Source: Candidatus Hydrogenedentota bacterium (GTDB lineage Bacteria; Hydrogenedentota; Hydrogenedentia; Hydrogenedentales; JAEUWI01). From it: 64,000 nucleotides of DNA. Location: NCBI GenBank assembly GCA_034669905.1, contig JAXMOL010000028.1, forward strand, positions 1 to 64,000, in the 5' to 3' direction. Both the position numbers and the translations under genes were made by a program. Below the pieces are notes generated by a model. It worked only from the letters and a program-made list of their open reading frames with translations. It had not been told where the DNA came from and ran no database searches. How positions within the stretch are numbered: the stretch's first letter is position 1; every line of letters begins with the position of its first letter. Below are positions 1 to 64,000 of this stretch, one piece after another.

Positions 1-192
1 GTTCATGGCGCACCCAAAATTCCCCAAGCCCTGGATGGGCGGCACCAACATCGCAGCCGGAGCTCTCGTGCCATGGCGCCAAGCTGCACGCAATTTCCGC
101 ATCCCTCAACCGCAACGAAATCCGGCCTGAAAGACCTCAAGAGGTGAGCCCAAGGCAACGCCTTGGGTTCATGGCGCACCCAAAATTCCCCA
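1..192. repeat. Direct repeat GTTCATGGCGCACCCAAAATTCCCCA (1-26 and 167-192); second copy preceded by a REP-like hairpin CCCAAGGCAACGCCTTGGG
   Basis: 26-nt identical copies at 166-nt spacing; palindrome near 149-167; the array is probably cut by the window start. Confidence 0.7.
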
Positions 193-435
193 TCGCTCAG
201 GATGGGCAGGAAATCGTAGTTCTCTTCCTTGAAGAGGTCTTTCTCGGCAAAGGTATTCTCGCTCTTACAGGAACCGCACTGGAGAAAGTCGGTCTGGGTG
301 CCCTTAACGACGTCGATAAGGCGGGTGCGGCTTTCGACCCAGAATCGCACGGCGTTGGCGGGTAACGTATTACAAATAAAAGAGCGCCCATGCCCCGTTG
401 GCGACGCAAGCGGTCCTTGTCGTGTGTCGTCAGTA

Positions 436-485
436 GGCACCCGTAAGCTCCCCCGCTGCGCTGCTCCGCGTAAGGGTGGCACCCT
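436..485 (-). repeat. REP-like element, GGGTGCCACCC family
   Basis: Reverse complement AGGGTGCCACCCTTACGCGGAGCAGCGCAGCGGGGGAGCTTACGGGTGCC closely matches 42023-42070 and 50991-51040. Confidence 0.75.
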
Positions 486-536
486 GGTGGATTGCTCTCG
501 CACGCGGCACTGCAATCCCTTTCCCGGCAGTGCGTG

Positions 537-1955
537 TCAGGCGATAATATCGCGGATCACATGCCCGTGTACGTCCGTCAACCGGAAATCGCGGCCGGCG
601 TAGCGGTAGGTGAATTGTTCGTGGTCGAAGCCCAGGAGATGCAGGATGGTGGCGTGGAGGTCGTGAACTTCCAACACGTTTTCCTGGGCCTTAAAGCCGA
701 ACTCATCCGTGGCGCCATAGGTCGTGCCACCCTTGATGCCGCCGCCGGCCATCCACATGGAAAAGCCGTAGGGGTTGTGGTCCCGGCCCTTGAGGGGTTC
801 GCCGTTGGGCTGGAGTTCCACGGTAGGCGTGCGGCCAAACTCGCCGCCCCAGATGATGAGGGTGTCGTCAAGCATGCCCCGTTGTTTCAGGTCGCTGATG
901 AGCGCCGCGATGGGTTGGTCGATTTCCTTCGCCAGCTTGGCGTGATTGTGGATGTCGCTGTGGTCGTCCCAGGGCTGTCCCGCACCATGCCAGAGCTGCA
1001 CATAGCGCACGCCCCGCTCCAGCAGTCGCCGGGCGATGAGGGTCTGCCGTCCGTGGACCCCGTCGCCATACATCTCGCGAATATACTCCGGCTCCTGGGC
1101 CACTTCGAAGGCATCCGCCGCTTCCATCTGCATGCGGTAAGCCAACTCGAAGGATTGTATCTGGGCTTCGAGCGGCGCATCCCGATCCCGCTGTGCCGCA
1201 TGCTCGTCGTTAAGAGCGTGGAGCAGGTCGAGCTGTTGCCGTTGTTCGGCTTTGTTGGTCACCTTGTTGCGAATATTCTCGATGAGCTTTTCGATTTGGG
1301 TGTGCTTCGAATCGATGAAGGTCCCCTGATAGATGCCGGGGAGGAATCCGGAACGCCAGTTCTCGGCTTCTTTCACCGGGTAGCCGCCGGGACACATGAC
1401 CACGAAGCCGGGCAGGTTCTGGTTTTCCGAACCGAGGCCGTAGTTGAGCCAGGACCCCACGCTGGGGCGACTCATCACGCCGTCGCCACTGTTCATGAGC
1501 ATGAGGGACGGCTCGTGGTTCGGCACCTTGGCCTTAAGGGAGCGGATGACGGCGATGTCGTCAATATGGGCGGCCGTCTTTTCAAAGAGCTCGCTCACGT
1601 GGATGCCGCTCTCGCCATATTGTTGGAATTTAAAGGGCGACGGGAAGGAGGTGCCGGTTTTACGCTCGGTGCGAAGGTACTCCATGGGCAGGGTCTTGCC
1701 GGCGTATTTTTCCAACGCGGGCTTGTAGTCGAAGGTATCCACCGCAGAGGGACCACCGTTGAGGAAGAAATGGATAACCCGTTTGGCCTTCCCGGGAAAG
1801 TGGGACGATTTTGGCGACAGGGGATTGGCCCCATAGGCCGGATTGCCCGAGAGCATGGTGCCGAGTGTCAGGGCACCCATCCCCATGCCCGTACGGCGCA
1901 GGAGCTCACGCCGGGAAAGGAGGGCGTCTTCGATACGGGGCTTATGGTGTGACAT
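537..1955 (-). CDS. DUF1501 family protein (Tat-like signal)
   Basis: SRRELL signal; KAKRVIHFFLNGGPS.VDTFDYKP, GGEFGRTP, GRDHNP and FRLTDVHG motifs; GAGGA RBS upstream. Confidence 0.93.
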   Translation of the reverse strand: MSHHKPRIEDALLSRRELLRRTGMGMGALTLGTMLSGNPAYGANPLSPKSSHFPGKAKRVIHFFLNGGPSAVDTFDYKPALEKYAGKTLPMEYLRTERKTGTSFPSPFKFQQYGESGIHVSELFEKTAAHIDDIAVIRSLKAKVPNHEPSLMLMNSGDGVMSRPSVGSWLNYGLGSENQNLPGFVVMCPGGYPVKEAENWRSGFLPGIYQGTFIDSKHTQIEKLIENIRNKVTNKAEQRQQLDLLHALNDEHAAQRDRDAPLEAQIQSFELAYRMQMEAADAFEVAQEPEYIREMYGDGVHGRQTLIARRLLERGVRYVQLWHGAGQPWDDHSDIHNHAKLAKEIDQPIAALISDLKQRGMLDDTLIIWGGEFGRTPTVELQPNGEPLKGRDHNPYGFSMWMAGGGIKGGTTYGATDEFGFKAQENVLEVHDLHATILHLLGFDHEQFTYRYAGRDFRLTDVHGHVIRDIIA

Positions 1956-1989
1956 CGGTAATCCTCAGTTTGTAAGTAAACTCTATTCT

Positions 1990-2176
1990 AACCTCAAAGA
2001 ACGCAGAGAGCACAAAAAAAGGAGCCCCTTAATAATGCGTTTCGCAATCAAATGGGCCGTTTCGAATAACGGATTCCTACACAGAACAAGAATCCTATAC
2101 CTATTCCGGCCAACGCACAATGAATCAAGGGCACCGCAAATGCTTTCACTTTGAGTTCTTTGCGTTCTCTGTGGTT
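1990..2176. repeat. ~187-bp inverted-end element, copy 1 (subfamily A)
   Basis: Starts AACCTCAAAGAACGCAGAGAGCACAAAA and ends CTTTGAGTTCTTTGCGTTCTCTGTGGTT (imperfect terminal inverted repeat). Confidence 0.9.
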
Positions 2177-2304
2177 CATCATTCCGCAAAAAATCGGGTA
2201 ACGCCGCCCCAAAGGACTAACGCTGGAGCAAGGAACAAGAATAAACACCAGGCCAATAAACCGACTTCCTTTGCAATGAGTTCACGTTGATCCTATTTTT
2301 GTTA

Positions 2305-2491
2305 AACCTCAAAGAACGCAGAGAGCACAAAAAAAGGAGCCCCTTAATAATGCGTTTCGCAATCAAATGGGCCGTCTCAAATAATGGCTTCCCATACAAA
2401 ACAAAAAACCTATACCTATTCCAGCCAACTCACAATAAATCAAGGGCACCGCAAATGCGTTCACTTTGTGTTCTTTGCGTTCTCTGTGGTT
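2305..2491. repeat. ~187-bp inverted-end element, copy 2 (subfamily A)
   Basis: Same termini; interior closely similar to copy 1. Confidence 0.9.
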
Positions 2492-2530
2492 CATCATTCC
2501 GCAAGAACACTATAACGTCTTCCCAAAGCG

Positions 2531-2989
2531 CTAACGTTGAAGTAAGGAACCCAACACCGTCCCCACCAGGAAGAAAACTGACAGCAGGCCCGTATACTGA
2601 CCACCTCTATAATCAGGGTCCCAGACGTATTTCTTGATTTGAAATCTGTACGCACCGAAGTTGATCAACAACCCGTGCTTTTTACGCGCCGCCTTGAGGT
2701 AGCCCATCACTTGGGCCGTGTGCTCGGGCGCTATGTCTTTTGCAGTTTTGAGTTCCACAATCAGTTCGTTTTCAACCAACAGATCGGCCACATAGTCACC
2801 AATCACAGTACCGTCTTCATCGTAGATCGTAATCGGATATTGCTGTTCGATATGAAATCCCGCTTTGCGCAGGCGGTGAGCCAAGGCATTCTCGTAGGGC
2901 TTTTCCAGATGGCCGTGACCATGATAGGCGTGAATGTCGTAAGCAGTCTGCCGCACCGCATCGCACAGCGCTTTCATATCCCCGTCCAT
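2531..2989 (-). CDS. GxxExxY protein (PD-(D/E)XK nuclease-like)
   Basis: GHLEKPY equals GxxExxY; ADLLVENELIVELK catalytic-type motif; AQVMGYLKA...GLLINFG; GGAGG RBS upstream. Confidence 0.92.
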   Translation of the reverse strand: MDGDMKALCDAVRQTAYDIHAYHGHGHLEKPYENALAHRLRKAGFHIEQQYPITIYDEDGTVIGDYVADLLVENELIVELKTAKDIAPEHTAQVMGYLKAARKKHGLLINFGAYRFQIKKYVWDPDYRGGQYTGLLSVFFLVGTVLGSLLQR

Positions 2990-3053
2990 TTCAAGTGCCT
3001 CCCTTTCTTGCCGATTTCTTCCTTACCAATTGTTCAGCCCGATGCTTTTATCT

Positions 3054-3807
3054 AACCTCAAAGAACGCAGAGAGCACAAAAGAATTAGCCCATTGAAAAC
3101 ACGCTCTGTAATCAAATCACCTTTCTCAAATAACGGATTCTTACACGAAAGAAAAGCCTATGCTTATCCCAGCCAACTCACAATGAATCCAGGCCACTGC
3201 GATTCATTTCCCTTTGTGTTCTTTGCGTTCTCTGTGGTTAACAATTCTCAAAACCCGATGGGTCACAACGCGCCGATAGGCTATCAACTGGCCGAGTACT
3301 TCCTTACCAATAGTCCAGCTCGATGCTATCTTTATCTAACCTCAAAGAACGCAAAGAGCACAAAAGAAGAAGCCCTTTGAAAACACGCTCTGTAATTAAA
3401 TCACCCGTCTCAACTAACGGATCCCTACACGAAAGAAAAACCTATACTTATCCCAGACAACTCACAATGAATCCAGGCCACTGCGATTCATTTCCCTTTG
3501 TGTTCTTTGCGTTCTCTGTGGTTAACAATTCTCAAAACCCGATGGGTCACAACGCGCCGACAGGCTATCAACTGGCCGAGTACTTCCTTACCAATAGTCC
3601 AGCTCGATGCTATCTTTATCTAACCTCAAAGAACGCAGAGAGCACAAAAGAAGAAGCCCTTTGAAAACACGCTCTGTAATTAAATCACCCGTCTCAACTA
3701 ACGGATCCCTACACGAAAGAAAAACCTATGCTTATCCCAGACAACTCACAATGAATCCAGGCCACTGCGATTCATTTCCCTTTGTGTTCTTTGCGTTCTC
3801 TGTGGTT
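3054..3807. repeat. Three tandem 186-bp inverted-end elements (3054-3239, 3338-3523, 3622-3807; subfamily B), 284-bp period
   Basis: Same termini as copies 1-2; the two 98-bp spacers are near-identical. Confidence 0.92.
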
Positions 3808-3830
3808 AAAACCCCACTCCATTTACTACG

Positions 3831-6800
3831 TCAATCCACAAACAAAAACTCATTGGATGCCAACAAGACCTGGGCATACTTTTCCCAGGGCATCATGGGT
3901 TCCGGCAAGACTTCGACGGTGGGCCCAAACTCCTTTTTCGCATCCCAAACCATCGCCACCGTCTCGCCCTCTGTCGGTGCGGCATGAGTCACCGTGGGTG
4001 CCCACAGAAACTGGTCGCTGTTCAGACCACCCTTAACATCCACCTCGAAATCAATCGTGTCCCCCGCTTCGACCACAATTCCGAAAAGATTGGCGTCCGC
4101 TTCACTCGCATGGAGAGCCCACGCACCGAGCAACCCGTGACGGCTGCTGATGACCCGTGCCATGATGCCATCGCCCGCTTCGGGTTCATGGGTTATCCGT
4201 CCCGCGATGTTGACCTTGCCCGAAACAGGCGCCGTCCACCGACGGACCACGGCGTGGTCGAGCGTATTGCCCGGGTGGCCTCCGTCGGCGGTCAACTGCG
4301 CCCAACCCAGGGCGGCATCGGGCCACTTCGCCCCCCCCTGATAGGCCGTTTCCGTGAAGTGGGGCAAGGGCGTAAAGTTTTCCACCAGACCCGAGGTCGT
4401 GTTCATTTTGCCGTAACCATAGGTCCAGGCACTCGGTTCTACGGGGGGAGCCGGGGGAGGCGCAATCGCCTCCGCCTGGTCGATAAAGGCCAGCGAACGT
4501 TCCAGTTGTTCCGCCGTGGCATCCCGTTGGTAGGCCTGCTGGTAGAGCCACTGAATACGTGCCTCGGACGAATCCGGCGCCGCTTCAATCGCCTTGGAGG
4601 CGAAGGCCTTTGCCTGGGTCTGGATGAAGTCGTTGTTCATCAGAAACAGGGCCTGCTGCGGAACCGTGGTCGTCAACCGCGTGGGGCTGTGCATGTCGGG
4701 ACTCGGAAAATCAAAGGTCCGGAAAATAGTGGGCAGGAAACGCCGGTCCACCTTGCCATACAGGGTACGGCGCGTGGGATAGGGTGCGGCCACGAGATCC
4801 ACGGGACGTCCCCCCACCGACATATCGAGTTCGCCCGAGGCATGGAGCAAGGCATCCCGCATGGTCTCAAAGCCCAGTCGATAGCGGTTGAAGTGCCAGA
4901 GCAAGCGATTTTCCGGGTCCACCGCCCGGGCAGCTTCCAGGCGGGCGGCATCTTCCGGCAAGTCGCTGGTCTGCTGGTAGGTCGCCGACAACACGATCTG
5001 TCGGTGTAGCCGCTTCAGCGACCAGCCGTTCTCCACAAAGTCGCGGGCCAGCCAATCGAGCAGTTCCGGGTGGCTGGGCAATTCGGAGCGGGTTCCAAAG
5101 TCACTGGGCGTCTTGACCAGGCCCGCCCCAAAATGCCAGTCCCATACACGGTTCACAAAGACCCGGGCGGTCAGGGGATTATTGGGGTCCGCGATGGCCT
5201 CGGCCATTTCACGTCGGCCACTCCCTTCCGAAAAGGGGTTACGCTCCGGGCCGCTGAGCAATTCCAGAAACTGACGGGGCACATAGTCCCCCGGACTGGC
5301 GGGATTGCCCCGGCGAAAAATACGGGGTGGGGTCGGGTCGGGTTTGTTGGCCAGGATAACCGCGAAGGGCGGGGCGACCTCGGCACCGATAATGGCCCGA
5401 TCAATTTCCGCCTGGAGTTTCGCCAGCTCCACCCGGGTGGGCTCATGAAACATCCACTCCAAGTCCACGATGGCCCCTTCTGGCACACGGATGGGCGAGT
5501 CGGCGGCGAACATGACCTGACGAAGGGCTTCCTGCGCCGGGTCGGGCAAGGCCGTGGGGGCATCGATACCACTTTCCCCTGCTGCCGCTTCCAGGGAAAG
5601 CCAGGCATCATTGACCGATTTAAACAGGGTGGCATAACGGGCGGTCACCTCTTCGAATCTGGTGGGGGGCTCGGCGGCAAGGACTTCCAACACCGCCGTG
5701 TTAACCGCGGCAGCGGGTGCCGCCGCCAGGACCACATCACCCGCCTGGGGTGTGGCGCGTAGCCGGGCAATGACGGCAGGGGCTTCCGTAGCGAAGTCTT
5801 CTGGCACGAGTTCTGCCAGGCGATTCCACGGTCCAAAGACCGGGTGTTCAGGGCCACACCCTTCGATATAGGCCGCCCAACGACGGACGACGGTGGGGTT
5901 GATGTCGTCTTCGTTGGTGATTTCATAAAAATCTTCGGTGGGCAGGCTGTCCGCCGTGGGAACGGCCACGAGATAGCGGTCTACCTGACTGCGGAGACGG
6001 GCCTCCAGCACCGTGGTCTGGGTGGCAAAGGTTTCGTCCAACTTGGCCTGCCGTTGCTGCATCACCTCCGTAAAGGCCGCGAACTCCGGCTTCTCATGGT
6101 AGCCCGGGTCAATGGGAACCAGACGCTCGGAGCTGGCGGAAAAGACGCCATAGAGCGAGTAATAGTCCGCCGTGGGCACGGGGTCGAATTTGTGGTCGTG
6201 ACAGCGGGCACAACTCACGGTCAGCCCCATGAGCCCCCGGGTGACCGTGTCAATGCGGTCGTCCACGATGTCAGGCCGTACGCCCAGGAAGCGCTGGCCC
6301 AGGGTCAGGACGCCCATGGCCGCCAGATCTTCCCGGCTGGAATCGTCCGTCAGGGTATCGGCGGCCAGCTGGAGCCGTATAAACTCGTCGTAGGGCATGT
6401 CTTCGTTGAGGGCCTGGACCACCCAATCGCGGTATACATAGCTGTGGGTGAAATTAAATTCTTCGCGGCCGTAGACATAGCCTTTCGTGTCGGCATAGCG
6501 GGCCACGTCGAGCCAGTGCCGGGCCCATTGCTCGCCATAATGGGGCGAGGCGAGATACCGCTCCACAACCTTTTCATAGGCATCGGGCGCCGCATCATTC
6601 ACAAAGGCCGCGACTTCTTCGGGCGTGGGCGGCAAGCCCAACAGATCAAAGGAAAGGCGGCGAAGGAGGGTACGGCGATCCACCGCGGGTGCCGGCGTCA
6701 AACCGGCCCCTTCAAGGCCCGCCAGTATGAAGTGATCCACCTCGGTCACGGGCCAGGAAGTATCGTTCACCGCGGGTACGGCCTGGGGCTGGGGCGAATG

Positions 6801-7220
6801 GAAGGCCCAATGCTTTTTGGCATTGGCCATCAGATCCAGGGGAACATCGCTCTCCGGAAAAACGGCACCCTCACGAATCCAACGCTCAAAGTCGGCGACG
6901 ACCGACTCGGGCAGGGCCTTCTTGGGGGGCATTTGGAAATCGCTGTTTTGATAACGGATCGCCTCCATAAGACGTGAGGCATCGGGGTCACCAGGAACAA
7001 CGGCGGGAAGCCCCGACACGCCCCCCTTCAGGAGGCCCGCCGACGAATCCAGCAGCAATTCCCCTTTCAGGGCATCGGTGGCACTGCTGTGGCAGCCAAA
7101 GCACTGCTCCAGGAGAACGGGGCGTATTCGTGCCTCGAAAAAGTCATTGGGGCTCGCCGCCGTGGCGGTTGCCCCCCAGATCGATACGAAACACAGTAAG
7201 GATATTTTCAGATAGTGCAT
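3831..7220 (-). CDS. Planctomycete cytochrome c plus DUF1549/DUF1553 domain protein
   Basis: Signal peptide from MHYLKISLL (start 7220 preferred over 7274); CFGCH and CARCHDHK motifs; GEQWARHWLDVARYAD, NPLTARVFVNRVW, PSHPELLDWLA and SNEFLFVD. Confidence 0.93.
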   Translation of the reverse strand: MHYLKISLLCFVSIWGATATAASPNDFFEARIRPVLLEQCFGCHSSATDALKGELLLDSSAGLLKGGVSGLPAVVPGDPDASRLMEAIRYQNSDFQMPPKKALPESVVADFERWIREGAVFPESDVPLDLMANAKKHWAFHSPQPQAVPAVNDTSWPVTEVDHFILAGLEGAGLTPAPAVDRRTLLRRLSFDLLGLPPTPEEVAAFVNDAAPDAYEKVVERYLASPHYGEQWARHWLDVARYADTKGYVYGREEFNFTHSYVYRDWVVQALNEDMPYDEFIRLQLAADTLTDDSSREDLAAMGVLTLGQRFLGVRPDIVDDRIDTVTRGLMGLTVSCARCHDHKFDPVPTADYYSLYGVFSASSERLVPIDPGYHEKPEFAAFTEVMQQRQAKLDETFATQTTVLEARLRSQVDRYLVAVPTADSLPTEDFYEITNEDDINPTVVRRWAAYIEGCGPEHPVFGPWNRLAELVPEDFATEAPAVIARLRATPQAGDVVLAAAPAAAVNTAVLEVLAAEPPTRFEEVTARYATLFKSVNDAWLSLEAAAGESGIDAPTALPDPAQEALRQVMFAADSPIRVPEGAIVDLEWMFHEPTRVELAKLQAEIDRAIIGAEVAPPFAVILANKPDPTPPRIFRRGNPASPGDYVPRQFLELLSGPERNPFSEGSGRREMAEAIADPNNPLTARVFVNRVWDWHFGAGLVKTPSDFGTRSELPSHPELLDWLARDFVENGWSLKRLHRQIVLSATYQQTSDLPEDAARLEAARAVDPENRLLWHFNRYRLGFETMRDALLHASGELDMSVGGRPVDLVAAPYPTRRTLYGKVDRRFLPTIFRTFDFPSPDMHSPTRLTTTVPQQALFLMNNDFIQTQAKAFASKAIEAAPDSSEARIQWLYQQAYQRDATAEQLERSLAFIDQAEAIAPPPAPPVEPSAWTYGYGKMNTTSGLVENFTPLPHFTETAYQGGAKWPDAALGWAQLTADGGHPGNTLDHAVVRRWTAPVSGKVNIAGRITHEPEAGDGIMARVISSRHGLLGAWALHASEADANLFGIVVEAGDTIDFEVDVKGGLNSDQFLWAPTVTHAAPTEGETVAMVWDAKKEFGPTVEVLPEPMMPWEKYAQVLLASNEFLFVD

Positions 7221-7282
7221 CAGGTTGGTCCCTTCGCCCCATACCATACGCCAAGCGCACCCGTATTTGTCCACCCATTGAC

Positions 7283-9898
7283 CTAGTCTTTGAGCACGCC
7301 ACGGAGGGCTTCCGCCAGTTTTTTTCGGGAAAAGGGCTTATTCAAAAGGGACTGAATTCCCAGCCGACGCAACTCAGCGGCTTCCCGGTCTTCAAGGCGG
7401 CCGCTCATAACGATGATTCCGATGTCGGGGAGCATCTGGCGCAGGGCCTGGGCCAACATGATCCCATCGACATTGGGCATGTGGATGTCGGTCAGCACGA
7501 CCCGGATGCGATCCCGGTTTTCCGCAGCCCGTACCAATGCCTGGGTGCCATCTTCTGCGTCGATCACATCAAAATTCATCGCACGCAGCAGGCGGGATGC
7601 GGTATCCCGCACGGCAAACTCATCGTCCACAACGAGTATAAGCTCGCCGTTTCCTCGATAGCCATTTGAACCCGGAGCATCCGCGGAGGCCGCTTCAGTC
7701 TCGCCTTGGGCGACGCGCAGGAAAACAGAAAAAGTGGCCCCCCGATCCGGTCGGGACGAGACTTCCATAAAGCCCCCGTGACTCTTGACGATGCCCAATA
7801 CGGTGGAGAGCCCCAGGCCCGTACCCTTATCGGGTTCTTTGGTACTGTAAAAGGGCTCAAACATCCGCGCCATCACCTCCGGGGCGATTCCCTGCCCGGT
7901 ATCGGTCACCCGAATCAAGACGTGGGGTCCGATAGTCGCATCCGGTATGGAACTCGCATAGGCTTCATCCACATCGACATTTTCTGCAGAAAGCGTAAGT
8001 ACCCCCCCCATGGACATCGCGTCGCGGGCATTCACACACAAGTTCAGCAAGACCTGGTGCAACTGGGTCGTATCCCCCAGGATGGGGTGCAGATCTTCGG
8101 TAAATTGTGGTTGGAGACGAATCGATTTGGGAAAGGTTCCAATAATGATACGTTCCATCTCCTGGAGCAACCGATAGGGCTTAATGACCGCACGCTCTCC
8201 ATCGAGGCCCTTGGCAAAGGTGAGCAACTGGCGCACCATGGCGGCCCCGCGTTTCGCACCGTTCTCTATCACATCCACCAGTTCCACATCCTCGGGCCGC
8301 TCTTCCCGAAGGACTTCTGTGGCCATCAGAATGGGGGCCAAGGCGTTGTTCAGATCGTGGGCTACGCCCCCCGCAAGGGTGCCGATACTCTCCAGCCGCT
8401 GTGCACGCAGCGTGTGTTCATGTATTTGTTCCCGCTCTGTCACATCACGGACGGCGGCCGCCACCCAGGTGTTGCCATTTATCCGCAAGGGACTCAAGCT
8501 GATATCGACAGGAAAGGAGGTCCCGTCCTTTTTCAGGCCCTTCAGATTGCTTTGACCACCGCCCATCTTGCGGGGGACCGCGTTCGGATAGAACTCCTCA
8601 CGCAACCCCACATGGGCGTGCCGTGATTCCATCGGAAGCAACACTTCCACCGGTTGGTGAAGCAATTCCGATCGGTGGTAGCCGAAGAGCTTTTCCGCCT
8701 GTTTATTCAGGAGTACGATGGTACCCTCCGAATCCGCCATAATAATCGCGTCGGGCGCAAACTCAAAAAGATCATGAAACTGTTTCTGGGTCTGGGTCAC
8801 GGCCGTTTCCGCACGGGCCCGTTCAATGGTCGCCCAACAGCGCTCCACCACCTCCTGCACCAGAAAAATCTCGTTCTCTGTCCAGTGGCGTGGCCGGGTC
8901 TGATGGACTGCCATCATGGCACGAAGCCCGTCTTCTTTGACCAGCGGACAGCAGACTATCGCCTTGATGCCGATAGCGTTGAACATCTCCGATCCCGGGT
9001 CGCCACCGAATTCCACGTCCACATCGCGCACCACCAGAACACGATTATTCCGCATCTCTGCCGTGGCCCGCGCGCCGAAGACTTCTAGTGAATATTTCCC
9101 CACCGTCGACACACAGCCGTCGGTGTAATCATGAAGAATGACAAACTCGTTCTGGTCCGCGGCGACTTCGGCATAGGCGCACCGGGATGCCCGCAGGTGC
9201 TGACCCAACAAACGGGCGCTGGTCTCCATGATGGCTTCCGGACGACTGAGCTCGCGGGTCGCCTCACCAATCGCATTGAGCAACTGAAAGTGGTCACCCC
9301 GCACGCGGAGGGCTTCGGTCTTGTCGGACAGCGCTTCAAAAGAGGCATCCGTCGCCCACTCCACGTCCAGGTGGCGCATAATCTGGCGTGCAACTATCTG
9401 GAGCCCTTCTCGCTGCTGGTCGGTAAGCTTGCCGGGCTTGGTATCGCCCACGCAGACCAATCCGATGTAGTGCCCGTCGGCGGTGTCGAGGGTCGCCGCC
9501 CCGTAGAACACCAACCCGGGCTCGCCGGTCACCAGCGGACTTTCCGCGCAGGGTGATAACCGGGTATCTGGTATCTCCCAACAGCAAGGCCCGGGTTCCG
9601 GCGGCGTGATAAAGGCATCATCTGCGGGCAATTCCAGGGTGGTCAGCCCCACGGAGCCCACCACCCGCTGCTGGTCGCGGTCGAGAAAGACGATATAGCC
9701 AATGGGAACCCCACACAGACAGGCCGCAAGCCGGGCCGCATCGCAAAAGTCTTCTTGCTCCATCGAATCGGGAAGATCATAGCGTGCCAACGCGGCCAGC
9801 CGCTCGGCGTCTCCGACTCTCAGTGGGTGTTCAATCACGACGATAATTCCAGGGCCCTGCTCCACACCATGGGTGCGCACCCATATCAGGTCACGCAT
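7283..9898 (-). CDS. Hybrid sensor histidine kinase (GAF-GAF-PAS-HisKA-HATPase-receiver)
   Basis: ERLAALARY GAF start; PAS; GGVAHDLNN H-box; NLCVNARDAM; GTGLGLS; receiver ILVVDD...TDIHMP...KPF; start codon uncertain. Confidence 0.93.
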   Translation of the reverse strand: MRDLIWVRTHGVEQGPGIIVVIEHPLRVGDAERLAALARYDLPDSMEQEDFCDAARLAACLCGVPIGYIVFLDRDQQRVVGSVGLTTLELPADDAFITPPEPGPCCWEIPDTRLSPCAESPLVTGEPGLVFYGAATLDTADGHYIGLVCVGDTKPGKLTDQQREGLQIVARQIMRHLDVEWATDASFEALSDKTEALRVRGDHFQLLNAIGEATRELSRPEAIMETSARLLGQHLRASRCAYAEVAADQNEFVILHDYTDGCVSTVGKYSLEVFGARATAEMRNNRVLVVRDVDVEFGGDPGSEMFNAIGIKAIVCCPLVKEDGLRAMMAVHQTRPRHWTENEIFLVQEVVERCWATIERARAETAVTQTQKQFHDLFEFAPDAIIMADSEGTIVLLNKQAEKLFGYHRSELLHQPVEVLLPMESRHAHVGLREEFYPNAVPRKMGGGQSNLKGLKKDGTSFPVDISLSPLRINGNTWVAAAVRDVTEREQIHEHTLRAQRLESIGTLAGGVAHDLNNALAPILMATEVLREERPEDVELVDVIENGAKRGAAMVRQLLTFAKGLDGERAVIKPYRLLQEMERIIIGTFPKSIRLQPQFTEDLHPILGDTTQLHQVLLNLCVNARDAMSMGGVLTLSAENVDVDEAYASSIPDATIGPHVLIRVTDTGQGIAPEVMARMFEPFYSTKEPDKGTGLGLSTVLGIVKSHGGFMEVSSRPDRGATFSVFLRVAQGETEAASADAPGSNGYRGNGELILVVDDEFAVRDTASRLLRAMNFDVIDAEDGTQALVRAAENRDRIRVVLTDIHMPNVDGIMLAQALRQMLPDIGIIVMSGRLEDREAAELRRLGIQSLLNKPFSRKKLAEALRGVLKD

Positions 9899-10014
9899 GC
9901 GCTCCGTATACTATGCACTTATCCACCATGTTGCATCAGTATATCATACAATTCTTCGTGCGCTGACGGAGGGCGTCCAAGGCCACCGCACGGCCCCCCC
10001 CCGCCTGTGCGCCC

Positions 10015-10896
10015 TCACCGATACGGTGTGTAGTCGAAGTCCGCCAGCTTACCTTCGAAAAAAATGAGCTTGCCCGTGACCGACGCGTTTTCGCCCGGCT
10101 CCAGATCGGGAAACCGGGGGTCGGCGTGAAAGCAGGGGTGATTGGGATTGCTCACCATGGACAGTGTATTTTTTCCCCACGTGAACGCCACGAGACGCTC
10201 CGCCTGATTAGACACCATGGCCACCAGGGGCACATCGGCGACCGGGTTCCCGCGCGTCCGCCAACCGACACGATAGGGCTGGTCGCCTTGCGGCAAGTCC
10301 CGGGCCGCTTCCATAGTCACCCAGCCTTTTTTCGCGGTGTGGATGAACTTGTTCTCCCGCGTGTAATCCGCAAACTCCTTGATCCCACGCAGGAAGGCAC
10401 AGGTCTGAAGGGTAATGTCATTCAACGCTTCGCCCGAGCCATTATGTATGTGCAATTCGAGATCCACGGTGTGGTCGCTGCCTTTCTTGAGGCTGCCGCC
10501 GAAGGCGATCCGGCTGGGCAGCACCCGCTCGAACGAAATCCCATCCCCGGTCTCACTCCAGGCCACCGCTGGCAGGCTGTCGCCGTACACCGTATCAATG
10601 GGCGGGTTGATATGGCTCAGGTAAATGAGGCCCTGGCTCGTGAAGATGGCCTCGGGAAAATCCATCCAGAGGTAGTCCTGCGAGGGCCACGAGGGACTGA
10701 CCCAGGCGATGTGCTCCCAGGGATAGTGGGGCCGCCAGTGGCCCGGCTTGATGCGAATGCCCGCGACGTGGTTTTCATACGTAGACCGGAGTTCGGTGCG
10801 TGCATGGAGCGGCGGTGATGCGAACATCGCGGCCGTAGTGCCTGCCGCAGCCAGAAAGTTCCGGCGGGAAAGTCTCGGATGTTTGACGGAAATCAT
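10015..10896 (-). CDS. Tat-exported hypothetical protein
   Basis: SRRNFLAAAG twin-arginine signal; AAGGA RBS before ATG at 10896. Confidence 0.75.
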   Translation of the reverse strand: MISVKHPRLSRRNFLAAAGTTAAMFASPPLHARTELRSTYENHVAGIRIKPGHWRPHYPWEHIAWVSPSWPSQDYLWMDFPEAIFTSQGLIYLSHINPPIDTVYGDSLPAVAWSETGDGISFERVLPSRIAFGGSLKKGSDHTVDLELHIHNGSGEALNDITLQTCAFLRGIKEFADYTRENKFIHTAKKGWVTMEAARDLPQGDQPYRVGWRTRGNPVADVPLVAMVSNQAERLVAFTWGKNTLSMVSNPNHPCFHADPRFPDLEPGENASVTGKLIFFEGKLADFDYTPYR

Positions 10897-11038
10897 GCGA
10901 ATTTCCTTCTTCGAAAACGCGGTTTCATTGCGCATCTGGGGTTGACCGGTGCTCCGTCACCGGGCCTCCAGATAGTCTGGATCGCACGACGGCCTATTTG
11001 CAAAATTCGCCATTTCGCCGCATAATCACCTTACAGAC

Positions 11039-11323
11039 ATGCCGGGTGGGCAATGGCCCGTGAACAGGAGAGCACATGATCAACTCTTCCACACGGGCGA
11101 AGTGCCCCTCTTGACGGCGTCACTCTTCGACAGAATGGACAGCGATGAAAATGCGGCGCCTTCGCGCACCGAGCTGGAAGCCATCGTCAACCGTTCCGTC
11201 GGCTGTATGCCGAGCAGCAAATCTTCGGGCCTTCAGGCTCTGCGTGAAAGCCTCAGCGATTTATTCCTGCTCGGTTTTTCGCTTCTTATGCTGGTATCGC
11301 TGTCTCGCATTTGGAATCATTGA
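11039..11323 (+). pseudogene. Orphan C-terminal fragment (degenerate EF-hand, GC, LSDLFLLG-TM) paralogous to the tail of the downstream LRR protein
   Basis: VPLLTASLFDRMDSDE..ELEA..GC..K...LRESLSDLFLLG aligns with IPLLTNQQFDDLDTDG..ELEA..GC..K...LRNALSNLFLFG; no signal peptide. Confidence 0.6.
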
Positions 11324-11448
11324 ACATCTGATGGTCGATTTTCGTGCAGACAATACAGGCGGAAGAGGGCACAGGGGAGTAGAAGGCTGATTGATTGGTG
11401 CATGAGGCGTGTTTGCCTTGGGCCGAAACTGTTTGAGGAAATGCTGTC

Positions 11449-14400
11449 ATGTCCAAAATCTATCGGCGCGTTGTCGCCCTTGTCTTTTCCCGCGTCCATG
11501 CCGCCGGGGCCATCGTGCTTGTGTTGGCGTCCCTGGCGCCTGCGGTATTCGCGGGTGAGGGGCCATCAGAAGATCTGGACTACGCCTTCTGCCTCGTCTC
11601 GGAAGAAATTCGGCCCGACGCACCCGATCCGGCCACGGAGACCTTGGGCAGGGGAACGCTTCACTACGAGGTGGAGACGGGCATGGCCACGATTCACGTG
11701 GAGCACGATGTAGAAAATCCGACGCTGGCCCGTATCGGCTTCGCGCCCTACAACAGTTACACCCAGGACAGCTTTATCGATCTGGATTCCGCCACCAGCC
11801 CTATCGACGTGACCGTCGCGCTGGATGGTCAAGCCCTCCAGAACAAGCTCTACTACATCGAAATCCTCTCCAGTGACTATCCCGGGGGCGAGATTCGGGC
11901 CCAGTTCGTCGACCGGCCGTGCGTCATTTTTGAAGACCCCGACCTGGAGGCGGCCGTGCGCCAGGAGTTGTTCCTGCCCGAGTTGCCCTATGCCGAGGAC
12001 TTTGTGGGTAAAAACTTCACCCGGCTTCGTATATCCGGTAAGGAAATCGATAGTTTCACCGGACTTGAGTACGCGACGGACCTTACCGAGATAACGCTTT
12101 CCAATCAGAACCAGGTGACCGACCTGTCCCCCCTGGCGAATCTCACCAACCTGGAGATTCTTTTTCTGCAACTTGGCCAGGCGAGCGACATTTCCCCCCT
12201 CGCCAATCTCACCAACCTGCGCGAACTCAATCTCAACAGCCTCCCTATTACCGACCTGACCCCGCTGGAAAACCTCACCCATCTGGAAGAATTGGTGTTG
12301 CATGTTGTCCGCGCCTCCGATATCAGCGCCTTGGCAAACCTGACCAATCTGTCGGAACTCCAAATGTCCAACGCCCCCGTTTCGGACCTGACCGCACTGG
12401 CCAACCTGACGCAATTGACCCGGCTGGGTCTCAGCCGCACCAACGTCAGCGACCTGAGTCCCCTGGCTGGGATCACGGGGTTGCAGAGCCTCGATCTATC
12501 CTACAGCCCGGTGGCCGATCTGAGCCCCCTCGCCAGCATGACGAGCCTCCAGGGACTCACCATCGACGCGACGCTGGTTACCGATATCTCCCCCCTGGCC
12601 TCCATCGATGGCCTGACCGGTGTTACCTGTGATAAGACCCGTATCTCGGATATCTCCGCCTTGGCCAACCACAGCGGCCTGCGTGGGTTGCGCTTGGATG
12701 ATTGCCGTATTTCAGACCTCTCACCCCTGGCCAACCTGACCGACATCACGTTTATCACCGCTCGCAACAACCCCTTGAGCGACCTTTCCCCCCTGGCGAA
12801 CCTTACCGGCATTACCCAACTACTCCTGGGGGGCACCAATGTGACCGACGTGTCGCCTCTGGTGAATCTGAACGCCCTCACCTGGATTCAGCTCGATGAC
12901 ACCCCCATTGCCGATGTGTCTCCGCTGGCGGGGCTGGCGTCGCTCAACCAACTGGAGGCCGACGGTTCCCAAATCACCTCGGTACCACTGGCCGCCGGAT
13001 TCGATGCACTCAGCACCCTCCGTCTCAACGATACGCCCGTGTCGGACCTGGGTTTCATGTCGGGCAACGACAGCGTGAGATTCCTCTACGTCGACCGCAG
13101 CCGTGTTACGGATCTTACACCCCTGGCGTCGGCCTCGGCCCTCCGCTCCATCAGCATGGTGGGCACGTCGGTCACCGATTTGTCGCCCCTCGCAGCACTC
13201 ACCGGCCTGGAACGCCTCTATTGTGGCGAGACCTCCATCACCGACTTCAGCGTGGTGGCGAATTTCACGGGACTGACCCACTTTTATGCCGATAACACCG
13301 CCCTGACCACCCTTTCCTTTCTCGCCGAAAACACGACCCTGAGCTACCTGGATGTGGCCGGGACCACGGTGAACAATCTGGGTCCCCTATCCAACAATAC
13401 AGCCCTGGAGTGGATAGACATCGCAAACACGGGCGTAACCGACCTTGCCCCCCTATCGGGACAGACGTCGCTACGGGTGGTCCGTCTGGACAACACCCCC
13501 GTTTCGGATCTAGCGCCTATTCTCACGGAAGGCCACACCTTTCTCCAATTGAATTTTCCCGGTACCAACGTCGATTCCCTCGAAGGCCTCGACGCCCTGA
13601 GCCAGATATCCAGCCTGAATTTCAGCAACACTTCCATCAGCAATATCGTGCCCCTCCGGGAAGGACCTTCAATCTCTACGTTCACAGCAGACAACACCCG
13701 GGTCCGCGACTTCTCCCCCCTGGCAGGGCAAGAGATATTCACCCTTTCCCTGCGGGACAACGAACTCGCCGACCTGGCCGGCGTGACGGGGCTCTCCCGA
13801 CTCCAAAGCCTCTCCCTCGATGGCAACCCGTTGAACGGCCCGGAAGTCCTCAGCGGCCTCGGTGCGCGATATGTCCCCTTCCTTTCCCTGAGTAACACCG
13901 GGCTTACCGAGTTCCTCCCCATGCCGGGCTTCGACCGATTGCGGAATCTTACAATGGCGGATAGTGGCATTACGGACATCAGCTTCCTGCGTAATTTCCC
14001 CACTTTGCAAACACTAGAGATGGGCGGCAACGCCATCTCGGATATCTCGGTATTGGAAAGCCTCCCCCTGCTCGCCGCGGTCGATCTATCCAACAATACT
14101 GTCACCGACCTGACGCCCCTGCGTTTGAATCCCGCACTGGGCACGGAATCGGAGATTGATGTGCAGGGGAATAGCCTTTCGCAAGAAAGCCTCTGCACCC
14201 AGATCCCCGCCATAGAAATGTATGGTGCGCTGGTCAGCTACGACGGCGCCTGCGCCGTCGGTGAAGGCGAAGGCGAGGGAGAAGGTGAAGGTGAAGGCGA
14301 AGGGGAAGGTGAAGGTGAAGGCGAGGGAGAAGGAGAAGGCGAAGGTAGCCTGCAAGCCGTCGCCAGCGTGCTACAAAGCAACTTCGAGGCAGCCGACGCC

Positions 14401-14676
14401 AACGACGATGGGTTTCTTTCCGTGGAAGAAGCCCGCGCCATTATTCCCTTGCTCACGAATCAGCAGTTCGATGACCTCGATACCGACGGCGATTTCCTAA
14501 TCTCCCCCGCCGAATTGGAAGCCGCCGCCACCCCGACCACCGGGTGCGCTCTCGGGGGAAGCAAAGCGCTGTCCGCCCAATCGTTGCGCAATGCGCTCAG
14601 CAACCTCTTTCTGTTTGGCACGCTACTTCTTGTGCTGACAGGGTTTTCGGCCTTTACCCGCCCAGACCACACCTGA
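11449..14676 (+). CDS. Surface protein: CHRD-like domain, internalin-type LRRs, (GE)n linker, EF-hand, C-terminal membrane anchor
   Basis: Signal peptide; YPGGEIRAQ; about 30 22-aa LxxLxLxxxxVxDLSPLA repeats; DANDDGFLSVEE and DTDGDFLISPAE loops; hydrophobic C-terminus. Confidence 0.9.
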   Translation: MSKIYRRVVALVFSRVHAAGAIVLVLASLAPAVFAGEGPSEDLDYAFCLVSEEIRPDAPDPATETLGRGTLHYEVETGMATIHVEHDVENPTLARIGFAPYNSYTQDSFIDLDSATSPIDVTVALDGQALQNKLYYIEILSSDYPGGEIRAQFVDRPCVIFEDPDLEAAVRQELFLPELPYAEDFVGKNFTRLRISGKEIDSFTGLEYATDLTEITLSNQNQVTDLSPLANLTNLEILFLQLGQASDISPLANLTNLRELNLNSLPITDLTPLENLTHLEELVLHVVRASDISALANLTNLSELQMSNAPVSDLTALANLTQLTRLGLSRTNVSDLSPLAGITGLQSLDLSYSPVADLSPLASMTSLQGLTIDATLVTDISPLASIDGLTGVTCDKTRISDISALANHSGLRGLRLDDCRISDLSPLANLTDITFITARNNPLSDLSPLANLTGITQLLLGGTNVTDVSPLVNLNALTWIQLDDTPIADVSPLAGLASLNQLEADGSQITSVPLAAGFDALSTLRLNDTPVSDLGFMSGNDSVRFLYVDRSRVTDLTPLASASALRSISMVGTSVTDLSPLAALTGLERLYCGETSITDFSVVANFTGLTHFYADNTALTTLSFLAENTTLSYLDVAGTTVNNLGPLSNNTALEWIDIANTGVTDLAPLSGQTSLRVVRLDNTPVSDLAPILTEGHTFLQLNFPGTNVDSLEGLDALSQISSLNFSNTSISNIVPLREGPSISTFTADNTRVRDFSPLAGQEIFTLSLRDNELADLAGVTGLSRLQSLSLDGNPLNGPEVLSGLGARYVPFLSLSNTGLTEFLPMPGFDRLRNLTMADSGITDISFLRNFPTLQTLEMGGNAISDISVLESLPLLAAVDLSNNTVTDLTPLRLNPALGTESEIDVQGNSLSQESLCTQIPAIEMYGALVSYDGACAVGEGEGEGEGEGEGEGEGEGEGEGEGEGEGSLQAVASVLQSNFEAADANDDGFLSVEEARAIIPLLTNQQFDDLDTDGDFLISPAELEAAATPTTGCALGGSKALSAQSLRNALSNLFLFGTLLLVLTGFSAFTRPDHT
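14260..14346 (+). repeat. (GE)14G coding repeat
   Basis: GGN-GAR hexamers with varied synonymous codons. Confidence 0.9.
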
Positions 14677-14688
14677 CGATACATAGAA

Positions 14689-14724
14689 AACCGGGATAGC
14701 CCCTCGTGAGGGGCTATCCCGGTT
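14689..14724. terminator. Bidirectional terminator-like hairpin
   Basis: AACCGGGATAGCCCCTC-GT-GAGGGGCTATCCCGGTT between convergent genes. Confidence 0.8.
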
Positions 14725-14769
14725 ACGTGAACTTATCTGATGGGTACCGTTTCTGTACGGAGCCCCGGT

Positions 14770-16131
14770 CTATGCCAGGCTGGAAAGATAGTTCAGCTTA
14801 CCATCGCTATCGCCCAGATTCTCCGTCGGGCAACCCACATACTCCAGCGTATTGAGGAAGAGGTTGGTCATCGGCGTGTCTTTCTCGTAGCGAATGTGGC
14901 GGCCCGGCGTCACATTGCCACTGGCCCGCCCGGCAATGAGCACCGGCAAGTCACTGTGACTGTGGCTGTTACCATCGCTGATGCCACTGCCGTAAACGAT
15001 AAGGGAGTGATCGAGCAATGAGCCGTCGCCGTCTTCCGTGTTCTTCATCTTGTCGAGGAAGTAGGCGAACTGCTCCATGTGGTAGTGGTTGATGGTACGC
15101 AGGCTGGCAATCTTCTCTTCGTCGCCGAGGTGGTGGCTGAGCTGGTGGTGCCCCCCCTTCACGCCCACTTCACGGTAGGCACGTCCGCTGCCTTCCAGGC
15201 CCATCATGAAGGTGGAAACCCGGGTCTGGTCGGTCTGGTAGGCGAGAATCTGGAGGTCAAACATGAGCCGGGCATACTCGGCATAGTCTTTCGGAATGGC
15301 CTCCGGCACGTCCAGACCACCTGCATCCGCGGCTTGCCCTTCGTTCCAGGCAATTTGCTTTTCTACCAGGCGGATACCGTAGAGGTATTCTTCCAGTTTG
15401 CGCCGGTCGGTAGGTCCAAGTTTCCGTTGAAGTGCCTTGGTGTCGTCCATCACGAAGTCGAGGATACTCCCCCGATACTCCCGCCGACGGGCTTTGTCCC
15501 GCTCGCTGAGATTCTTCTCTTCGCCTCCGAAGAGACGCTCGAAGACGGCGCGGGGATTGCCCTCGGGCTGATTGGGCGTCGTTTCCGTTCGCCAGGAAAT
15601 ACTGTTGGAATAGGCGCAGCTATAGCCCGAGTCACAACTGCCCGCCAGCTTACCGGATTCTACCGTCAGCTCCAGGGAGGGGAAGCGGGAGTTCTTGCCC
15701 AGATGCTGGGCCGCAATCTGGTCCACCGATACGCCACTGCGAATGTCGGCACCCGCGGTCTTGTTGGGGTGCACGCCGGTGAGGAAAACCGACGAAGCGC
15801 GGGCGTGATCGCCCCCGCCATCGCCCAGGGCCCGGGCATTCAGTTGGGCCAGACCACTGGCCACGATCACCTCATCCCGGTGCGCCGCAATGGGCTTCAG
15901 GATTTGGGGCAACTCAAAGTCTTTTCCCTCGGCGGCCGGCGTCCAGTCGGGCATGATGATCCCGTTGGGCACATAGACGAAGCCGATGCGGGTAGGGGCA
16001 ATATTCTTTTGTGGTGCGGCCTGGGCCACCGCAGGGACCATCGCGTCCAGGAAGGGCAGTGCCAGACCGGCCCCCACGCCCCGCAAGAAAGTACGGCGGT
16101 TCAGGTGTTTCTTCGTAACAATGGTTGTCAT
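14770..16131 (-). CDS. DUF1552 family protein
   Basis: RRTFLRGVG..LALPFLDAM; YVPNG; GDGGGDHAR; GSCDSGYSCAYS; TDQTRV; SDGNSHSH. Confidence 0.92.
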   Translation of the reverse strand: MTTIVTKKHLNRRTFLRGVGAGLALPFLDAMVPAVAQAAPQKNIAPTRIGFVYVPNGIIMPDWTPAAEGKDFELPQILKPIAAHRDEVIVASGLAQLNARALGDGGGDHARASSVFLTGVHPNKTAGADIRSGVSVDQIAAQHLGKNSRFPSLELTVESGKLAGSCDSGYSCAYSNSISWRTETTPNQPEGNPRAVFERLFGGEEKNLSERDKARRREYRGSILDFVMDDTKALQRKLGPTDRRKLEEYLYGIRLVEKQIAWNEGQAADAGGLDVPEAIPKDYAEYARLMFDLQILAYQTDQTRVSTFMMGLEGSGRAYREVGVKGGHHQLSHHLGDEEKIASLRTINHYHMEQFAYFLDKMKNTEDGDGSLLDHSLIVYGSGISDGNSHSHSDLPVLIAGRASGNVTPGRHIRYEKDTPMTNLFLNTLEYVGCPTENLGDSDGKLNYLSSLA

Positions 16132-18104
16132 GACACTTCGACCTCGCCTCGTTGCTGCATAAAGGGTAGGCTGCGCACGATCTCATAGACCAACTCGGAA
16201 AAGCGGTGATCCTTGCGTGCCACAGCGGCGACTATTTCATTCAGTGCGGGCTCGTCGTATTCTTCAAGCCCTCTGCCTAAGGCATAGATTAACATTTTTT
16301 CGGCCAGACACCGGGTAAATTCGTCACTTCGGTCCACCAGCACTTTTTTCAATGCCGCTGGACCATCGAACTCACGGCCATCGGGCAGGATACCCGAGCT
16401 ATCCACGGGCTTGCCGTTGTCTTCCGTGCGCCAGGCACCAATGGCGTCGTAATTCTCCAGGCCAAAACCCAGGGGATCGATCCGATCATGACAACTGGCA
16501 CAACTGACGTTTTCCCGGTGCTTGGTCAGTTTCTCCCGCATGGTAGCGGAAGAATCAATCTCTACCGCATCCAGCGCGGGCACATCCGGCGGAGGGGGTG
16601 GCGGATGAGAAGCCAACAAGTTCTCCAATACCCACAGGCCGCGCAATACGGGCGAGGTGCGGGTGGGATAGGAACTGACAGTCAGGATGCTCGCCTGGCC
16701 CAACAGCCCCCCCCGTTGATTGGGGTCCACGTCCACACGCTGGAATTCCGGTCCGACAATCCCGTCGATACCGTAGTGCTTGGCCAGGGGTTCATTGACG
16801 AAGGTGAAATCCGCGTCCACGAAATCGAGGATGCTGCGATCTTCCGCCACGATAGCCGTGAAAAAGCGCATGGTCTCCTCGGCCATGGCATCGCGCAATT
16901 CGTCGGTGAAGGCGGGATACATATCCGGATCTGGATCCACAACGGCCAGGTTTCGGAACTGGAGCCACTGTCCCCCAAAGTTCTCCGCCAGCGCTTCGGC
17001 CCGGGGATCCCGCAACATGCGGCTCACCTGCTCCCGCAAGGTTCGGGGATTGCGCAATGAGCCCTGCTGCACGGTCTCCAGCAATTCATCGTCGGGCATG
17101 CTGCTCCACAAGAAATAGGAAAGCCGGGAGGCGTAGTGGTAGTCCGCGAGATAATGGTGCGCGTCCGGGTCGGTGGGCGCTGGACCTTCCTCGATGCGGA
17201 AGAGGAAATGGGGTGATACGAGGAGGGCCTGCAGGGCAAGCTCCAGCCCGTCGGAAAATGATTCCCCGTTGTCGATGGCGAGCTGGTAGAAGCCCTTGAG
17301 GCGACTGATTTCTTCGCTGCTCACCGGGCGCCGATACGCCCGGGGGGCCACGTGCCGAATCGCCCGATCGGCACACTCTGCGGTGTGCTCCGGGGTGCTG
17401 TGGTTACACGGCAATATCTTGCGGTGCACCGGCATGGTGTCCCGGTAGGTATCCAACTCATGCTGGACCGCTTCGGCTGCAACCTTCTCGGCAATATCGA
17501 GATATTTCTCGGCCAGGAGGGGTGACAGGGTCAACACATCGCCGATATTGTCAAAACCATAACCCGAGTCATCCGGTGGGAAGCTGTCCGCCGGCTGGGA
17601 AGACACTCCGAGCAAATCGCGCACCGTGTTGTTATATTCCGAGCGGTTCAAGCGCCGCACCGTGACCCGACCCGGGTCCGCCTCAACGGCAGCGAGTACG
17701 GCCTCTTTTTCGGCCTCAATGGCCGCCACGAAGCTGCTCCGCTCTTCCGGAGAGGGTTGGGGCTTGCGCTTGGGCGGCATTTCACCACCGGCAACGACGG
17801 CCAGGATATGACTCAGCAACTCCTGATCGCTGATCTTCCCCTCATTTGTGATGGGGGTTTCAAAATCGAGTCCGCCCTTTTGGCGTTTCATACCGTGGCA
17901 GTTGTAGCAGTGGGTTTCGAGAAAGCCGGCGATCTCCGCCCGCTTGGTCTCGTCCACGGCCACGACCTCGCCCTGAGAAGGGGTCATGCTCTTGCAGCCG
18001 CCAATGACAAACGCCGTACCTACGGCCCCAATCATACCCCAGTGTGCGAATCGGGGCAGGAAAGATACCGCCCCGTTTACTTTTTTAGATACATCTGTAA
18101 ACAT
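16128..18104 (-). CDS. DUF1592/DUF1588 (PSD) domain protein with cytochrome c motifs
   Basis: CYNCH, RRLNRSEYNNTVRDL, ASRLSYFLWSSMPD, TSPVLRG.WVLEN and CASCH; true start near 18104, because the ORF-track extension is antisense to the next gene; 4-nt overlap with DUF1552. Confidence 0.9.
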   Translation of the reverse strand: MFTDVSKKVNGAVSFLPRFAHWGMIGAVGTAFVIGGCKSMTPSQGEVVAVDETKRAEIAGFLETHCYNCHGMKRQKGGLDFETPITNEGKISDQELLSHILAVVAGGEMPPKRKPQPSPEERSSFVAAIEAEKEAVLAAVEADPGRVTVRRLNRSEYNNTVRDLLGVSSQPADSFPPDDSGYGFDNIGDVLTLSPLLAEKYLDIAEKVAAEAVQHELDTYRDTMPVHRKILPCNHSTPEHTAECADRAIRHVAPRAYRRPVSSEEISRLKGFYQLAIDNGESFSDGLELALQALLVSPHFLFRIEEGPAPTDPDAHHYLADYHYASRLSYFLWSSMPDDELLETVQQGSLRNPRTLREQVSRMLRDPRAEALAENFGGQWLQFRNLAVVDPDPDMYPAFTDELRDAMAEETMRFFTAIVAEDRSILDFVDADFTFVNEPLAKHYGIDGIVGPEFQRVDVDPNQRGGLLGQASILTVSSYPTRTSPVLRGLWVLENLLASHPPPPPPDVPALDAVEIDSSATMREKLTKHRENVSCASCHDRIDPLGFGLENYDAIGAWRTEDNGKPVDSSGILPDGREFDGPAALKKVLVDRSDEFTRCLAEKMLIYALGRGLEEYDEPALNEIVAAVARKDHRFSELVYEIVRSLPFMQQRGEVEVS

Positions 18105-18281
18105 AGGATCACTATAGCAGGAATCAGGCCGTCTTTCCAGAAATCCACACCCCGTTGGCCCCTGAAAATCGGGGTATTGGATACCTGACCTGCCTTGCTG
18201 CCCACGGGCGACCACCCAAGCACGTTGCCCCCGGTAACCCGGCACGCTATAGTGTCCCCAACCCGGGAGGAAGGACTCACT

Positions 18282-20204
18282 ATGGACACCCACGCCCCGT
18301 CGCGACCATCCCCGCTCACCCTTTCGTTCCTGCTGCTCGCGGGACTTATCATGGCCTATGGCTGGGGCTACCGCGGCATCGTCGGCCACGAGGGAGGCGC
18401 CATGGTGCCCGGGGCCCTCTTGGGCATGGCCCTCTGCCTCGCCTCGGGCCGGGAAGACTGGGTGCGCCGCACCGCCGTTGCGGGCCTCTTTGGTGCCGTC
18501 GGCTGGGCCTGGGGCGGCTCCATGAGCTACATGGAACAGACCATGTACGCCGTGAGTGATTCTTTTCCCGATGTGCTCTATGGCTATGCCGTGCTCTTCC
18601 TGATGGGGGGACTCTGGGCCGGCATCGGCGGGGCGACATTGGGCCTGGCCTTCACCTTGCCCCGCTCGGCCCTGCAACGATTGGCCGCGCCCTTCACCGC
18701 CATTGCCGCCGCCTTCTTTGTCGTCTACCTCTATCTCTTCTTCAATGCAGACGCCAAAGATCTCTATGAACGCTATGTGGCCCAGCACTTCCACGACGGG
18801 GACTTTTTCGCCACGGCCATCGCCTGCGGCGTATCGCTGGTCTATGCGGCCGTCCGAAAGCAAGAACGCCGGGAAGCCCTGCTCTTTGCGGGCATCTGTG
18901 CGGCCTGGTTTGTGGGCTACCTGGGCCTCACCAAGTTCGGTGGGCTTCAACTCGCGCCCCCCTATCGGAGTGAAAGCTGGGGCGGTGTCCTGGGGATTCT
19001 CGTGGCCCTTATCATCTACCTGGTACGCACGCGAAACCGGGCCTCCCTCCTCCTCGCATGCTACGGCGTCCTCGGGGGTGGCCTTGCCTTTTCGGTGGCC
19101 GTCTTCATTCGTCACCCCGTCCGCGTGGGTTGGGGACCCTTTGCCTCGTGGCATGGGATGATGCAATGGAAAATCGCCGAGGAAAGCTTTGGCCTCCTCA
19201 TGGGTCTCGCCATCGCGCTGGGTGCCTTGCATCTCCTCCGGGGCGGCCTGGCCCCGGCGGCGGAAGACACCCCGCGGAAGCCACTGGACATCTATGCGGT
19301 TTTCGTCGTGCTCATTGCCTTGCTGTGGATGAATGCACGGCGCACGCCCATGCGTTGGATTCATCGTTATGATGCCCTCGCATCGGAACCGGTCGCCGGA
19401 CTGGCACCGTGGGCCTGGTATGTGGTCTTTGGCGTGGTACTGAGCGCGCTGGGATGCTACGCCCTGCGGCTCTACGCACGGGACGCCCTCGCGATGGCGC
19501 CGTCAACGGCGTTGGGCAAAGGCACCTTTGTCTGCCTCTTTCTGCTTTGGGCCACGCTGGCCACGGGCTTTACCTTAGACCTCCCTGCCGCGCGGGGCCG
19601 AAGTCATCCCCTCGTGGAAGTCACCTTCATCCTGCTGGCCGGTGCGGCCACCGCCCTGATTTTGAAACGGGGAGAATCGTCCCCCCGTGCGCCTGGGCCG
19701 ACGGCAACCCGCACGCCGTCAGACCGTGATTGGCGCCTCGGGAAAGGGTACTACGCCGCGTGTGCCGCCACGCCCGTGGTGCTGGTGACGATTACGCTCT
19801 TGAGTCTGGGGATGCAAGAGGGCCCCGCACCCGGTGCCCGCCTCCGCTTTGGCCCCGAGGCCTACTGGCGGGATGCCATGGCCGTCATGGGCCATTGGGA
19901 CGTGATCGGCACGACCAGGCAACCCGGGGGAGAACCCGACGGCCCCGTACCCCAGGAAGTCGTGTCCATCGAATTTGCCCGGGACCGCTCCGCCATTCCG
20001 ACCGACACCGACGGTAATCGCATCATGGATGCCCACCGCTGGTTCCACGCCGACTCCCGCATCCATCTCGATTGGTATGGCCGCAACCAGGAACACCCCG
20101 ATGCCGCCACGGTCGTCATGCGGGTGGAAGACGACACACTCTACATCCCCTGGCCCCCCAGGGAGGATAGCGGTCAATACCTGGTGCTGGAGCGAACACC
20201 CTAG
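18282..20204 (+). CDS. Polytopic membrane protein of unknown function with a soluble C-terminal domain
   Basis: GGAGGAAGGA RBS; many hydrophobic helices; GWGYRG..GHEGGAM.PG and GGSMSY motifs. Confidence 0.8.
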   Translation: MDTHAPSRPSPLTLSFLLLAGLIMAYGWGYRGIVGHEGGAMVPGALLGMALCLASGREDWVRRTAVAGLFGAVGWAWGGSMSYMEQTMYAVSDSFPDVLYGYAVLFLMGGLWAGIGGATLGLAFTLPRSALQRLAAPFTAIAAAFFVVYLYLFFNADAKDLYERYVAQHFHDGDFFATAIACGVSLVYAAVRKQERREALLFAGICAAWFVGYLGLTKFGGLQLAPPYRSESWGGVLGILVALIIYLVRTRNRASLLLACYGVLGGGLAFSVAVFIRHPVRVGWGPFASWHGMMQWKIAEESFGLLMGLAIALGALHLLRGGLAPAAEDTPRKPLDIYAVFVVLIALLWMNARRTPMRWIHRYDALASEPVAGLAPWAWYVVFGVVLSALGCYALRLYARDALAMAPSTALGKGTFVCLFLLWATLATGFTLDLPAARGRSHPLVEVTFILLAGAATALILKRGESSPRAPGPTATRTPSDRDWRLGKGYYAACAATPVVLVTITLLSLGMQEGPAPGARLRFGPEAYWRDAMAVMGHWDVIGTTRQPGGEPDGPVPQEVVSIEFARDRSAIPTDTDGNRIMDAHRWFHADSRIHLDWYGRNQEHPDAATVVMRVEDDTLYIPWPPREDSGQYLVLERTP

Positions 20205-20571
20205 TCTCGTTTTCTAACTGCATTTTTGATAAGGTACGAAAAGATGTTGCCCGGCCCTCTTCGCATCGATACGCCACGATACACGCGATAGTGCCCGCTT
20301 TACATTTCTTCTTCGCGCCCTTCGTGGCAAATCCCTGTTTTCCACCACGGAAGGAGCGGCCTTGTCACCTGGAGTCCCACACTACAAAATTTTTGAACCA
20401 CGAATGGACACCAATCAACACGAATAGAATACGTTTCGGTCGAGACCAAACAGGAGGCAACGCCTTAGCTTCCGTGTAATTCCCTACTACTATCCGACGT
20501 TTCTTCTCCTTTTGAGAACAAACCCACTTTCGAGCGTTCGCATCAGCTTTTCCTTCTTAAGGTTACACCCG

Positions 20572-20901
20572 TAAATCCAGGCAGGAGATATTCCGAATTT
20601 TGACCACGGAGTAGACGGATAATACGGATAGAAGCACATAGACTAGAATCAGGTTAGCTCAATGAATCCATCGTGCGTATGAATTGTACGAAGCCGAGTT
20701 AGCAGTTGGTATTCATTTCAATGCATCCGCGCTGTCGATTTTATCCGTGCTCCATCATGTTGATTGCTATCCAATGCTTTCTCACCACAGAGACACAGAG
20801 AACCAAAGGGCATATTTCCTCTCTGCGTTCCTTACGGCCAATAAAATTCGTGTGCATTCGTGGTTCAACGTTTTTTGGGTTGCGGCCAACGACTGCGCTA
20901 A
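20572..20901 (+). repeat. Composite ~330-bp palindromic element, inverted homolog of 41549-41896
   Basis: Collinear reverse-complement match (TTCCGAATTTTGACCACGGA...ATGAATTG..CGAAGCCGAGT...TTCGTGGTTCA...GGGTTGCGGCCAACG.CTGCGCTAA). Confidence 0.88.
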
Positions 20902-21011
20902 GCTTCCCGTGGTAGACCCATTCACGGACGATGACCCACCTGAAAAAGCCGGATAACAGTACAAACAATAAATACGAACGCCAATCATCCCAACCAACAA
21001 GGAATTATCCC

Positions 21012-23372
21012 ATGGTGCCTAAGAAACTTTTCCGGCATTGCACGAGTGGGGTAGCGATGCTGCTCCTCACGTTCGCGATGCTCATACCCGGGGCTAACGC
21101 CCTCGACCTCTCCAAGGCGACGGTAGTCGTCGCACCCGGCGAGCGTCCGCTGGTCGAACAGACTGCCGCCACCGTGCTGGTGGAAGAAGTAAAACAGCGC
21201 ACAGGTATCGACCTTCCTGTTTCGACTACCTGGCCCGAAAATGGTCCCGCCATCGCACTGCTCTCGGGGGGAAGCCCCACCTTCTCCGGCAAGACGCTGC
21301 CGTCGGTCTTCTACGTCACGGAGTCGGAGGGCTATACCATCGCGACCGAAAACGACGCGCTCTGGATCGTCGGTGCCGATGCCCGTGGCGTCCTCTACGG
21401 CATGGGCCGTCTCCTCCGCCATCTCGACTGGGCCAAAGACACCCTCCGCCTCGTCACCCCCCTCAACGTCTCCACGGCGCCCGACGATTCCATTCGCGGA
21501 CACCAGCTTGGCTACCGCACCACGGCCAACAGCTACGACGCCTGGACGCCGGAGATGTATGACCAATACATCCGCGAACTGGCCATCTTTGGCGTGAACG
21601 CCATTGAGAACATCCCCTTCCAGGATTCGGACAGCCCCCTCATGCCCGTGACGCGGGAGGTCATGAATCATCGTCTTGGTGAAATCTGTGAGAAATACGG
21701 CGTGGCCTATTGGGTGTGGACCCCGGCCACCGTCGACCTGACGGACCCCGAAAAGCGGGCCGCCCACCTGGCGGAACATGAAGCCTATTACAAGGAGTCC
21801 TCCAACCTGGACGCCGTCTTTTTCCCCGGGGGCGACCCGGGCCACAATCACCCCAAGGATGTGCTGCTCTTTCTCGAAGACATCTCCAAACTCCTGGCGA
21901 AGTACCACCCCGACACGGAAATCTGGATGTCTCTCCAGGGCTTTGACGAGGAACGGGTCGAATACTTCTTCGATTGGATCACCGAGCACAAACCCACGTG
22001 GTTTACCGGTGCCGTGGGCGGGCCCTCCAGTCCGCCCCTGCCCTACATGCGCGAACGTCTGCCCAGGGAATACCGTCTCCGCGACTACCCGGACATTACC
22101 CACACGGTGCGCTCTCAGTATGCCACCCAGTGGATTGACCCGGCCTATGCCTTCACCTCAGGCCGGGAAGGGGCCAACCCCGAGCCCGTCTACTACAGCA
22201 CCATCTTCCGCGCCTTTGCCCGCTATACCGATGGCTTCATCACCTACTCCGACGGCATGCACGATGACGTGAACAAGACCGTGTGGAGCCTCCTCGGTTG
22301 GGATGTGGACTACAACGTCCGCGACGGCCTGATTGAGTACTGCCGCTTCTTCTTTGGCGATGATGTGGCCGTGCAGGCCGCCGATGGGCTCTATGCCCTG
22401 GAGCAAAACTGGGATGGCCCCATCGCCCTCAATGGTGGCGTGGAAGCCACCCTCGCCCTCTGGCAGGGCCTCGACCGCGCACACCCCGAACTCATGGAAA
22501 ACTGGCGCTGGCAGCTCTGCCAACTCAAGGCCCACTACGACGCCTACATCCGCGCCCGCTTCATCCATGAAGACCAACTGGAAGCCGACGCCAACGCCGT
22601 CCTCGCCACGGCGAAGGAGATCGGTGTGGACAAGGCCATCGAGCAAGCCACCGCGATTTTCGCCAAGGCCGGCCCCGGATCGCCCCGCCAGGAGCTGCGC
22701 GCGGCCATCGAGCAAATCTGCGAGAAGATGTTCAAATCCATCGGCTATCAGACCAGCGTGCCTAAGTATGGCGCCAGCAATTCCCAACGCGGGGCCGTCC
22801 TCGATTTCGTGGACCATCCCCTCAACAACCGCTGGTGGTATGAAGACCAGTTCTCCGAGATTCGCGGCCTGAAAAGCGAGGAAGAACAACTCGCCCGCCT
22901 CAAGGTCCTCTACACCTGGGAGAACCCCGGTCCGGGCAGCTACTACGATGACATCGGCAACATTGCCCAATCGGACCACGTCTTGCGGGGCGAATCCCTC
23001 AGCACCGACCCCCTCATGCGACGCCACATGAATCCCGACTTCATGTGGTGGGACGGTGGCCTCACCCGCGTGCGTCAATCCTGGATCAGCAAAATGGACT
23101 GGCCCATGGGCCTCCGCTACGACGGCCTCGACACAGACGCCACCTACGTGCTCCGCACCACGGGCCTGAGCCAGTGCCTCCCCCGCATCAAGGGTGAACT
23201 GCTGAAGCCCACATTGGACGGTAAAGAAATCGGAGAGATTAAAGAGTTCCCCATCCCTAAATCGCTCTACGAAGACGGCACCATCATCGTCACCTTCGAC
23301 GTGCCCCACGAACCCGGCATCAACTGGCGCCAGATGTCCCGCCTCACCGAGGTCTGGCTGATTAAGCAGTAA
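21012..23372 (+). CDS. Secreted hypothetical protein with a GH20/GH67-like N-terminal domain and probable TIM-barrel glycoside hydrolase fold
   Basis: Signal peptide; EGY.I....L.IVGADARGVLYGMGRLLR; IRGHQLGYR; FPGGDPG; AAGGA RBS. Confidence 0.75.
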   Translation: MVPKKLFRHCTSGVAMLLLTFAMLIPGANALDLSKATVVVAPGERPLVEQTAATVLVEEVKQRTGIDLPVSTTWPENGPAIALLSGGSPTFSGKTLPSVFYVTESEGYTIATENDALWIVGADARGVLYGMGRLLRHLDWAKDTLRLVTPLNVSTAPDDSIRGHQLGYRTTANSYDAWTPEMYDQYIRELAIFGVNAIENIPFQDSDSPLMPVTREVMNHRLGEICEKYGVAYWVWTPATVDLTDPEKRAAHLAEHEAYYKESSNLDAVFFPGGDPGHNHPKDVLLFLEDISKLLAKYHPDTEIWMSLQGFDEERVEYFFDWITEHKPTWFTGAVGGPSSPPLPYMRERLPREYRLRDYPDITHTVRSQYATQWIDPAYAFTSGREGANPEPVYYSTIFRAFARYTDGFITYSDGMHDDVNKTVWSLLGWDVDYNVRDGLIEYCRFFFGDDVAVQAADGLYALEQNWDGPIALNGGVEATLALWQGLDRAHPELMENWRWQLCQLKAHYDAYIRARFIHEDQLEADANAVLATAKEIGVDKAIEQATAIFAKAGPGSPRQELRAAIEQICEKMFKSIGYQTSVPKYGASNSQRGAVLDFVDHPLNNRWWYEDQFSEIRGLKSEEEQLARLKVLYTWENPGPGSYYDDIGNIAQSDHVLRGESLSTDPLMRRHMNPDFMWWDGGLTRVRQSWISKMDWPMGLRYDGLDTDATYVLRTTGLSQCLPRIKGELLKPTLDGKEIGEIKEFPIPKSLYEDGTIIVTFDVPHEPGINWRQMSRLTEVWLIKQ

Positions 23373-23386
23373 ACCCGATTCAAAAC

Positions 23387-23420
23387 GCCCCGGCAGGTAG
23401 CCTATCTGCCGGGGCTTTTA
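23387..23420 (+). terminator. Rho-independent terminator
   Basis: GCCCCGGCAGGTAG-C-CTATCTGCCGGGGC followed by TTTT, just after the stop codon. Confidence 0.8.
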
Positions 23421-23552
23421 AATTCGCGTCATCAGCACTAAGTGGGGAGGATTTTCTCGAACATACAAGCACCGAAGCGGAGCGCTTGTTGAAATGGATT
23501 GTGGAACACACGTCACCACGCATTTTTTGCAAATAGAAATACGAGTCCTAGA

Positions 23553-23748
23553 CGTGCCGCGCGATCCCGAGGTACGAGGGTTCGTGCGATGGGGCTGTGG
23601 AAGGTCATTGGGGGCGGTGTCGTTGTGGGAAGTTTCCAAGTGGTATGGGGAAAATGGCGCATTGTGCTTGGCTCGGGACCTCCATCGCGTGATCTCATGA
23701 TATCTCCCAACCCGCGCACGAACCGGGAATACCGGATCGCGCGGCACG
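23553..23748. repeat. REPIN-like inverted pair, CGTGCCGCGCGATC family
   Basis: CGTGCCGCGCGATCC...GTTCGTGCG and CGCACGAACC...GGATCGCGCGGCACG arms. Confidence 0.75.
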
Positions 23749-23839
23749 ATTGCTGGATTGAGTTCGCTGGTGCAGAGGGAATTATTGTGGGTACCCACAC
23801 ATTGCCCATGAACCTTATATTTTCGCGCCCGTTGCCCCC

Positions 23840-24016
23840 TCACTCCCACGGCAAGGAATGCCAAATCCCCACGCGCCCATCCAGGCCCGCCGTCGCCAGG
23901 GTGCGGCCATCCGGGCTGAACAAGGCACGGGTTGCGCCGTGGGGCAGGCTGAAGAGCAACACCCCGCTCTGTACGTCGTAGACGACCGTCGCACGATCGG
24001 AGGCCACGAACGCGCT
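23840..24016 (-). pseudogene. 58-codon WD40 C-terminal fragment of a third kinase-WD40 paralog, in frame after the TAG of 24017-27460
   Basis: Translates SAFVASDRATVVYDVQSGVLLFSLPHGATRALFSPDGRTLATAGLDGRVGIWHSLPWE*, homologous to the ends of both upstream genes. Confidence 0.85.
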
Positions 24017-27000
24017 CTACTTCCAGGGCAGTGCGTGCCAGAGCGCGATCCGCCTGTCCATACCCAATGTAGCCAACACACTGCCGTCGGGACTGAAGCG
24101 GACTTTGGTGCCTCCCACGGGCAAGGTCACCAGTTTAACGCCAGAAGTCCGATCCCACAAGACCGTCTCCTCACTCGTTACGGCGACCAAACGCGTCCCA
24201 TCGGGATTAAAAGCTACCGATAGAATATCGCCCCACGCGCCGTAAAATTCACGATGGAAGTCGCTTCCGACTTCCGTGCTTTGTATTGTCACATTATCGC
24301 TGTTGCTTCGCGCTATGTAGTGTCCCGTTGGATCGAAGACAAACTCCACCGCGTGTCTGCCATGGGCGTCCTTCAGTATATTTGCGAGTTTGCCGTTCTC
24401 GACATTCCATATCCGTATATTCGAGTCGCGACTACCCGTCGCCGCGTAGCGCCCGTCCGCCGTAAAGGAGAGGTGCGTAATCTCCCGTGTATGACCACTT
24501 AGACGCCAGCGCACGCTACCGGTTTCAGCATCCAGAAGAACCGCATCTCGCCCAAATTCGTCTCCATACCCGGATGCGAACAGGGTCCTCCCATCGGGAT
24601 GGTAAGCAAGCACCCGAATTCCGTCGGGGTAGTCGGGAATGCGAAAAGCGCCCAAAACCGAGCCCGAATTTACATCCCGATGCTCTATACGCCCGCCGCC
24701 CGTGCTGATACTGACGAGCCGGCCCTCGGGATGAACCGCGATAGCGCTACTCCCCCCGGGCGCTGCGAGTCCGAGTTGCCTTGCGGTTACCGACTGGCGC
24801 ATACGAACACGAGCTACGTCACAAAGGTGGGTGTGGATCCCTCGGCGCGGAACATGGGCGAATGAAGCTATCGGCCAGGAATACAGTCCCCCCTCTTCGG
24901 TCACCGCCAAGAGCTTTTGGCCACTCGGGTGAAACGATAAGTCGGCTGGCTCCCCGTCATCGCTCTCGAGGTATATCGGCCGGTGACCATCTTCCATATA
25001 CCAGGTCTCGACCCGCCCGTTGCCACCCGTTCGATAGACCTCTGAACCATCTATAGAGTAGCGGGCCGAGGCCGCCGCCTGGGACCCTATATTCCTGAGA
25101 AAATCGTAATCGCGCTGGGCGTCCCAAAGGCGGGGTGCCCCGCCTGCGGAGACGGCGAGCAACGTGCTGCCATCGGGCGCGTAGTCCACACACCAAACTT
25201 TCGTGCGAAACTCTCGAAGTTCCCGGATCATCATGCCCGTCCTCCAATCCCAGATGACTATCCGCGTGTCCGCCCCCGATGAAGCCAGTGAGTTCGTTCC
25301 GGGACGAAAAGCCACACTCAGGGTCCCGGAGTAGGCCCCCCGATGGCCCGTTGCGTGCCCCATCTGGTTAAAAACGCGCTGGCCCGTCCCCCAATTCCAG
25401 ACGTACACCATGCCCGCCGCGTCGCCACCCGCGAGAAAGGTGCCATCGGGCGAGAAACGGACCGCGTACATCTCCGCACCATCGCCATGCAGGTCCCCGT
25501 GGCGCGTCTGAGTCATCCAGTGCCACACGGAAACCGACTTGGCACCCGCCGCGAGCAAATAAGAGCCATCCGGCGAGAAGGTGAGTTCGCGTGCCACACC
25601 GCCTGGAAGGTACCAAGCGGCCACCGTGTCTCCCGAACCGATGTCATGAACTGCGATTTCGCCGCCAAGTGAGGAACTGGCGAGCACGTTGCCATCGGGA
25701 TGGAGGGCGATATCGAGGACGTTGGTATCGTGAAGATGAAAGGTCTGTTCGGCGCGCCGCGCTTCAATATTCCAGATGGCAGCGCAGCCCGTGTAATCGG
25801 CCGTGGCCAGATGGGTTCCATCACGTGTCACCTCCACGTCCTCAAATGCGATCTCATGTTCGAACGAGTAGTCGCGCTGAGCACTGATCTGGAAGTAAAG
25901 ATGGCCCCACTCCCAACCTTTCCGGCCATCTTCCGAGCTATAGAGGCTTTGCGCCATGGAGCTGTAATCCCGTTCTCTCATCTCCTGCTGGGCGATATTG
26001 AGACCCATGGCATAGACCGCCCGTTCCGCCTCGACACGCGCCTCACGCTCGGCGTCGGCTCGCTCATTCAAGGCAAGGAAGGCGTACACCACCACGACCA
26101 TCAATACGAACAACCCCAAGACTGCCGTGGCCACCACGGGGCGATGTCGCGTCAGAAAGCGCCGCATCAATTCCACCCGCCCATAGTCATGGGCCGCCAC
26201 CCGACCACCCGACTCATAGCGCTGGACCTCCGCCGCCAGTTCCCGGGCCGTCGAATAGCGTTGCGCGGGGTCTATTTCCATGGCGCGCCGGCAAATCGCG
26301 GCCAGGGCCGGGGGCACATCCGGTTCTACTTTATCCGGAGCCAAGGGCTCCGCCTGGAGCACTTGGCTGAGTACTCTCATGCGGGACAAGCCATCAAAGG
26401 GCCGTTCTCCCGTGAGAAGATGATAGAGCACGGCTCCAAGGGCATAGATATCGGAGCGCTCATCCAGTTCACGGAGTTTTCCCGCCGCCTGCTCGGGAGG
26501 CATATAGTGGGGCGTGCCCATTACCTCGCCCTCCGCGGTCAGGTTGTCGAGGTCGCCGTCTTCTTCTTCCGCTGTCCCGTCTCCATCCCCCTCGACCGCT
26601 TCGTCGCGCCCCATAAACTTCGCGAGTCCCCAGTCGATGAGGTACGTTTCACCAAATTCCCCAATCATCACATTGGCAGGCTTGAGGTCGCGGTGGATGA
26701 CCCCCTGGCTGTGCGCGTAGGCCACGGCCTGACATAAGTCGATAATGTGGGGGAGTAATTCGAGACGGCCTGCGATATCACCCGCCGCCTGGATGGCCCG
26801 CTCGAGGGTCCTTCCCCGCACGAATTTCATGGTGTAATACACCGTGCCGTCGTCGCGACGGCCAATTTCATAGACGGGCACAATAGACGGATGCTGCAAG
26901 CGCCCGGTCACCTGGGCCTCGCGGAGGAATCGCCCCATCACCCGGCGCCGTTTTCCGTCGGAAGAGCCATTCCCCGAACCCGATTCCGTGTGGCGGGAAA

Positions 27001-27460
27001 GCAATTCCTTGCGGGCCACCTCCCGGTTCATCCGCCGGTCCCACACGGTGACGATGCGCCCCATGCCGCCCCGGTCGTGCTCTTGGAGGGAAAGATAGCG
27101 CTCTTCTTCCTGGAGCTGTAGGAACTCCAGGTCCAGCGCGACCGATTCCCCCGCGGCCAGGGACTCAGCCAGCAGCGTGCGCGCCTCAGGGTCGTAGAGC
27201 TTGTCCGTCAGTTGCCGCAGGATATCCTGCTCATAGGCATCCAAAGCCCCCTTGGCCACGAGCACATCGACAATACTGCTTTCCCCATCGCCCTGCGTCG
27301 CCTCCCGGGCTTCCCGAATCACCGCTGGAGCCACCCCAAAGAGTTGTTGACAGGCCTCTGCCAACAATGTGTCCCGATCTTTTCGCATGAATTTCGCCCC
27401 CATTGCCGTCTTGTGCGAATCACCTGCGGATAATTCCGATATTGAACCGTTCCCCCCCAT
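24017..27460 (-). CDS. Membrane-anchored Ser/Thr protein kinase with WD40 repeats (paralog 2)
   Basis: GGMG, VARKE, HRDLKPAN, DWGLAK, GTPHYMPPEQ; TM helix; many FSPDG/W WD40 repeats; start may be 27403 or 27388. Confidence 0.93.
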   Translation of the reverse strand: MGGNGSISELSAGDSHKTAMGAKFMRKDRDTLLAEACQQLFGVAPAVIREAREATQGDGESSIVDVLVAKGALDAYEQDILRQLTDKLYDPEARTLLAESLAAGESVALDLEFLQLQEEERYLSLQEHDRGGMGRIVTVWDRRMNREVARKELLSRHTESGSGNGSSDGKRRRVMGRFLREAQVTGRLQHPSIVPVYEIGRRDDGTVYYTMKFVRGRTLERAIQAAGDIAGRLELLPHIIDLCQAVAYAHSQGVIHRDLKPANVMIGEFGETYLIDWGLAKFMGRDEAVEGDGDGTAEEEDGDLDNLTAEGEVMGTPHYMPPEQAAGKLRELDERSDIYALGAVLYHLLTGERPFDGLSRMRVLSQVLQAEPLAPDKVEPDVPPALAAICRRAMEIDPAQRYSTARELAAEVQRYESGGRVAAHDYGRVELMRRFLTRHRPVVATAVLGLFVLMVVVVYAFLALNERADAEREARVEAERAVYAMGLNIAQQEMRERDYSSMAQSLYSSEDGRKGWEWGHLYFQISAQRDYSFEHEIAFEDVEVTRDGTHLATADYTGCAAIWNIEARRAEQTFHLHDTNVLDIALHPDGNVLASSSLGGEIAVHDIGSGDTVAAWYLPGGVARELTFSPDGSYLLAAGAKSVSVWHWMTQTRHGDLHGDGAEMYAVRFSPDGTFLAGGDAAGMVYVWNWGTGQRVFNQMGHATGHRGAYSGTLSVAFRPGTNSLASSGADTRIVIWDWRTGMMIRELREFRTKVWCVDYAPDGSTLLAVSAGGAPRLWDAQRDYDFLRNIGSQAAASARYSIDGSEVYRTGGNGRVETWYMEDGHRPIYLESDDGEPADLSFHPSGQKLLAVTEEGGLYSWPIASFAHVPRRGIHTHLCDVARVRMRQSVTARQLGLAAPGGSSAIAVHPEGRLVSISTGGGRIEHRDVNSGSVLGAFRIPDYPDGIRVLAYHPDGRTLFASGYGDEFGRDAVLLDAETGSVRWRLSGHTREITHLSFTADGRYAATGSRDSNIRIWNVENGKLANILKDAHGRHAVEFVFDPTGHYIARSNSDNVTIQSTEVGSDFHREFYGAWGDILSVAFNPDGTRLVAVTSEETVLWDRTSGVKLVTLPVGGTKVRFSPDGSVLATLGMDRRIALWHALPWK

Positions 27461-27499
27461 AATATCAAACTCTCCCCGTCCGTGAAACTGGGTCGCGGG

Positions 27500-30400
27500 T
27501 CACTCCCACGGCAGGGCGTGCCACACCCCCACGCGCTCATCGGCACCGGCCGTGGCCAGGGTGAGCCCGTCAGGACTGAAGGCCACATCGTTGGCACCGT
27601 GGGGCAAACTCAGCAGCACAGCCCCGGTCGCCACCCCCCAGACTTTTACCGAACTGACATCACAGGCCGCAATGCGCCGTCCATCGGGACTGAAGCACAC
27701 CTTACCGGCCCGCCCATGCAGCCCATGAAATTGCTGCACAATGGCACCGCTTTTCAAATCCCACAGCAGCACCAATGCCCGGTCGTGCGACGTGACCAGA
27801 TACTGGCCATCGGGCGAGAAGGCGACCCCATAGACCCACCCATCCCCTTCCGTCAGACGATGTATCAGTCGGCCGCGGAGCACATCCCAGACATAGGCGC
27901 TTCCATCCCGGCACCCCGCCGCGAGGTAGCGTCCACCATTGCTGTATGCCACGGAATCGATGGTGTTGGTGGCACCGGAAAAACTACGCAACAACTGACC
28001 CGATTCGACCGACCATTCACGGAGCTTCGGAAGCGGGTCCCCGCCCCACCCCGCCGTGACGATTCGCGCCCCATCGGGGTGATAAACCAGGCACCGCACC
28101 CCGTTGGTATATTCCGGTATATGAAGGCGACGCGTCAGCGCACCGGACGCTACGTCCCAGGTAAGCACATAGCCCTTGTTGTCCCCCGCGCTCACTTCCT
28201 TCCCATCGGGGTGGAAGGCCAGGGGGTGGGTCCACCGTTGCCCCCCTTCCAATACGTGGTCCGGAGAGGCCTTCCCTCTTTCCAACGCCCGCCCAGGTTC
28301 CCAGAGCAACACCCGGCCGTCCCCTCCCTCTTTCCAGTGTCCCCCCGTAGAAGCCAACCACGTGCCGTCGGGACTGAAACGCACCCCATTAACCTCGGCA
28401 CGGTGGCCTTCCAGATAACGACCTTCCAACTCCGGTGTCAGCCCCCAGCCCCGCACGTGTTCCGATCCGCCCACGGTAAGCAGCTGCGTTCCATCAGGCA
28501 GGTAACGGGATTGCTTGGTGATACCCTCGCCCTTGATCCAGGTAGGGCCCTCTTCGCCGGTTGCAAGGTCCCAGAACGACACCCGATCTCGGGTGGTTGT
28601 GGTCAGGGTCTTTCCATCGGGCGAAAAACGGGCCGACCAGACCCGGGTCAGGTAGTCGTCAAAGGTGTGATGCAGGCTTCCGCTCGTGCTCTCCCAGACC
28701 TTGGCCGTCGCATCCGTACCGCTGCTGGCCAGCCAACGGCTATCCGGGCTGAAGGACACGGACACTGTCCCTTGCACGCCCTGTTGCTGGGACTCGCTGT
28801 GACCGTCATGCTGCCATAGCGGGGTCGCCGTTTCCCAATCCCAGAGCCGCACCATGCCATGGTCATCGCCGACGGCGAGCCACGCACCATTGGGGGAAAT
28901 CGCGAGACCATTAATGACGAAGGGCGCCGGAAACTTCCGAAGCACCGTGCCCGTGGCCAACTCCCATTGGGATATCCCGTCATCCGTTCCTGCCGAAAGC
29001 AGATAGGCCCCATCGGGCGTGTACGCCAAGGCAGACGCACTGCCGCCGGGAGCCTGATAGTCAGCGAGGAACGCTCCGGTCTCTACTCCCCAACGCCGGA
29101 TTCGCCCATCCAATCCGGTGGTCGCAAATTCTTTCCCCTGGGGATGAAAGGCCACCGTCCACCCTTCGCTGTCCACGGTATACCTTCGTACCAGGCGCAT
29201 TTCGGGCAGGGACCACAGCAACGCCGCACCGCTGAAATCCAGGGTCACCACGTGCTCTCCCGTGGGACTGAGGTCCATGGCAGCGAGGCGACCGGGGTGG
29301 CCCTCGTAACTCTGACGCCGCAGTTGGGAGAGATAGTGCAGGTGCCCCCATTCCCAACCGCGGTATTCCAAGGGACTTTCCTCGAGGATACGGTTCACCT
29401 CATCATATTGAAATTCCCCGAGGCTGCGCTGGGCCAGCGCGATTGAGAGGTCGTACCGTTCCTGGTCTGACTGAAGACGCAGGGCCCGCTCGGTTAAACG
29501 ACCATCGCGCAGGGTGAGCATGGAATAGATCACCACGCAGACCAGGAGCACGGCCGCCACGGCGCCGGTCATCACGGCGGGGCGGTGTTTTTTCACAAAC
29601 CGGAGCGCATGTTCGCGCAGGCCATAGTCGTGGGAGGCCACCACCGCACCGGACTGAAAGCGGAGCACCTCATCGGCCAATTCCCGCGCCGTGTGGTAGC
29701 GTGCCGACGGCTCGCGGGCCATCGCCCGCTTGCAGATGGTGGCCAGCGCCCCGGGTAGTTGGGGACACACCGTTTCAGGTGCTGCGGGTGACTCCTTCAA
29801 CACCGCCCGGATAACCTCCAGGCGCGACAGGGATTCAAAGGGACGGTGGCCCGTCAGCAGTTGATACAACACGGCCCCCAGGGCATACACATCCGTACGG
29901 GCATCCAGGGCATGGTGCTGGCCCGCCGCCTGCTCCGGAGCCATGTAATGGGGCGTCCCGATGAGTTGGCCGTCCATCGTCAATCCCGGGCTATTGCGCT
30001 CCGATGTGACGACGGACCCCGCGCCGTTTTCTTCCATCTCCTCCCCACTGTCGGTCTCTTTGGCCAGGCCCCAATCAATGACCAGGGTCTCACCAAACTC
30101 GCCAATCATCACATTGCTCGGCTTGAGGTCCCGGTGAATGACCCCATGGGCATGGGCATAGGCCATGGCCTGGCACATGTCGACATAGTGGGGAAGCAGG
30201 TCCATTCGCTCTTCCAGCGTCTGCGCGTCCCGAATGGCCTGACGAAGGGTTTTCCCCCGGACGAATTTCATGGTGTAGTACAGGGTGCCATCGGCCCGCT
30301 CGCCGATTTCGTGCACGGGTATGATACCCGGATGCTGGAGACGCCCCGTAACCTGAGCCTCTTTCAGGAATCGGGCAATCACCCGCTGGCGCGCAACGCC

Positions 30401-30937
30401 CGTGTCGGGATCACTGCCGTGGCGGGCCACTGTGTCGGGCAGCAATTCCTTGAGGGCCACCTCCCGCGCCATGCGCCGGTCCCACACGGACCGCACCCGC
30501 CCCATGCCCCCGCGCCCCTGTTCCTTCAGGTGCTCATAGCGGAGATCGCCCTCTACGCCGAGTAAGCGCCAGGACGGTGGAAGGGCGCGAAACCCGTTGG
30601 GAGAATCGTTGGCCTTTGGGTCCATCGCGGCCGTCGGGTCATCGGCACCCCGGGGATGAAAGGCGGTAACGGTGGGGCTTTCCCGGTCAGCGAGCTTCCG
30701 GGACAGCTCCTCAAGAAAAGCGCACTCAAAATCTTCCAGAAAACCACGCTGGCTTAATTCCTGGATGAAGGAGCGCTCCGACCCCGACAGGGTAGCATCG
30801 CGGGCCTCGGCCACGCAGGCCTCCGGCACATGGAAGACCTCCACACTCAGCGTTGCAACGATATCGTCAACCATATACTGCAACGATGGACACCCTTCTG
30901 ACACGGGACGACACTGCCCGAAAAACTTCGCACTCAC
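27500..30937 (-). CDS. Membrane-anchored Ser/Thr protein kinase with WD40 repeats (paralog 1)
   Basis: GRGGMG, VALKE, HRDLKPSN, DWGLAK, GTPHYMAPEQ; TM helix; WD40 repeats; start may be 30874. Confidence 0.93.
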   Translation of the reverse strand: MSAKFFGQCRPVSEGCPSLQYMVDDIVATLSVEVFHVPEACVAEARDATLSGSERSFIQELSQRGFLEDFECAFLEELSRKLADRESPTVTAFHPRGADDPTAAMDPKANDSPNGFRALPPSWRLLGVEGDLRYEHLKEQGRGGMGRVRSVWDRRMAREVALKELLPDTVARHGSDPDTGVARQRVIARFLKEAQVTGRLQHPGIIPVHEIGERADGTLYYTMKFVRGKTLRQAIRDAQTLEERMDLLPHYVDMCQAMAYAHAHGVIHRDLKPSNVMIGEFGETLVIDWGLAKETDSGEEMEENGAGSVVTSERNSPGLTMDGQLIGTPHYMAPEQAAGQHHALDARTDVYALGAVLYQLLTGHRPFESLSRLEVIRAVLKESPAAPETVCPQLPGALATICKRAMAREPSARYHTARELADEVLRFQSGAVVASHDYGLREHALRFVKKHRPAVMTGAVAAVLLVCVVIYSMLTLRDGRLTERALRLQSDQERYDLSIALAQRSLGEFQYDEVNRILEESPLEYRGWEWGHLHYLSQLRRQSYEGHPGRLAAMDLSPTGEHVVTLDFSGAALLWSLPEMRLVRRYTVDSEGWTVAFHPQGKEFATTGLDGRIRRWGVETGAFLADYQAPGGSASALAYTPDGAYLLSAGTDDGISQWELATGTVLRKFPAPFVINGLAISPNGAWLAVGDDHGMVRLWDWETATPLWQHDGHSESQQQGVQGTVSVSFSPDSRWLASSGTDATAKVWESTSGSLHHTFDDYLTRVWSARFSPDGKTLTTTTRDRVSFWDLATGEEGPTWIKGEGITKQSRYLPDGTQLLTVGGSEHVRGWGLTPELEGRYLEGHRAEVNGVRFSPDGTWLASTGGHWKEGGDGRVLLWEPGRALERGKASPDHVLEGGQRWTHPLAFHPDGKEVSAGDNKGYVLTWDVASGALTRRLHIPEYTNGVRCLVYHPDGARIVTAGWGGDPLPKLREWSVESGQLLRSFSGATNTIDSVAYSNGGRYLAAGCRDGSAYVWDVLRGRLIHRLTEGDGWVYGVAFSPDGQYLVTSHDRALVLLWDLKSGAIVQQFHGLHGRAGKVCFSPDGRRIAACDVSSVKVWGVATGAVLLSLPHGANDVAFSPDGLTLATAGADERVGVWHALPWE

Positions 30938-31013
30938 CTTTGCGCTGTTCTTCTATAATACAATCTTGGCGCAGAAAGGTAAACCACCCACCGAGTTCGA
31001 CGAGCCCAGGCGC

Positions 31014-32540
31014 TCAGCGGGGTGTCACGTCGATTTCGAACCAGACAATCTGCTGTCCATCGGGCTGGTGAATGACCACCTCATTGCGGCCCGCCTTGAC
31101 CGAGTCCGGCAAACATGCAAAACGCAGGGCGCGAACGGCACCAGGAAACTGTCCCGGATTCTCCAGATCTTCGCCCGCGCCACATGGAACACCATTGATA
31201 GTGGCCCGGCAGGCCGCCTTCGCTACCCCCTCCTGCTTTCCAAGCCCAATCACCACCGAGACGGTCGCATCCTCGGGACGGGGCCCGATATTCATCTGGA
31301 AGCTCACTTCGGTCTCCGTCGCGGGCAGCACCGCGCCATTGGGAAACCCCGAAGGGACGGTGTCGCGAAAGGCCTGGATGTGGCGGCGCGGCGCGCTGGT
31401 CACGACGTCCAGGCCAAGGCCCTGCTCCACGAGTACCCGGTAGTTTGCCTCGGTAACGGGCCGGGTTTGGGAGTCCATGTAATTGAAAAGATAGATCTGG
31501 TCCGCGCCCCGGTGCCAGGCGCTGGCTGCAAAGCCCCGTGTGGCCGCCATGTCGTTCGCGATGGGTGCGCCTCCGGGATAGGCCCGCGTGTTGTGCTCAA
31601 TGCCCGGTGCCAGCACGATACCTTCGGCATCCGCGCCCAGGCGCTCCCGCCAGAGTTCCACGGGAATGTCAAAATCCGTCGTGGTCCAGAAGGGACAGGG
31701 CACCAGCACATCCACCAGGCCTTCTTTCACCCACCGCACACCGTCCATGCCAAGGCCCCGCGCCGCATCGGGATGGGCCGGCACACGGGCCCCCAGCTTA
31801 ATCGCATGGCCCCGCTTCTCCCCCCACGCCTTCGTCAACTGGCGGACTTCCCGCATGAATTGGGTCAGAATTTCCGCACCCGCCGCCTCTTCGCCCGCCC
31901 GGAAATGCCAGCCGAAACGCATCCAGTCCAACTCCAGGCCGTCGGGATCGTATCGCTCCAGGAGTTCCTTCACGAAGTCCATGTTGTGCTTTCGCACCGC
32001 TTCATGGCCGTAGTCCAGTGCCCGCGCGGTGTAGCCGCCGCTCGTATCATTCGGCACGCGCCACATTTCCGGGTGTTCCAACCAGAATGAACTGTGCATG
32101 TAGCTCTTCGTGTTCGGCACCTCATGGAGATCATTCATCCGCATGGAGAGCCACGGCGAAATCCCCTTCTCCCGACTCCGGGCTATCCAGATCGCATAGG
32201 GGTCAAGGCCCTTCTCGTGGAGGGTGAGCGCATTCTCCATCCAGGCCCTGCCGTTACCCGGTGGGGGCATTTCCTGATCACCGATTTCCCAGATGGCCTC
32301 CCGCGTATTGCTCTTAAAACTCGCTTTCATGGAGTTGACACTGAGAAACAAGTGGCTCACCCTGGTGTCCGCGTATTGGTCTACGAAGGCATGGAGGCCC
32401 TCCGTGGTCATCTCGCCGGCAGACCGGGTTGTATAGAAGTGGCTGTTGTCTTCGTTGATGATGAGGCCCGGTTGCTCGAGGGCGATTGCGGTGCTCGCGG
32501 CAAGCAGGGCGAGAAAAAGAAAAAGACGGCATTGATTCAT
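31014..32540 (-). CDS. Secreted GHL10/DUF187-like glycoside hydrolase
   Basis: Signal peptide; SMRMND.H; LDY....VR......ELLERYDPDGLELDWMR; WVKEGLVD. Confidence 0.75.
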   Translation of the reverse strand: MNQCRLFLFLALLAASTAIALEQPGLIINEDNSHFYTTRSAGEMTTEGLHAFVDQYADTRVSHLFLSVNSMKASFKSNTREAIWEIGDQEMPPPGNGRAWMENALTLHEKGLDPYAIWIARSREKGISPWLSMRMNDLHEVPNTKSYMHSSFWLEHPEMWRVPNDTSGGYTARALDYGHEAVRKHNMDFVKELLERYDPDGLELDWMRFGWHFRAGEEAAGAEILTQFMREVRQLTKAWGEKRGHAIKLGARVPAHPDAARGLGMDGVRWVKEGLVDVLVPCPFWTTTDFDIPVELWRERLGADAEGIVLAPGIEHNTRAYPGGAPIANDMAATRGFAASAWHRGADQIYLFNYMDSQTRPVTEANYRVLVEQGLGLDVVTSAPRRHIQAFRDTVPSGFPNGAVLPATETEVSFQMNIGPRPEDATVSVVIGLGKQEGVAKAACRATINGVPCGAGEDLENPGQFPGAVRALRFACLPDSVKAGRNEVVIHQPDGQQIVWFEIDVTPR

Positions 32541-32654
32541 AAGGTGCACTCCCGGCGTACGGTTCAGAAAAAGGGCGGACGTAGCGTACGACTACCATAG
32601 CGTTATACCCGGTGGGGCTGGAGATTGCAATGGGACCTCACGTAGGATCAGGCC

Positions 32655-33725
32655 ATGCACATTCTCTTCTTCGGCAACGCCTCCACACGCATCGCGGCCA
32701 TCCGCTATCGCATCGGCACCTTCGCCCGCATGCTCGAGGCCGATGGCCATACCACGACCATTTTCCTGCCCCTCACGATGGAAGAGGAACACCATTACTA
32801 CGGCAAGGCTTCCAAGTGGGGCAAGGCCTGGCTCCTCACCCGGACCGCCCTCCGACGACTGGGCCAGTTGCGCCACGTCCGGCGTGCCGATGTCATCTAT
32901 TTTCGCGGCAAGCTCTTCCCCTATGGCCCACCACTGCTGGAATACCTTGTCTGCTGGTTGAACCCACGGGTCATCTTCGATATCGATGACGCCATCTGGG
33001 AGCCTCCGGCCCACGTGAACAGCCGCTTCCTCTGGCTCGTCGACTACGGGTGGACCCGAAAGATGGCCCGGTGCTGTCGGCACGCCGTGGTGGGCAATGA
33101 GACCCTGGCGGAATACGTGCGCCCCCTTAATCCGAATATCACCGTCATCCCCACCTGCATCGACATGGAGCGCCACGGCGAAAAATCCTATGGGCCCGCA
33201 AACCCGGTCGTGTTGGGTTGGACGGGCCTGAAAGATAACCTGGGCTACCTCACCCCCATCGAGCCCGTGCTCCAGCGCTTGGCGAAGGCTCATGGTGTCA
33301 CGCTCCACATCGCCACCGGGCGGGACTACACCCTGGAAGGCGTCACGGTCGAGAACACCCGCTGGCAACTCGACGAGGAAATTGCCTATCTGCAGCAGGC
33401 CGACATTGGACTCATGCCCCTCCACGACACCCCCCGTGCCCGTGGCAAGTGCGCCTTCAAGGCCCTCCAATACATGGCGGTGGGCACGCCGGTCGTCCTT
33501 TCGCCGGTAGGGATGAATGCCGACGTCGTGACCGATGGCGAGGATGGGTTCCTGGCCGACAGCCCCGAGGAATGGGAAGAAAAACTCACGCACCTCGTGA
33601 AGAACCCGGCCCTTCGGGAGTCCATGGGCCGGGCAGCACGTAATACGGTGGAGACACGCTATAGCCACGCGGTGTATTATCCCGTGCTCAAGGCCTGTCT
33701 GGAAAAAGTGGCGAATGAATCATGA
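32655..33725 (+). CDS. Glycosyltransferase family 4
   Basis: IRYRI, FDIDDAIW, GWTG, DIGLMPL...GKCAFKALQYMA.G.PVV.SPVG.N. Confidence 0.9.
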   Translation: MHILFFGNASTRIAAIRYRIGTFARMLEADGHTTTIFLPLTMEEEHHYYGKASKWGKAWLLTRTALRRLGQLRHVRRADVIYFRGKLFPYGPPLLEYLVCWLNPRVIFDIDDAIWEPPAHVNSRFLWLVDYGWTRKMARCCRHAVVGNETLAEYVRPLNPNITVIPTCIDMERHGEKSYGPANPVVLGWTGLKDNLGYLTPIEPVLQRLAKAHGVTLHIATGRDYTLEGVTVENTRWQLDEEIAYLQQADIGLMPLHDTPRARGKCAFKALQYMAVGTPVVLSPVGMNADVVTDGEDGFLADSPEEWEEKLTHLVKNPALRESMGRAARNTVETRYSHAVYYPVLKACLEKVANES

Positions 33726-34995
33726 CCTTGCCACTCCATACGGCACCGCGACCGAAACAAATACGAAAGCACGTGTATTGATGCCCCTGATCCCCTCCAA
33801 CGACCCGGATATCGCCCTCGCCGAAGAATGGCTGGCCGAACTGGAAGCCTGGGTACACACCCACGGCACCGTCGGCCCGGACCCCTTCGACGTAAAGGCC
33901 CATCCGTGGCTCCGTGCGCTCCAGGCCTACCCCCTGCTGCGCCGCACGAGTACCGTCCTCTGTGATGCCTTTCCCCATCTGAGTCGCCGTCTCCTCCGCA
34001 TTGCACCCACCGAAAACCCCAAGACCCACGCGCTCCTGGCCATCGGCGATCTCCGCCTCTTCCAGCTCACCGGAGACGCCCCCTATCAGGCACAGGCCGA
34101 GGCCCATCTCCAGTGGCTCCACGCTCATGCCCACCCCGATTTTGACCATTTGTGCTGGGGCTATCCCTTCGGCATCAAGGCCCAGGGGCTGGAAACCACG
34201 CCCCACGCGCCCGTTTCGGTGGTTGGCGCCATCGCGGGCGAAGCCTTCCTATTGGCCTACGAGGTGCTCCAGCAACCCGCCTATCGCGAAGCCGCCATCT
34301 CCATCGCGCACCACTTCCTCGATGAAGTCCCCATCTACCCCGCCTCGGAATCGGCGTGTTGTTTCTGCTACGGCCCCGAAGATTACCGCCGGGTCCACAA
34401 CGCCAACCTCCTCGTGGCCCAGCACCTCCTCGACGTGGCGGTCTTGACCGACGACACCCCCATGGCCCAAACGGCTATCCGGGCCGTCCAGTTCACCCTC
34501 GCTCACCAACGCCCCGATGGGGCCTTTCCCTATGGGCACCATCAATCCAGTGACCCCTACGAGGCCGGCCTGTTAAACGTGGTCGACCACCACCACACCG
34601 GCTTCGTGCTCCGCTCCCTGTCGGCCATCAATCGCCATGCCGATAACGCCGTGATTCGTGCCGCCCTGCGTCGGGGCTACACCTACTACAAGACCGCGCT
34701 TTACACAGCAGCAGGCATGCCCCGCACCGAATCCGCCCGTTACCCTGTCAACATCCACGCCTGCGCCGAGGCCATCCTTTGCCCCACCCTCCTCAGCAAC
34801 GAGATGATGGGCGCAAAGAAACAGGCGGTGCTGGCCCTCCGCTGGACCTGGTCCGCCCTGCGCAACCCCCGCAACGGCGCCCCCTATTACCGCAAGTATT
34901 GGGGATTCACCAGTAAAATCACCTACCCCCGCTGGGGCGTCGCCTGGATGTACCGCAGTCTGGCCGAATACCTGTGGCGCTTTGGTTCACGCTGA
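33715..34995 (+). CDS. Conserved (alpha/alpha)-barrel-like protein of polysaccharide loci
   Basis: DPFD, NPK, WGYPF, VHNANL, QRPDG.FPY, DHHHTGF and YPRWG.AWM motifs; overlaps the upstream GT4. Confidence 0.7.
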   Translation: MNHDLATPYGTATETNTKARVLMPLIPSNDPDIALAEEWLAELEAWVHTHGTVGPDPFDVKAHPWLRALQAYPLLRRTSTVLCDAFPHLSRRLLRIAPTENPKTHALLAIGDLRLFQLTGDAPYQAQAEAHLQWLHAHAHPDFDHLCWGYPFGIKAQGLETTPHAPVSVVGAIAGEAFLLAYEVLQQPAYREAAISIAHHFLDEVPIYPASESACCFCYGPEDYRRVHNANLLVAQHLLDVAVLTDDTPMAQTAIRAVQFTLAHQRPDGAFPYGHHQSSDPYEAGLLNVVDHHHTGFVLRSLSAINRHADNAVIRAALRRGYTYYKTALYTAAGMPRTESARYPVNIHACAEAILCPTLLSNEMMGAKKQAVLALRWTWSALRNPRNGAPYYRKYWGFTSKITYPRWGVAWMYRSLAEYLWRFGSR

Positions 34996-35145
34996 GACCC
35001 ACGCGTTGCATCCCCGGGAATGGGCACAGTACCATGGGCCCTCAGGGAAACGGGGACGAATCGCGAGGAGTTCAGGCATGCTGTACCAAACCATGAAACC
35101 CACGGAGGCGGCCCACCCCGTGAAAGCCCGTGAAAGTATCACCCG

Positions 35146-36291
35146 GTGAAAATCTGTCTCCTCGGTGTCTATCACGATGCCTTTGACAAGCGCATGTACC
35201 ACAAGGTGGGCCGCAGTCTTATGAAGGCAGGGCACCTGGTCATTTCCATTTGTCCCGAAGGCGAGTTCACGGGCGAACTTCGCGATGGCATCCGCTTTCG
35301 CTACATCCCGCCGGCCCCGGGCCTCTTCCGCCGCTTTTGCGCTATCGGGCATCTGGTCCGTGCCGCCCACAAGGAAGCGGCCGATGTCTATGTGGCCCCC
35401 GAAGCGGAATCCTGGGTGGCCGCCCTCCTCATCAAACTCTTCTGGGGCGCCAAGGTCGTCTTTGACATGCACGAACATGTGCCCTCCAAGTTCTCCCACT
35501 ACTTTCCCCCGGTCCTGCGCTCCTATGTGGTCGCCCTGACCCGATGGGTGATGCGCCGCATGGCCGACTACACCGACCACATCATCCTCACCCGAGACAG
35601 CTTTGAACCGGAGTGGAGCGGCCTGAAAACCCCGCGTACCGTGGTGATTAACGCCAACCATCTCCAGCCCGCCTGCACGGAGATTCCCGATACGGTACGT
35701 ACCCGGATTGGCACCGGCCCCGTGGTGATTCACCAGGGCCTCTTCGGCGATGTTCGGGGTTCGTGGCAACTGCTGGATGCCATGAAGATTGTCGTGAAGA
35801 AAGTGCCCGATGTGCGTTGTGTGCTGCTCGGTGAATACGCCTATGGGGACTTCCAGGAATACCGGGAGGCCGTAGCGCGTGCGGGATTGGGAGATACCTT
35901 CGTCTTTCTCGACACCGTACCTTATGAAGAGGTGCCTGCCTACATTGCGGCATCCGATGTGGGCCTCATCCTCTTTCAACCGGGCCGGGTAAACCACACC
36001 CTCTCCATGCCCCACAAGCTCTTTGACTACATGCGCGAAGGCAAACCCGTGATCGCGCCCGATTTTGCCGTGGAAGTGGCCCACATCGTGGATCACAGCG
36101 AAGCCGGTGTCCTGGTGGAAATCACCCGCCCCAAGGCCATCGCCCTCGCCATTCGACGCCTCCTGCAGGAACCCGCCCTGGCCCGACGCCTGGGTGCCAA
36201 CGGGCGGACCGCTATCGAGACACGCTACAACTGGGAGCAGGAAGAGAAAAAACTGCTGGCCGCCTTCGATGCACTGGAACCGAAAACCTGA
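35146..36291 (+). CDS. Glycosyltransferase family 4
   Basis: VFDMHE, VPYEEV...[22 protein letters not shown]. Confidence 0.9.
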
Positions 36292-36404
36292 CGCCCCCCT
36301 CGCGCACCCGCCATGTTACGTCCCCGTTACATCCCCCGGGGCCGACTCTGATACACTCAGGCCATGGAACGCCTGCATTTCAGGCGATTGGGGAACCGAT
36401 TCGC

Positions 36405-37112
36405 GTGGGCGAAATTCTGACAAACAACCGAATCTCCGTGGTGGTACCCGTCTACAATGAAGTGGACACTGCGGCAGCGATCATCGCGCAAATTCGTGCC
36501 GTCAATGATCTCGATATCGAGCTCATTGTCGTCGACGACGGATCTACCGACGGCACCCGCGAGGTGCTGGAAGGGCTGCGCGATGAGCTCGATCACCTAA
36601 TCGTCCATCCACACAACCAGGGAAAAGGGGCGGCCCTGCGCAGTGGATTCCAACACGCAACCGGGGACATCGCCCTCGTGCAGGATGCCGATTTGGAATA
36701 TGACCCCCGGGAATACCATCGCCTGGTGGCGCCCATTGTTGCGGGGCATGCCGACGTGGTCTACGGCTCGCGCTTCATGGGCGGCGATTCCCACCGGGTA
36801 CTCTATTTCTGGCATTATGTCGCCAATCGCCTCCTGACCCTCCTCTCCAACATGTTGACCAACTTGAATCTTTCCGATATGGAAACCTGTTACAAAGTCT
36901 TCCGCCGGGAACTCATTCAATCCATCACAATCCAGGAACGGGGCTTTGGCGTCGAACCGGAATTGACCGCCAAGGTTGCCCGACGTAAGGCGCGCATCTA
37001 CGAAGTAGGCATCTCCTACTACGGCCGCACCTATGAAGACGGCAAGAAGATTGGCCTGAAAGACGCCCTCTGGGCGGTGTATTGTATTGTCCGTTACAAC
37101 CTCTTCCCATAA
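36405..37112 (+). CDS. Glycosyltransferase family 2 (DPM1-like)
   Basis: [44 protein letters not shown]. Confidence 0.92.
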
Positions 37113-37125
37113 GAACCCCCACGCC

Positions 37126-38088
37126 GTGAAAAAACTGATTATCCAGATCCCCTGCTACAACGAAGAAGGCACCCTGCCCATTACCCTGCAGGAGCTGCCC
37201 CGTGAGGTGGAGGGATTCGACGTGGTGGAGTGGCTCGTCATTGACGACGGCTCCCGCGATGGCACCGTGCAGGTGGCCCGGGACTATGGCGTGGATCACA
37301 TCGTGCGCCTTAACGTGCACCGGGGCCTGGCGCGGGCCTTTATGGCCGGGCTGAATTACTGCATCAAGGCCGGGGCCGACGTCATCGTCAACACCGACGC
37401 CGACAATCAATACAACGCCGAGGACATCCCCCGGCTGGTAGCGCCCATCCTTTCAGGACACGCCGAGTTCGTCGTGGGAGAACGCCCTATCAGCGACATC
37501 AAGCACTTCTCCCTCGCAAAGAAAGTGCTCCAACGGGTGGGCTCCTGGGTAGTCCGCCTGGCGAGCAACACAAGCATCCCCGATGCGCCCAGCGGCTTCC
37601 GGGCCATGACCCGCGATGTGGCCATGGGGCTCAATGTGTTCAGCTCCTATACCTATACGCTGGAAACGGTCATTCAGGCGGGGCGCAAAAACATGGCCAT
37701 CACCTCCGTGCCCATCCGCACCAACCGGGACCTCCGTCCTTCGCGGCTGGTGAAGAGCTCGGCCTACTATATCCGCGTCTCCATCGTGACCACGGTGCGG
37801 ATTTTCATGACCTACCGGCCCTTCCGATTTTTTGTCTTTCCCGGCATTGCCCTCTTCTTTCTGGCCCTCGTTCCCAGCATTCGCTACACGTGGTTTCATT
37901 TCACGGGCGGCGGCGGCGGCCATCTCCAGTCACTCATCCTCGCCGCGATTCTCTTCGGCGCGAGCTTTGTATTGATCGTGGCCGGATTCCTCGCCGAATT
38001 GATGGGCGTAAATCGCCAGCTGCTGGAAGAAATACGCTGGCGCATGCGTGAACATGAATACGAAGCGCAACAGCGCAAGGAAGAGTAG
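37126..38088 (+). CDS. Glycosyltransferase family 2 with C-terminal TM helices
   Basis: IQIPCYNEE, IDDGS.D.T, NTDADNQY, DAPSGFRA; GTG start at 37126. Confidence 0.9.
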   Translation: MKKLIIQIPCYNEEGTLPITLQELPREVEGFDVVEWLVIDDGSRDGTVQVARDYGVDHIVRLNVHRGLARAFMAGLNYCIKAGADVIVNTDADNQYNAEDIPRLVAPILSGHAEFVVGERPISDIKHFSLAKKVLQRVGSWVVRLASNTSIPDAPSGFRAMTRDVAMGLNVFSSYTYTLETVIQAGRKNMAITSVPIRTNRDLRPSRLVKSSAYYIRVSIVTTVRIFMTYRPFRFFVFPGIALFFLALVPSIRYTWFHFTGGGGGHLQSLILAAILFGASFVLIVAGFLAELMGVNRQLLEEIRWRMREHEYEAQQRKEE

Positions 38089-38103
38089 CCCGACGCCCAC
38101 CGG

Positions 38104-39429
38104 CTACAGTACCAGCTTACCCACGGATACCGGCTCAGGCGATGTACCCCCACGGAAACACCAGGCCTCGCCCGTACCGCCCACGACAAATTCGCCGTCG
38201 ACCACCGAGACATACATGCCCTCTGGCAAGGCCAGGACCACCGCGTCAGGGTTTCGAAGGCCAAACTCCTTCAGTCGCTGATCGCGGCTTTCACCCCCAT
38301 GACCTGCCACCCGCCGTGCGGTGTAGTGGGGGTTAATCTGGAAGGGCACGAGCCCCAATCCATCGAAATTTTCCGGACACTCGATGGGCATATCGTTGGT
38401 GGTCTTGATGGTGGGGCCCGCAAGATTCGCCCCGGCGCTCCAGCCCACGTAGATGGCCCCATGCTTCACCGCCCGCCGCAGGGGCGACAGGAGGCCCTCT
38501 CGCTGACAGGCGCTCAACAGGGAGAAGGTGTTGCCGCCGCCCACGATGACACATTGGGCCGAGGCCAGGGCCCCTTCCGTGTCCGCCAGCGTATGAATCC
38601 CCACCACACGGGTTTCGCTCTCGGCAAGGGCTTCGGCCACCATGGCGGTATAGGTTTCATAGCCCATATCCACCGCCGCATAGGGCACAAACAGCGCCTC
38701 GTCCACCTCTTCCAGAACCGTTGCGATGTGGGGCCGGGCCCAACCGAGATAGGGCTCATCGGCCATGGTGGAATTACTCAGCAGTAACAAACGGGGAAAC
38801 ACCGGCGCCCGATTCAGCAGCGCCTGAATACACGTAAGGGCCTTGGAAACGGATGTGGCCACATCGTCCTCGCCAGGCAACACCAGGTCAGCCCGCCCCT
38901 TGCAGGGTTCCACATAGCGATCGTGCATGGGCAGAACCTGCTGCATGAACTGGATCACCACGCTTTCCACCGTCCGTCCACGCTCCGCCACATCCCGCCG
39001 TAGACGGCGCGCAAATCGGACATCGGCGGGCGTATCCACAAAAATGGTCAGCTCACAACAGGCGGCCAGTTCATCGTTGGCCAGGGTATTAATACCCTCG
39101 ACAATAATTACCGGTCGGGGCGCAATGGTCCGCGTTTCCGAAGCGCGGGTGTGCTGGGTAAAATCGTACTGGGGTGCCACGATGGTCTCACCGGCGCGCA
39201 GGGCCTTCACGTGGGCAACAAGCAATTCGCTTTCCTGCGCATCGGGGTGGTCGTAGTTGACCTTCGCCCGCTCTGCCAGGGGCACATCCCGCTGGTCGCG
39301 GTAGTACCAATCGTGTTGGAGGACTACGGCGCGATCGCCCAGGCAGGCCAGCAGGGCTTCCGTGACCGTGGTCTTTCCCGAGCCGGTGCCGCCGGCCAGC
39401 CCCACAATCAGGGGTTGGCGCTCAGGCAT
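38104..39429 (-). CDS. udk/pepE: Uridine kinase - dipeptidase E fusion
   Basis: N-half has GGTGSGKTT, DWYYRD, NYDHPDA, RRLRRDVAERGR; C-half has LLLLSNS, VGGGNTF.LL, GWSAGAN, INPHY, LPEG; one continuous frame. Confidence 0.9.
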   Translation of the reverse strand: MPERQPLIVGLAGGTGSGKTTVTEALLACLGDRAVVLQHDWYYRDQRDVPLAERAKVNYDHPDAQESELLVAHVKALRAGETIVAPQYDFTQHTRASETRTIAPRPVIIVEGINTLANDELAACCELTIFVDTPADVRFARRLRRDVAERGRTVESVVIQFMQQVLPMHDRYVEPCKGRADLVLPGEDDVATSVSKALTCIQALLNRAPVFPRLLLLSNSTMADEPYLGWARPHIATVLEEVDEALFVPYAAVDMGYETYTAMVAEALAESETRVVGIHTLADTEGALASAQCVIVGGGNTFSLLSACQREGLLSPLRRAVKHGAIYVGWSAGANLAGPTIKTTNDMPIECPENFDGLGLVPFQINPHYTARRVAGHGGESRDQRLKEFGLRNPDAVVLALPEGMYVSVVDGEFVVGGTGEAWCFRGGTSPEPVSVGKLVL

Positions 39430-40012
39430 CGCCCAGGGCCTCCGACAACAGCGCCTGAACCGGTTCCGAAAGTGTCAATTTCATCGCGTGTCGCTTCCCC
39501 TGCTCGGACATCTTACTCCAGGTTTTCCGGATAATACCGATCATTTTTTCATGTTCCGTTTTCGCCGCAAAGTCGGCAATATGAAACTCGAGGAACACCA
39601 GGCACGCCGCATCTTCCAAGGCCCGCGTATCCGGGTCGTTGTGGAGATTCTTCTTGTGCAACAGGAAAGACACCCGCTCGATCTCGGCTTCATCGGCCCC
39701 GTGAGCACGCATGATTTCCGCCACCTTCTCGGCATGGAAGTCATACAACCCACGACGCCATGTCAGGTAACCCTTACGATCCATGGGGTAGTCGCTGCGG
39801 GGATGCTCCCAACGGCAAATGTGTTGCCCCCGGGCGGCGATGCGCAGCGCGTCGTCGGCTTCAGGACACAACTCCATCAGCCACGTACTCATCCGCAGGC
39901 CATAGAGCAACTCCTTCGGATGGGCCACCCCGTTCCATTCTTCCTTGTTCGGGTCTGCGCTGTTGGCCGTGTCGATATCGGCCAGAATCGATATGCGTGT
40001 AACCTCGTCCAT
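39422..40012 (-). CDS. DUF4202 domain protein
   Basis: ID.ANS.DPN, ELLYG.RM, AARGQHI.RW..PR..YPM.R.GYL.WR, LEDAACLVFL, KTW.KMS; start 40012 with AAGGAG RBS; 8-nt overlap with udk-pepE. Confidence 0.88.
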   Translation of the reverse strand: MDEVTRISILADIDTANSADPNKEEWNGVAHPKELLYGLRMSTWLMELCPEADDALRIAARGQHICRWEHPRSDYPMDRKGYLTWRRGLYDFHAEKVAEIMRAHGADEAEIERVSFLLHKKNLHNDPDTRALEDAACLVFLEFHIADFAAKTEHEKMIGIIRKTWSKMSEQGKRHAMKLTLSEPVQALLSEALGDA

Positions 40013-40174
40013 GCTGCTCCTTCCTTCAAGTTGGTGTGCCCATTGTACCCCGTATGAGAGCCACAGGGAAACGAAGACGAAGCGCTTCCCGCTCCATTGA
40101 TAACATGCGTCGCCCTCGCCTACCATGGCGGGGTATACCGCGTGAATAACACCCCCTAAGAATGGAGACGTTTC

Positions 40175-41524
40175 ATGACATCCAACCCGTCCTTCTCCCT
40201 CAATCGTCGCCAGCTCCTGATGGCTGCCGGTGGCGCGACGGCCGCCCTCCTCACCGGCATCCCCACCAACGCCGCGCCCATGCCCGACGTCCGGGCGCCA
40301 CGGGCCACGTCGGGCGACACGCGTCATGAGCCCAATTGGGAAGAACGCCTCACCCTTACGGTGGGACCGGATAAGGCCGATATCGTGGGCACCAATGACA
40401 AGGCCATCCAGGCCGCCGTCGATTATATCGCCCGCCTCGGTGGGGGTACGGTGCAGGTTATGCCCGGCACCTACCGCCTGCGCAATTCCATCTTTCTCCG
40501 CAAAGGCGTCCGCCTCCGGGGCAGTGGCACCGACTCCATGCTCTTCAAGGAAGCTTCCCACGAAACGGTATTGGCCGCCGATTCGGATTGGTTCGACCAG
40601 GAAGTGACGCTGGAAAATGCCGACGGCTTCCAGGTGGGCGATGGCGTTATCCTGGAATCAAAGAACCCCCACACCGATGGCGTAGATATCTTATGCCGCA
40701 CCCTCGTGGCCCGCAGTGGCAACCGCTTCAAACTGGACCGGGCGCTGCGGAAAAACTTCTGGACCATGATGACCCCCACGGTCTCGTCCCGCTTCGCCAT
40801 GATTACCGCCGAAGAAACCTCGGGCTTTGCCGTCGAAAATATCGCCCTGGATGGCAACCGGGACAACAACACCAACATCAACGGCAACTATGCCGGTGCA
40901 CTGTGGTTTCAGGATTGCACGGACATCGACCTCAAGGGACTGGATGTGCGCAACTACAACGGCGACGCCATCAGTTTTCAGATTTGCCACGATGTGTCCG
41001 TCGAAGGCTGCGAGATTCATAACAACGCCGACCTGGGCCTCCACCCGGGCTCCGGCTCCCAACGGCCCCGCATGGTGAACAACCGGGTGTCGGGCTCCAA
41101 TATCGGCATCTTCTTCTGCTGGGGCGTCAAATATGGCCTGGCGGAAAACAACCACCTCTCCGAAAACAATTATGGCGTCTCCATCGGACACCACGACGAC
41201 GAGAACCTGGTCATCGACAACGACATCCAACGCAGCCACATCAATGGCCTGGTCTTCCGTCCCGAACGGGGTGAAGGCTTCACGGCCAAGGGCAACCGCA
41301 TCGAAAACAACCGCATCGTGGACACCGGTGGCGATGCGGGCATCGCGGTGGACGTGCAGGGCGTTACCGCCAACAACAGCCTCATACGGAATACGATTAA
41401 GGAGACCCGTGGCCCTGCCCAGCGCACGGGTATCAAGCTGGGTGAAGAGGTGGGCGCCATGGAGCTGGTGGAGAATGCGATAGAAGGTTTTGCCACGGAC
41501 ATCCGTGATCTGCGCAAGGCGTGA
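40175..41524 (+). CDS. Tat-exported right-handed beta-helix (pectin-lyase fold) protein
   Basis: NRRQLL signal; AIQAAVD....GGGTV...PGTY; Asn-rich PbH1-like repeats; GGAG RBS. Confidence 0.85.
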   Translation: MTSNPSFSLNRRQLLMAAGGATAALLTGIPTNAAPMPDVRAPRATSGDTRHEPNWEERLTLTVGPDKADIVGTNDKAIQAAVDYIARLGGGTVQVMPGTYRLRNSIFLRKGVRLRGSGTDSMLFKEASHETVLAADSDWFDQEVTLENADGFQVGDGVILESKNPHTDGVDILCRTLVARSGNRFKLDRALRKNFWTMMTPTVSSRFAMITAEETSGFAVENIALDGNRDNNTNINGNYAGALWFQDCTDIDLKGLDVRNYNGDAISFQICHDVSVEGCEIHNNADLGLHPGSGSQRPRMVNNRVSGSNIGIFFCWGVKYGLAENNHLSENNYGVSIGHHDDENLVIDNDIQRSHINGLVFRPERGEGFTAKGNRIENNRIVDTGGDAGIAVDVQGVTANNSLIRNTIKETRGPAQRTGIKLGEEVGAMELVENAIEGFATDIRDLRKA

Positions 41525-41548
41525 AGGGGGTTGTCAACCTCAAAGAAA

Positions 41549-41896
41549 TTAGCGCAGCCGTTGGCCGCAACCCCAAAAAGCTGAACCACGAATAAACACG
41601 AATTCACACAAATTTTATTGGCCGCAGAAGAACGTAAGGAACGCAGAGACGAAGTATTCTCTACGGTTCGCTATGTCTTTGTGGTGAGAAAGCACTGGAG
41701 GGCAATCAACATGATTGACCACGGATAAAACGGATAGGACGGATGTGTTGAAATGAATACCTACCGCTACTCGGCTTCGCACAATTCATACTCACGATGG
41801 ATTCGTTGAGCCAACGTGCTTTGAGTCTCTGTTCCTCTATCCGTACTATCCGATTAATCCGTGGTCAAAATTCGGAATTTTTCCCGCCCTGATTTA
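41549..41896 (-). repeat. Composite ~350-bp palindromic element, inverted homolog of 20572-20901
   Basis: Contains AACCACGAATAAACACGAAT, GCCGCAGAAGAACGTAAGGAACGCAGAG and GACCACGGATAAAACGGATAGGACGGAT arms, with partner arms for the last two. Confidence 0.88.
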
Positions 41897-42022
41897 AGCT
41901 TCTAACCCTAGAAAAAGGTGATACGAACTCTCGTACTCTATTCTCTCGTCGAATGGATAAGATAACGCGGGAAAGTAGTGCAAAGAGCACAGAAACACGA
42001 AAAGCCCGTCAACTACGTGTGG

Positions 42023-42070
42023 AGGGTGTCCCCTTACGCGGAGGAGCGAAGCGGGGGAGCTTATGGGTGT
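42023..42070 (+). repeat. REP-like element, GGGTGCCACCC family
   Basis: AGGGTGTCCCCTTACGCGGAGGAGCGAAGCGGGGGAGCTTATGGGTGT matches the reverse complement of 436-485. Confidence 0.75.
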
Positions 42071-42129
42071 TCCTATCTCTGCATAGATACAGGGTGCGGC
42101 TGGACAAACAAGAGAACGCAATATTGCGA

Positions 42130-42217
42130 CCGTCATCCCCGCGAAGGCGGGGATCCAGTAGCGCAAACATAGGAAACGATGATACTCCCTGGATTCCCGC
42201 CTTTGCGGGAATGACGG
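42130..42217. repeat. GTCAT(T/C)CCCGC...GCGGG(A/G)ATC-type REP doublet
   Basis: CCGTCATCCCCGCGAAGGCGGGGATCCAG ... CTGGATTCCCGCCTTTGCGGGAATGACGG inverted pair, each arm itself palindromic. Confidence 0.85.
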
Positions 42218-42293
42218 CTTCCGCCCCTCTGAAGAACACCATGAACACACGCTACGTGACCTCGAAAACCAACGACCCGTGGATAGGATTCCC

Positions 42294-43562
42294 ATGAACA
42301 AGCTACATCCCCCATTCCTTCTTGCTGTCCTCCTGCTATCGTTCCCCTTCACCGTGCACGCCGACTCCGCGGCCGCCCGGGCGGAACTCCTCGGACAATT
42401 TGGCGACACGGTCTACCAGGCCCCATCCGTCCACCGCGTGCCCGAAATGGACCAAGGGCCCATCCAGGCCATCTATTATGACGGACTCGATTACGAGGGC
42501 AAGCCCACCCGCGTCTTCGCCTATATCGGCATTCCCGAAGCCCCGGAAGGCAAGCAACTCCCGGGCATGGTGCTGGCCCACGGCGGCGGCGGCACGGCCT
42601 TTCCCCAGTGGGTCCAGGTCTGGTACGACCAGGGCTACGCCAGCATTTCCATGGACCTCACGGGACATCTCCCCTCGGAGGACGGCTGGAAACGGGGCAA
42701 ACCCCACGAGCACGGCGGCCCCCACCACACCGGTATGTTTGACGACGTGGACAAGCCGCGCGATGCACAATGGATGTACCACGCCGTGGCCGACATCATG
42801 CTCGCCAACTCCCTCCTCCGCGCCAACGACACGGTCGACGCGGAACGCATTGGCCTCACGGGTATCAGTTGGGGCGGCGTGCTCAGCAGCCTGACCGCCG
42901 GGGTGGATGACCGCTTCGTATTCGCCGCGCCGGTCTATGGCTGTGGCTACCTTTACGATTCGAAAGGTCACTTTAACCGCATGGGCGCGACGGATGACAC
43001 CGAATTGGAGAAGAAAAAGTACTGGGACCCGGCACGTTTCTTTACCGGTGCCCCAATGCCCATGGTCTGGGTGAATGGCGACAACGACCCCCACTTTTCC
43101 GCGGACGTGTTGACCCGCTCCCATATCAGCGCGGGCCCCGGGTCCACCCTCTCCATCCACCCCCGCATGCCCCACGGCCACGGCCCCGGCTGGGAGATAA
43201 AGTACGTCCCCGAAATCTATGCCACGGCCGACCACCTGCTGAAGGGCGAGGGTACGCCGCTGGCCCGCATTACGGAACAACCAGAAGTCGGCGACGCGGG
43301 CTCCGTCCGTCTCCGCTACGAAAGCGAACAGCCCATCACCGCCGCCACGCTTTACGCCATGGTTGGCCCCTACGAATATGCGACGCCCGAAGGCAAGCGT
43401 CACCTCGATCTCGTGAACCCCTTCGAGGCCCATGACGCAGCCCTCGACGCCGAAAACAAGACCGTCACCGCCACCCTGCCCGAAGGATGCACCTACTTCT
43501 ACCTCAACCTCACAGATGACCGGGGCTGCATCGTGTCGTCCAACGTGATAAACGCCGAATAA
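42294..43562 (+). CDS. Secreted alpha/beta-hydrolase (acetylxylan-esterase-like)
   Basis: Signal peptide; TRVFAY.G.P, HGGGGTAF, GISWGG nucleophile elbow, NGDND.HF, HGH. Confidence 0.85.
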   Translation: MNKLHPPFLLAVLLLSFPFTVHADSAAARAELLGQFGDTVYQAPSVHRVPEMDQGPIQAIYYDGLDYEGKPTRVFAYIGIPEAPEGKQLPGMVLAHGGGGTAFPQWVQVWYDQGYASISMDLTGHLPSEDGWKRGKPHEHGGPHHTGMFDDVDKPRDAQWMYHAVADIMLANSLLRANDTVDAERIGLTGISWGGVLSSLTAGVDDRFVFAAPVYGCGYLYDSKGHFNRMGATDDTELEKKKYWDPARFFTGAPMPMVWVNGDNDPHFSADVLTRSHISAGPGSTLSIHPRMPHGHGPGWEIKYVPEIYATADHLLKGEGTPLARITEQPEVGDAGSVRLRYESEQPITAATLYAMVGPYEYATPEGKRHLDLVNPFEAHDAALDAENKTVTATLPEGCTYFYLNLTDDRGCIVSSNVINAE

Positions 43563-43569
43563 ATAGGAT

Positions 43570-43597
43570 GGGGACCCGGCCAATTGACCGGGTCCCC
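43570..43597. terminator. Terminator-like hairpin between convergent genes
   Basis: GGGGACCCGGCCAATTGACCGGGTCCCC. Confidence 0.7.
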
Positions 43598-43649
43598 GAG
43601 AATCTATCTTGAACGCCATCAGGGCTATGCCCAGGCGGAATACCTGTCC

Positions 43650-43847
43650 CTACTCCAGACCGGTGTACGTAATGGTGCTCGTCTCCAAAGACATTTTCTT
43701 TTCGGTTCGGGCCGCCTCGCGCACCTTCTGCACCGCAGGAAGCAAAAGGCCAATGCCTCCCTTTACCTGCTCCATCTCCTCGTCGGTCATTTCGATTTCA
43801 TCGGACTTCGTGGCTTCGTTCAATTCGTTTACCTTGATGTCTTTCAT
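43650..43847 (-). CDS. 65-aa peptide: double-glycine leader plus a core starting with the DUF1559 pilin-like motif IGLLLPAVQKVREAAR
   Basis: GGAGG RBS 8 nt before ATG; EMTDEEMEQVKGG leader; own promoter-like motif upstream and hairpin downstream. Confidence 0.85.
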   Translation of the reverse strand: MKDIKVNELNEATKSDEIEMTDEEMEQVKGGIGLLLPAVQKVREAARTEKKMSLETSTITYTGLE

Positions 43848-43950
43848 CGCTCATTCCTCCAGTTTCTGATGCGAAACTTGTTCTATTTTCCCTGCAACCC
43901 TGGGCCGAGTCGCTGTCGTGCCCTGCGCACCGTGACGCATGGGAAGTTAG

Positions 43951-43967
43951 AGCGACTATCATGCCAA
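43951..43967 (-). promoter_or_regulatory. Sigma54 (-24/-12) promoter of the 65-aa peptide gene
   Basis: Minus strand TTGGCATGATAGTCGCT has exact GG-N10-GC spacing, about 100 nt upstream of the ATG. Confidence 0.65.
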
Positions 43968-44313
43968 AACTGGATTAGTCTGTAATTCATTGCTATATAC
44001 GCCCTTATCCACATACGCCACATTTCTGACAGCCCGGCATGGCTCTACAAAACGATACCCGATGGTTGCGAACCGATACCCCAACGGATCGAACAACGCA
44101 GGGTCACAACAAAATAGACGTATCCAGGCGCCTACCATTGAATTACTGATTCAAAGGGGTGTCTCCATCCAAGGAATGGTTGTCTATGGAGGGAGCTTTA
44201 CTTGCGGCCAATTGCCACCCACCGCAAGGCACCCGCGATGCGTGAAAAAGAGCAGGTGGAACGGCGTGTCATCCGTCGCGAAATGACCGCCACGGCGGCT
44301 ATCCCACAATCGT

Positions 44314-45183
44314 TCACCCGCCCGTGATGAATTCTACGGCGGTGCGGACCACCGCAGGATCTTTCAGTATCCGTCGATGACCAAGGCCTTCGGTGGCCAT
44401 GTGCTCCCCACGGCGCAAACTCTCGTAGAGGGCATACCCTTCGCTATAGGGCACTTCCCGATCCCCCGTGTCGTGAATCACCAGCGTCGGGGGGTGGTGC
44501 TCCTTGTCATCTCCCAGAAAGGACACCGTCGTGGGGTCGCCGTCAAAGCGTCGGCCCAGATGTTTCAACGCACCGTTATAGATGCTCTCAGGCAACTGAA
44601 GGATCGACCGGAACCGGTGGAGCACGCTGGCCAGGCGGTCGGGCACACCGATGAGCACCACCCGGGCAGGGCGAAATCCAAGGCCCAGGGCATGTTGCGT
44701 TGCTGCCCCACCAAAGGAATGGGCCACCACCCCGTGGATGGGACCGTGGGCAGCCGCGATGGTCATCAACGACGTGGCGAAGTGGTGGCCATCGGTGCGC
44801 TTGCCGTCGGACTTACCATGGGCGGGCCCGTCATAGGCCACGACCGTGTAGCCTGCCGCCACAAGGGGGCGCACAAAGTGACCGAGTTGGGCACCGCGCC
44901 CTTCCCAGCCATGTATCAGCAGCACGGTCGGTCCACGACCCCAACGGTGACCATGGAGTGTCGCGCCTGCGTGGTTAAGGATAAGGGCCTCGCCTTCGGC
45001 CTTGATCTCGGCTTCGAAGCTTGGAGGGGTATAACGGCGGGGCGTGGTAAAGAGACGGCAGGCCAGGCGACCTCCCAATTCGGGGGCCACGAAGGACAAC
45101 ACACGAAATCCCGTACGAAAAACACGCAGCACGCGCCGTTCGCCGGGCCGCATGGGCAGGGCAACAGAGTGGGCATCAGACAT
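44314..45183 (-). CDS. Alpha/beta fold hydrolase
   Basis: LLIHGWEG, DGPAHG.S, AHSFGG, IHD..D.EVP, GLGHRRIL. Confidence 0.9.
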   Translation of the reverse strand: MSDAHSVALPMRPGERRVLRVFRTGFRVLSFVAPELGGRLACRLFTTPRRYTPPSFEAEIKAEGEALILNHAGATLHGHRWGRGPTVLLIHGWEGRGAQLGHFVRPLVAAGYTVVAYDGPAHGKSDGKRTDGHHFATSLMTIAAAHGPIHGVVAHSFGGAATQHALGLGFRPARVVLIGVPDRLASVLHRFRSILQLPESIYNGALKHLGRRFDGDPTTVSFLGDDKEHHPPTLVIHDTGDREVPYSEGYALYESLRRGEHMATEGLGHRRILKDPAVVRTAVEFITGG

Positions 45184-45266
45184 AGCGCATTCACCTCGCC
45201 GTCAATTATACCTACCGTACGGTAGATCGTCAAGTAACCCCAAGTCCCGCCCCGATGAAGAGCAGG

Positions 45267-46490
45267 TCAGTCACTACGGGCGCCATACACGAGTACCCCG
45301 TCGCGCCCCGATTCCGCCAGGTAACCCCGTGCGGCAAAAACATAGCTTTCAGGACCCCTTACCGACACGACGGTATTAAACATGTACAAGGAGGTGGGCC
45401 CCCGTCGTTTCCATTCCCGGGCACCTGCGTCGTCGAGTTTTATCGCCACGGCCCGACTGCGCCCATAGCCCGCCCCTTCCGACCCGGAAAGGAGGTATCC
45501 CCCATCGGCCGTCGGCACCATGCGGTCATAGGAGGCCGTAAGGGTGTCGCCATCAACCGGCACCCGCGCCCGCTCGACTCCCTGCTGGTCGACGGTAATA
45601 AGGATGGACTCCTCAAACACGTCGCCTTCTTTTCCCAGCACGAAGAACTGACCATCCTCCCGCTCCCGAAAATCAGAGGCGGAAATACGGGCCGTGTTTT
45701 CAACAAATCGGGTGGGCCGGGCGAGGATGGTATGCCACCGAACCACCCCCTCGGGAGTCAATCGGGTCAGACTGGGTTCGGATTGCTGGGTGTTATAGAC
45801 GCCGGGCCCATCCACTCCAAGGACCATCAAATCACCATTACGGTATTCCCGTATCCGAATCGCATCTTCAAATTGTGCCGTGCCGTAGGTTTGCGTCCAC
45901 AGCACGTTGCCCGCACCATCCAGTTTCGCGAGGTAGCGATCGGAAACACCTTCCCCAAAGGATTCCGTGAAGCCCGCCAGCACATAGCCCCCATCCCGGG
46001 TCGCCACCACCGATCGGGCACCGTCGAAGTAGCGTCCACCAATGCGGGCGCTCCATTCCTCGGTGCCATCCGCCGCGGCCTTCATAATATACATATCGGT
46101 TCGCCCTGCGGAATCCGACCGCGATAACCCCGCAAGCACGAATCCCCCATCGCCCGACACAATCAATCCGCCCCCTTCTCCTGGCGCCGATTCGGCATAG
46201 GCCCGGGACCACCGCACCGTTCCCTGGCCATCCAGGCGATAGACGACAGGACTGGTGTTCTCCGAATTTTCGCCCACGCCCGTGCCCAACACCAGCACGT
46301 CCCCGTTGCTCCCGACGGCCATATCGGCCACGTCCATCATACCGGGACTGCTGATTCCTCCCATCCAGTCAAGGGTGAGTGAAGGGAGCAAGGCACCGGG
46401 ACAGCCCACCAACCCCATCGCAGCAAGCACCCCTATCAGGCGACGGCCGTAGCCGTGAAACAAGACCTTCTGCACACGATTAATTGCCAT
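45267..46490 (-). CDS. Putative lipoprotein with beta-propeller-like repeats
   Basis: LVGC lipobox-like motif; repeats of T.DGGY.LAG.T.S....D.Y..K.D..G...W. Confidence 0.75.
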   Translation of the reverse strand: MAINRVQKVLFHGYGRRLIGVLAAMGLVGCPGALLPSLTLDWMGGISSPGMMDVADMAVGSNGDVLVLGTGVGENSENTSPVVYRLDGQGTVRWSRAYAESAPGEGGGLIVSGDGGFVLAGLSRSDSAGRTDMYIMKAAADGTEEWSARIGGRYFDGARSVVATRDGGYVLAGFTESFGEGVSDRYLAKLDGAGNVLWTQTYGTAQFEDAIRIREYRNGDLMVLGVDGPGVYNTQQSEPSLTRLTPEGVVRWHTILARPTRFVENTARISASDFREREDGQFFVLGKEGDVFEESILITVDQQGVERARVPVDGDTLTASYDRMVPTADGGYLLSGSEGAGYGRSRAVAIKLDDAGAREWKRRGPTSLYMFNTVVSVRGPESYVFAARGYLAESGRDGVLVYGARSD

Positions 46491-47685
46491 CAGCGCTTAC
46501 CTTTACCAGCAGGGCGGCGACGCCGGCGCCCGTTGCGGTCTCCCTGCTGAAATCGACACTCCTCCCCACCACCAGACCGGTGCCATCGTCGTTGGCGATG
46601 ATTCCATAGCCGGATGCAACGGACTTGGGGGAATAAACCCGACTCCACAGCAATTCCCCGGCCCCATCCACCTTGGTTACAAACGCATAGCTACAGAAGG
46701 AATCGTAGGCCGCCCCCGTAAGCAGCACGTTTCCCTCCGGATCCATCGCGCCTCCACTCGGATAGAAATACCGATAGTACGGCTCGGGAGCAATCAATTT
46801 CTCCCACATCAGGCCACCCTGGGCATCTACCGCCACCACATAGTTCACATCCTCTGAGCTACCCGTGAGGAGATAACCGCCTGTCGGGAGGATGGAGAGG
46901 GACGCCGCAATGTTACTGCGCGAATACCCAAAGGTTTCCTCCCATTGTACGACGCCATCTTCATCCGTCTTAACGAGATAAAAATCGGTCACATTGTGGC
47001 CCATGGATTCGGAATCACCCAGCAGGATAAAGCCACCATCGTCGGTCATTGCCAAATCCGCCGCTATCTCATTGCCCGACCCGCCATAGGTCGCGGACCA
47101 CTGCACATTGCCCGCGCTATCCAATCGGTGGAGCTGCATATCCGTGCCCCCGGACCCCGTGGAATCCGTCGTACCCAACACCATATAGCCGTCCGGCAGC
47201 ACAACCATATCGGCCGCCACGTCCTTCCCCGTGCCACCAAATCGTTTTTCCCACTGCAAGGAACCCCGGGCCGATGTTGCCATGAGGAGGTAGTCCGTTT
47301 GCGCGCCATCGCGTGTGGCACCCACGTTGCCCAGTATCAGAAAGTTCTCCCCCACCTCCGCCACACGATGGCCCCGGGAAAGACCGGAAGCGGATTCAAT
47401 GGAAGCCGTCCAGCGTTGGTTTCCCTGGTCATCGGTGCGCACAAGCAGAACATCGCCCAAGAAATTATAGCCGTCCGAAACGATGCCAACCAGCAACAGA
47501 TCGTCATTGCGGAGCCTTGTAATGGAGAAGGCCTCGCTCGCCCGTTCCTGATGGGTATATTCGTGCTGAGAGACCGGCGTGTCGGGATTGGGATCGCAGC
47601 CATCGCGAATAATACATCCCGAGAGTGCACCGAACCCCGTGAGCACAGCCGCCAATCCAAGAAGTGTGCGCCCTGCGATGCCCAT
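46480..47685 (-). CDS. Putative lipoprotein with beta-propeller-like repeats (paralog of 45267-46490)
   Basis: LSGC lipobox; same repeat type; GGAGG RBS; overlaps the downstream gene. Confidence 0.78.
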   Translation of the reverse strand: MGIAGRTLLGLAAVLTGFGALSGCIIRDGCDPNPDTPVSQHEYTHQERASEAFSITRLRNDDLLLVGIVSDGYNFLGDVLLVRTDDQGNQRWTASIESASGLSRGHRVAEVGENFLILGNVGATRDGAQTDYLLMATSARGSLQWEKRFGGTGKDVAADMVVLPDGYMVLGTTDSTGSGGTDMQLHRLDSAGNVQWSATYGGSGNEIAADLAMTDDGGFILLGDSESMGHNVTDFYLVKTDEDGVVQWEETFGYSRSNIAASLSILPTGGYLLTGSSEDVNYVVAVDAQGGLMWEKLIAPEPYYRYFYPSGGAMDPEGNVLLTGAAYDSFCSYAFVTKVDGAGELLWSRVYSPKSVASGYGIIANDDGTGLVVGRSVDFSRETATGAGVAALLVKVSADGN

Positions 47686-47741
47686 TAATTACCCTCCAAT
47701 GGGCTGCCGCCCGAGTCATTGCGCTAGTACTGCGTGGCACC

Positions 47742-47771
47742 ATTATAGGCCCTTTTCCAACAGCCGTTCAA
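47742..47771 (-). promoter_or_regulatory. Possible sigma70 promoter
   Basis: TTGAAC-N18-TATAAT on the minus strand upstream of 47685. Confidence 0.4.
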
Positions 47772-48128
47772 TCAGCGGCGAGGCACTTCGAGACACCCCA
47801 CTATTGTGCGAGAGTCGGGAGGAAAGCCCCCAGGGTTCACCTACCGAAAAGACGTACGTCGGGTGCCACGGACACGGGGCGAAAGCCCTCGCCCGTGCGC
47901 AACATGCGACCTGCAACGCAGAACAAGGCCGGGACACTATCCCCGCCCGCCAGGGGAAAGCCCACCGGGCTTGTTCGGGACACCCAGACATCGTTCTTCG
48001 TTTCGCAGCGATAACTGCCACACCCGCCCTTCCGCCGCTCCCCGTCCGCCCGGGGATTGGCCCAACGTGGGCAGAATACGCTACACTGACCGGGAGGCAC
48101 GTGGAATACATGAGGTAGAAACAAAACG

Positions 48129-48476
48129 ATGCAGATTGACCAGGAGCACGCAGACGGCGTGAGCATACTTGCCCTGAAGGGGCGACTGGATGAATTGGCC
48201 ACCACCGAGGTCGAGGCCGTTTTTACACGGACGCTTCATGACGAGGCGGGGGGCCTGATTCTGGACCTTTCCGGTGTCGAGTATGTGAGCAGCAGCGGCT
48301 TGCGCATTCTCCTCATGCTTTCCAAGGCCATGAAAAAACAACAACGGACCCTGAAACTATGTCATCTCAGCCCCTTTGTGGCCGAAGTCTTTGAGATAAG
48401 CAACTTTTCCGCTATGTTTGAAATCTACGACGACATAGCCATTGCGCGCCAGGAATTTGGCAGCGGCACGGCCTAG
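48129..48476 (+). CDS. STAS-domain anti-sigma-factor antagonist
   Basis: LKGRLD; ILDLSGVEYVSSSGLR with the phospho-Ser motif; V.EVFEIS.F. Confidence 0.92.
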   Translation: MQIDQEHADGVSILALKGRLDELATTEVEAVFTRTLHDEAGGLILDLSGVEYVSSSGLRILLMLSKAMKKQQRTLKLCHLSPFVAEVFEISNFSAMFEIYDDIAIARQEFGSGTA

Positions 48477-48485
48477 TCACCGCCT

Positions 48486-50489
48486 ATGGAACCCCGTGAC
48501 CCGGCAGTGAAACGCCCCTTGCTCCATTCCCGGCCCGAACTGTGGGATACGGTGATGGCTGACGAGGAAGAATCCGGCGATGACCGCCCAATCGCCCAGT
48601 CCACCTATCTGATCGAAAACGACGTGGTGGACATGGAAGAGCCCTGGCACGTGGGGTACCGCCTGGATGACCGCTACGAAATCACCGAAATCCGAGGGGG
48701 CAAAGGTGCCAGCGGCATGGGCATCGTCTATATCGTGGAGGACAACCACGGCCGCAAGAGCGCGGTCAAAACCCTCCAGCGCCGCTTCCGACAGGAACTC
48801 CAACTCCTCCAACGATTCGTCCGCGAAGCACGCACCTGGATGCTCATCGGCGCCCACCCCAACATCGTGTGTGCCCGTCGGCTCGACATCATTGAAGCCG
48901 TCCCCTGTCTCTTCATGGAATACGTGCCCTCCGACGAACAAGGCACCCATGCCCTGTCCCAACGGCTCAACCAGAGCCCCCTCTCCATCGAGGACACCCT
49001 CCAGCTGGCCCACCAGTTTTGCACGGGCATGATGCACGCCACCCAGGCAGTCCCGGGCCTGGTCCACCGCGACATTAAACCGGAGAACCTCCTGCTCAAT
49101 AGCGAGGGCATCCTGAAAATTACCGACTTCGGGCTGGTGCGCACCAAGGCCATGTCCGACGACACCCTGGAAAAGCTCTCCCAGTCCGACCTCTTCGAAG
49201 ATCTTCCGACCGATATCACCCGTATCGGCTCCATCTTCGGGACCCCGGCCTACATGGCCCCCGAGCAGTTCATGCGGGCCAGTGAAGTAACCTTCAGTGC
49301 CGACATCTACAGTCTCGGCTGCTGCCTCTTCGAGGCCTTGACCGGCATGCCGCCCTTTCTCATCCGGGGCGACAGCACGGTAGAGCGTCTGGTCAAGATA
49401 AAGCAGCAACACCTCACGGCACCGCCCCCATCCATTCGAGAAGCGATAGGCGACACCTGCCCCCTCGCCCTGGAAAAAATTGTGCGGCGCTGCCTGGCGA
49501 AACGCGCGCAGGAGCGGTGGGAAAGTTACGAAGACCTCGATATCGCCCTGCTGAGCGTTATGGATACCCTGAACATCACGCCCCGCGAATTGCCCTGCCC
49601 CAGTCCCACCCCACTGGAAGTCGTGGAGCAAATGCATTCCATCACGCTACTCGAGGGCTATGACCAGGCCATCCACATGCGCAAGCTCCGGGAAGGGCAG
49701 GAAGAAAGCCCCTATGCCTTCCACCTCGCCCTCGCTTCCTACTTCCATTGTGTCGACGACGACACGGAAGAAGAACGCCAGTTATCAAAGGCCCTGGCGC
49801 TCAAGGCCGATCAGGTGGGCTATGAGGCCGTGCGCCGTCTCTGCGACCTGTGGGTAAAGCAGGGCCACTACAGCCGGGCCGACGTGGTGCTCCGCGCCTA
49901 TCTGGAGAAAACGCCCGATGCCTGGGAACAAATGCTGGAACCCCTCGTGCGGGTGTCCTGTGGCCTGGGCGATTTCGACCGGGCCCGGGAAGCCCTGGCC
50001 CTCTTCGGAGACACCCAACGCATCCGTCTCCTCCGGGCGGAAATTTATCGTGCGGAGGGCGACACCTGCGCCCTCGCCAACTTGCTGAAAAAAATGCATT
50101 CGTCCGTCCTCGAACGCCTCTCCGCGAAAGTGGCCGGACTTGATGCAAGCGACACGGTGGGATGGGCCCGTTCCGATGACCCCGTGTTACTGGAGACCGT
50201 GCTGGGCTCCCTCCTGCCCGACCTCGACCTCCAGCCCCTGAAAAAAGTATCCCACGCCATCTGGCCCAGTATCAGCGGCTACCCCGATTTCGCCCCCGAT
50301 ATGGCGTGGCTCTCCTACACGCTGGGGGAACTCGCCGCCATCGGCGCGGCCGCCACCCCCGAAGCCTCCAAAACCTTTGCCCAATTTGCCGAATTCCTGG
50401 GCTATCCCAGCCGCCTCGAAAAACACCTCGAGCGGGATGAATACTGGTTCTGGATGGCCGAAACCCAATCGGGAAAAAAGACCGACTGA
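48486..50489 (+). CDS. Cytoplasmic Ser/Thr protein kinase with TPR-like helical C-terminus
   Basis: GMGIVY, AVK, HRDIKPEN, TDFGL, GTPAYMAPEQ; no TM helix seen; start may be 48555. Confidence 0.9.
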   Translation: MEPRDPAVKRPLLHSRPELWDTVMADEEESGDDRPIAQSTYLIENDVVDMEEPWHVGYRLDDRYEITEIRGGKGASGMGIVYIVEDNHGRKSAVKTLQRRFRQELQLLQRFVREARTWMLIGAHPNIVCARRLDIIEAVPCLFMEYVPSDEQGTHALSQRLNQSPLSIEDTLQLAHQFCTGMMHATQAVPGLVHRDIKPENLLLNSEGILKITDFGLVRTKAMSDDTLEKLSQSDLFEDLPTDITRIGSIFGTPAYMAPEQFMRASEVTFSADIYSLGCCLFEALTGMPPFLIRGDSTVERLVKIKQQHLTAPPPSIREAIGDTCPLALEKIVRRCLAKRAQERWESYEDLDIALLSVMDTLNITPRELPCPSPTPLEVVEQMHSITLLEGYDQAIHMRKLREGQEESPYAFHLALASYFHCVDDDTEEERQLSKALALKADQVGYEAVRRLCDLWVKQGHYSRADVVLRAYLEKTPDAWEQMLEPLVRVSCGLGDFDRAREALALFGDTQRIRLLRAEIYRAEGDTCALANLLKKMHSSVLERLSAKVAGLDASDTVGWARSDDPVLLETVLGSLLPDLDLQPLKKVSHAIWPSISGYPDFAPDMAWLSYTLGELAAIGAAATPEASKTFAQFAEFLGYPSRLEKHLERDEYWFWMAETQSGKKTD

Positions 50490-50491
50490 GC

Positions 50492-50833
50492 ATGAACAAG
50501 AATCTTCTGCAGGCCACCGAACAAGTCCTGATTGACCAATGGCAGGTCGCGCCGCTGGGCCTGTCGCCCTACGATCTCAACCGACAGTTGCTCCTCGAAG
50601 CCCTGTCGGAGCGCATCCTCTACCTGCTCCAATACCGCCCCCAGAAACTCCTGTCGGCCCTCTATATCCTCGACATCGGTGAGGATGCCTACGACCGCGC
50701 CATGGAGCAGGACACCATGCAGGACCGCGCCTGGGCCCTCGCCGAGGCCATCTACGATCGGGAAACCGAGAAGATTGAGCTCCGGCGCAAATACAGCGCA
50801 GACAGCGGGGAGAACCCCCGGTTGGAAGGGTGA
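50492..50833 (+). CDS. Small helical hypothetical protein
   Basis: Starts 2 nt after the kinase stop; LSERILYLL......LL..LY.LDI.E...A..I..RE..K...R.KY pattern. Confidence 0.75.
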   Translation: MNKNLLQATEQVLIDQWQVAPLGLSPYDLNRQLLLEALSERILYLLQYRPQKLLSALYILDIGEDAYDRAMEQDTMQDRAWALAEAIYDRETEKIELRRKYSADSGENPRLEG

Positions 50834-50854
50834 CACCATCGGGAAAATGGGGCT

Positions 50855-51512
50855 GTGCCGCGCTATCTTCGCACTACAAGTCTAAACGAGTTGCGCGAAG
50901 TTCGTGCGCGTGAAGCATTCGCAGCGTTGGTCTATCAAGAGAACACCACCGCGAGAATCCGAGTGTAATCGCCTGATTTCGAGAACGATGGCGGGTGCCA
51001 CCCTCAAACGGAGGAGCGCAGCGGGGAAGTTTGTGGGTGCGTTGATTCAGGTGCTGCTCTACGATTGCCGTTGCGTGCGAACGTCAAAACCTCGGGTATA
51101 CGCGGGGAGATGGGCCAGGCTATGGGATGGGCCGTTGGCCCACGCAATCGGGTATGTTCACGGACCGTTGGCCCTCCGGAAGGCCAGCGGGTGTCTTCCG
51201 TGCAGCGGTATAAGCGCCAACGGCGCGATAGCATAACAGCCCAGGCTCCAGGCCTGGGTAAATTCGGTATTTCTTTCTTCCCAGGGCCGAAAGTCCGCAA
51301 CATATGCTCGCGACACGTCCGAAAATACCGTACCGTCGTATCGTCGGAAATCGGTAATAGGGGAGCTGCACCGGTTGATTTCCGTATCTCTACGCTTGAA
51401 AACGTGCTGTATATCGTTTTCCTGTTATCGTTGACAGCTGGCTCCGCTCCCGTGCGATCCCATCACCCACAAGCGCTGCGGCAGGGCCGCCCCGCTTGAG
51501 GGTGGCACCCGC
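50855..51512. repeat. Intergenic REP cluster: degenerate CGTGCCGCGCGATC arm (50855-50917) plus an inverted GGGTGCCACCC pair (50991-51040, 51464-51512)
   Basis: GCGGGTGCCACCCTCAA and TTGAGGGTGGCACCCGC form a perfect 17-bp inverted match. Confidence 0.75.
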
Positions 51513-51638
51513 AGTGCGCTTTCTTGAAACAAAACCGTCTTAGCTCACACCTTGATCCCGTCGCCCGGCTCTTGTAGCATAGGCGCTCTTCCCAATGCGT
51601 AAGCACACACCACACCCCATCAAAAAGGAATTATCCCC

Positions 51639-52208
51639 ATGCCTATGCCCGTCACCCTGGAACCCACGCCTATCGACGGTCTGTTGATTGTAAAAACCGG
51701 GGTGTTCCACGACGATCGGGGCTACTTCTCGGAGTCTTACTCGGAGATGATGTGGCACGAGGCCGGCTTCGATATCCCCTTCAAGCAGGATAACCTGAGC
51801 AAATCGAAGAAAGGCACCTTGCGGGGCATGCACTACCAGATTGAGCCCGAAGGCATGGGCAAGCTCGTGCGGTGTGTGCAGGGCTCCGTCTTCGACGTGG
51901 CCGTCGATCTGCGAAAGGGTTCACCCACCTATGGGAAGTGGCATGGGCTGGAACTGAGCGGCGAAAACCACCTCGCATTCTGGGTCCCTGCCGGATTCGC
52001 CCATGGATTCGTGGCGCTGGAAGATGAAAGTCTGGTCCACTACAAGTGCACCACCCACCACGCCCCCGACTTCGAACGGGCACTGAATTACGCGTGCCCG
52101 GCGGTGGGGATACAATGGCCCATCGCCCCCACCATTATCACGCAAAAAGACAAAGATGCCCCGATGCTGAGTGAAGTGGACAGTAACTTCGAATTCCCCG
52201 GACGCTGA
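51639..52208 (+). CDS. rfbC: dTDP-4-dehydrorhamnose 3,5-epimerase
   Basis: DDRGYFSE, QDN.S.S.KGTLRGMHYQ, KLVRCV.G.VFDVAVDLR..SPT.G.W, P.GFAHGF. Confidence 0.95.
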   Translation: MPMPVTLEPTPIDGLLIVKTGVFHDDRGYFSESYSEMMWHEAGFDIPFKQDNLSKSKKGTLRGMHYQIEPEGMGKLVRCVQGSVFDVAVDLRKGSPTYGKWHGLELSGENHLAFWVPAGFAHGFVALEDESLVHYKCTTHHAPDFERALNYACPAVGIQWPIAPTIITQKDKDAPMLSEVDSNFEFPGR

Positions 52209-52231
52209 AAGGCGCCCTCCCCGAAAAGGCC

Positions 52232-52426
52232 CTATTCGGATTCGGTAGTGGCCGTATCGCTCGCTGCGGAAGCGGCATCTGCACCGTCGGCGTCCGCCGT
52301 CAAGCCCTGCTCGTCTTCCGTACCTTCCGCTGCTTTTTCCAGCTTCCGAAGCCGCTTTTCTTCTTTTTTCTTCTGCTTCGCGAGTTCACGCTGACGCTTC
52401 TCGAATTGGTGATTGGGTTTAGCCAA
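52232..52426 (-). CDS. Small Lys/Glu-rich hypothetical protein
   Basis: TTG start with AAGGAAG RBS; MAKPNHQFEKRQRELAKQKKKEEK. Confidence 0.75.
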   Translation of the reverse strand: MAKPNHQFEKRQRELAKQKKKEEKRLRKLEKAAEGTEDEQGLTADADGADAASAASDTATTESE

Positions 52427-52744
52427 AAGACTTCCTTTCGTCCTGGGCCACCCAAGCAACATAGAAAAACTTGAGCAATCCAAAATAGTAATGGGGTGTA
52501 AAATCAGGTGCGGGCCGTGGTTACGGTGTCGGCCCCGGTCTCGTGGCGCCCTTTACTGGCGGCACGTTCGCACATCAAGATCCATTCGCTGTCACTGATG
52601 GAATCGAAAGCTCCGGTACGAAGGGCTTCGTTACAGAGGAATTGCTCCTCCTCACGAGGGGTCCGTTTGGCGGGGGAAGTCGCTAGCGATGCGTGAGAAA
52701 TGGTCATAGGCCATTGTAGCATATAACAAGACCATCTGGGGGAT

Positions 52745-54019
52745 TTATTTTCGGGACTCCACCGGGGGCGTGGAATGCTGCCCTACCACCACACCCAAGC
52801 CCTTCAATGTCACTTCTATACACTCCAGAAAAGCATCGGCTTTGTCATTCCGCGTATAGTGGGCCACCACATGATCCCGGCCGTTCTGAGCCAGCGTCGC
52901 TGCCGTGTCGGGATCCGTGGCCAGCCGCACGATCGCATCACGGTAGGCCGCCGCGTCTTCCGGCGCCACCGCAATCCCTGCCCGGGCCTCTTCCAACAGC
53001 CTGCGGGCCTGCCCCGTGGCACCGAGAATCATCGGACGGGCGCAGGCCATAATCTCAAACATCTTGGAGGGAATGTTGTAGCGGAACACATCCCGCTTTT
53101 TCAGGGGTACCAGGCACACATCGGCCGCCGCGTAAAAGGCCGGCATCCGCGCCTTCTCCTGGTACGGCAGAAAGGTCACGTTTTCCAGCGCCTGCGCCGC
53201 CGCCCCGTCCCGCAGCGAATCCCACTCGGCGCCACTGCCCACGAAGACAAATTGATAACGCCCATCATCCTGCAGCAATGCGGCGGTCTCCAGGATGGTT
53301 TCCAGCCCCTGGGAAAGGCCATGGGTGCCGATATAGAGCACTACAAATTTGTCCGACCAGCCATGCTCCGCCCGCAACCCGTTTTTTGCCAGGGGCACGA
53401 AAAATGATTCGTCAATGCCGTTGGTTACGGTGAAGAGTTTCGACGCAGGAATCCCCCGAGATTCAATGTGGGCGCGAGAGGCCTCCGCCACAGCAATGAC
53501 CGCCTTGCTGCGGTGGTAGAGGAACATCTCGAGGCCTTTCAGGCCGCGAATCACCAGGGGATTGGTGATGGTGCCCAGGTCGATGATGTGTTTCGGCCAC
53601 AGGTCGCGCACCTCCAGGATAAAGGGGCGGCGCTTAAAGCAGGATACGACGTAACCTCCGAGCGCGCAGAGCATCTGGGGCGTGGTGCCAATGACCACAT
53701 CGCACTTTCCGGTGGACGTAATCCCAAAAAAAATGGCCGAGAGCATGAAGGACAGAAAGCTCAGGCAACGTTTGAAAACGCCCCGGTTGGGTGCCACAAA
53801 AAAGCGACAGCGCAACACGTGAATCCCGTCGATCTCTTCCCGGTAGAGCCACTTCCCCCGATAGGCTTCGGGAACGATGCCATAGGGATGGTTGGGCACA
53901 CCGCAAATCACCGTGACGTCGTGGCCCTGGGCTACCCAATGGCGGGCATGCTCATGGGTACGGGCCGCCGGGGCACCCATCTCCGGGGTGAAATACTGGC
54001 AGAAAAAGAGTATCCGCAC
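52745..54019 (-). CDS. Glycosyltransferase family 4 (WbuB/WcaI-like)
   Basis: QYF.PE.GA...R, PNHP.G, EVRDLWP, YIGTHGLSQGLE, IPSKMFEIMA; GTG start with GGAGGAG RBS. Confidence 0.92.
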   Translation of the reverse strand: MRILFFCQYFTPEMGAPAARTHEHARHWVAQGHDVTVICGVPNHPYGIVPEAYRGKWLYREEIDGIHVLRCRFFVAPNRGVFKRCLSFLSFMLSAIFFGITSTGKCDVVIGTTPQMLCALGGYVVSCFKRRPFILEVRDLWPKHIIDLGTITNPLVIRGLKGLEMFLYHRSKAVIAVAEASRAHIESRGIPASKLFTVTNGIDESFFVPLAKNGLRAEHGWSDKFVVLYIGTHGLSQGLETILETAALLQDDGRYQFVFVGSGAEWDSLRDGAAAQALENVTFLPYQEKARMPAFYAAADVCLVPLKKRDVFRYNIPSKMFEIMACARPMILGATGQARRLLEEARAGIAVAPEDAAAYRDAIVRLATDPDTAATLAQNGRDHVVAHYTRNDKADAFLECIEVTLKGLGVVVGQHSTPPVESRK

Positions 54020-54149
54020 GATTAACCAGACTCCTCCACGGATACAGTGCGACCAGATTATTGGGGCGGGACAACAAAAGGGCCACGCTCCCCACGTGGC
54101 GATCCTAGGGCATCCCCGCCCAAAGATCAAACTGCGAATATTGAATCTC

Positions 54150-54179
54150 TTGACAGGCCGCCCTCCCGACCTCTAGCAT
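54150..54179 (+). promoter_or_regulatory. Possible sigma70 promoter
   Basis: TTGACA-N18-TAGCAT upstream of 54251. Confidence 0.4.
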
Positions 54180-54250
54180 CAGGCTAATCCGAGCAGGATC
54201 CATCGACCAACACCTTCTCCTTCGACAGGGAATGAGCCACGCCACCACCC

Positions 54251-57073
54251 ATGATCGTTCCGGGTCCCGACAACCCCTATTTCAAACTCCTACGCGGTGT
54301 TTTTTATACCTGGGTCGTGGGGCTCATCCTCGCGCTCTACCCCTATGCCGAGGATCCGGCCACCCCCATAAAAATGTTGCTGAGCGCGGCGGCCCTGCTG
54401 GCCCTCACTGGTATCGGTGCCGTGGGCATACTCCGACGCGCTATCGCCCTTCGCCCCGTGTCCCCACCGGTCTATCTCCTCTTCGTATGGCTGGCCCTCC
54501 TCTCCCTTTCTGCCGTCGTTGCGGAACACCCGGCACGCAGTCTCCACGCGCTCTTGCCCTGGGTGCTCTTCGGAACCCTGGCCCTGTTCGCCCACCAACT
54601 CTTTTCCCACGCCCGCCACGTGCGCACCCTCTTTCGTGTCATCGTCGGCGCTACGGTCCTTTCCAGCCTCTACGGATTCCTCCAATACGCGGGCCTTGAC
54701 CCCTTCCCCTGGGCACAGGTGAACGTGGAAGAATACCGGGGCCTCCCCGCTACCTTTGGCAACCCCAACTTTGCAGGCCACACCCTGATCATCGCCATCG
54801 TGCTGGCCGGGGGCCTCGTCGTCGATGGCTGGCACCGCGCACAACGGCGGCGCGCCATACTGTTCCCCGCAGTGGCCCTGCTGATTCTCCCCACCCACCT
54901 ATATCTCACCCACATGCGCGCGGGGCTCCTGGCCCTGCTCCTCGGGGGACTGGCCGTTATTCTCATGCTGGTGCTGCGGTCCCGAAAACATACGGCCCGC
55001 TTCGGCTGGTCCGTGGGCGTGGCGGCCGTCGGCGGGCTACTCCTCATCGCAGCCCTGGTCGCGGCCACCTTCACCGCCCAGCTCCCCCTGGACACGTCGC
55101 TCCAGCTTCGGCTCCATGGATACTACGGGGCCGCCCAACTCTTCCTCGACCATCCAGGCTTCGGCGTTGGGCCCGGTGAATACGCCTACCACAATATCCC
55201 CTACTGGACGAACTTTGAGTCCCTGTGGTTCGCCCTCGAAGGCAAGCGCAATCTCCATGTGCACAATGAGTGGCTCGAAGTGGCCCTCGAAGGTGGTCTC
55301 CCGGCCCTCTTTCTGCTGGTCCTCCTCTTTCTCCATGGCCTCATCGCACCCTTCCGCCGTCCTTCCCGGCCATCGCCCCCGCGATTCACCCTGCCCGTCG
55401 TACTGCTGGTGGTCGCCGTCGACGCCTGCTTCGGATTCAACCTCCACGTGCCGGTAAGTGCCGCCCTCGTCTTTGTATTGCTCCTGCTACAACCCGATGG
55501 CACCGAACGGTGGTCCCTTCCCCAGGCCCGGGCCCGATGGGCCATTCCCCTCGTCCTTGTGCCCCTGGCGGTCGTGTATTTCCTCCAGGCCTTCTGGCTC
55601 TTTCAGGGCGCACAACACTATCAGCGGGGACAAGGCGCCCTCGCGTGGTTACGCACCCACCCCGCCGACACGCCCACGGGCGACGACGCGGTACGGGCGG
55701 CGGCGCGCAATGCCTTTCAGCAGGCCCATGCCCTCCAACCCTGGGAACACCGCCCCCTCCAGGCCCTCGCCCAGTTGTCCCAGGAAGAAGGCAGGCTGGA
55801 CGACGCCGTGGCCCTGTTGGAAAAGGCCCGAAGCCAGCACCCCCACCTCCCCCAACTGAACCTGGCGCTGACCCGCGTGTACTTGGAGAAAGCGCAAGGG
55901 GCATCGGGCGCAGCGCGAAGGGCCCTGCTGGACCGGGCCCAAGGCCTCGCGCAGCAAACGGCGACCCAGTGCCCGGCCCTCGGAGAGGCCCACGCCCTCC
56001 TCGGCTGGACCTACTGGCTGGCTGACACATCCCCCACCGGAGCGAACGACGAGGCCATCGCCGCCTTTGAAACGGCCCGTCAACACGGTGTCCCTGCCAA
56101 CCCATCGCTGGAGCACGCCCTCGCCCTCGCCTATGGGGCACGGGGTCAATGGGCCAAAGCGGTCGCGGCCCGTCGGCGAAGCCTGACCCTCGCCCCCGCC
56201 GAAAGCACCTATTGGGACGCCTATGCCGCCCTCGTCGAAGCAGCCCCGGAACAGGCGACAACCTATCGCCAACGGCTCCGTCACGTGCTGAGTTCGGAGA
56301 CGGCCCTGGACGAAGTCCTCCGCGCCCACCTGGCCCAACGCCTCGCGGCGGCTTCTACCCAATCGCTGGAACAGGAAATTTCACGGCGCAGCCTTCGGCA
56401 GGTGGCCAACCGGAATCCCGACGACATCCGGCTATGGAACGCGTGGTTCCAGCTGGTGCCCAAGGAAAAACGGGAGGCCGCATTGCGGGAGATTGGCGTA
56501 ACGGTAGGCCTTTCCGAAAACCTGGCCCCCCTGCTGCTCCCTATGGTCCACGCCGTACAGGCGCGCCCCGGTGACCATAGTGCCCTCGCGGAACTTACCC
56601 ACCGTTGCGCCCAAATGCCGGGGCGACACACCCCCGAGTACAATCGCAAGACCATGGGCGCCCTCCTTCAGTTCGTGTTGGAGACCTCGAACAACAGCCC
56701 ACACACCTCGAGCTATCGCGGGCAACTCGCTTTCTTGCTCGGGGACTATGGGACGGCCGTGTCATTGCTGCAACAGGCCGCAAAGGAAGCACCCGCGGAC
56801 GCCCAGGGTGAAACGACGTACTATCTCTCCCAGGCACTCGCCCATCACGGTAAGCCCGCAGCCGCCCTTGCCCTGGCACGGGAAGCCCTCCAGTCCGACC
56901 CCGCCTCGGTCGCCTGCCAATGGAACTTTGCCTTGCGCCTGGTGGAATCGGGTGAAACGGCGGCCGCTCAATTTCAATTGGAGGCACTCCTGCCCCAGTT
57001 GAAGCGATCTCCGGAGGATTACGCGGCGATCGTGGGCCATCTTGAAGCCCTCCGAAGTGGGGCCACGCCATGA
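54251..57073 (+). CDS. O-antigen ligase (Wzy_C)/oligosaccharyltransferase family protein with a long TPR extension
   Basis: YG.LQY.G.DP..W, TFGNPNF, RAG, GVGPG.Y, HVHNEWLE...EGG; many TM helices followed by Ala-rich TPR helices. Confidence 0.85.
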   Translation: MIVPGPDNPYFKLLRGVFYTWVVGLILALYPYAEDPATPIKMLLSAAALLALTGIGAVGILRRAIALRPVSPPVYLLFVWLALLSLSAVVAEHPARSLHALLPWVLFGTLALFAHQLFSHARHVRTLFRVIVGATVLSSLYGFLQYAGLDPFPWAQVNVEEYRGLPATFGNPNFAGHTLIIAIVLAGGLVVDGWHRAQRRRAILFPAVALLILPTHLYLTHMRAGLLALLLGGLAVILMLVLRSRKHTARFGWSVGVAAVGGLLLIAALVAATFTAQLPLDTSLQLRLHGYYGAAQLFLDHPGFGVGPGEYAYHNIPYWTNFESLWFALEGKRNLHVHNEWLEVALEGGLPALFLLVLLFLHGLIAPFRRPSRPSPPRFTLPVVLLVVAVDACFGFNLHVPVSAALVFVLLLLQPDGTERWSLPQARARWAIPLVLVPLAVVYFLQAFWLFQGAQHYQRGQGALAWLRTHPADTPTGDDAVRAAARNAFQQAHALQPWEHRPLQALAQLSQEEGRLDDAVALLEKARSQHPHLPQLNLALTRVYLEKAQGASGAARRALLDRAQGLAQQTATQCPALGEAHALLGWTYWLADTSPTGANDEAIAAFETARQHGVPANPSLEHALALAYGARGQWAKAVAARRRSLTLAPAESTYWDAYAALVEAAPEQATTYRQRLRHVLSSETALDEVLRAHLAQRLAAASTQSLEQEISRRSLRQVANRNPDDIRLWNAWFQLVPKEKREAALREIGVTVGLSENLAPLLLPMVHAVQARPGDHSALAELTHRCAQMPGRHTPEYNRKTMGALLQFVLETSNNSPHTSSYRGQLAFLLGDYGTAVSLLQQAAKEAPADAQGETTYYLSQALAHHGKPAAALALAREALQSDPASVACQWNFALRLVESGETAAAQFQLEALLPQLKRSPEDYAAIVGHLEALRSGATP

Positions 57074-57795
57074 AGCCACTTTCCAAGCGACACCGCTACG
57101 TCTTTCCTGCTATCGCCGGAACCATCACCCTGATGATGCTCGCCGGGGCCCATGGGTATCGCCTTCGGGGGGAAGCCCCCCTGCAGGCCGCCACGGCTCA
57201 ATTGGGCACCGTCTTCCTCGCACAAGCCGCGCGTTTTGAAGCCGCAGGGGAGTTGGAGAGCGCGCTGGATTACTACGAGCGGGCACTGACGGGCGGCCTC
57301 GCAGGAGAGCAAGACCGTGTCCAGGCCCATAAGCGCTGCGGCGTCATTCGCTGGAAGCAGGGCAATTATGCCGCCGCCCTGCCCCACCTCCGGGCGGCAC
57401 AAGCCAGCCCCCTGCGCAGTCTGAATGGCTACCGCCCCCTGGTAGAATCCTTGACAGCGGAAGGAAACATTGCCGAAGCAGAAACCTTCGCGGCGCGCTG
57501 GCGCGAAGAAGCCAGCGGCGATGTTGCCCAAACGGCCGATGCCCACCATGCCCAAGGCAGGCTCGCCCTCCATCGGGATGACCGCGCGGCCGCCATCGCC
57601 CATTTCGAGGCCGCGATCGAGCGGGTGCCCACGCACCGGGCCCACATCGATCTCGCACGAATCCACTTGGAGCAGGACGCACCCGAAAAGGCCCGCGACC
57701 TGTTGATACGCTTCCTGAGCACCAGCGCCCCGGGGGCCGCAGCCAACGAGGCACGGGCGTTGTTACGCCAACCGATTCCGGTGAATCCATCCTGA
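57070..57795 (+). CDS. Membrane-anchored TPR protein
   Basis: 4-nt overlap with the upstream gene; N-terminal hydrophobic helix; TPR-like helices. Confidence 0.8.
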   Translation: MKPLSKRHRYVFPAIAGTITLMMLAGAHGYRLRGEAPLQAATAQLGTVFLAQAARFEAAGELESALDYYERALTGGLAGEQDRVQAHKRCGVIRWKQGNYAAALPHLRAAQASPLRSLNGYRPLVESLTAEGNIAEAETFAARWREEASGDVAQTADAHHAQGRLALHRDDRAAAIAHFEAAIERVPTHRAHIDLARIHLEQDAPEKARDLLIRFLSTSAPGAAANEARALLRQPIPVNPS

Positions 57796-57835
57796 TGAAT
57801 CAATGACTCGCTGAGATAAACTTATCCCCCCCAGA

Positions 57836-57867
57836 ACCCCCCCTCCTGGGAGGGGCAGGGGTGGGTT
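57836..57867. repeat. Short palindromic REP-like or terminator element
   Basis: CCCCTCCTGGGAGGGGCAGGGGTGGGTT between convergent genes. Confidence 0.5.
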
Positions 57868-57903
57868 AAGTTCCGAAGAGTACCGCAGGAGGGCGATGTC
57901 GAG

Positions 57904-60900
57904 CTATTTGAAATACACCATCAGCGTCTTAATTTCAAAGGGTGCCATCGCAATCGTCACATCATCGTTGCGGATCTTGAGGGCTTCGGCTTCCTCTTCC
58001 ATGAGGTTGCAGGAATAGACCTTCTTAATCGGACGTCCGAAACTGACCTTCACATTACCCCGGCTGTTTTCGGCTTCATAGAGCCGCACAATCATGGCGT
58101 CGTCGGCTTCCGCCTTCTTCACCGCCTCCACGATCACGTTGGGCGCACTCACCTGGCAACAGTCCAGCGCACGCAAGGTCCCCGAGCCGCCCTCCAGTTT
58201 CTCGCTCCGAAGCGGTACGTTCAGCCCATAGGCTTCTCGCGTCACCGTTTCAGCGGAGAAGGCCCCCTCGTGGGGGAAGAGCGCATAGGTGAAGCGGTGC
58301 TCGCCGAGATCCGCTTTTTCGTCGGGACAGCGGGGTGACTTCATGAGCGTCAGGGACAACTGATCGTCCAGGGTGTCGTAACCGTATTTACAATCGTTGA
58401 GCAGGGAAACACCATAGTTCCCCTCAGAGAGATCCACCCACTTGTGGGCGCACGATTCAAACTGGGCCCGGTCCCACGAGGTGTTCTCATGGGTATTCCG
58501 CAGCACGTGTCCAAACTGAATCTCGCTCCGAATCTGGGCCGTGTGCACATCCAGGCCAAAGCCCACTTTCAGTAGGGTCCGCTCTTCCTGCCAATCGAGG
58601 TGGGTCGAGAAATCGATGCGCCGCGTATGGGCATAGACCACCATATCCTGCGTCAGGGTCGAGGCGCGCCCCACCTGCCACGTGCTGCGAATGGAAAGAA
58701 ACAGGGGCCCGTCGGCTACGAGCTCCCGGGAACTCATGGCGCCCACAGGCGTCACATGGTCGCGGTAGTAGCGGTCAATATCCCAGGCATCCCAGAAGAG
58801 GGGCATGTCCTCCGCCGTATACAACTGATTCAAGACCTTGCCCGATGCGACCACTTCCCGCTGGGCTTCCTTGTCGAAGAGCCGGTTGATCGTGCCGTTC
58901 TTGTCGAAGGTGATGGTGTAAAACGGTGTCTCCAGGCCCTTGCCCGAATAACTGAAGGGCGACGCCACTTCGGCCCCATCACTGCGCACGGCGATGGGCG
59001 TCACGCTCAGACTACCCGTCTGGGCCAACACTGCGAGGCCCCCTTCCGTCTCCTGACAGGGCAGAGCCCGGCCCTCGTTGTCGCAGGCCCCATTCCCATC
59101 CACGTCGGGCAACAGCACCACGTCTTCCCGGGCCCACGAAAGGGCGTTGGCCACCAGGTACCCCCGGTTTTCGCTGTCCGGATGCAATTGCTGCCCCAGC
59201 ACCGTAAGAGCTTCCCGCCGTGCTTCCAACAGGTCGGCTTCCATGGCCGCATATTCTGCTTCGGCCACTTCATAGACCCGACGGATGCTCGTGCCCGGAA
59301 TGATGTCATGAAACTGATTGGTCAACAGGGTCCGCCAGTGCCCTTCGAGGCGGGCCGCCGGATAGGCCATTCCATAGGCCATGGCCATGGCGGAGTAAAG
59401 CTCCACTTCCCGGAGCAGCAACTCCAGCTTGCGGTTGTACCGCTTGGTGCGACTCTGGGTCGTGTAGGTGCCCCGGTGGTATTCCAGGTAGAGTTCGCCC
59501 ACCCACGTCGGACGGGTCACCTCCTCTTCTCGAAGTTTCTCCAGAAACTTCGATACATTCACCCACTCCGTCTTGGGGCACCCTTCGAGATCTTTCATGC
59601 GCACGGCGTTTTCGCACATCTCCCGGCTGGGCCCACCACCCCCATCGCCCCAACCCACGGAGCTCAGGGTCGCATCCTGAATTTCCTTGTACTGGACGCG
59701 GCTCCACACGTGCTGGGAAGCCTCGGGCAACACGGGCGCGTTGTAGCCCATGAATTCGCCCATCATGTTGATGTAGTGGGTAAAAATGCGGCTGCCGTCG
59801 ATGCCTTCCCAGTGAAAGGTGTCGTAGGGGAATCGGTTGGTATCGCCCCAGTTGATCTTGCTGGTCACAAAGTTCTTGATGCCGCTCTTCTGCAGGATCT
59901 GGGGCAGGGCCGCGCTGTACCCAAACACGTCGGGCAGCCACAGCGTGTCCCCCGTATAGCCAAAGAGGGCCCGGGTCTTCTTGCGCCCTTCCAGAAACTG
60001 ACGCACCAGGGATTCGCCGCCCGTTACGTTACAATCGGCTTCTACCCACATGCCGCCATTGGGTTCCCAACGGCCTTCCTTCACCCGCTTCTTAATCTTG
60101 GTGAGCAGTTCCGGGTAGTGGGTTTCGATGACATCGTAAAGCCACGGTTGGGACTGTTGGAAGCGGAATTCCGGGTAGTCTTCCATGAGATTAAGAATGG
60201 TGGAAAAGGACTTGGCCGCCTTGCGGATGGATTCCTTCACGGGCCAGAGCCAACCGATATCGATGTGGCAGTGGCCCACAATACCCACGGTGGGTGTGGT
60301 GGGACCATTCTTCGTGGCCAGCTCCGGGGCCAGTCGCTTTCGGGCGAGGGCCGCCGCCGACTCGAGCTCCGCCTCCTCCTTCCACGCCATGGGCACGTGG
60401 TTCAACGCTTCGTTGAGGGCCGCCAGCAGACGGGCCCTTCGGAGGCTGCTTTCATCGAGCATAATCGCCGTGCGGTAGAGCACGTCGGCATCGTAGTACA
60501 GGGCCGCGGCATGCTCCCGCTCATACATCAACACACTCGACTCCAGGGGCAAAGGAGGTTCCACACCCGGGTCCCGCTCGGTGAACTGGTGGGTGTACAT
60601 CACGTCCTGGAAGGGGTCCATCCCCGGCATGAGATGGCCCGTATAGGCCTCCACATAGATCTCGTGGGACTCGCCGCCCCGGGCGTTGCGGTGCAGCAGA
60701 ACTTCCTCGTGGCCATGGTTCATTCCGGCGAAGGCTTCCCCATCGAGCCAGAGCAACTTATCCGTGTGGCTGCCGTGCCGATAAAAAACCCGCTTTCCCT
60801 TGCAGGAGCGGGGCACATCGATATGCCCGCGAAACCACGTGGTGCCCCAATGTTCGCCCCAGGTGCACCCCACCGGTGCGGGCACATACTGCAACGACAC

Positions 60901-61029
60901 GGGCGGCACCCGAAAATGCTCCATGGTCGCGGCCATTTCCAGGGGCACTTCCGCCACATGGACATAGCGCCACTGTTTCAACTTCTCAATACGACGGCCG
61001 AGTTTTTCAACGATTTTTGGGGGAAGCAT
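57904..61029 (-). CDS. Alpha-mannosidase, GH38
   Basis: GHCHIDIGWLWP, GGMWVEAD, WLPDVFGY, GDGGGGP, GELYLEYHRGTYT, NQFHDIIPG, LLNDCKYG. Confidence 0.95.
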   Translation of the reverse strand: MLPPKIVEKLGRRIEKLKQWRYVHVAEVPLEMAATMEHFRVPPVSLQYVPAPVGCTWGEHWGTTWFRGHIDVPRSCKGKRVFYRHGSHTDKLLWLDGEAFAGMNHGHEEVLLHRNARGGESHEIYVEAYTGHLMPGMDPFQDVMYTHQFTERDPGVEPPLPLESSVLMYEREHAAALYYDADVLYRTAIMLDESSLRRARLLAALNEALNHVPMAWKEEAELESAAALARKRLAPELATKNGPTTPTVGIVGHCHIDIGWLWPVKESIRKAAKSFSTILNLMEDYPEFRFQQSQPWLYDVIETHYPELLTKIKKRVKEGRWEPNGGMWVEADCNVTGGESLVRQFLEGRKKTRALFGYTGDTLWLPDVFGYSAALPQILQKSGIKNFVTSKINWGDTNRFPYDTFHWEGIDGSRIFTHYINMMGEFMGYNAPVLPEASQHVWSRVQYKEIQDATLSSVGWGDGGGGPSREMCENAVRMKDLEGCPKTEWVNVSKFLEKLREEEVTRPTWVGELYLEYHRGTYTTQSRTKRYNRKLELLLREVELYSAMAMAYGMAYPAARLEGHWRTLLTNQFHDIIPGTSIRRVYEVAEAEYAAMEADLLEARREALTVLGQQLHPDSENRGYLVANALSWAREDVVLLPDVDGNGACDNEGRALPCQETEGGLAVLAQTGSLSVTPIAVRSDGAEVASPFSYSGKGLETPFYTITFDKNGTINRLFDKEAQREVVASGKVLNQLYTAEDMPLFWDAWDIDRYYRDHVTPVGAMSSRELVADGPLFLSIRSTWQVGRASTLTQDMVVYAHTRRIDFSTHLDWQEERTLLKVGFGLDVHTAQIRSEIQFGHVLRNTHENTSWDRAQFESCAHKWVDLSEGNYGVSLLNDCKYGYDTLDDQLSLTLMKSPRCPDEKADLGEHRFTYALFPHEGAFSAETVTREAYGLNVPLRSEKLEGGSGTLRALDCCQVSAPNVIVEAVKKAEADDAMIVRLYEAENSRGNVKVSFGRPIKKVYSCNLMEEEAEALKIRNDDVTIAMAPFEIKTLMVYFK

Positions 61030-61170
61030 GGGAGTCCTCTATGAATTATCGGCGCAGCGCACCGAAGATAACGAAAATGATGGGGAATTTTAGCACAGCG
61101 GAACGAAATAGACGTAAGCTATGGACACCACATCTCGGGTTGGGGCCCCATGGATTCCAAAACGACTGAA

Positions 61171-61536
61171 AGGGTGCCACCCGTACAGACACGAGGCACG
61201 AGTGGCTTTACGGGTGTTTCGGTCCAGTAGCCTCACCCACAAACTTCCCCCGAGCCATCGCGATATAGAGCACAGCCGACTCCATCGAAATTCCGTGCCG
61301 CGCGATCGTTACCTGGCGAGTTTCAACGAGTTTGGTGACGTTCGTGCGCATGGAGCGTCCGTGTCGCCGGAACACAGAGACTGCCCCGCGTGGGCGTCCG
61401 ATCGACTCACGACTTCCCTTCTATGTCGTAGGACGCTCGCGGGAGTACTGGACGCTTACTCACCATCATGAAGGCTCCATGCGCACGAACCCGTCAGGTC
61501 TCGTTGAAACTCGCCTTTTGGGGATCGCGCGGCACG
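61171..61536. repeat. Intergenic REP cluster: GGGTGCCACCC-family arms (61171-61252) plus a CGTGCCGCGCGATC REPIN with ~63-bp inverted arms (61294-61536)
   Basis: CGTGCCGCGCGATC..GGCGAGTTTCAACGAG..GTTCGTGCGCATGGAGC and its reverse complement. Confidence 0.8.
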
Positions 61537-61660
61537 ACCAGGTATTTCTTCCTCGAGATTGGACGAGCCCTAGTGCTATCTACAACCCTTCTTATCCTTG
61601 TGCGTCTCCAAGGCCATTGCTATACTGTGGCCAACACCCAACCATCAAAAGGATTAGCCC

Positions 61661-62824
61661 ATGGCCAAGAGTGGCGGAAAAATACTGTTCGGATTTCTTT
61701 TCTTCGTGGTACTCACCGGTGCCCTCGCGGGCGGGGGGGCCTGGTACCTCACCGAATCCCGCGCCGACGGCTATCGCGCTACCGCGACCCTGTTGGTCAC
61801 CCCCGGCGATAGCAACCTCGGCGCGTCTGCCCAATCGGGGGACGTCTCGGCTCCGGCCAGCCTCCACAACGCCCTCGGCATTACCCCCCGCGCCACAGCC
61901 ATTGCCCCGCCGGACTACGCCACCCTCTTTACAACGGATGAGATGGCGAATGCCTTGCGGGAGCGCCTCGGCGTGGAAATGCCCCTCGAGGCAGTGCGCG
62001 CGGCCATGAATGCAGAAACCCAAGTCGCCCTGCAAACCCGTAACAACGTGGTCTATCGCCGCACGATTTCCCTTCATTTCACGGCTGATACCCCCGAGCT
62101 CGCCGAAAAAGGGGCCAATGGCTGGGCCGCCATCGCGCAGGAACAGGCCGTGGAATGGCAGGCCAAAGACCAGGAACGCCGTGCATTCACCTTGCAACAG
62201 CGCCTGGAAACCTTGCGTAGCGAACGGGATAGCGCCCAAGACGTCGAGGACACCCTGCTCCAGGGAGCTCCGGTAGAGAGTCTGGAGGCTGCGGCCCAGA
62301 AAGAGCGCGCCGCCGCCCAGCAGATGAAGGAGGAGCTCCGCGCCATGGAACAAGCCCTGGCACGGGATGAGGCCACCCTTGCGACCCTGAAGAGCTACAT
62401 CTCCAAGGCCCCCGTCGCGGTCGTATTGGAACTCTCCGTCAAAGAAGCCGATCTGGAAGCCACCCTCGCCGGCACCCGCGCGGAGCGGGATTACCTCGCA
62501 GCCCAGGTCGCCGCATTGGCGCCGGAGAATACGGAGGGCCACAACACGAGGGCCGAAACCCGTCGCCAACTGGAAACAACCCGAGCCACCATTGCCCGCC
62601 TCACGCCCCAGATTCGCACCGTAGAAAACGCTCTCTCTGCCCTGTCCAATCCCGAACCCGCAATCCAGATCGCCGCACTGGCCGTGGCCCCCGAAACCCC
62701 CATCGGTCCACACCGCTATGTGTTGGTCGGTGGTGCGGCCGCCTTGGGAGCCATCCTCGGCATGATTCTTTACTTTGGCCTCTTGACGTTGCGGGTCTAT
62801 GCCCGGGACCTGGATCGCCCGTGA
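61661..62824 (+). CDS. Wzz/polysaccharide co-polymerase-like protein
   Basis: N- and C-terminal TM helices, Y.ATATLLV, long coiled coil, A..PETPIGP before the last TM helix. Confidence 0.75.
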   Translation: MAKSGGKILFGFLFFVVLTGALAGGGAWYLTESRADGYRATATLLVTPGDSNLGASAQSGDVSAPASLHNALGITPRATAIAPPDYATLFTTDEMANALRERLGVEMPLEAVRAAMNAETQVALQTRNNVVYRRTISLHFTADTPELAEKGANGWAAIAQEQAVEWQAKDQERRAFTLQQRLETLRSERDSAQDVEDTLLQGAPVESLEAAAQKERAAAQQMKEELRAMEQALARDEATLATLKSYISKAPVAVVLELSVKEADLEATLAGTRAERDYLAAQVAALAPENTEGHNTRAETRRQLETTRATIARLTPQIRTVENALSALSNPEPAIQIAALAVAPETPIGPHRYVLVGGAAALGAILGMILYFGLLTLRVYARDLDRP

Positions 62825-62843
62825 CGGGCGCAGTACCCTCGTT

Positions 62844-64000
62844 GTGAAGCACCGACTGCGCGTGGGTAGCCTCTACTCGCTGGGCGCCGTGGCCTACACC
62901 ACGGTGGCCCTCCTCGCCCTCGGAAAACTCCTCACCAATACGCTCACACCCCACGCCGTGGGCCAGGTGGCCCTTACCCTGCTGGTGGCCGAATCCCTCG
63001 GCATGGCCGCCGGTATGGGCCTCCCGGCCGCCTTGCCCAAACTCCTCGCAGGCCTCGACGCGCCCCGCCTGTCGGCCCTGACCCGACGCCTCGGCACCAT
63101 CCAGTTTATGGCCGCAAGCCATGCCGCCGTGCTGGGGCTGGTCACCCTGTTGCTGCGGCCCTGGTGGCCCACCTCGGCGCAGGATATCTTGCCCGAATCC
63201 CTGGGGCTCCTTTTCGTTTTACCGCTCCTCGTTCTCATGGTGGCTCACCGTGATTTCCTGCTGGCCGCCACGGCCGGTCGCCAGGCCTACCGTGCCCGGG
63301 CAGGGGCCATGGTCTTACTTGCCACCCTCATGGTGCTCCAATTCGCCCTCCTCTATGCCGGGGACATCCAACAGCCCACCGCCTTTCTCGGGGCCCATGT
63401 CCTCGCCGGTTTCGTGGCGATCCTCAGATTACGCCGGGTTATCCCAAAGCCCACCCGCGAGGAAACGAATTCCGCTACAGACAACAAACAGGCCACCCAA
63501 AAGGCCCTCCGCTTCGCCGCCCCCCTCTATGTGAACAACCTCATGAATTTCGTCTACCAACGGTGCGACACCCTAATTATCGTCCTGTGGCTTGACCTGG
63601 GCACGGCCGCCATCGTGGAAATGGCCAAACGCCTCCCGACCCTCCTCTCCCGACTCCTCGGCGCGGGCCTCGTTCCCTACCTGCCCACCCTCTCGGCCTG
63701 CCTCCGCGAAAACGACACCGTCCAGGCCCGCCACCTCATCGTCCAGACCACCACCGTGGTGGCCTTCTGCGGCTATGCCGTCACCCTCTTCCTCACCGCC
63801 ACGGCAACGCCCCTGCTGGCACTCCTCTTTACCGCCGACTATGCGGACGGCGCGGCCGTACTCGGGCTCCTGCTTATTGCCACCTGCCTCGCCGTACAAG
63901 CCGGCGTCATGGGGCAGGCCCTCATCGCCCGGGACCGCCCCAAAACCGTTATGCTTATCAACCTGGCCCTGGGGGCCCTCAGCCTCGGATTAAACCTCCT
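62844..64000 (+). CDS. wzx: Oligosaccharide flippase (Wzx/MOP family), truncated by the window end
   Basis: Own translation from GTG 62844: MKHRLRVGSLYSLGAVAYTTVALLALGKLLTNTL..GLPAALPK..LRFAAPLYVNNLMNFVYQRCDTLII; absent from the ORF track because it has no stop in the window. Confidence 0.8.
   Translation, partial: MKHRLRVGSLYSLGAVAYTTVALLALGKLLTNTLTPHAVGQVALTLLVAESLGMAAGMGLPAALPKLLAGLDAPRLSALTRRLGTIQFMAASHAAVLGLVTLLLRPWWPTSAQDILPESLGLLFVLPLLVLMVAHRDFLLAATAGRQAYRARAGAMVLLATLMVLQFALLYAGDIQQPTAFLGAHVLAGFVAILRLRRVIPKPTREETNSATDNKQATQKALRFAAPLYVNNLMNFVYQRCDTLIIVLWLDLGTAAIVEMAKRLPTLLSRLLGAGLVPYLPTLSACLRENDTVQARHLIVQTTTVVAFCGYAVTLFLTATATPLLALLFTADYADGAAVLGLLLIATCLAVQAGVMGQALIARDRPKTVMLINLALGALSLGLNL

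Follow-up and report, generated by a model that had tools for sequence, protein, structure and literature searches.

The precursor gene and its setting

The 64-kb window (the whole stretch of DNA analysed, 64,000 nucleotides) carries a short gene that the initial annotation described, giving no strand, as a 65-aa open reading frame with a GGAGG ribosome-binding site. The frame is real, lies on the minus strand and has the sequence given there. Its parts and surrounding elements are as follows:

43650..43847, minus strand: double-glycine (GG) precursor gene, 65 aa, with homologs and with syntenic orthologs L013 and L039
43755..43847, minus strand: acidic leader, residues 1-31, with a Gly-Gly end as predicted C39 cleavage site; matches GG-leader models below cut-off
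43710..43754, minus strand: core residues 1-15, a copy of DUF1559 prepilin residues 17-31 (Pro22 region), 15/15 identity
43677..43709, minus strand: variable linker, core residues 16-26; three of four changes relative to L013/L039, all non-synonymous
43653..43676, minus strand: conserved C-terminal word TITYTGLE, which ends 12 homologs
43856..43860, minus strand: ribosome-binding site GGAGG, 8 nt before the ATG
43951..43967, minus strand: sigma-54-type -24/-12 promoter box, common to 13 of 16 Hydrogenedentota precursor loci
44048..44080, minus strand: two GGTATCG-type boxes (44048-44059 and 44069-44080) with the 12-mer GGTATCGTTTTG, kept in L013/L039
43570..43597, minus strand: GC-rich, terminator-like hairpin of 12 pairs (-28.7 kcal/mol for the region)

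The hairpin sits between the precursor gene and a convergent esterase-like gene (42279-43562), the other neighbour being an alpha/beta hydrolase gene (44314-45183). In the 64-kb window neither an exporter nor a modifying enzyme adjoins the frame, as had been noted at the outset, and no immunity-like gene is adjacent to it. Further genes of the window include a fusion of a uridine kinase (PRK family) with a peptidase S51 (dipeptidase E) at 38104-39429 on the minus strand, kept in L013; a tandem pair of lipoprotein-like beta-propeller genes with weak PQQ_2 matches (45267-47685, minus strand); and, at 48129-50833, a short gene that appears STAS-like by eye, a Ser/Thr kinase that contains TPR-like repeats and, downstream, a small gene, a kinase also lying next to the precursors in L018. 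Intergenic palindromic repeats at 41860-42280, likely REP-like, recur in many RNA contigs.

L013 and L039 are 97.5% identical to the window over the reading frame at the DNA level, and the sigma-54 box and both GGTATCG-type boxes are unchanged in them. The four codon changes that separate these two close orthologs from the window gene, a sample too small for a selection test, are all non-synonymous, with three in the linker. The -24/-12 box lies 119 nt upstream of the frame and places the probable start of transcription near 43940; no sigma-70 site was found upstream of the frame. Where 0.024 boxes would be expected per 400 bases, such a box precedes 13 of the 16 precursor loci of Hydrogenedentota and 1 of 11 loci outside the phylum, in counts where kin are not independent and start positions are approximate for several loci other than that of the window. 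The 12-mer GGTATCGTTTTG has three copies in the genome, one upstream of the window gene, one upstream of the precursors on contig C6 and one on C26, and the GGTATCG-type boxes are likely candidates for binding sites of the sigma-54 activator encoded on C6. Amongst RNA contigs of relatives, four runs from two studies cover the frame, with small word shares (0.09-0.17). Two short contigs are confined to the frame and its upstream leader (43614-43877 and 43704-43933), the second ending 7 nt from the predicted transcription start. Such contigs, blind to strand, start and level, give a weak hint of expression.

Leader, core and distribution of the family

The leader is short and acidic and ends in L-x-x-V-x-G-G. 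Its best NCBIfam matches are all GG-leader models, below cut-off (TIGR03949, E 0.0012; TIGR03798, E 0.023, at 14.9 bits against a cut-off of 32.3), with no NHLP/Nif11 leader model (TIGR03793, TIGR03798) above it, and a leader profile recovers the host paralogs. Both lines support the original reading of residues 1-31 as a double-glycine leader. Searched separately, as had been recommended, the core matches no model in Pfam or NCBIfam; a PDB sequence search returned a Nif11 leader as sole match (E 0.45), and an ESM Atlas search with the peptide gave a sole, unnamed lead (0.76).

Core residues 1-15 are identical, at 15 of 15 positions, to mature residues 17-31 of the N_methyl plus DUF1559 (PF07596) prepilins P0222, P0084 and P0110, which bears out the proposed DUF1559 source; this alignment places core Pro6 at pilin Pro22. 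According to the available text of PMC5059446, type IV pili unwind in the segment 15-23 during assembly. The window protein has no prepilin cleavage/methylation motif, no membrane helix (PF07963) and no PF07596 domain, in agreement with the initial observation that the cleavage site and most of the hydrophobic helix are absent, and its predicted mature peptide has 34 residues. Nor is the copied variant the host's own: the host, a Hydrogenedentota bacterium, encodes 59 prepilin-like proteins, some 46 of which share one variant matching the window core at 9 of 16 positions, and none of the 59 carries the window variant. A paralog on C6 has a second variant, which Planctomyces sp. SH-PL62 shares in a protein annotated as DUF1559. 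As both differ from the host prepilins, the host encodes two versions of the segment, neither of them its own.

Homologs joining leader and core, the absence of which would have spoken against the proposed architecture, are numerous. A sequence search yielded 57, of 46-103 aa, and a profile search of 1.84 billion representatives returned 8474 proteins at E <= 0.001, the best 150 of which add some 70 with a GG leader and the motif; the proteins beyond these 150 are probably mostly ordinary prepilins. Because 57 plus about 70 homologs join the same two parts, the fusion is not a product of chance. A GG leader is present in 122 of 130 short motif-bearing proteins among the matches listed, by a leader profile built from the same protein set, and the same core stands behind three leader styles: acidic, basic and Nif11-type, the last in L014. 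The claim that the motif begins at the GG cleavage point also holds across the family, with the proline at core residue 6 in 90 of the 130 and at residues 4-8 in all. Cysteine occurs in 3 of 120 distinct cores.

At the DNA level, the exact pattern of GG plus motif was found at 17 loci in GTDB genomes (15 of them GG peptides) and 25 in metagenomes, with none in viral contigs, and tblastn against phages and plasmids gave no match. Carriers belong to Hydrogenedentota, Alphaproteobacteria (Sphingopyxis, Polymorphobacter, Rhodospirillales), Acidobacteriota (Pyrinomonadaceae, Vicinamibacteria), Verrucomicrobiota (Opitutus/Verrucomicrobiae) and Myxococcota (Polyangiaceae), and a cultured carrier is Sphingopyxis jiangsuensis XHP0097, with P0059; the count of carriers omits L005 and L008, where the motif lies inside proteins of 194 and 1400 aa, and L027 (a membrane protein), L026 and L043 were set aside among the loci. 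One 13-residue word has 21 DNA spellings with 46% third-position identity, which excludes a pasted DNA element. A PF07596 match is absent from 9 of 16 carrier genomes, two of these being complete chromosomes, and an Hcp match from 10 of 16.

The initial annotation had offered, as its weakest suggestion, that the core might be a mosaic of borrowed epitopes, and this has become the best-supported new point. When 103 cores were scanned without their leaders, 30 matched models of DUF1559, H-X9-DG, Hcp, FG-GAP, gp19 or vWA: in Pfam, 20 matched PF07596, Hcp, FG-GAP, gp19 or vWA (10 at E <= 0.001), and in NCBIfam 15 matched TIGR04294, against 1 and 3 unrelated best matches respectively. Autotransporter and tail-tube models are matched by homolog tails too. 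Single peptides join the pilin motif to an Hcp segment (P0040) or an autotransporter segment (P0058), other homologs bring in further PF07596 pieces, from the beginning and the end of that model, and Hcp-like cores reproduce the initial and final parts of the Hcp model. Of 121 tails, 68 contain recurring words, by patterns chosen after the data were seen; shuffling gave a mean of 0.5. The suggestion that TITYTGLE derives from repeats of large surface proteins or from tail-tube C-termini fared less well: the word ends 12 homologs among the matches listed, one from Sandarakinorhabdus, and the searches for a source found none, two viral-contig matches being without a credible coding frame. In 401 genomes of the phylum of G004, the pattern matched in 9 against 4 for a reversed control, mostly in other frames.

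The same vocabulary extends to large proteins. Between 2 and 9 copies of the motif occur in proteins 140-5300 aa long whose features are signal-peptide-like, planctomycete-extracellular or of the PEP-CTERM type, and such long carriers have short matches, many below cut-off, to Hcp, gp19, phage-baseplate OB, eCIS, FG-GAP, astacin and EF-Tu models. P0071 was modelled as a beta-solenoid resembling an RTX adhesin region (pLDDT 81; Foldseek E 3e-5), in which each of five motif copies forms a strand and a 10-12-residue loop rather than a helix; retention of the pilin word without the pilin helix in this model favours recognition of a linear epitope. A family of ~180-aa signal-peptide proteins ending in the pilin motif (P0213, P0215-P0221, P0224 and P0225; alignment A4; probably L005:5479-6063) has equivalent positions that match dictionary words in some members only, as if by point-mutation convergence.

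Paralogs, exporter and partner proteins

Paralogs of the leader and a C39-ABC exporter elsewhere in the genome, both proposed as checks, were found. The host has at least 8 paralogs, on C6, C3, C47 and C38, most with Hcp-like cores. The C6 cassette consists of a Cys-cluster gene, a sigma-54 activator (in which no N-terminal sensory domain was detected) and two precursors, with a TIGR04500-like gene (below cut-off), a C39-ABC transporter and HlyD convergent to them. The transporter, of 1039 aa with the order cNMP-cNMP-C39-ABC and intact catalytic residues, is the only C39-ABC of its type found in the host genome, and this one intact C39-ABC/HlyD exporter gives the export in trans first suggested a predicted route. 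Shared promoter elements together with the cassette point to co-regulation as well as export in trans. A C39 match at E <= 4e-27 is present in 15 of 16 carrier genomes and some C39 match in 7 of 14 control genomes; the two genomes in which long proteins carry the motif show no C39 match or a borderline one.

The Cys-cluster protein and the precursors co-occur in the same 10 of 135 genomes of the phylum. Its C-terminal domain, with the RRE-like part at residues 276-360, matches solved RREs and is a predicted leader-binding domain, and its Cys-cluster half has no match among known RiPP enzyme models. Given this co-occurrence, modification in trans is plausible, and an RRE-bearing partner suggests that the core may be modified. 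Three alphaproteobacterial cassettes have a homolog of protein-lysine methyltransferases in place of the Cys-cluster protein, and 4 of 16 carriers have neither modifier. At L035:2739-4304, a radical SAM/SPASM gene between pilin-motif precursors and exporter is a third candidate modifier.

Other double-glycine peptides accompany these genes. On C6, divergent from the Cys-cluster gene, L001:6522-6760 (minus strand) encodes an Arg/Ile-rich GG peptide with repeated RIGIR-like units, kept in L094 and outside all borrowed-motif classes. A tandem array of at least 4 near-identical Hcp-motif precursors, the last copy with an aberrant tail, is split over the ends of C47 and C38 (L045:8322-8751, L046:7856-8258). 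L077 (G013 C155) has eight GG precursors in an array, with a conserved NSPPALRKQ...GxDW core that matches no model. The host's single full Hcp lies in a type VI secretion cluster (L047; G000 C9, about 39400-50000), and so the host is predicted to export Hcp-like fragments whilst owning a type VI system.

Relation to known systems and possible roles

GG export cassettes of both layouts have already been described in the available portions of PMC3140520 and PMC2887384. Like class II bacteriocins, microcins and the cyanobacterial group I/II clusters (PMC3140520, in part), the present family has GG leaders and orphan precursors that would be served in trans, and the C6 cassette shares with the cyanobacterial clusters (long-type C39, HlyD, SurA/rotamase; the same source) a long-type C39-ABC, here with N-terminal cNMP domains, an HlyD and a PPIase-related neighbour. 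In contrast to those clusters and to class II bacteriocins, the cores are copied from motifs conserved in pilins, Hcp, tail tubes and adhesin repeats and are not arbitrarily hypervariable; probable sigma-54 control further separates them from bacteriocins and microcins. The NHLP/Nif11 (N11P) precursors with their TIGR03794/03796/03797 exporter offer a precedent, in what is available of PMC2887384, for taking over part of a precursor from an unrelated protein. Carriers among Alphaproteobacteria and myxobacteria resemble them in a cassette of HlyD and two ABC genes, judged from gene sizes and arrangement, and a Nif11 leader is found in one homolog (L014). In that system, however, it is the leader that was borrowed, in front of a hypervariable core rich in Cys, Ser and Thr (PMC2887384, same portion), whereas here the core is borrowed, Cys is rare (3/120) and the same core stands behind three leader types.

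DUF1559/H-X9-DG prepilins (PF07963 plus PF07596, TIGR04294) share core residues 1-15 as mature residues 17-31, but the precursor is without their prepilin cleavage site, membrane helix and globular head, and GG export is predicted instead. EbfG1-4 and PteB of Synechococcus elongatus likewise combine several GG peptides with one C39 transporter in a non-antibiotic role (PMC4997328), although the accessible text of that source describes EbfG cores as without homology to known domains. In RRE-dependent RiPPs, with their PqqD-like leader-binding domain, the likeness is to the C-terminal domain of the partner, the Cys-cluster half matching no known RiPP enzyme model. Literature searches, with supplements and most subscription journals outside coverage, found no paper with the motif strings or the leader-core architecture, in line with the initial statement that no described family of this kind was known, and the main text of PMC12219008 mentions neither Hcp nor pilin. 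The family is thus large and apparently undescribed, and the present analysis adds mosaics across protein families, a putative sigma-54 regulon, partner proteins of the RRE-like and methyltransferase kinds, and large secreted proteins that use the same words.

The sequence of events is, we consider, very probably one of co-induction, optional modification, cleavage and export. The C6 activator would switch on the scattered precursor genes together; the Cys-cluster protein would bind the leader through its RRE-like domain and may modify the core, perhaps by lysine methylation, a guess prompted by the methyltransferase homolog that takes its place in alphaproteobacterial cassettes; and the C39 transporter would cleave after Gly31 and release a 34-residue peptide opening with the foreign pilin segment. 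Together with sister peptides that copy strands of Hcp and tail tubes, the product would form a cocktail of conserved 'foreign appendage' epitopes, which might occupy, or set off by mistake, the sensors or binding proteins through which neighbouring cells or predators recognise such epitopes. That the peptide acts as an extracellular look-alike, within a regulated, exported cocktail of foreign-epitope mimics, seems to us an evenly balanced proposition. Plant receptors sense flagellin- or EF-Tu-derived epitopes, which is a parallel to the proposed epitope reading.

Other readings must be weighed against this one. The initial annotation saw a possible soluble mimic of a pilin assembly epitope, a view weakened by the fused non-pilin words, by carrier genomes without a DUF1559 match and by the beta-strand and loop modelled in long carriers. 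Similar difficulties meet an assembly poison, a microcin-like peptide that would enter competitors and jam pilus assembly as a dominant-negative fragment while its sisters jam injection tubes. The copied segment does include Pro22 along with the final part of the unwinding region (PMC5059446, in part), both ends of Hcp are copied, and a foreign variant would spare the host; yet words from unrelated machines are mixed within single cores, large secreted scaffolds use the motif as strand and loop, the hydrophobic residues 1-16, on which insertion into the membrane depends, are not part of the peptide, inspection of the precursors' neighbours turned up no immunity-like gene, and the host owns Hcp in its type VI cluster, all of which makes this quite unlikely. 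That the active product is instead the modified peptide of a new RiPP class, the borrowed motifs being convenient enzyme substrates or recognition sequences, would accommodate the RRE-like domain, the methyltransferase homolog of three cassettes, the below-cut-off TIGR04500-like protein and the radical SAM/SPASM gene of L035. It leaves unexplained why cores converge on motifs of several unrelated families, the same words occur in long proteins of the Sec or PEP-CTERM type that have no GG leader, and both modifiers are absent in 4 of 16 carriers, so that as a full account it is unlikely; RiPP modification is compatible with the epitope cocktail as an added step.

A matrix or adhesion role, with segments picked for self-association or appendage binding, would follow EbfG1-4, C39-exported GG peptides required for biofilm (PMC4997328, in the text available). 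It suits the high dosage suggested by tandem precursors (C47/C38, L077) and the adhesin-like long carriers, but an exact foreign variant across five phyla, with a second natural variant tracked, exceeds the needs of self-assembly, and EbfG cores, in the same text, lack homology to other proteins; we regard it as decidedly unlikely. A neutral by-product, in which fragments of multi-copy genes were recombined behind a GG leader, could draw on the abundance of DUF1559 genes, at least 41 per Planctomycetales genome (PMC8567305, in part). It is largely refuted and very improbable, since the motif is always in frame and at the cleavage site (122 homologs among the matches listed), the DNA has diverged around a fixed protein word, promoter, ribosome-binding site and terminator are conserved, host prepilins carry another variant and carriers without DUF1559 exist. 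A decayed DUF1559 gene was rejected as well, given the in-frame motif at the cleavage site in homologs, the conserved control elements and the different host variant.

Returning to the epitope reading, the occurrence of the same words in unrelated secreted proteins implies a selecting agent that reads short linear epitopes outside cells. A wider version, which we hold tentatively and with some doubt, is that environmental bacteria of many phyla share a dictionary of ~10-15-residue epitopes taken from the best-conserved regions of other microbes' pili, type VI/contractile-injection tubes and spikes, adhesin repeats and abundant proteins, secreted as regulated, possibly lysine-methylated peptides and displayed in loops of large surface proteins. 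If so, widespread receptors for such epitopes, a form of microbial pattern recognition, would be expected, along with a mimicry arms race. Whilst the export machinery is familiar, the logic of the cargo is not: exact pieces of other organisms' surface machines, in variants the host does not use. As copied epitopes, the peptides are ready-made synthetic probes with which to fish for receptors; the family also offers a way into what the much-expanded DUF1559 pilin-like proteins do, and the Cys-cluster/RRE protein is a candidate for a new enzyme of peptide modification. Annotation calls for caution, since proteins labelled Hcp or DUF1559 are in some cases mosaics that bear these motifs. Three giant proteins (P0065, P0069 and P0078; 3453-5355 aa) are dotted with short matches to models of Hcp, gp19, baseplate, eCIS and EF-Tu, and P0069, 5053 aa long, bears the name 'type VI secretion system tube protein Hcp', so that database names such as 'Hcp' can mislead.
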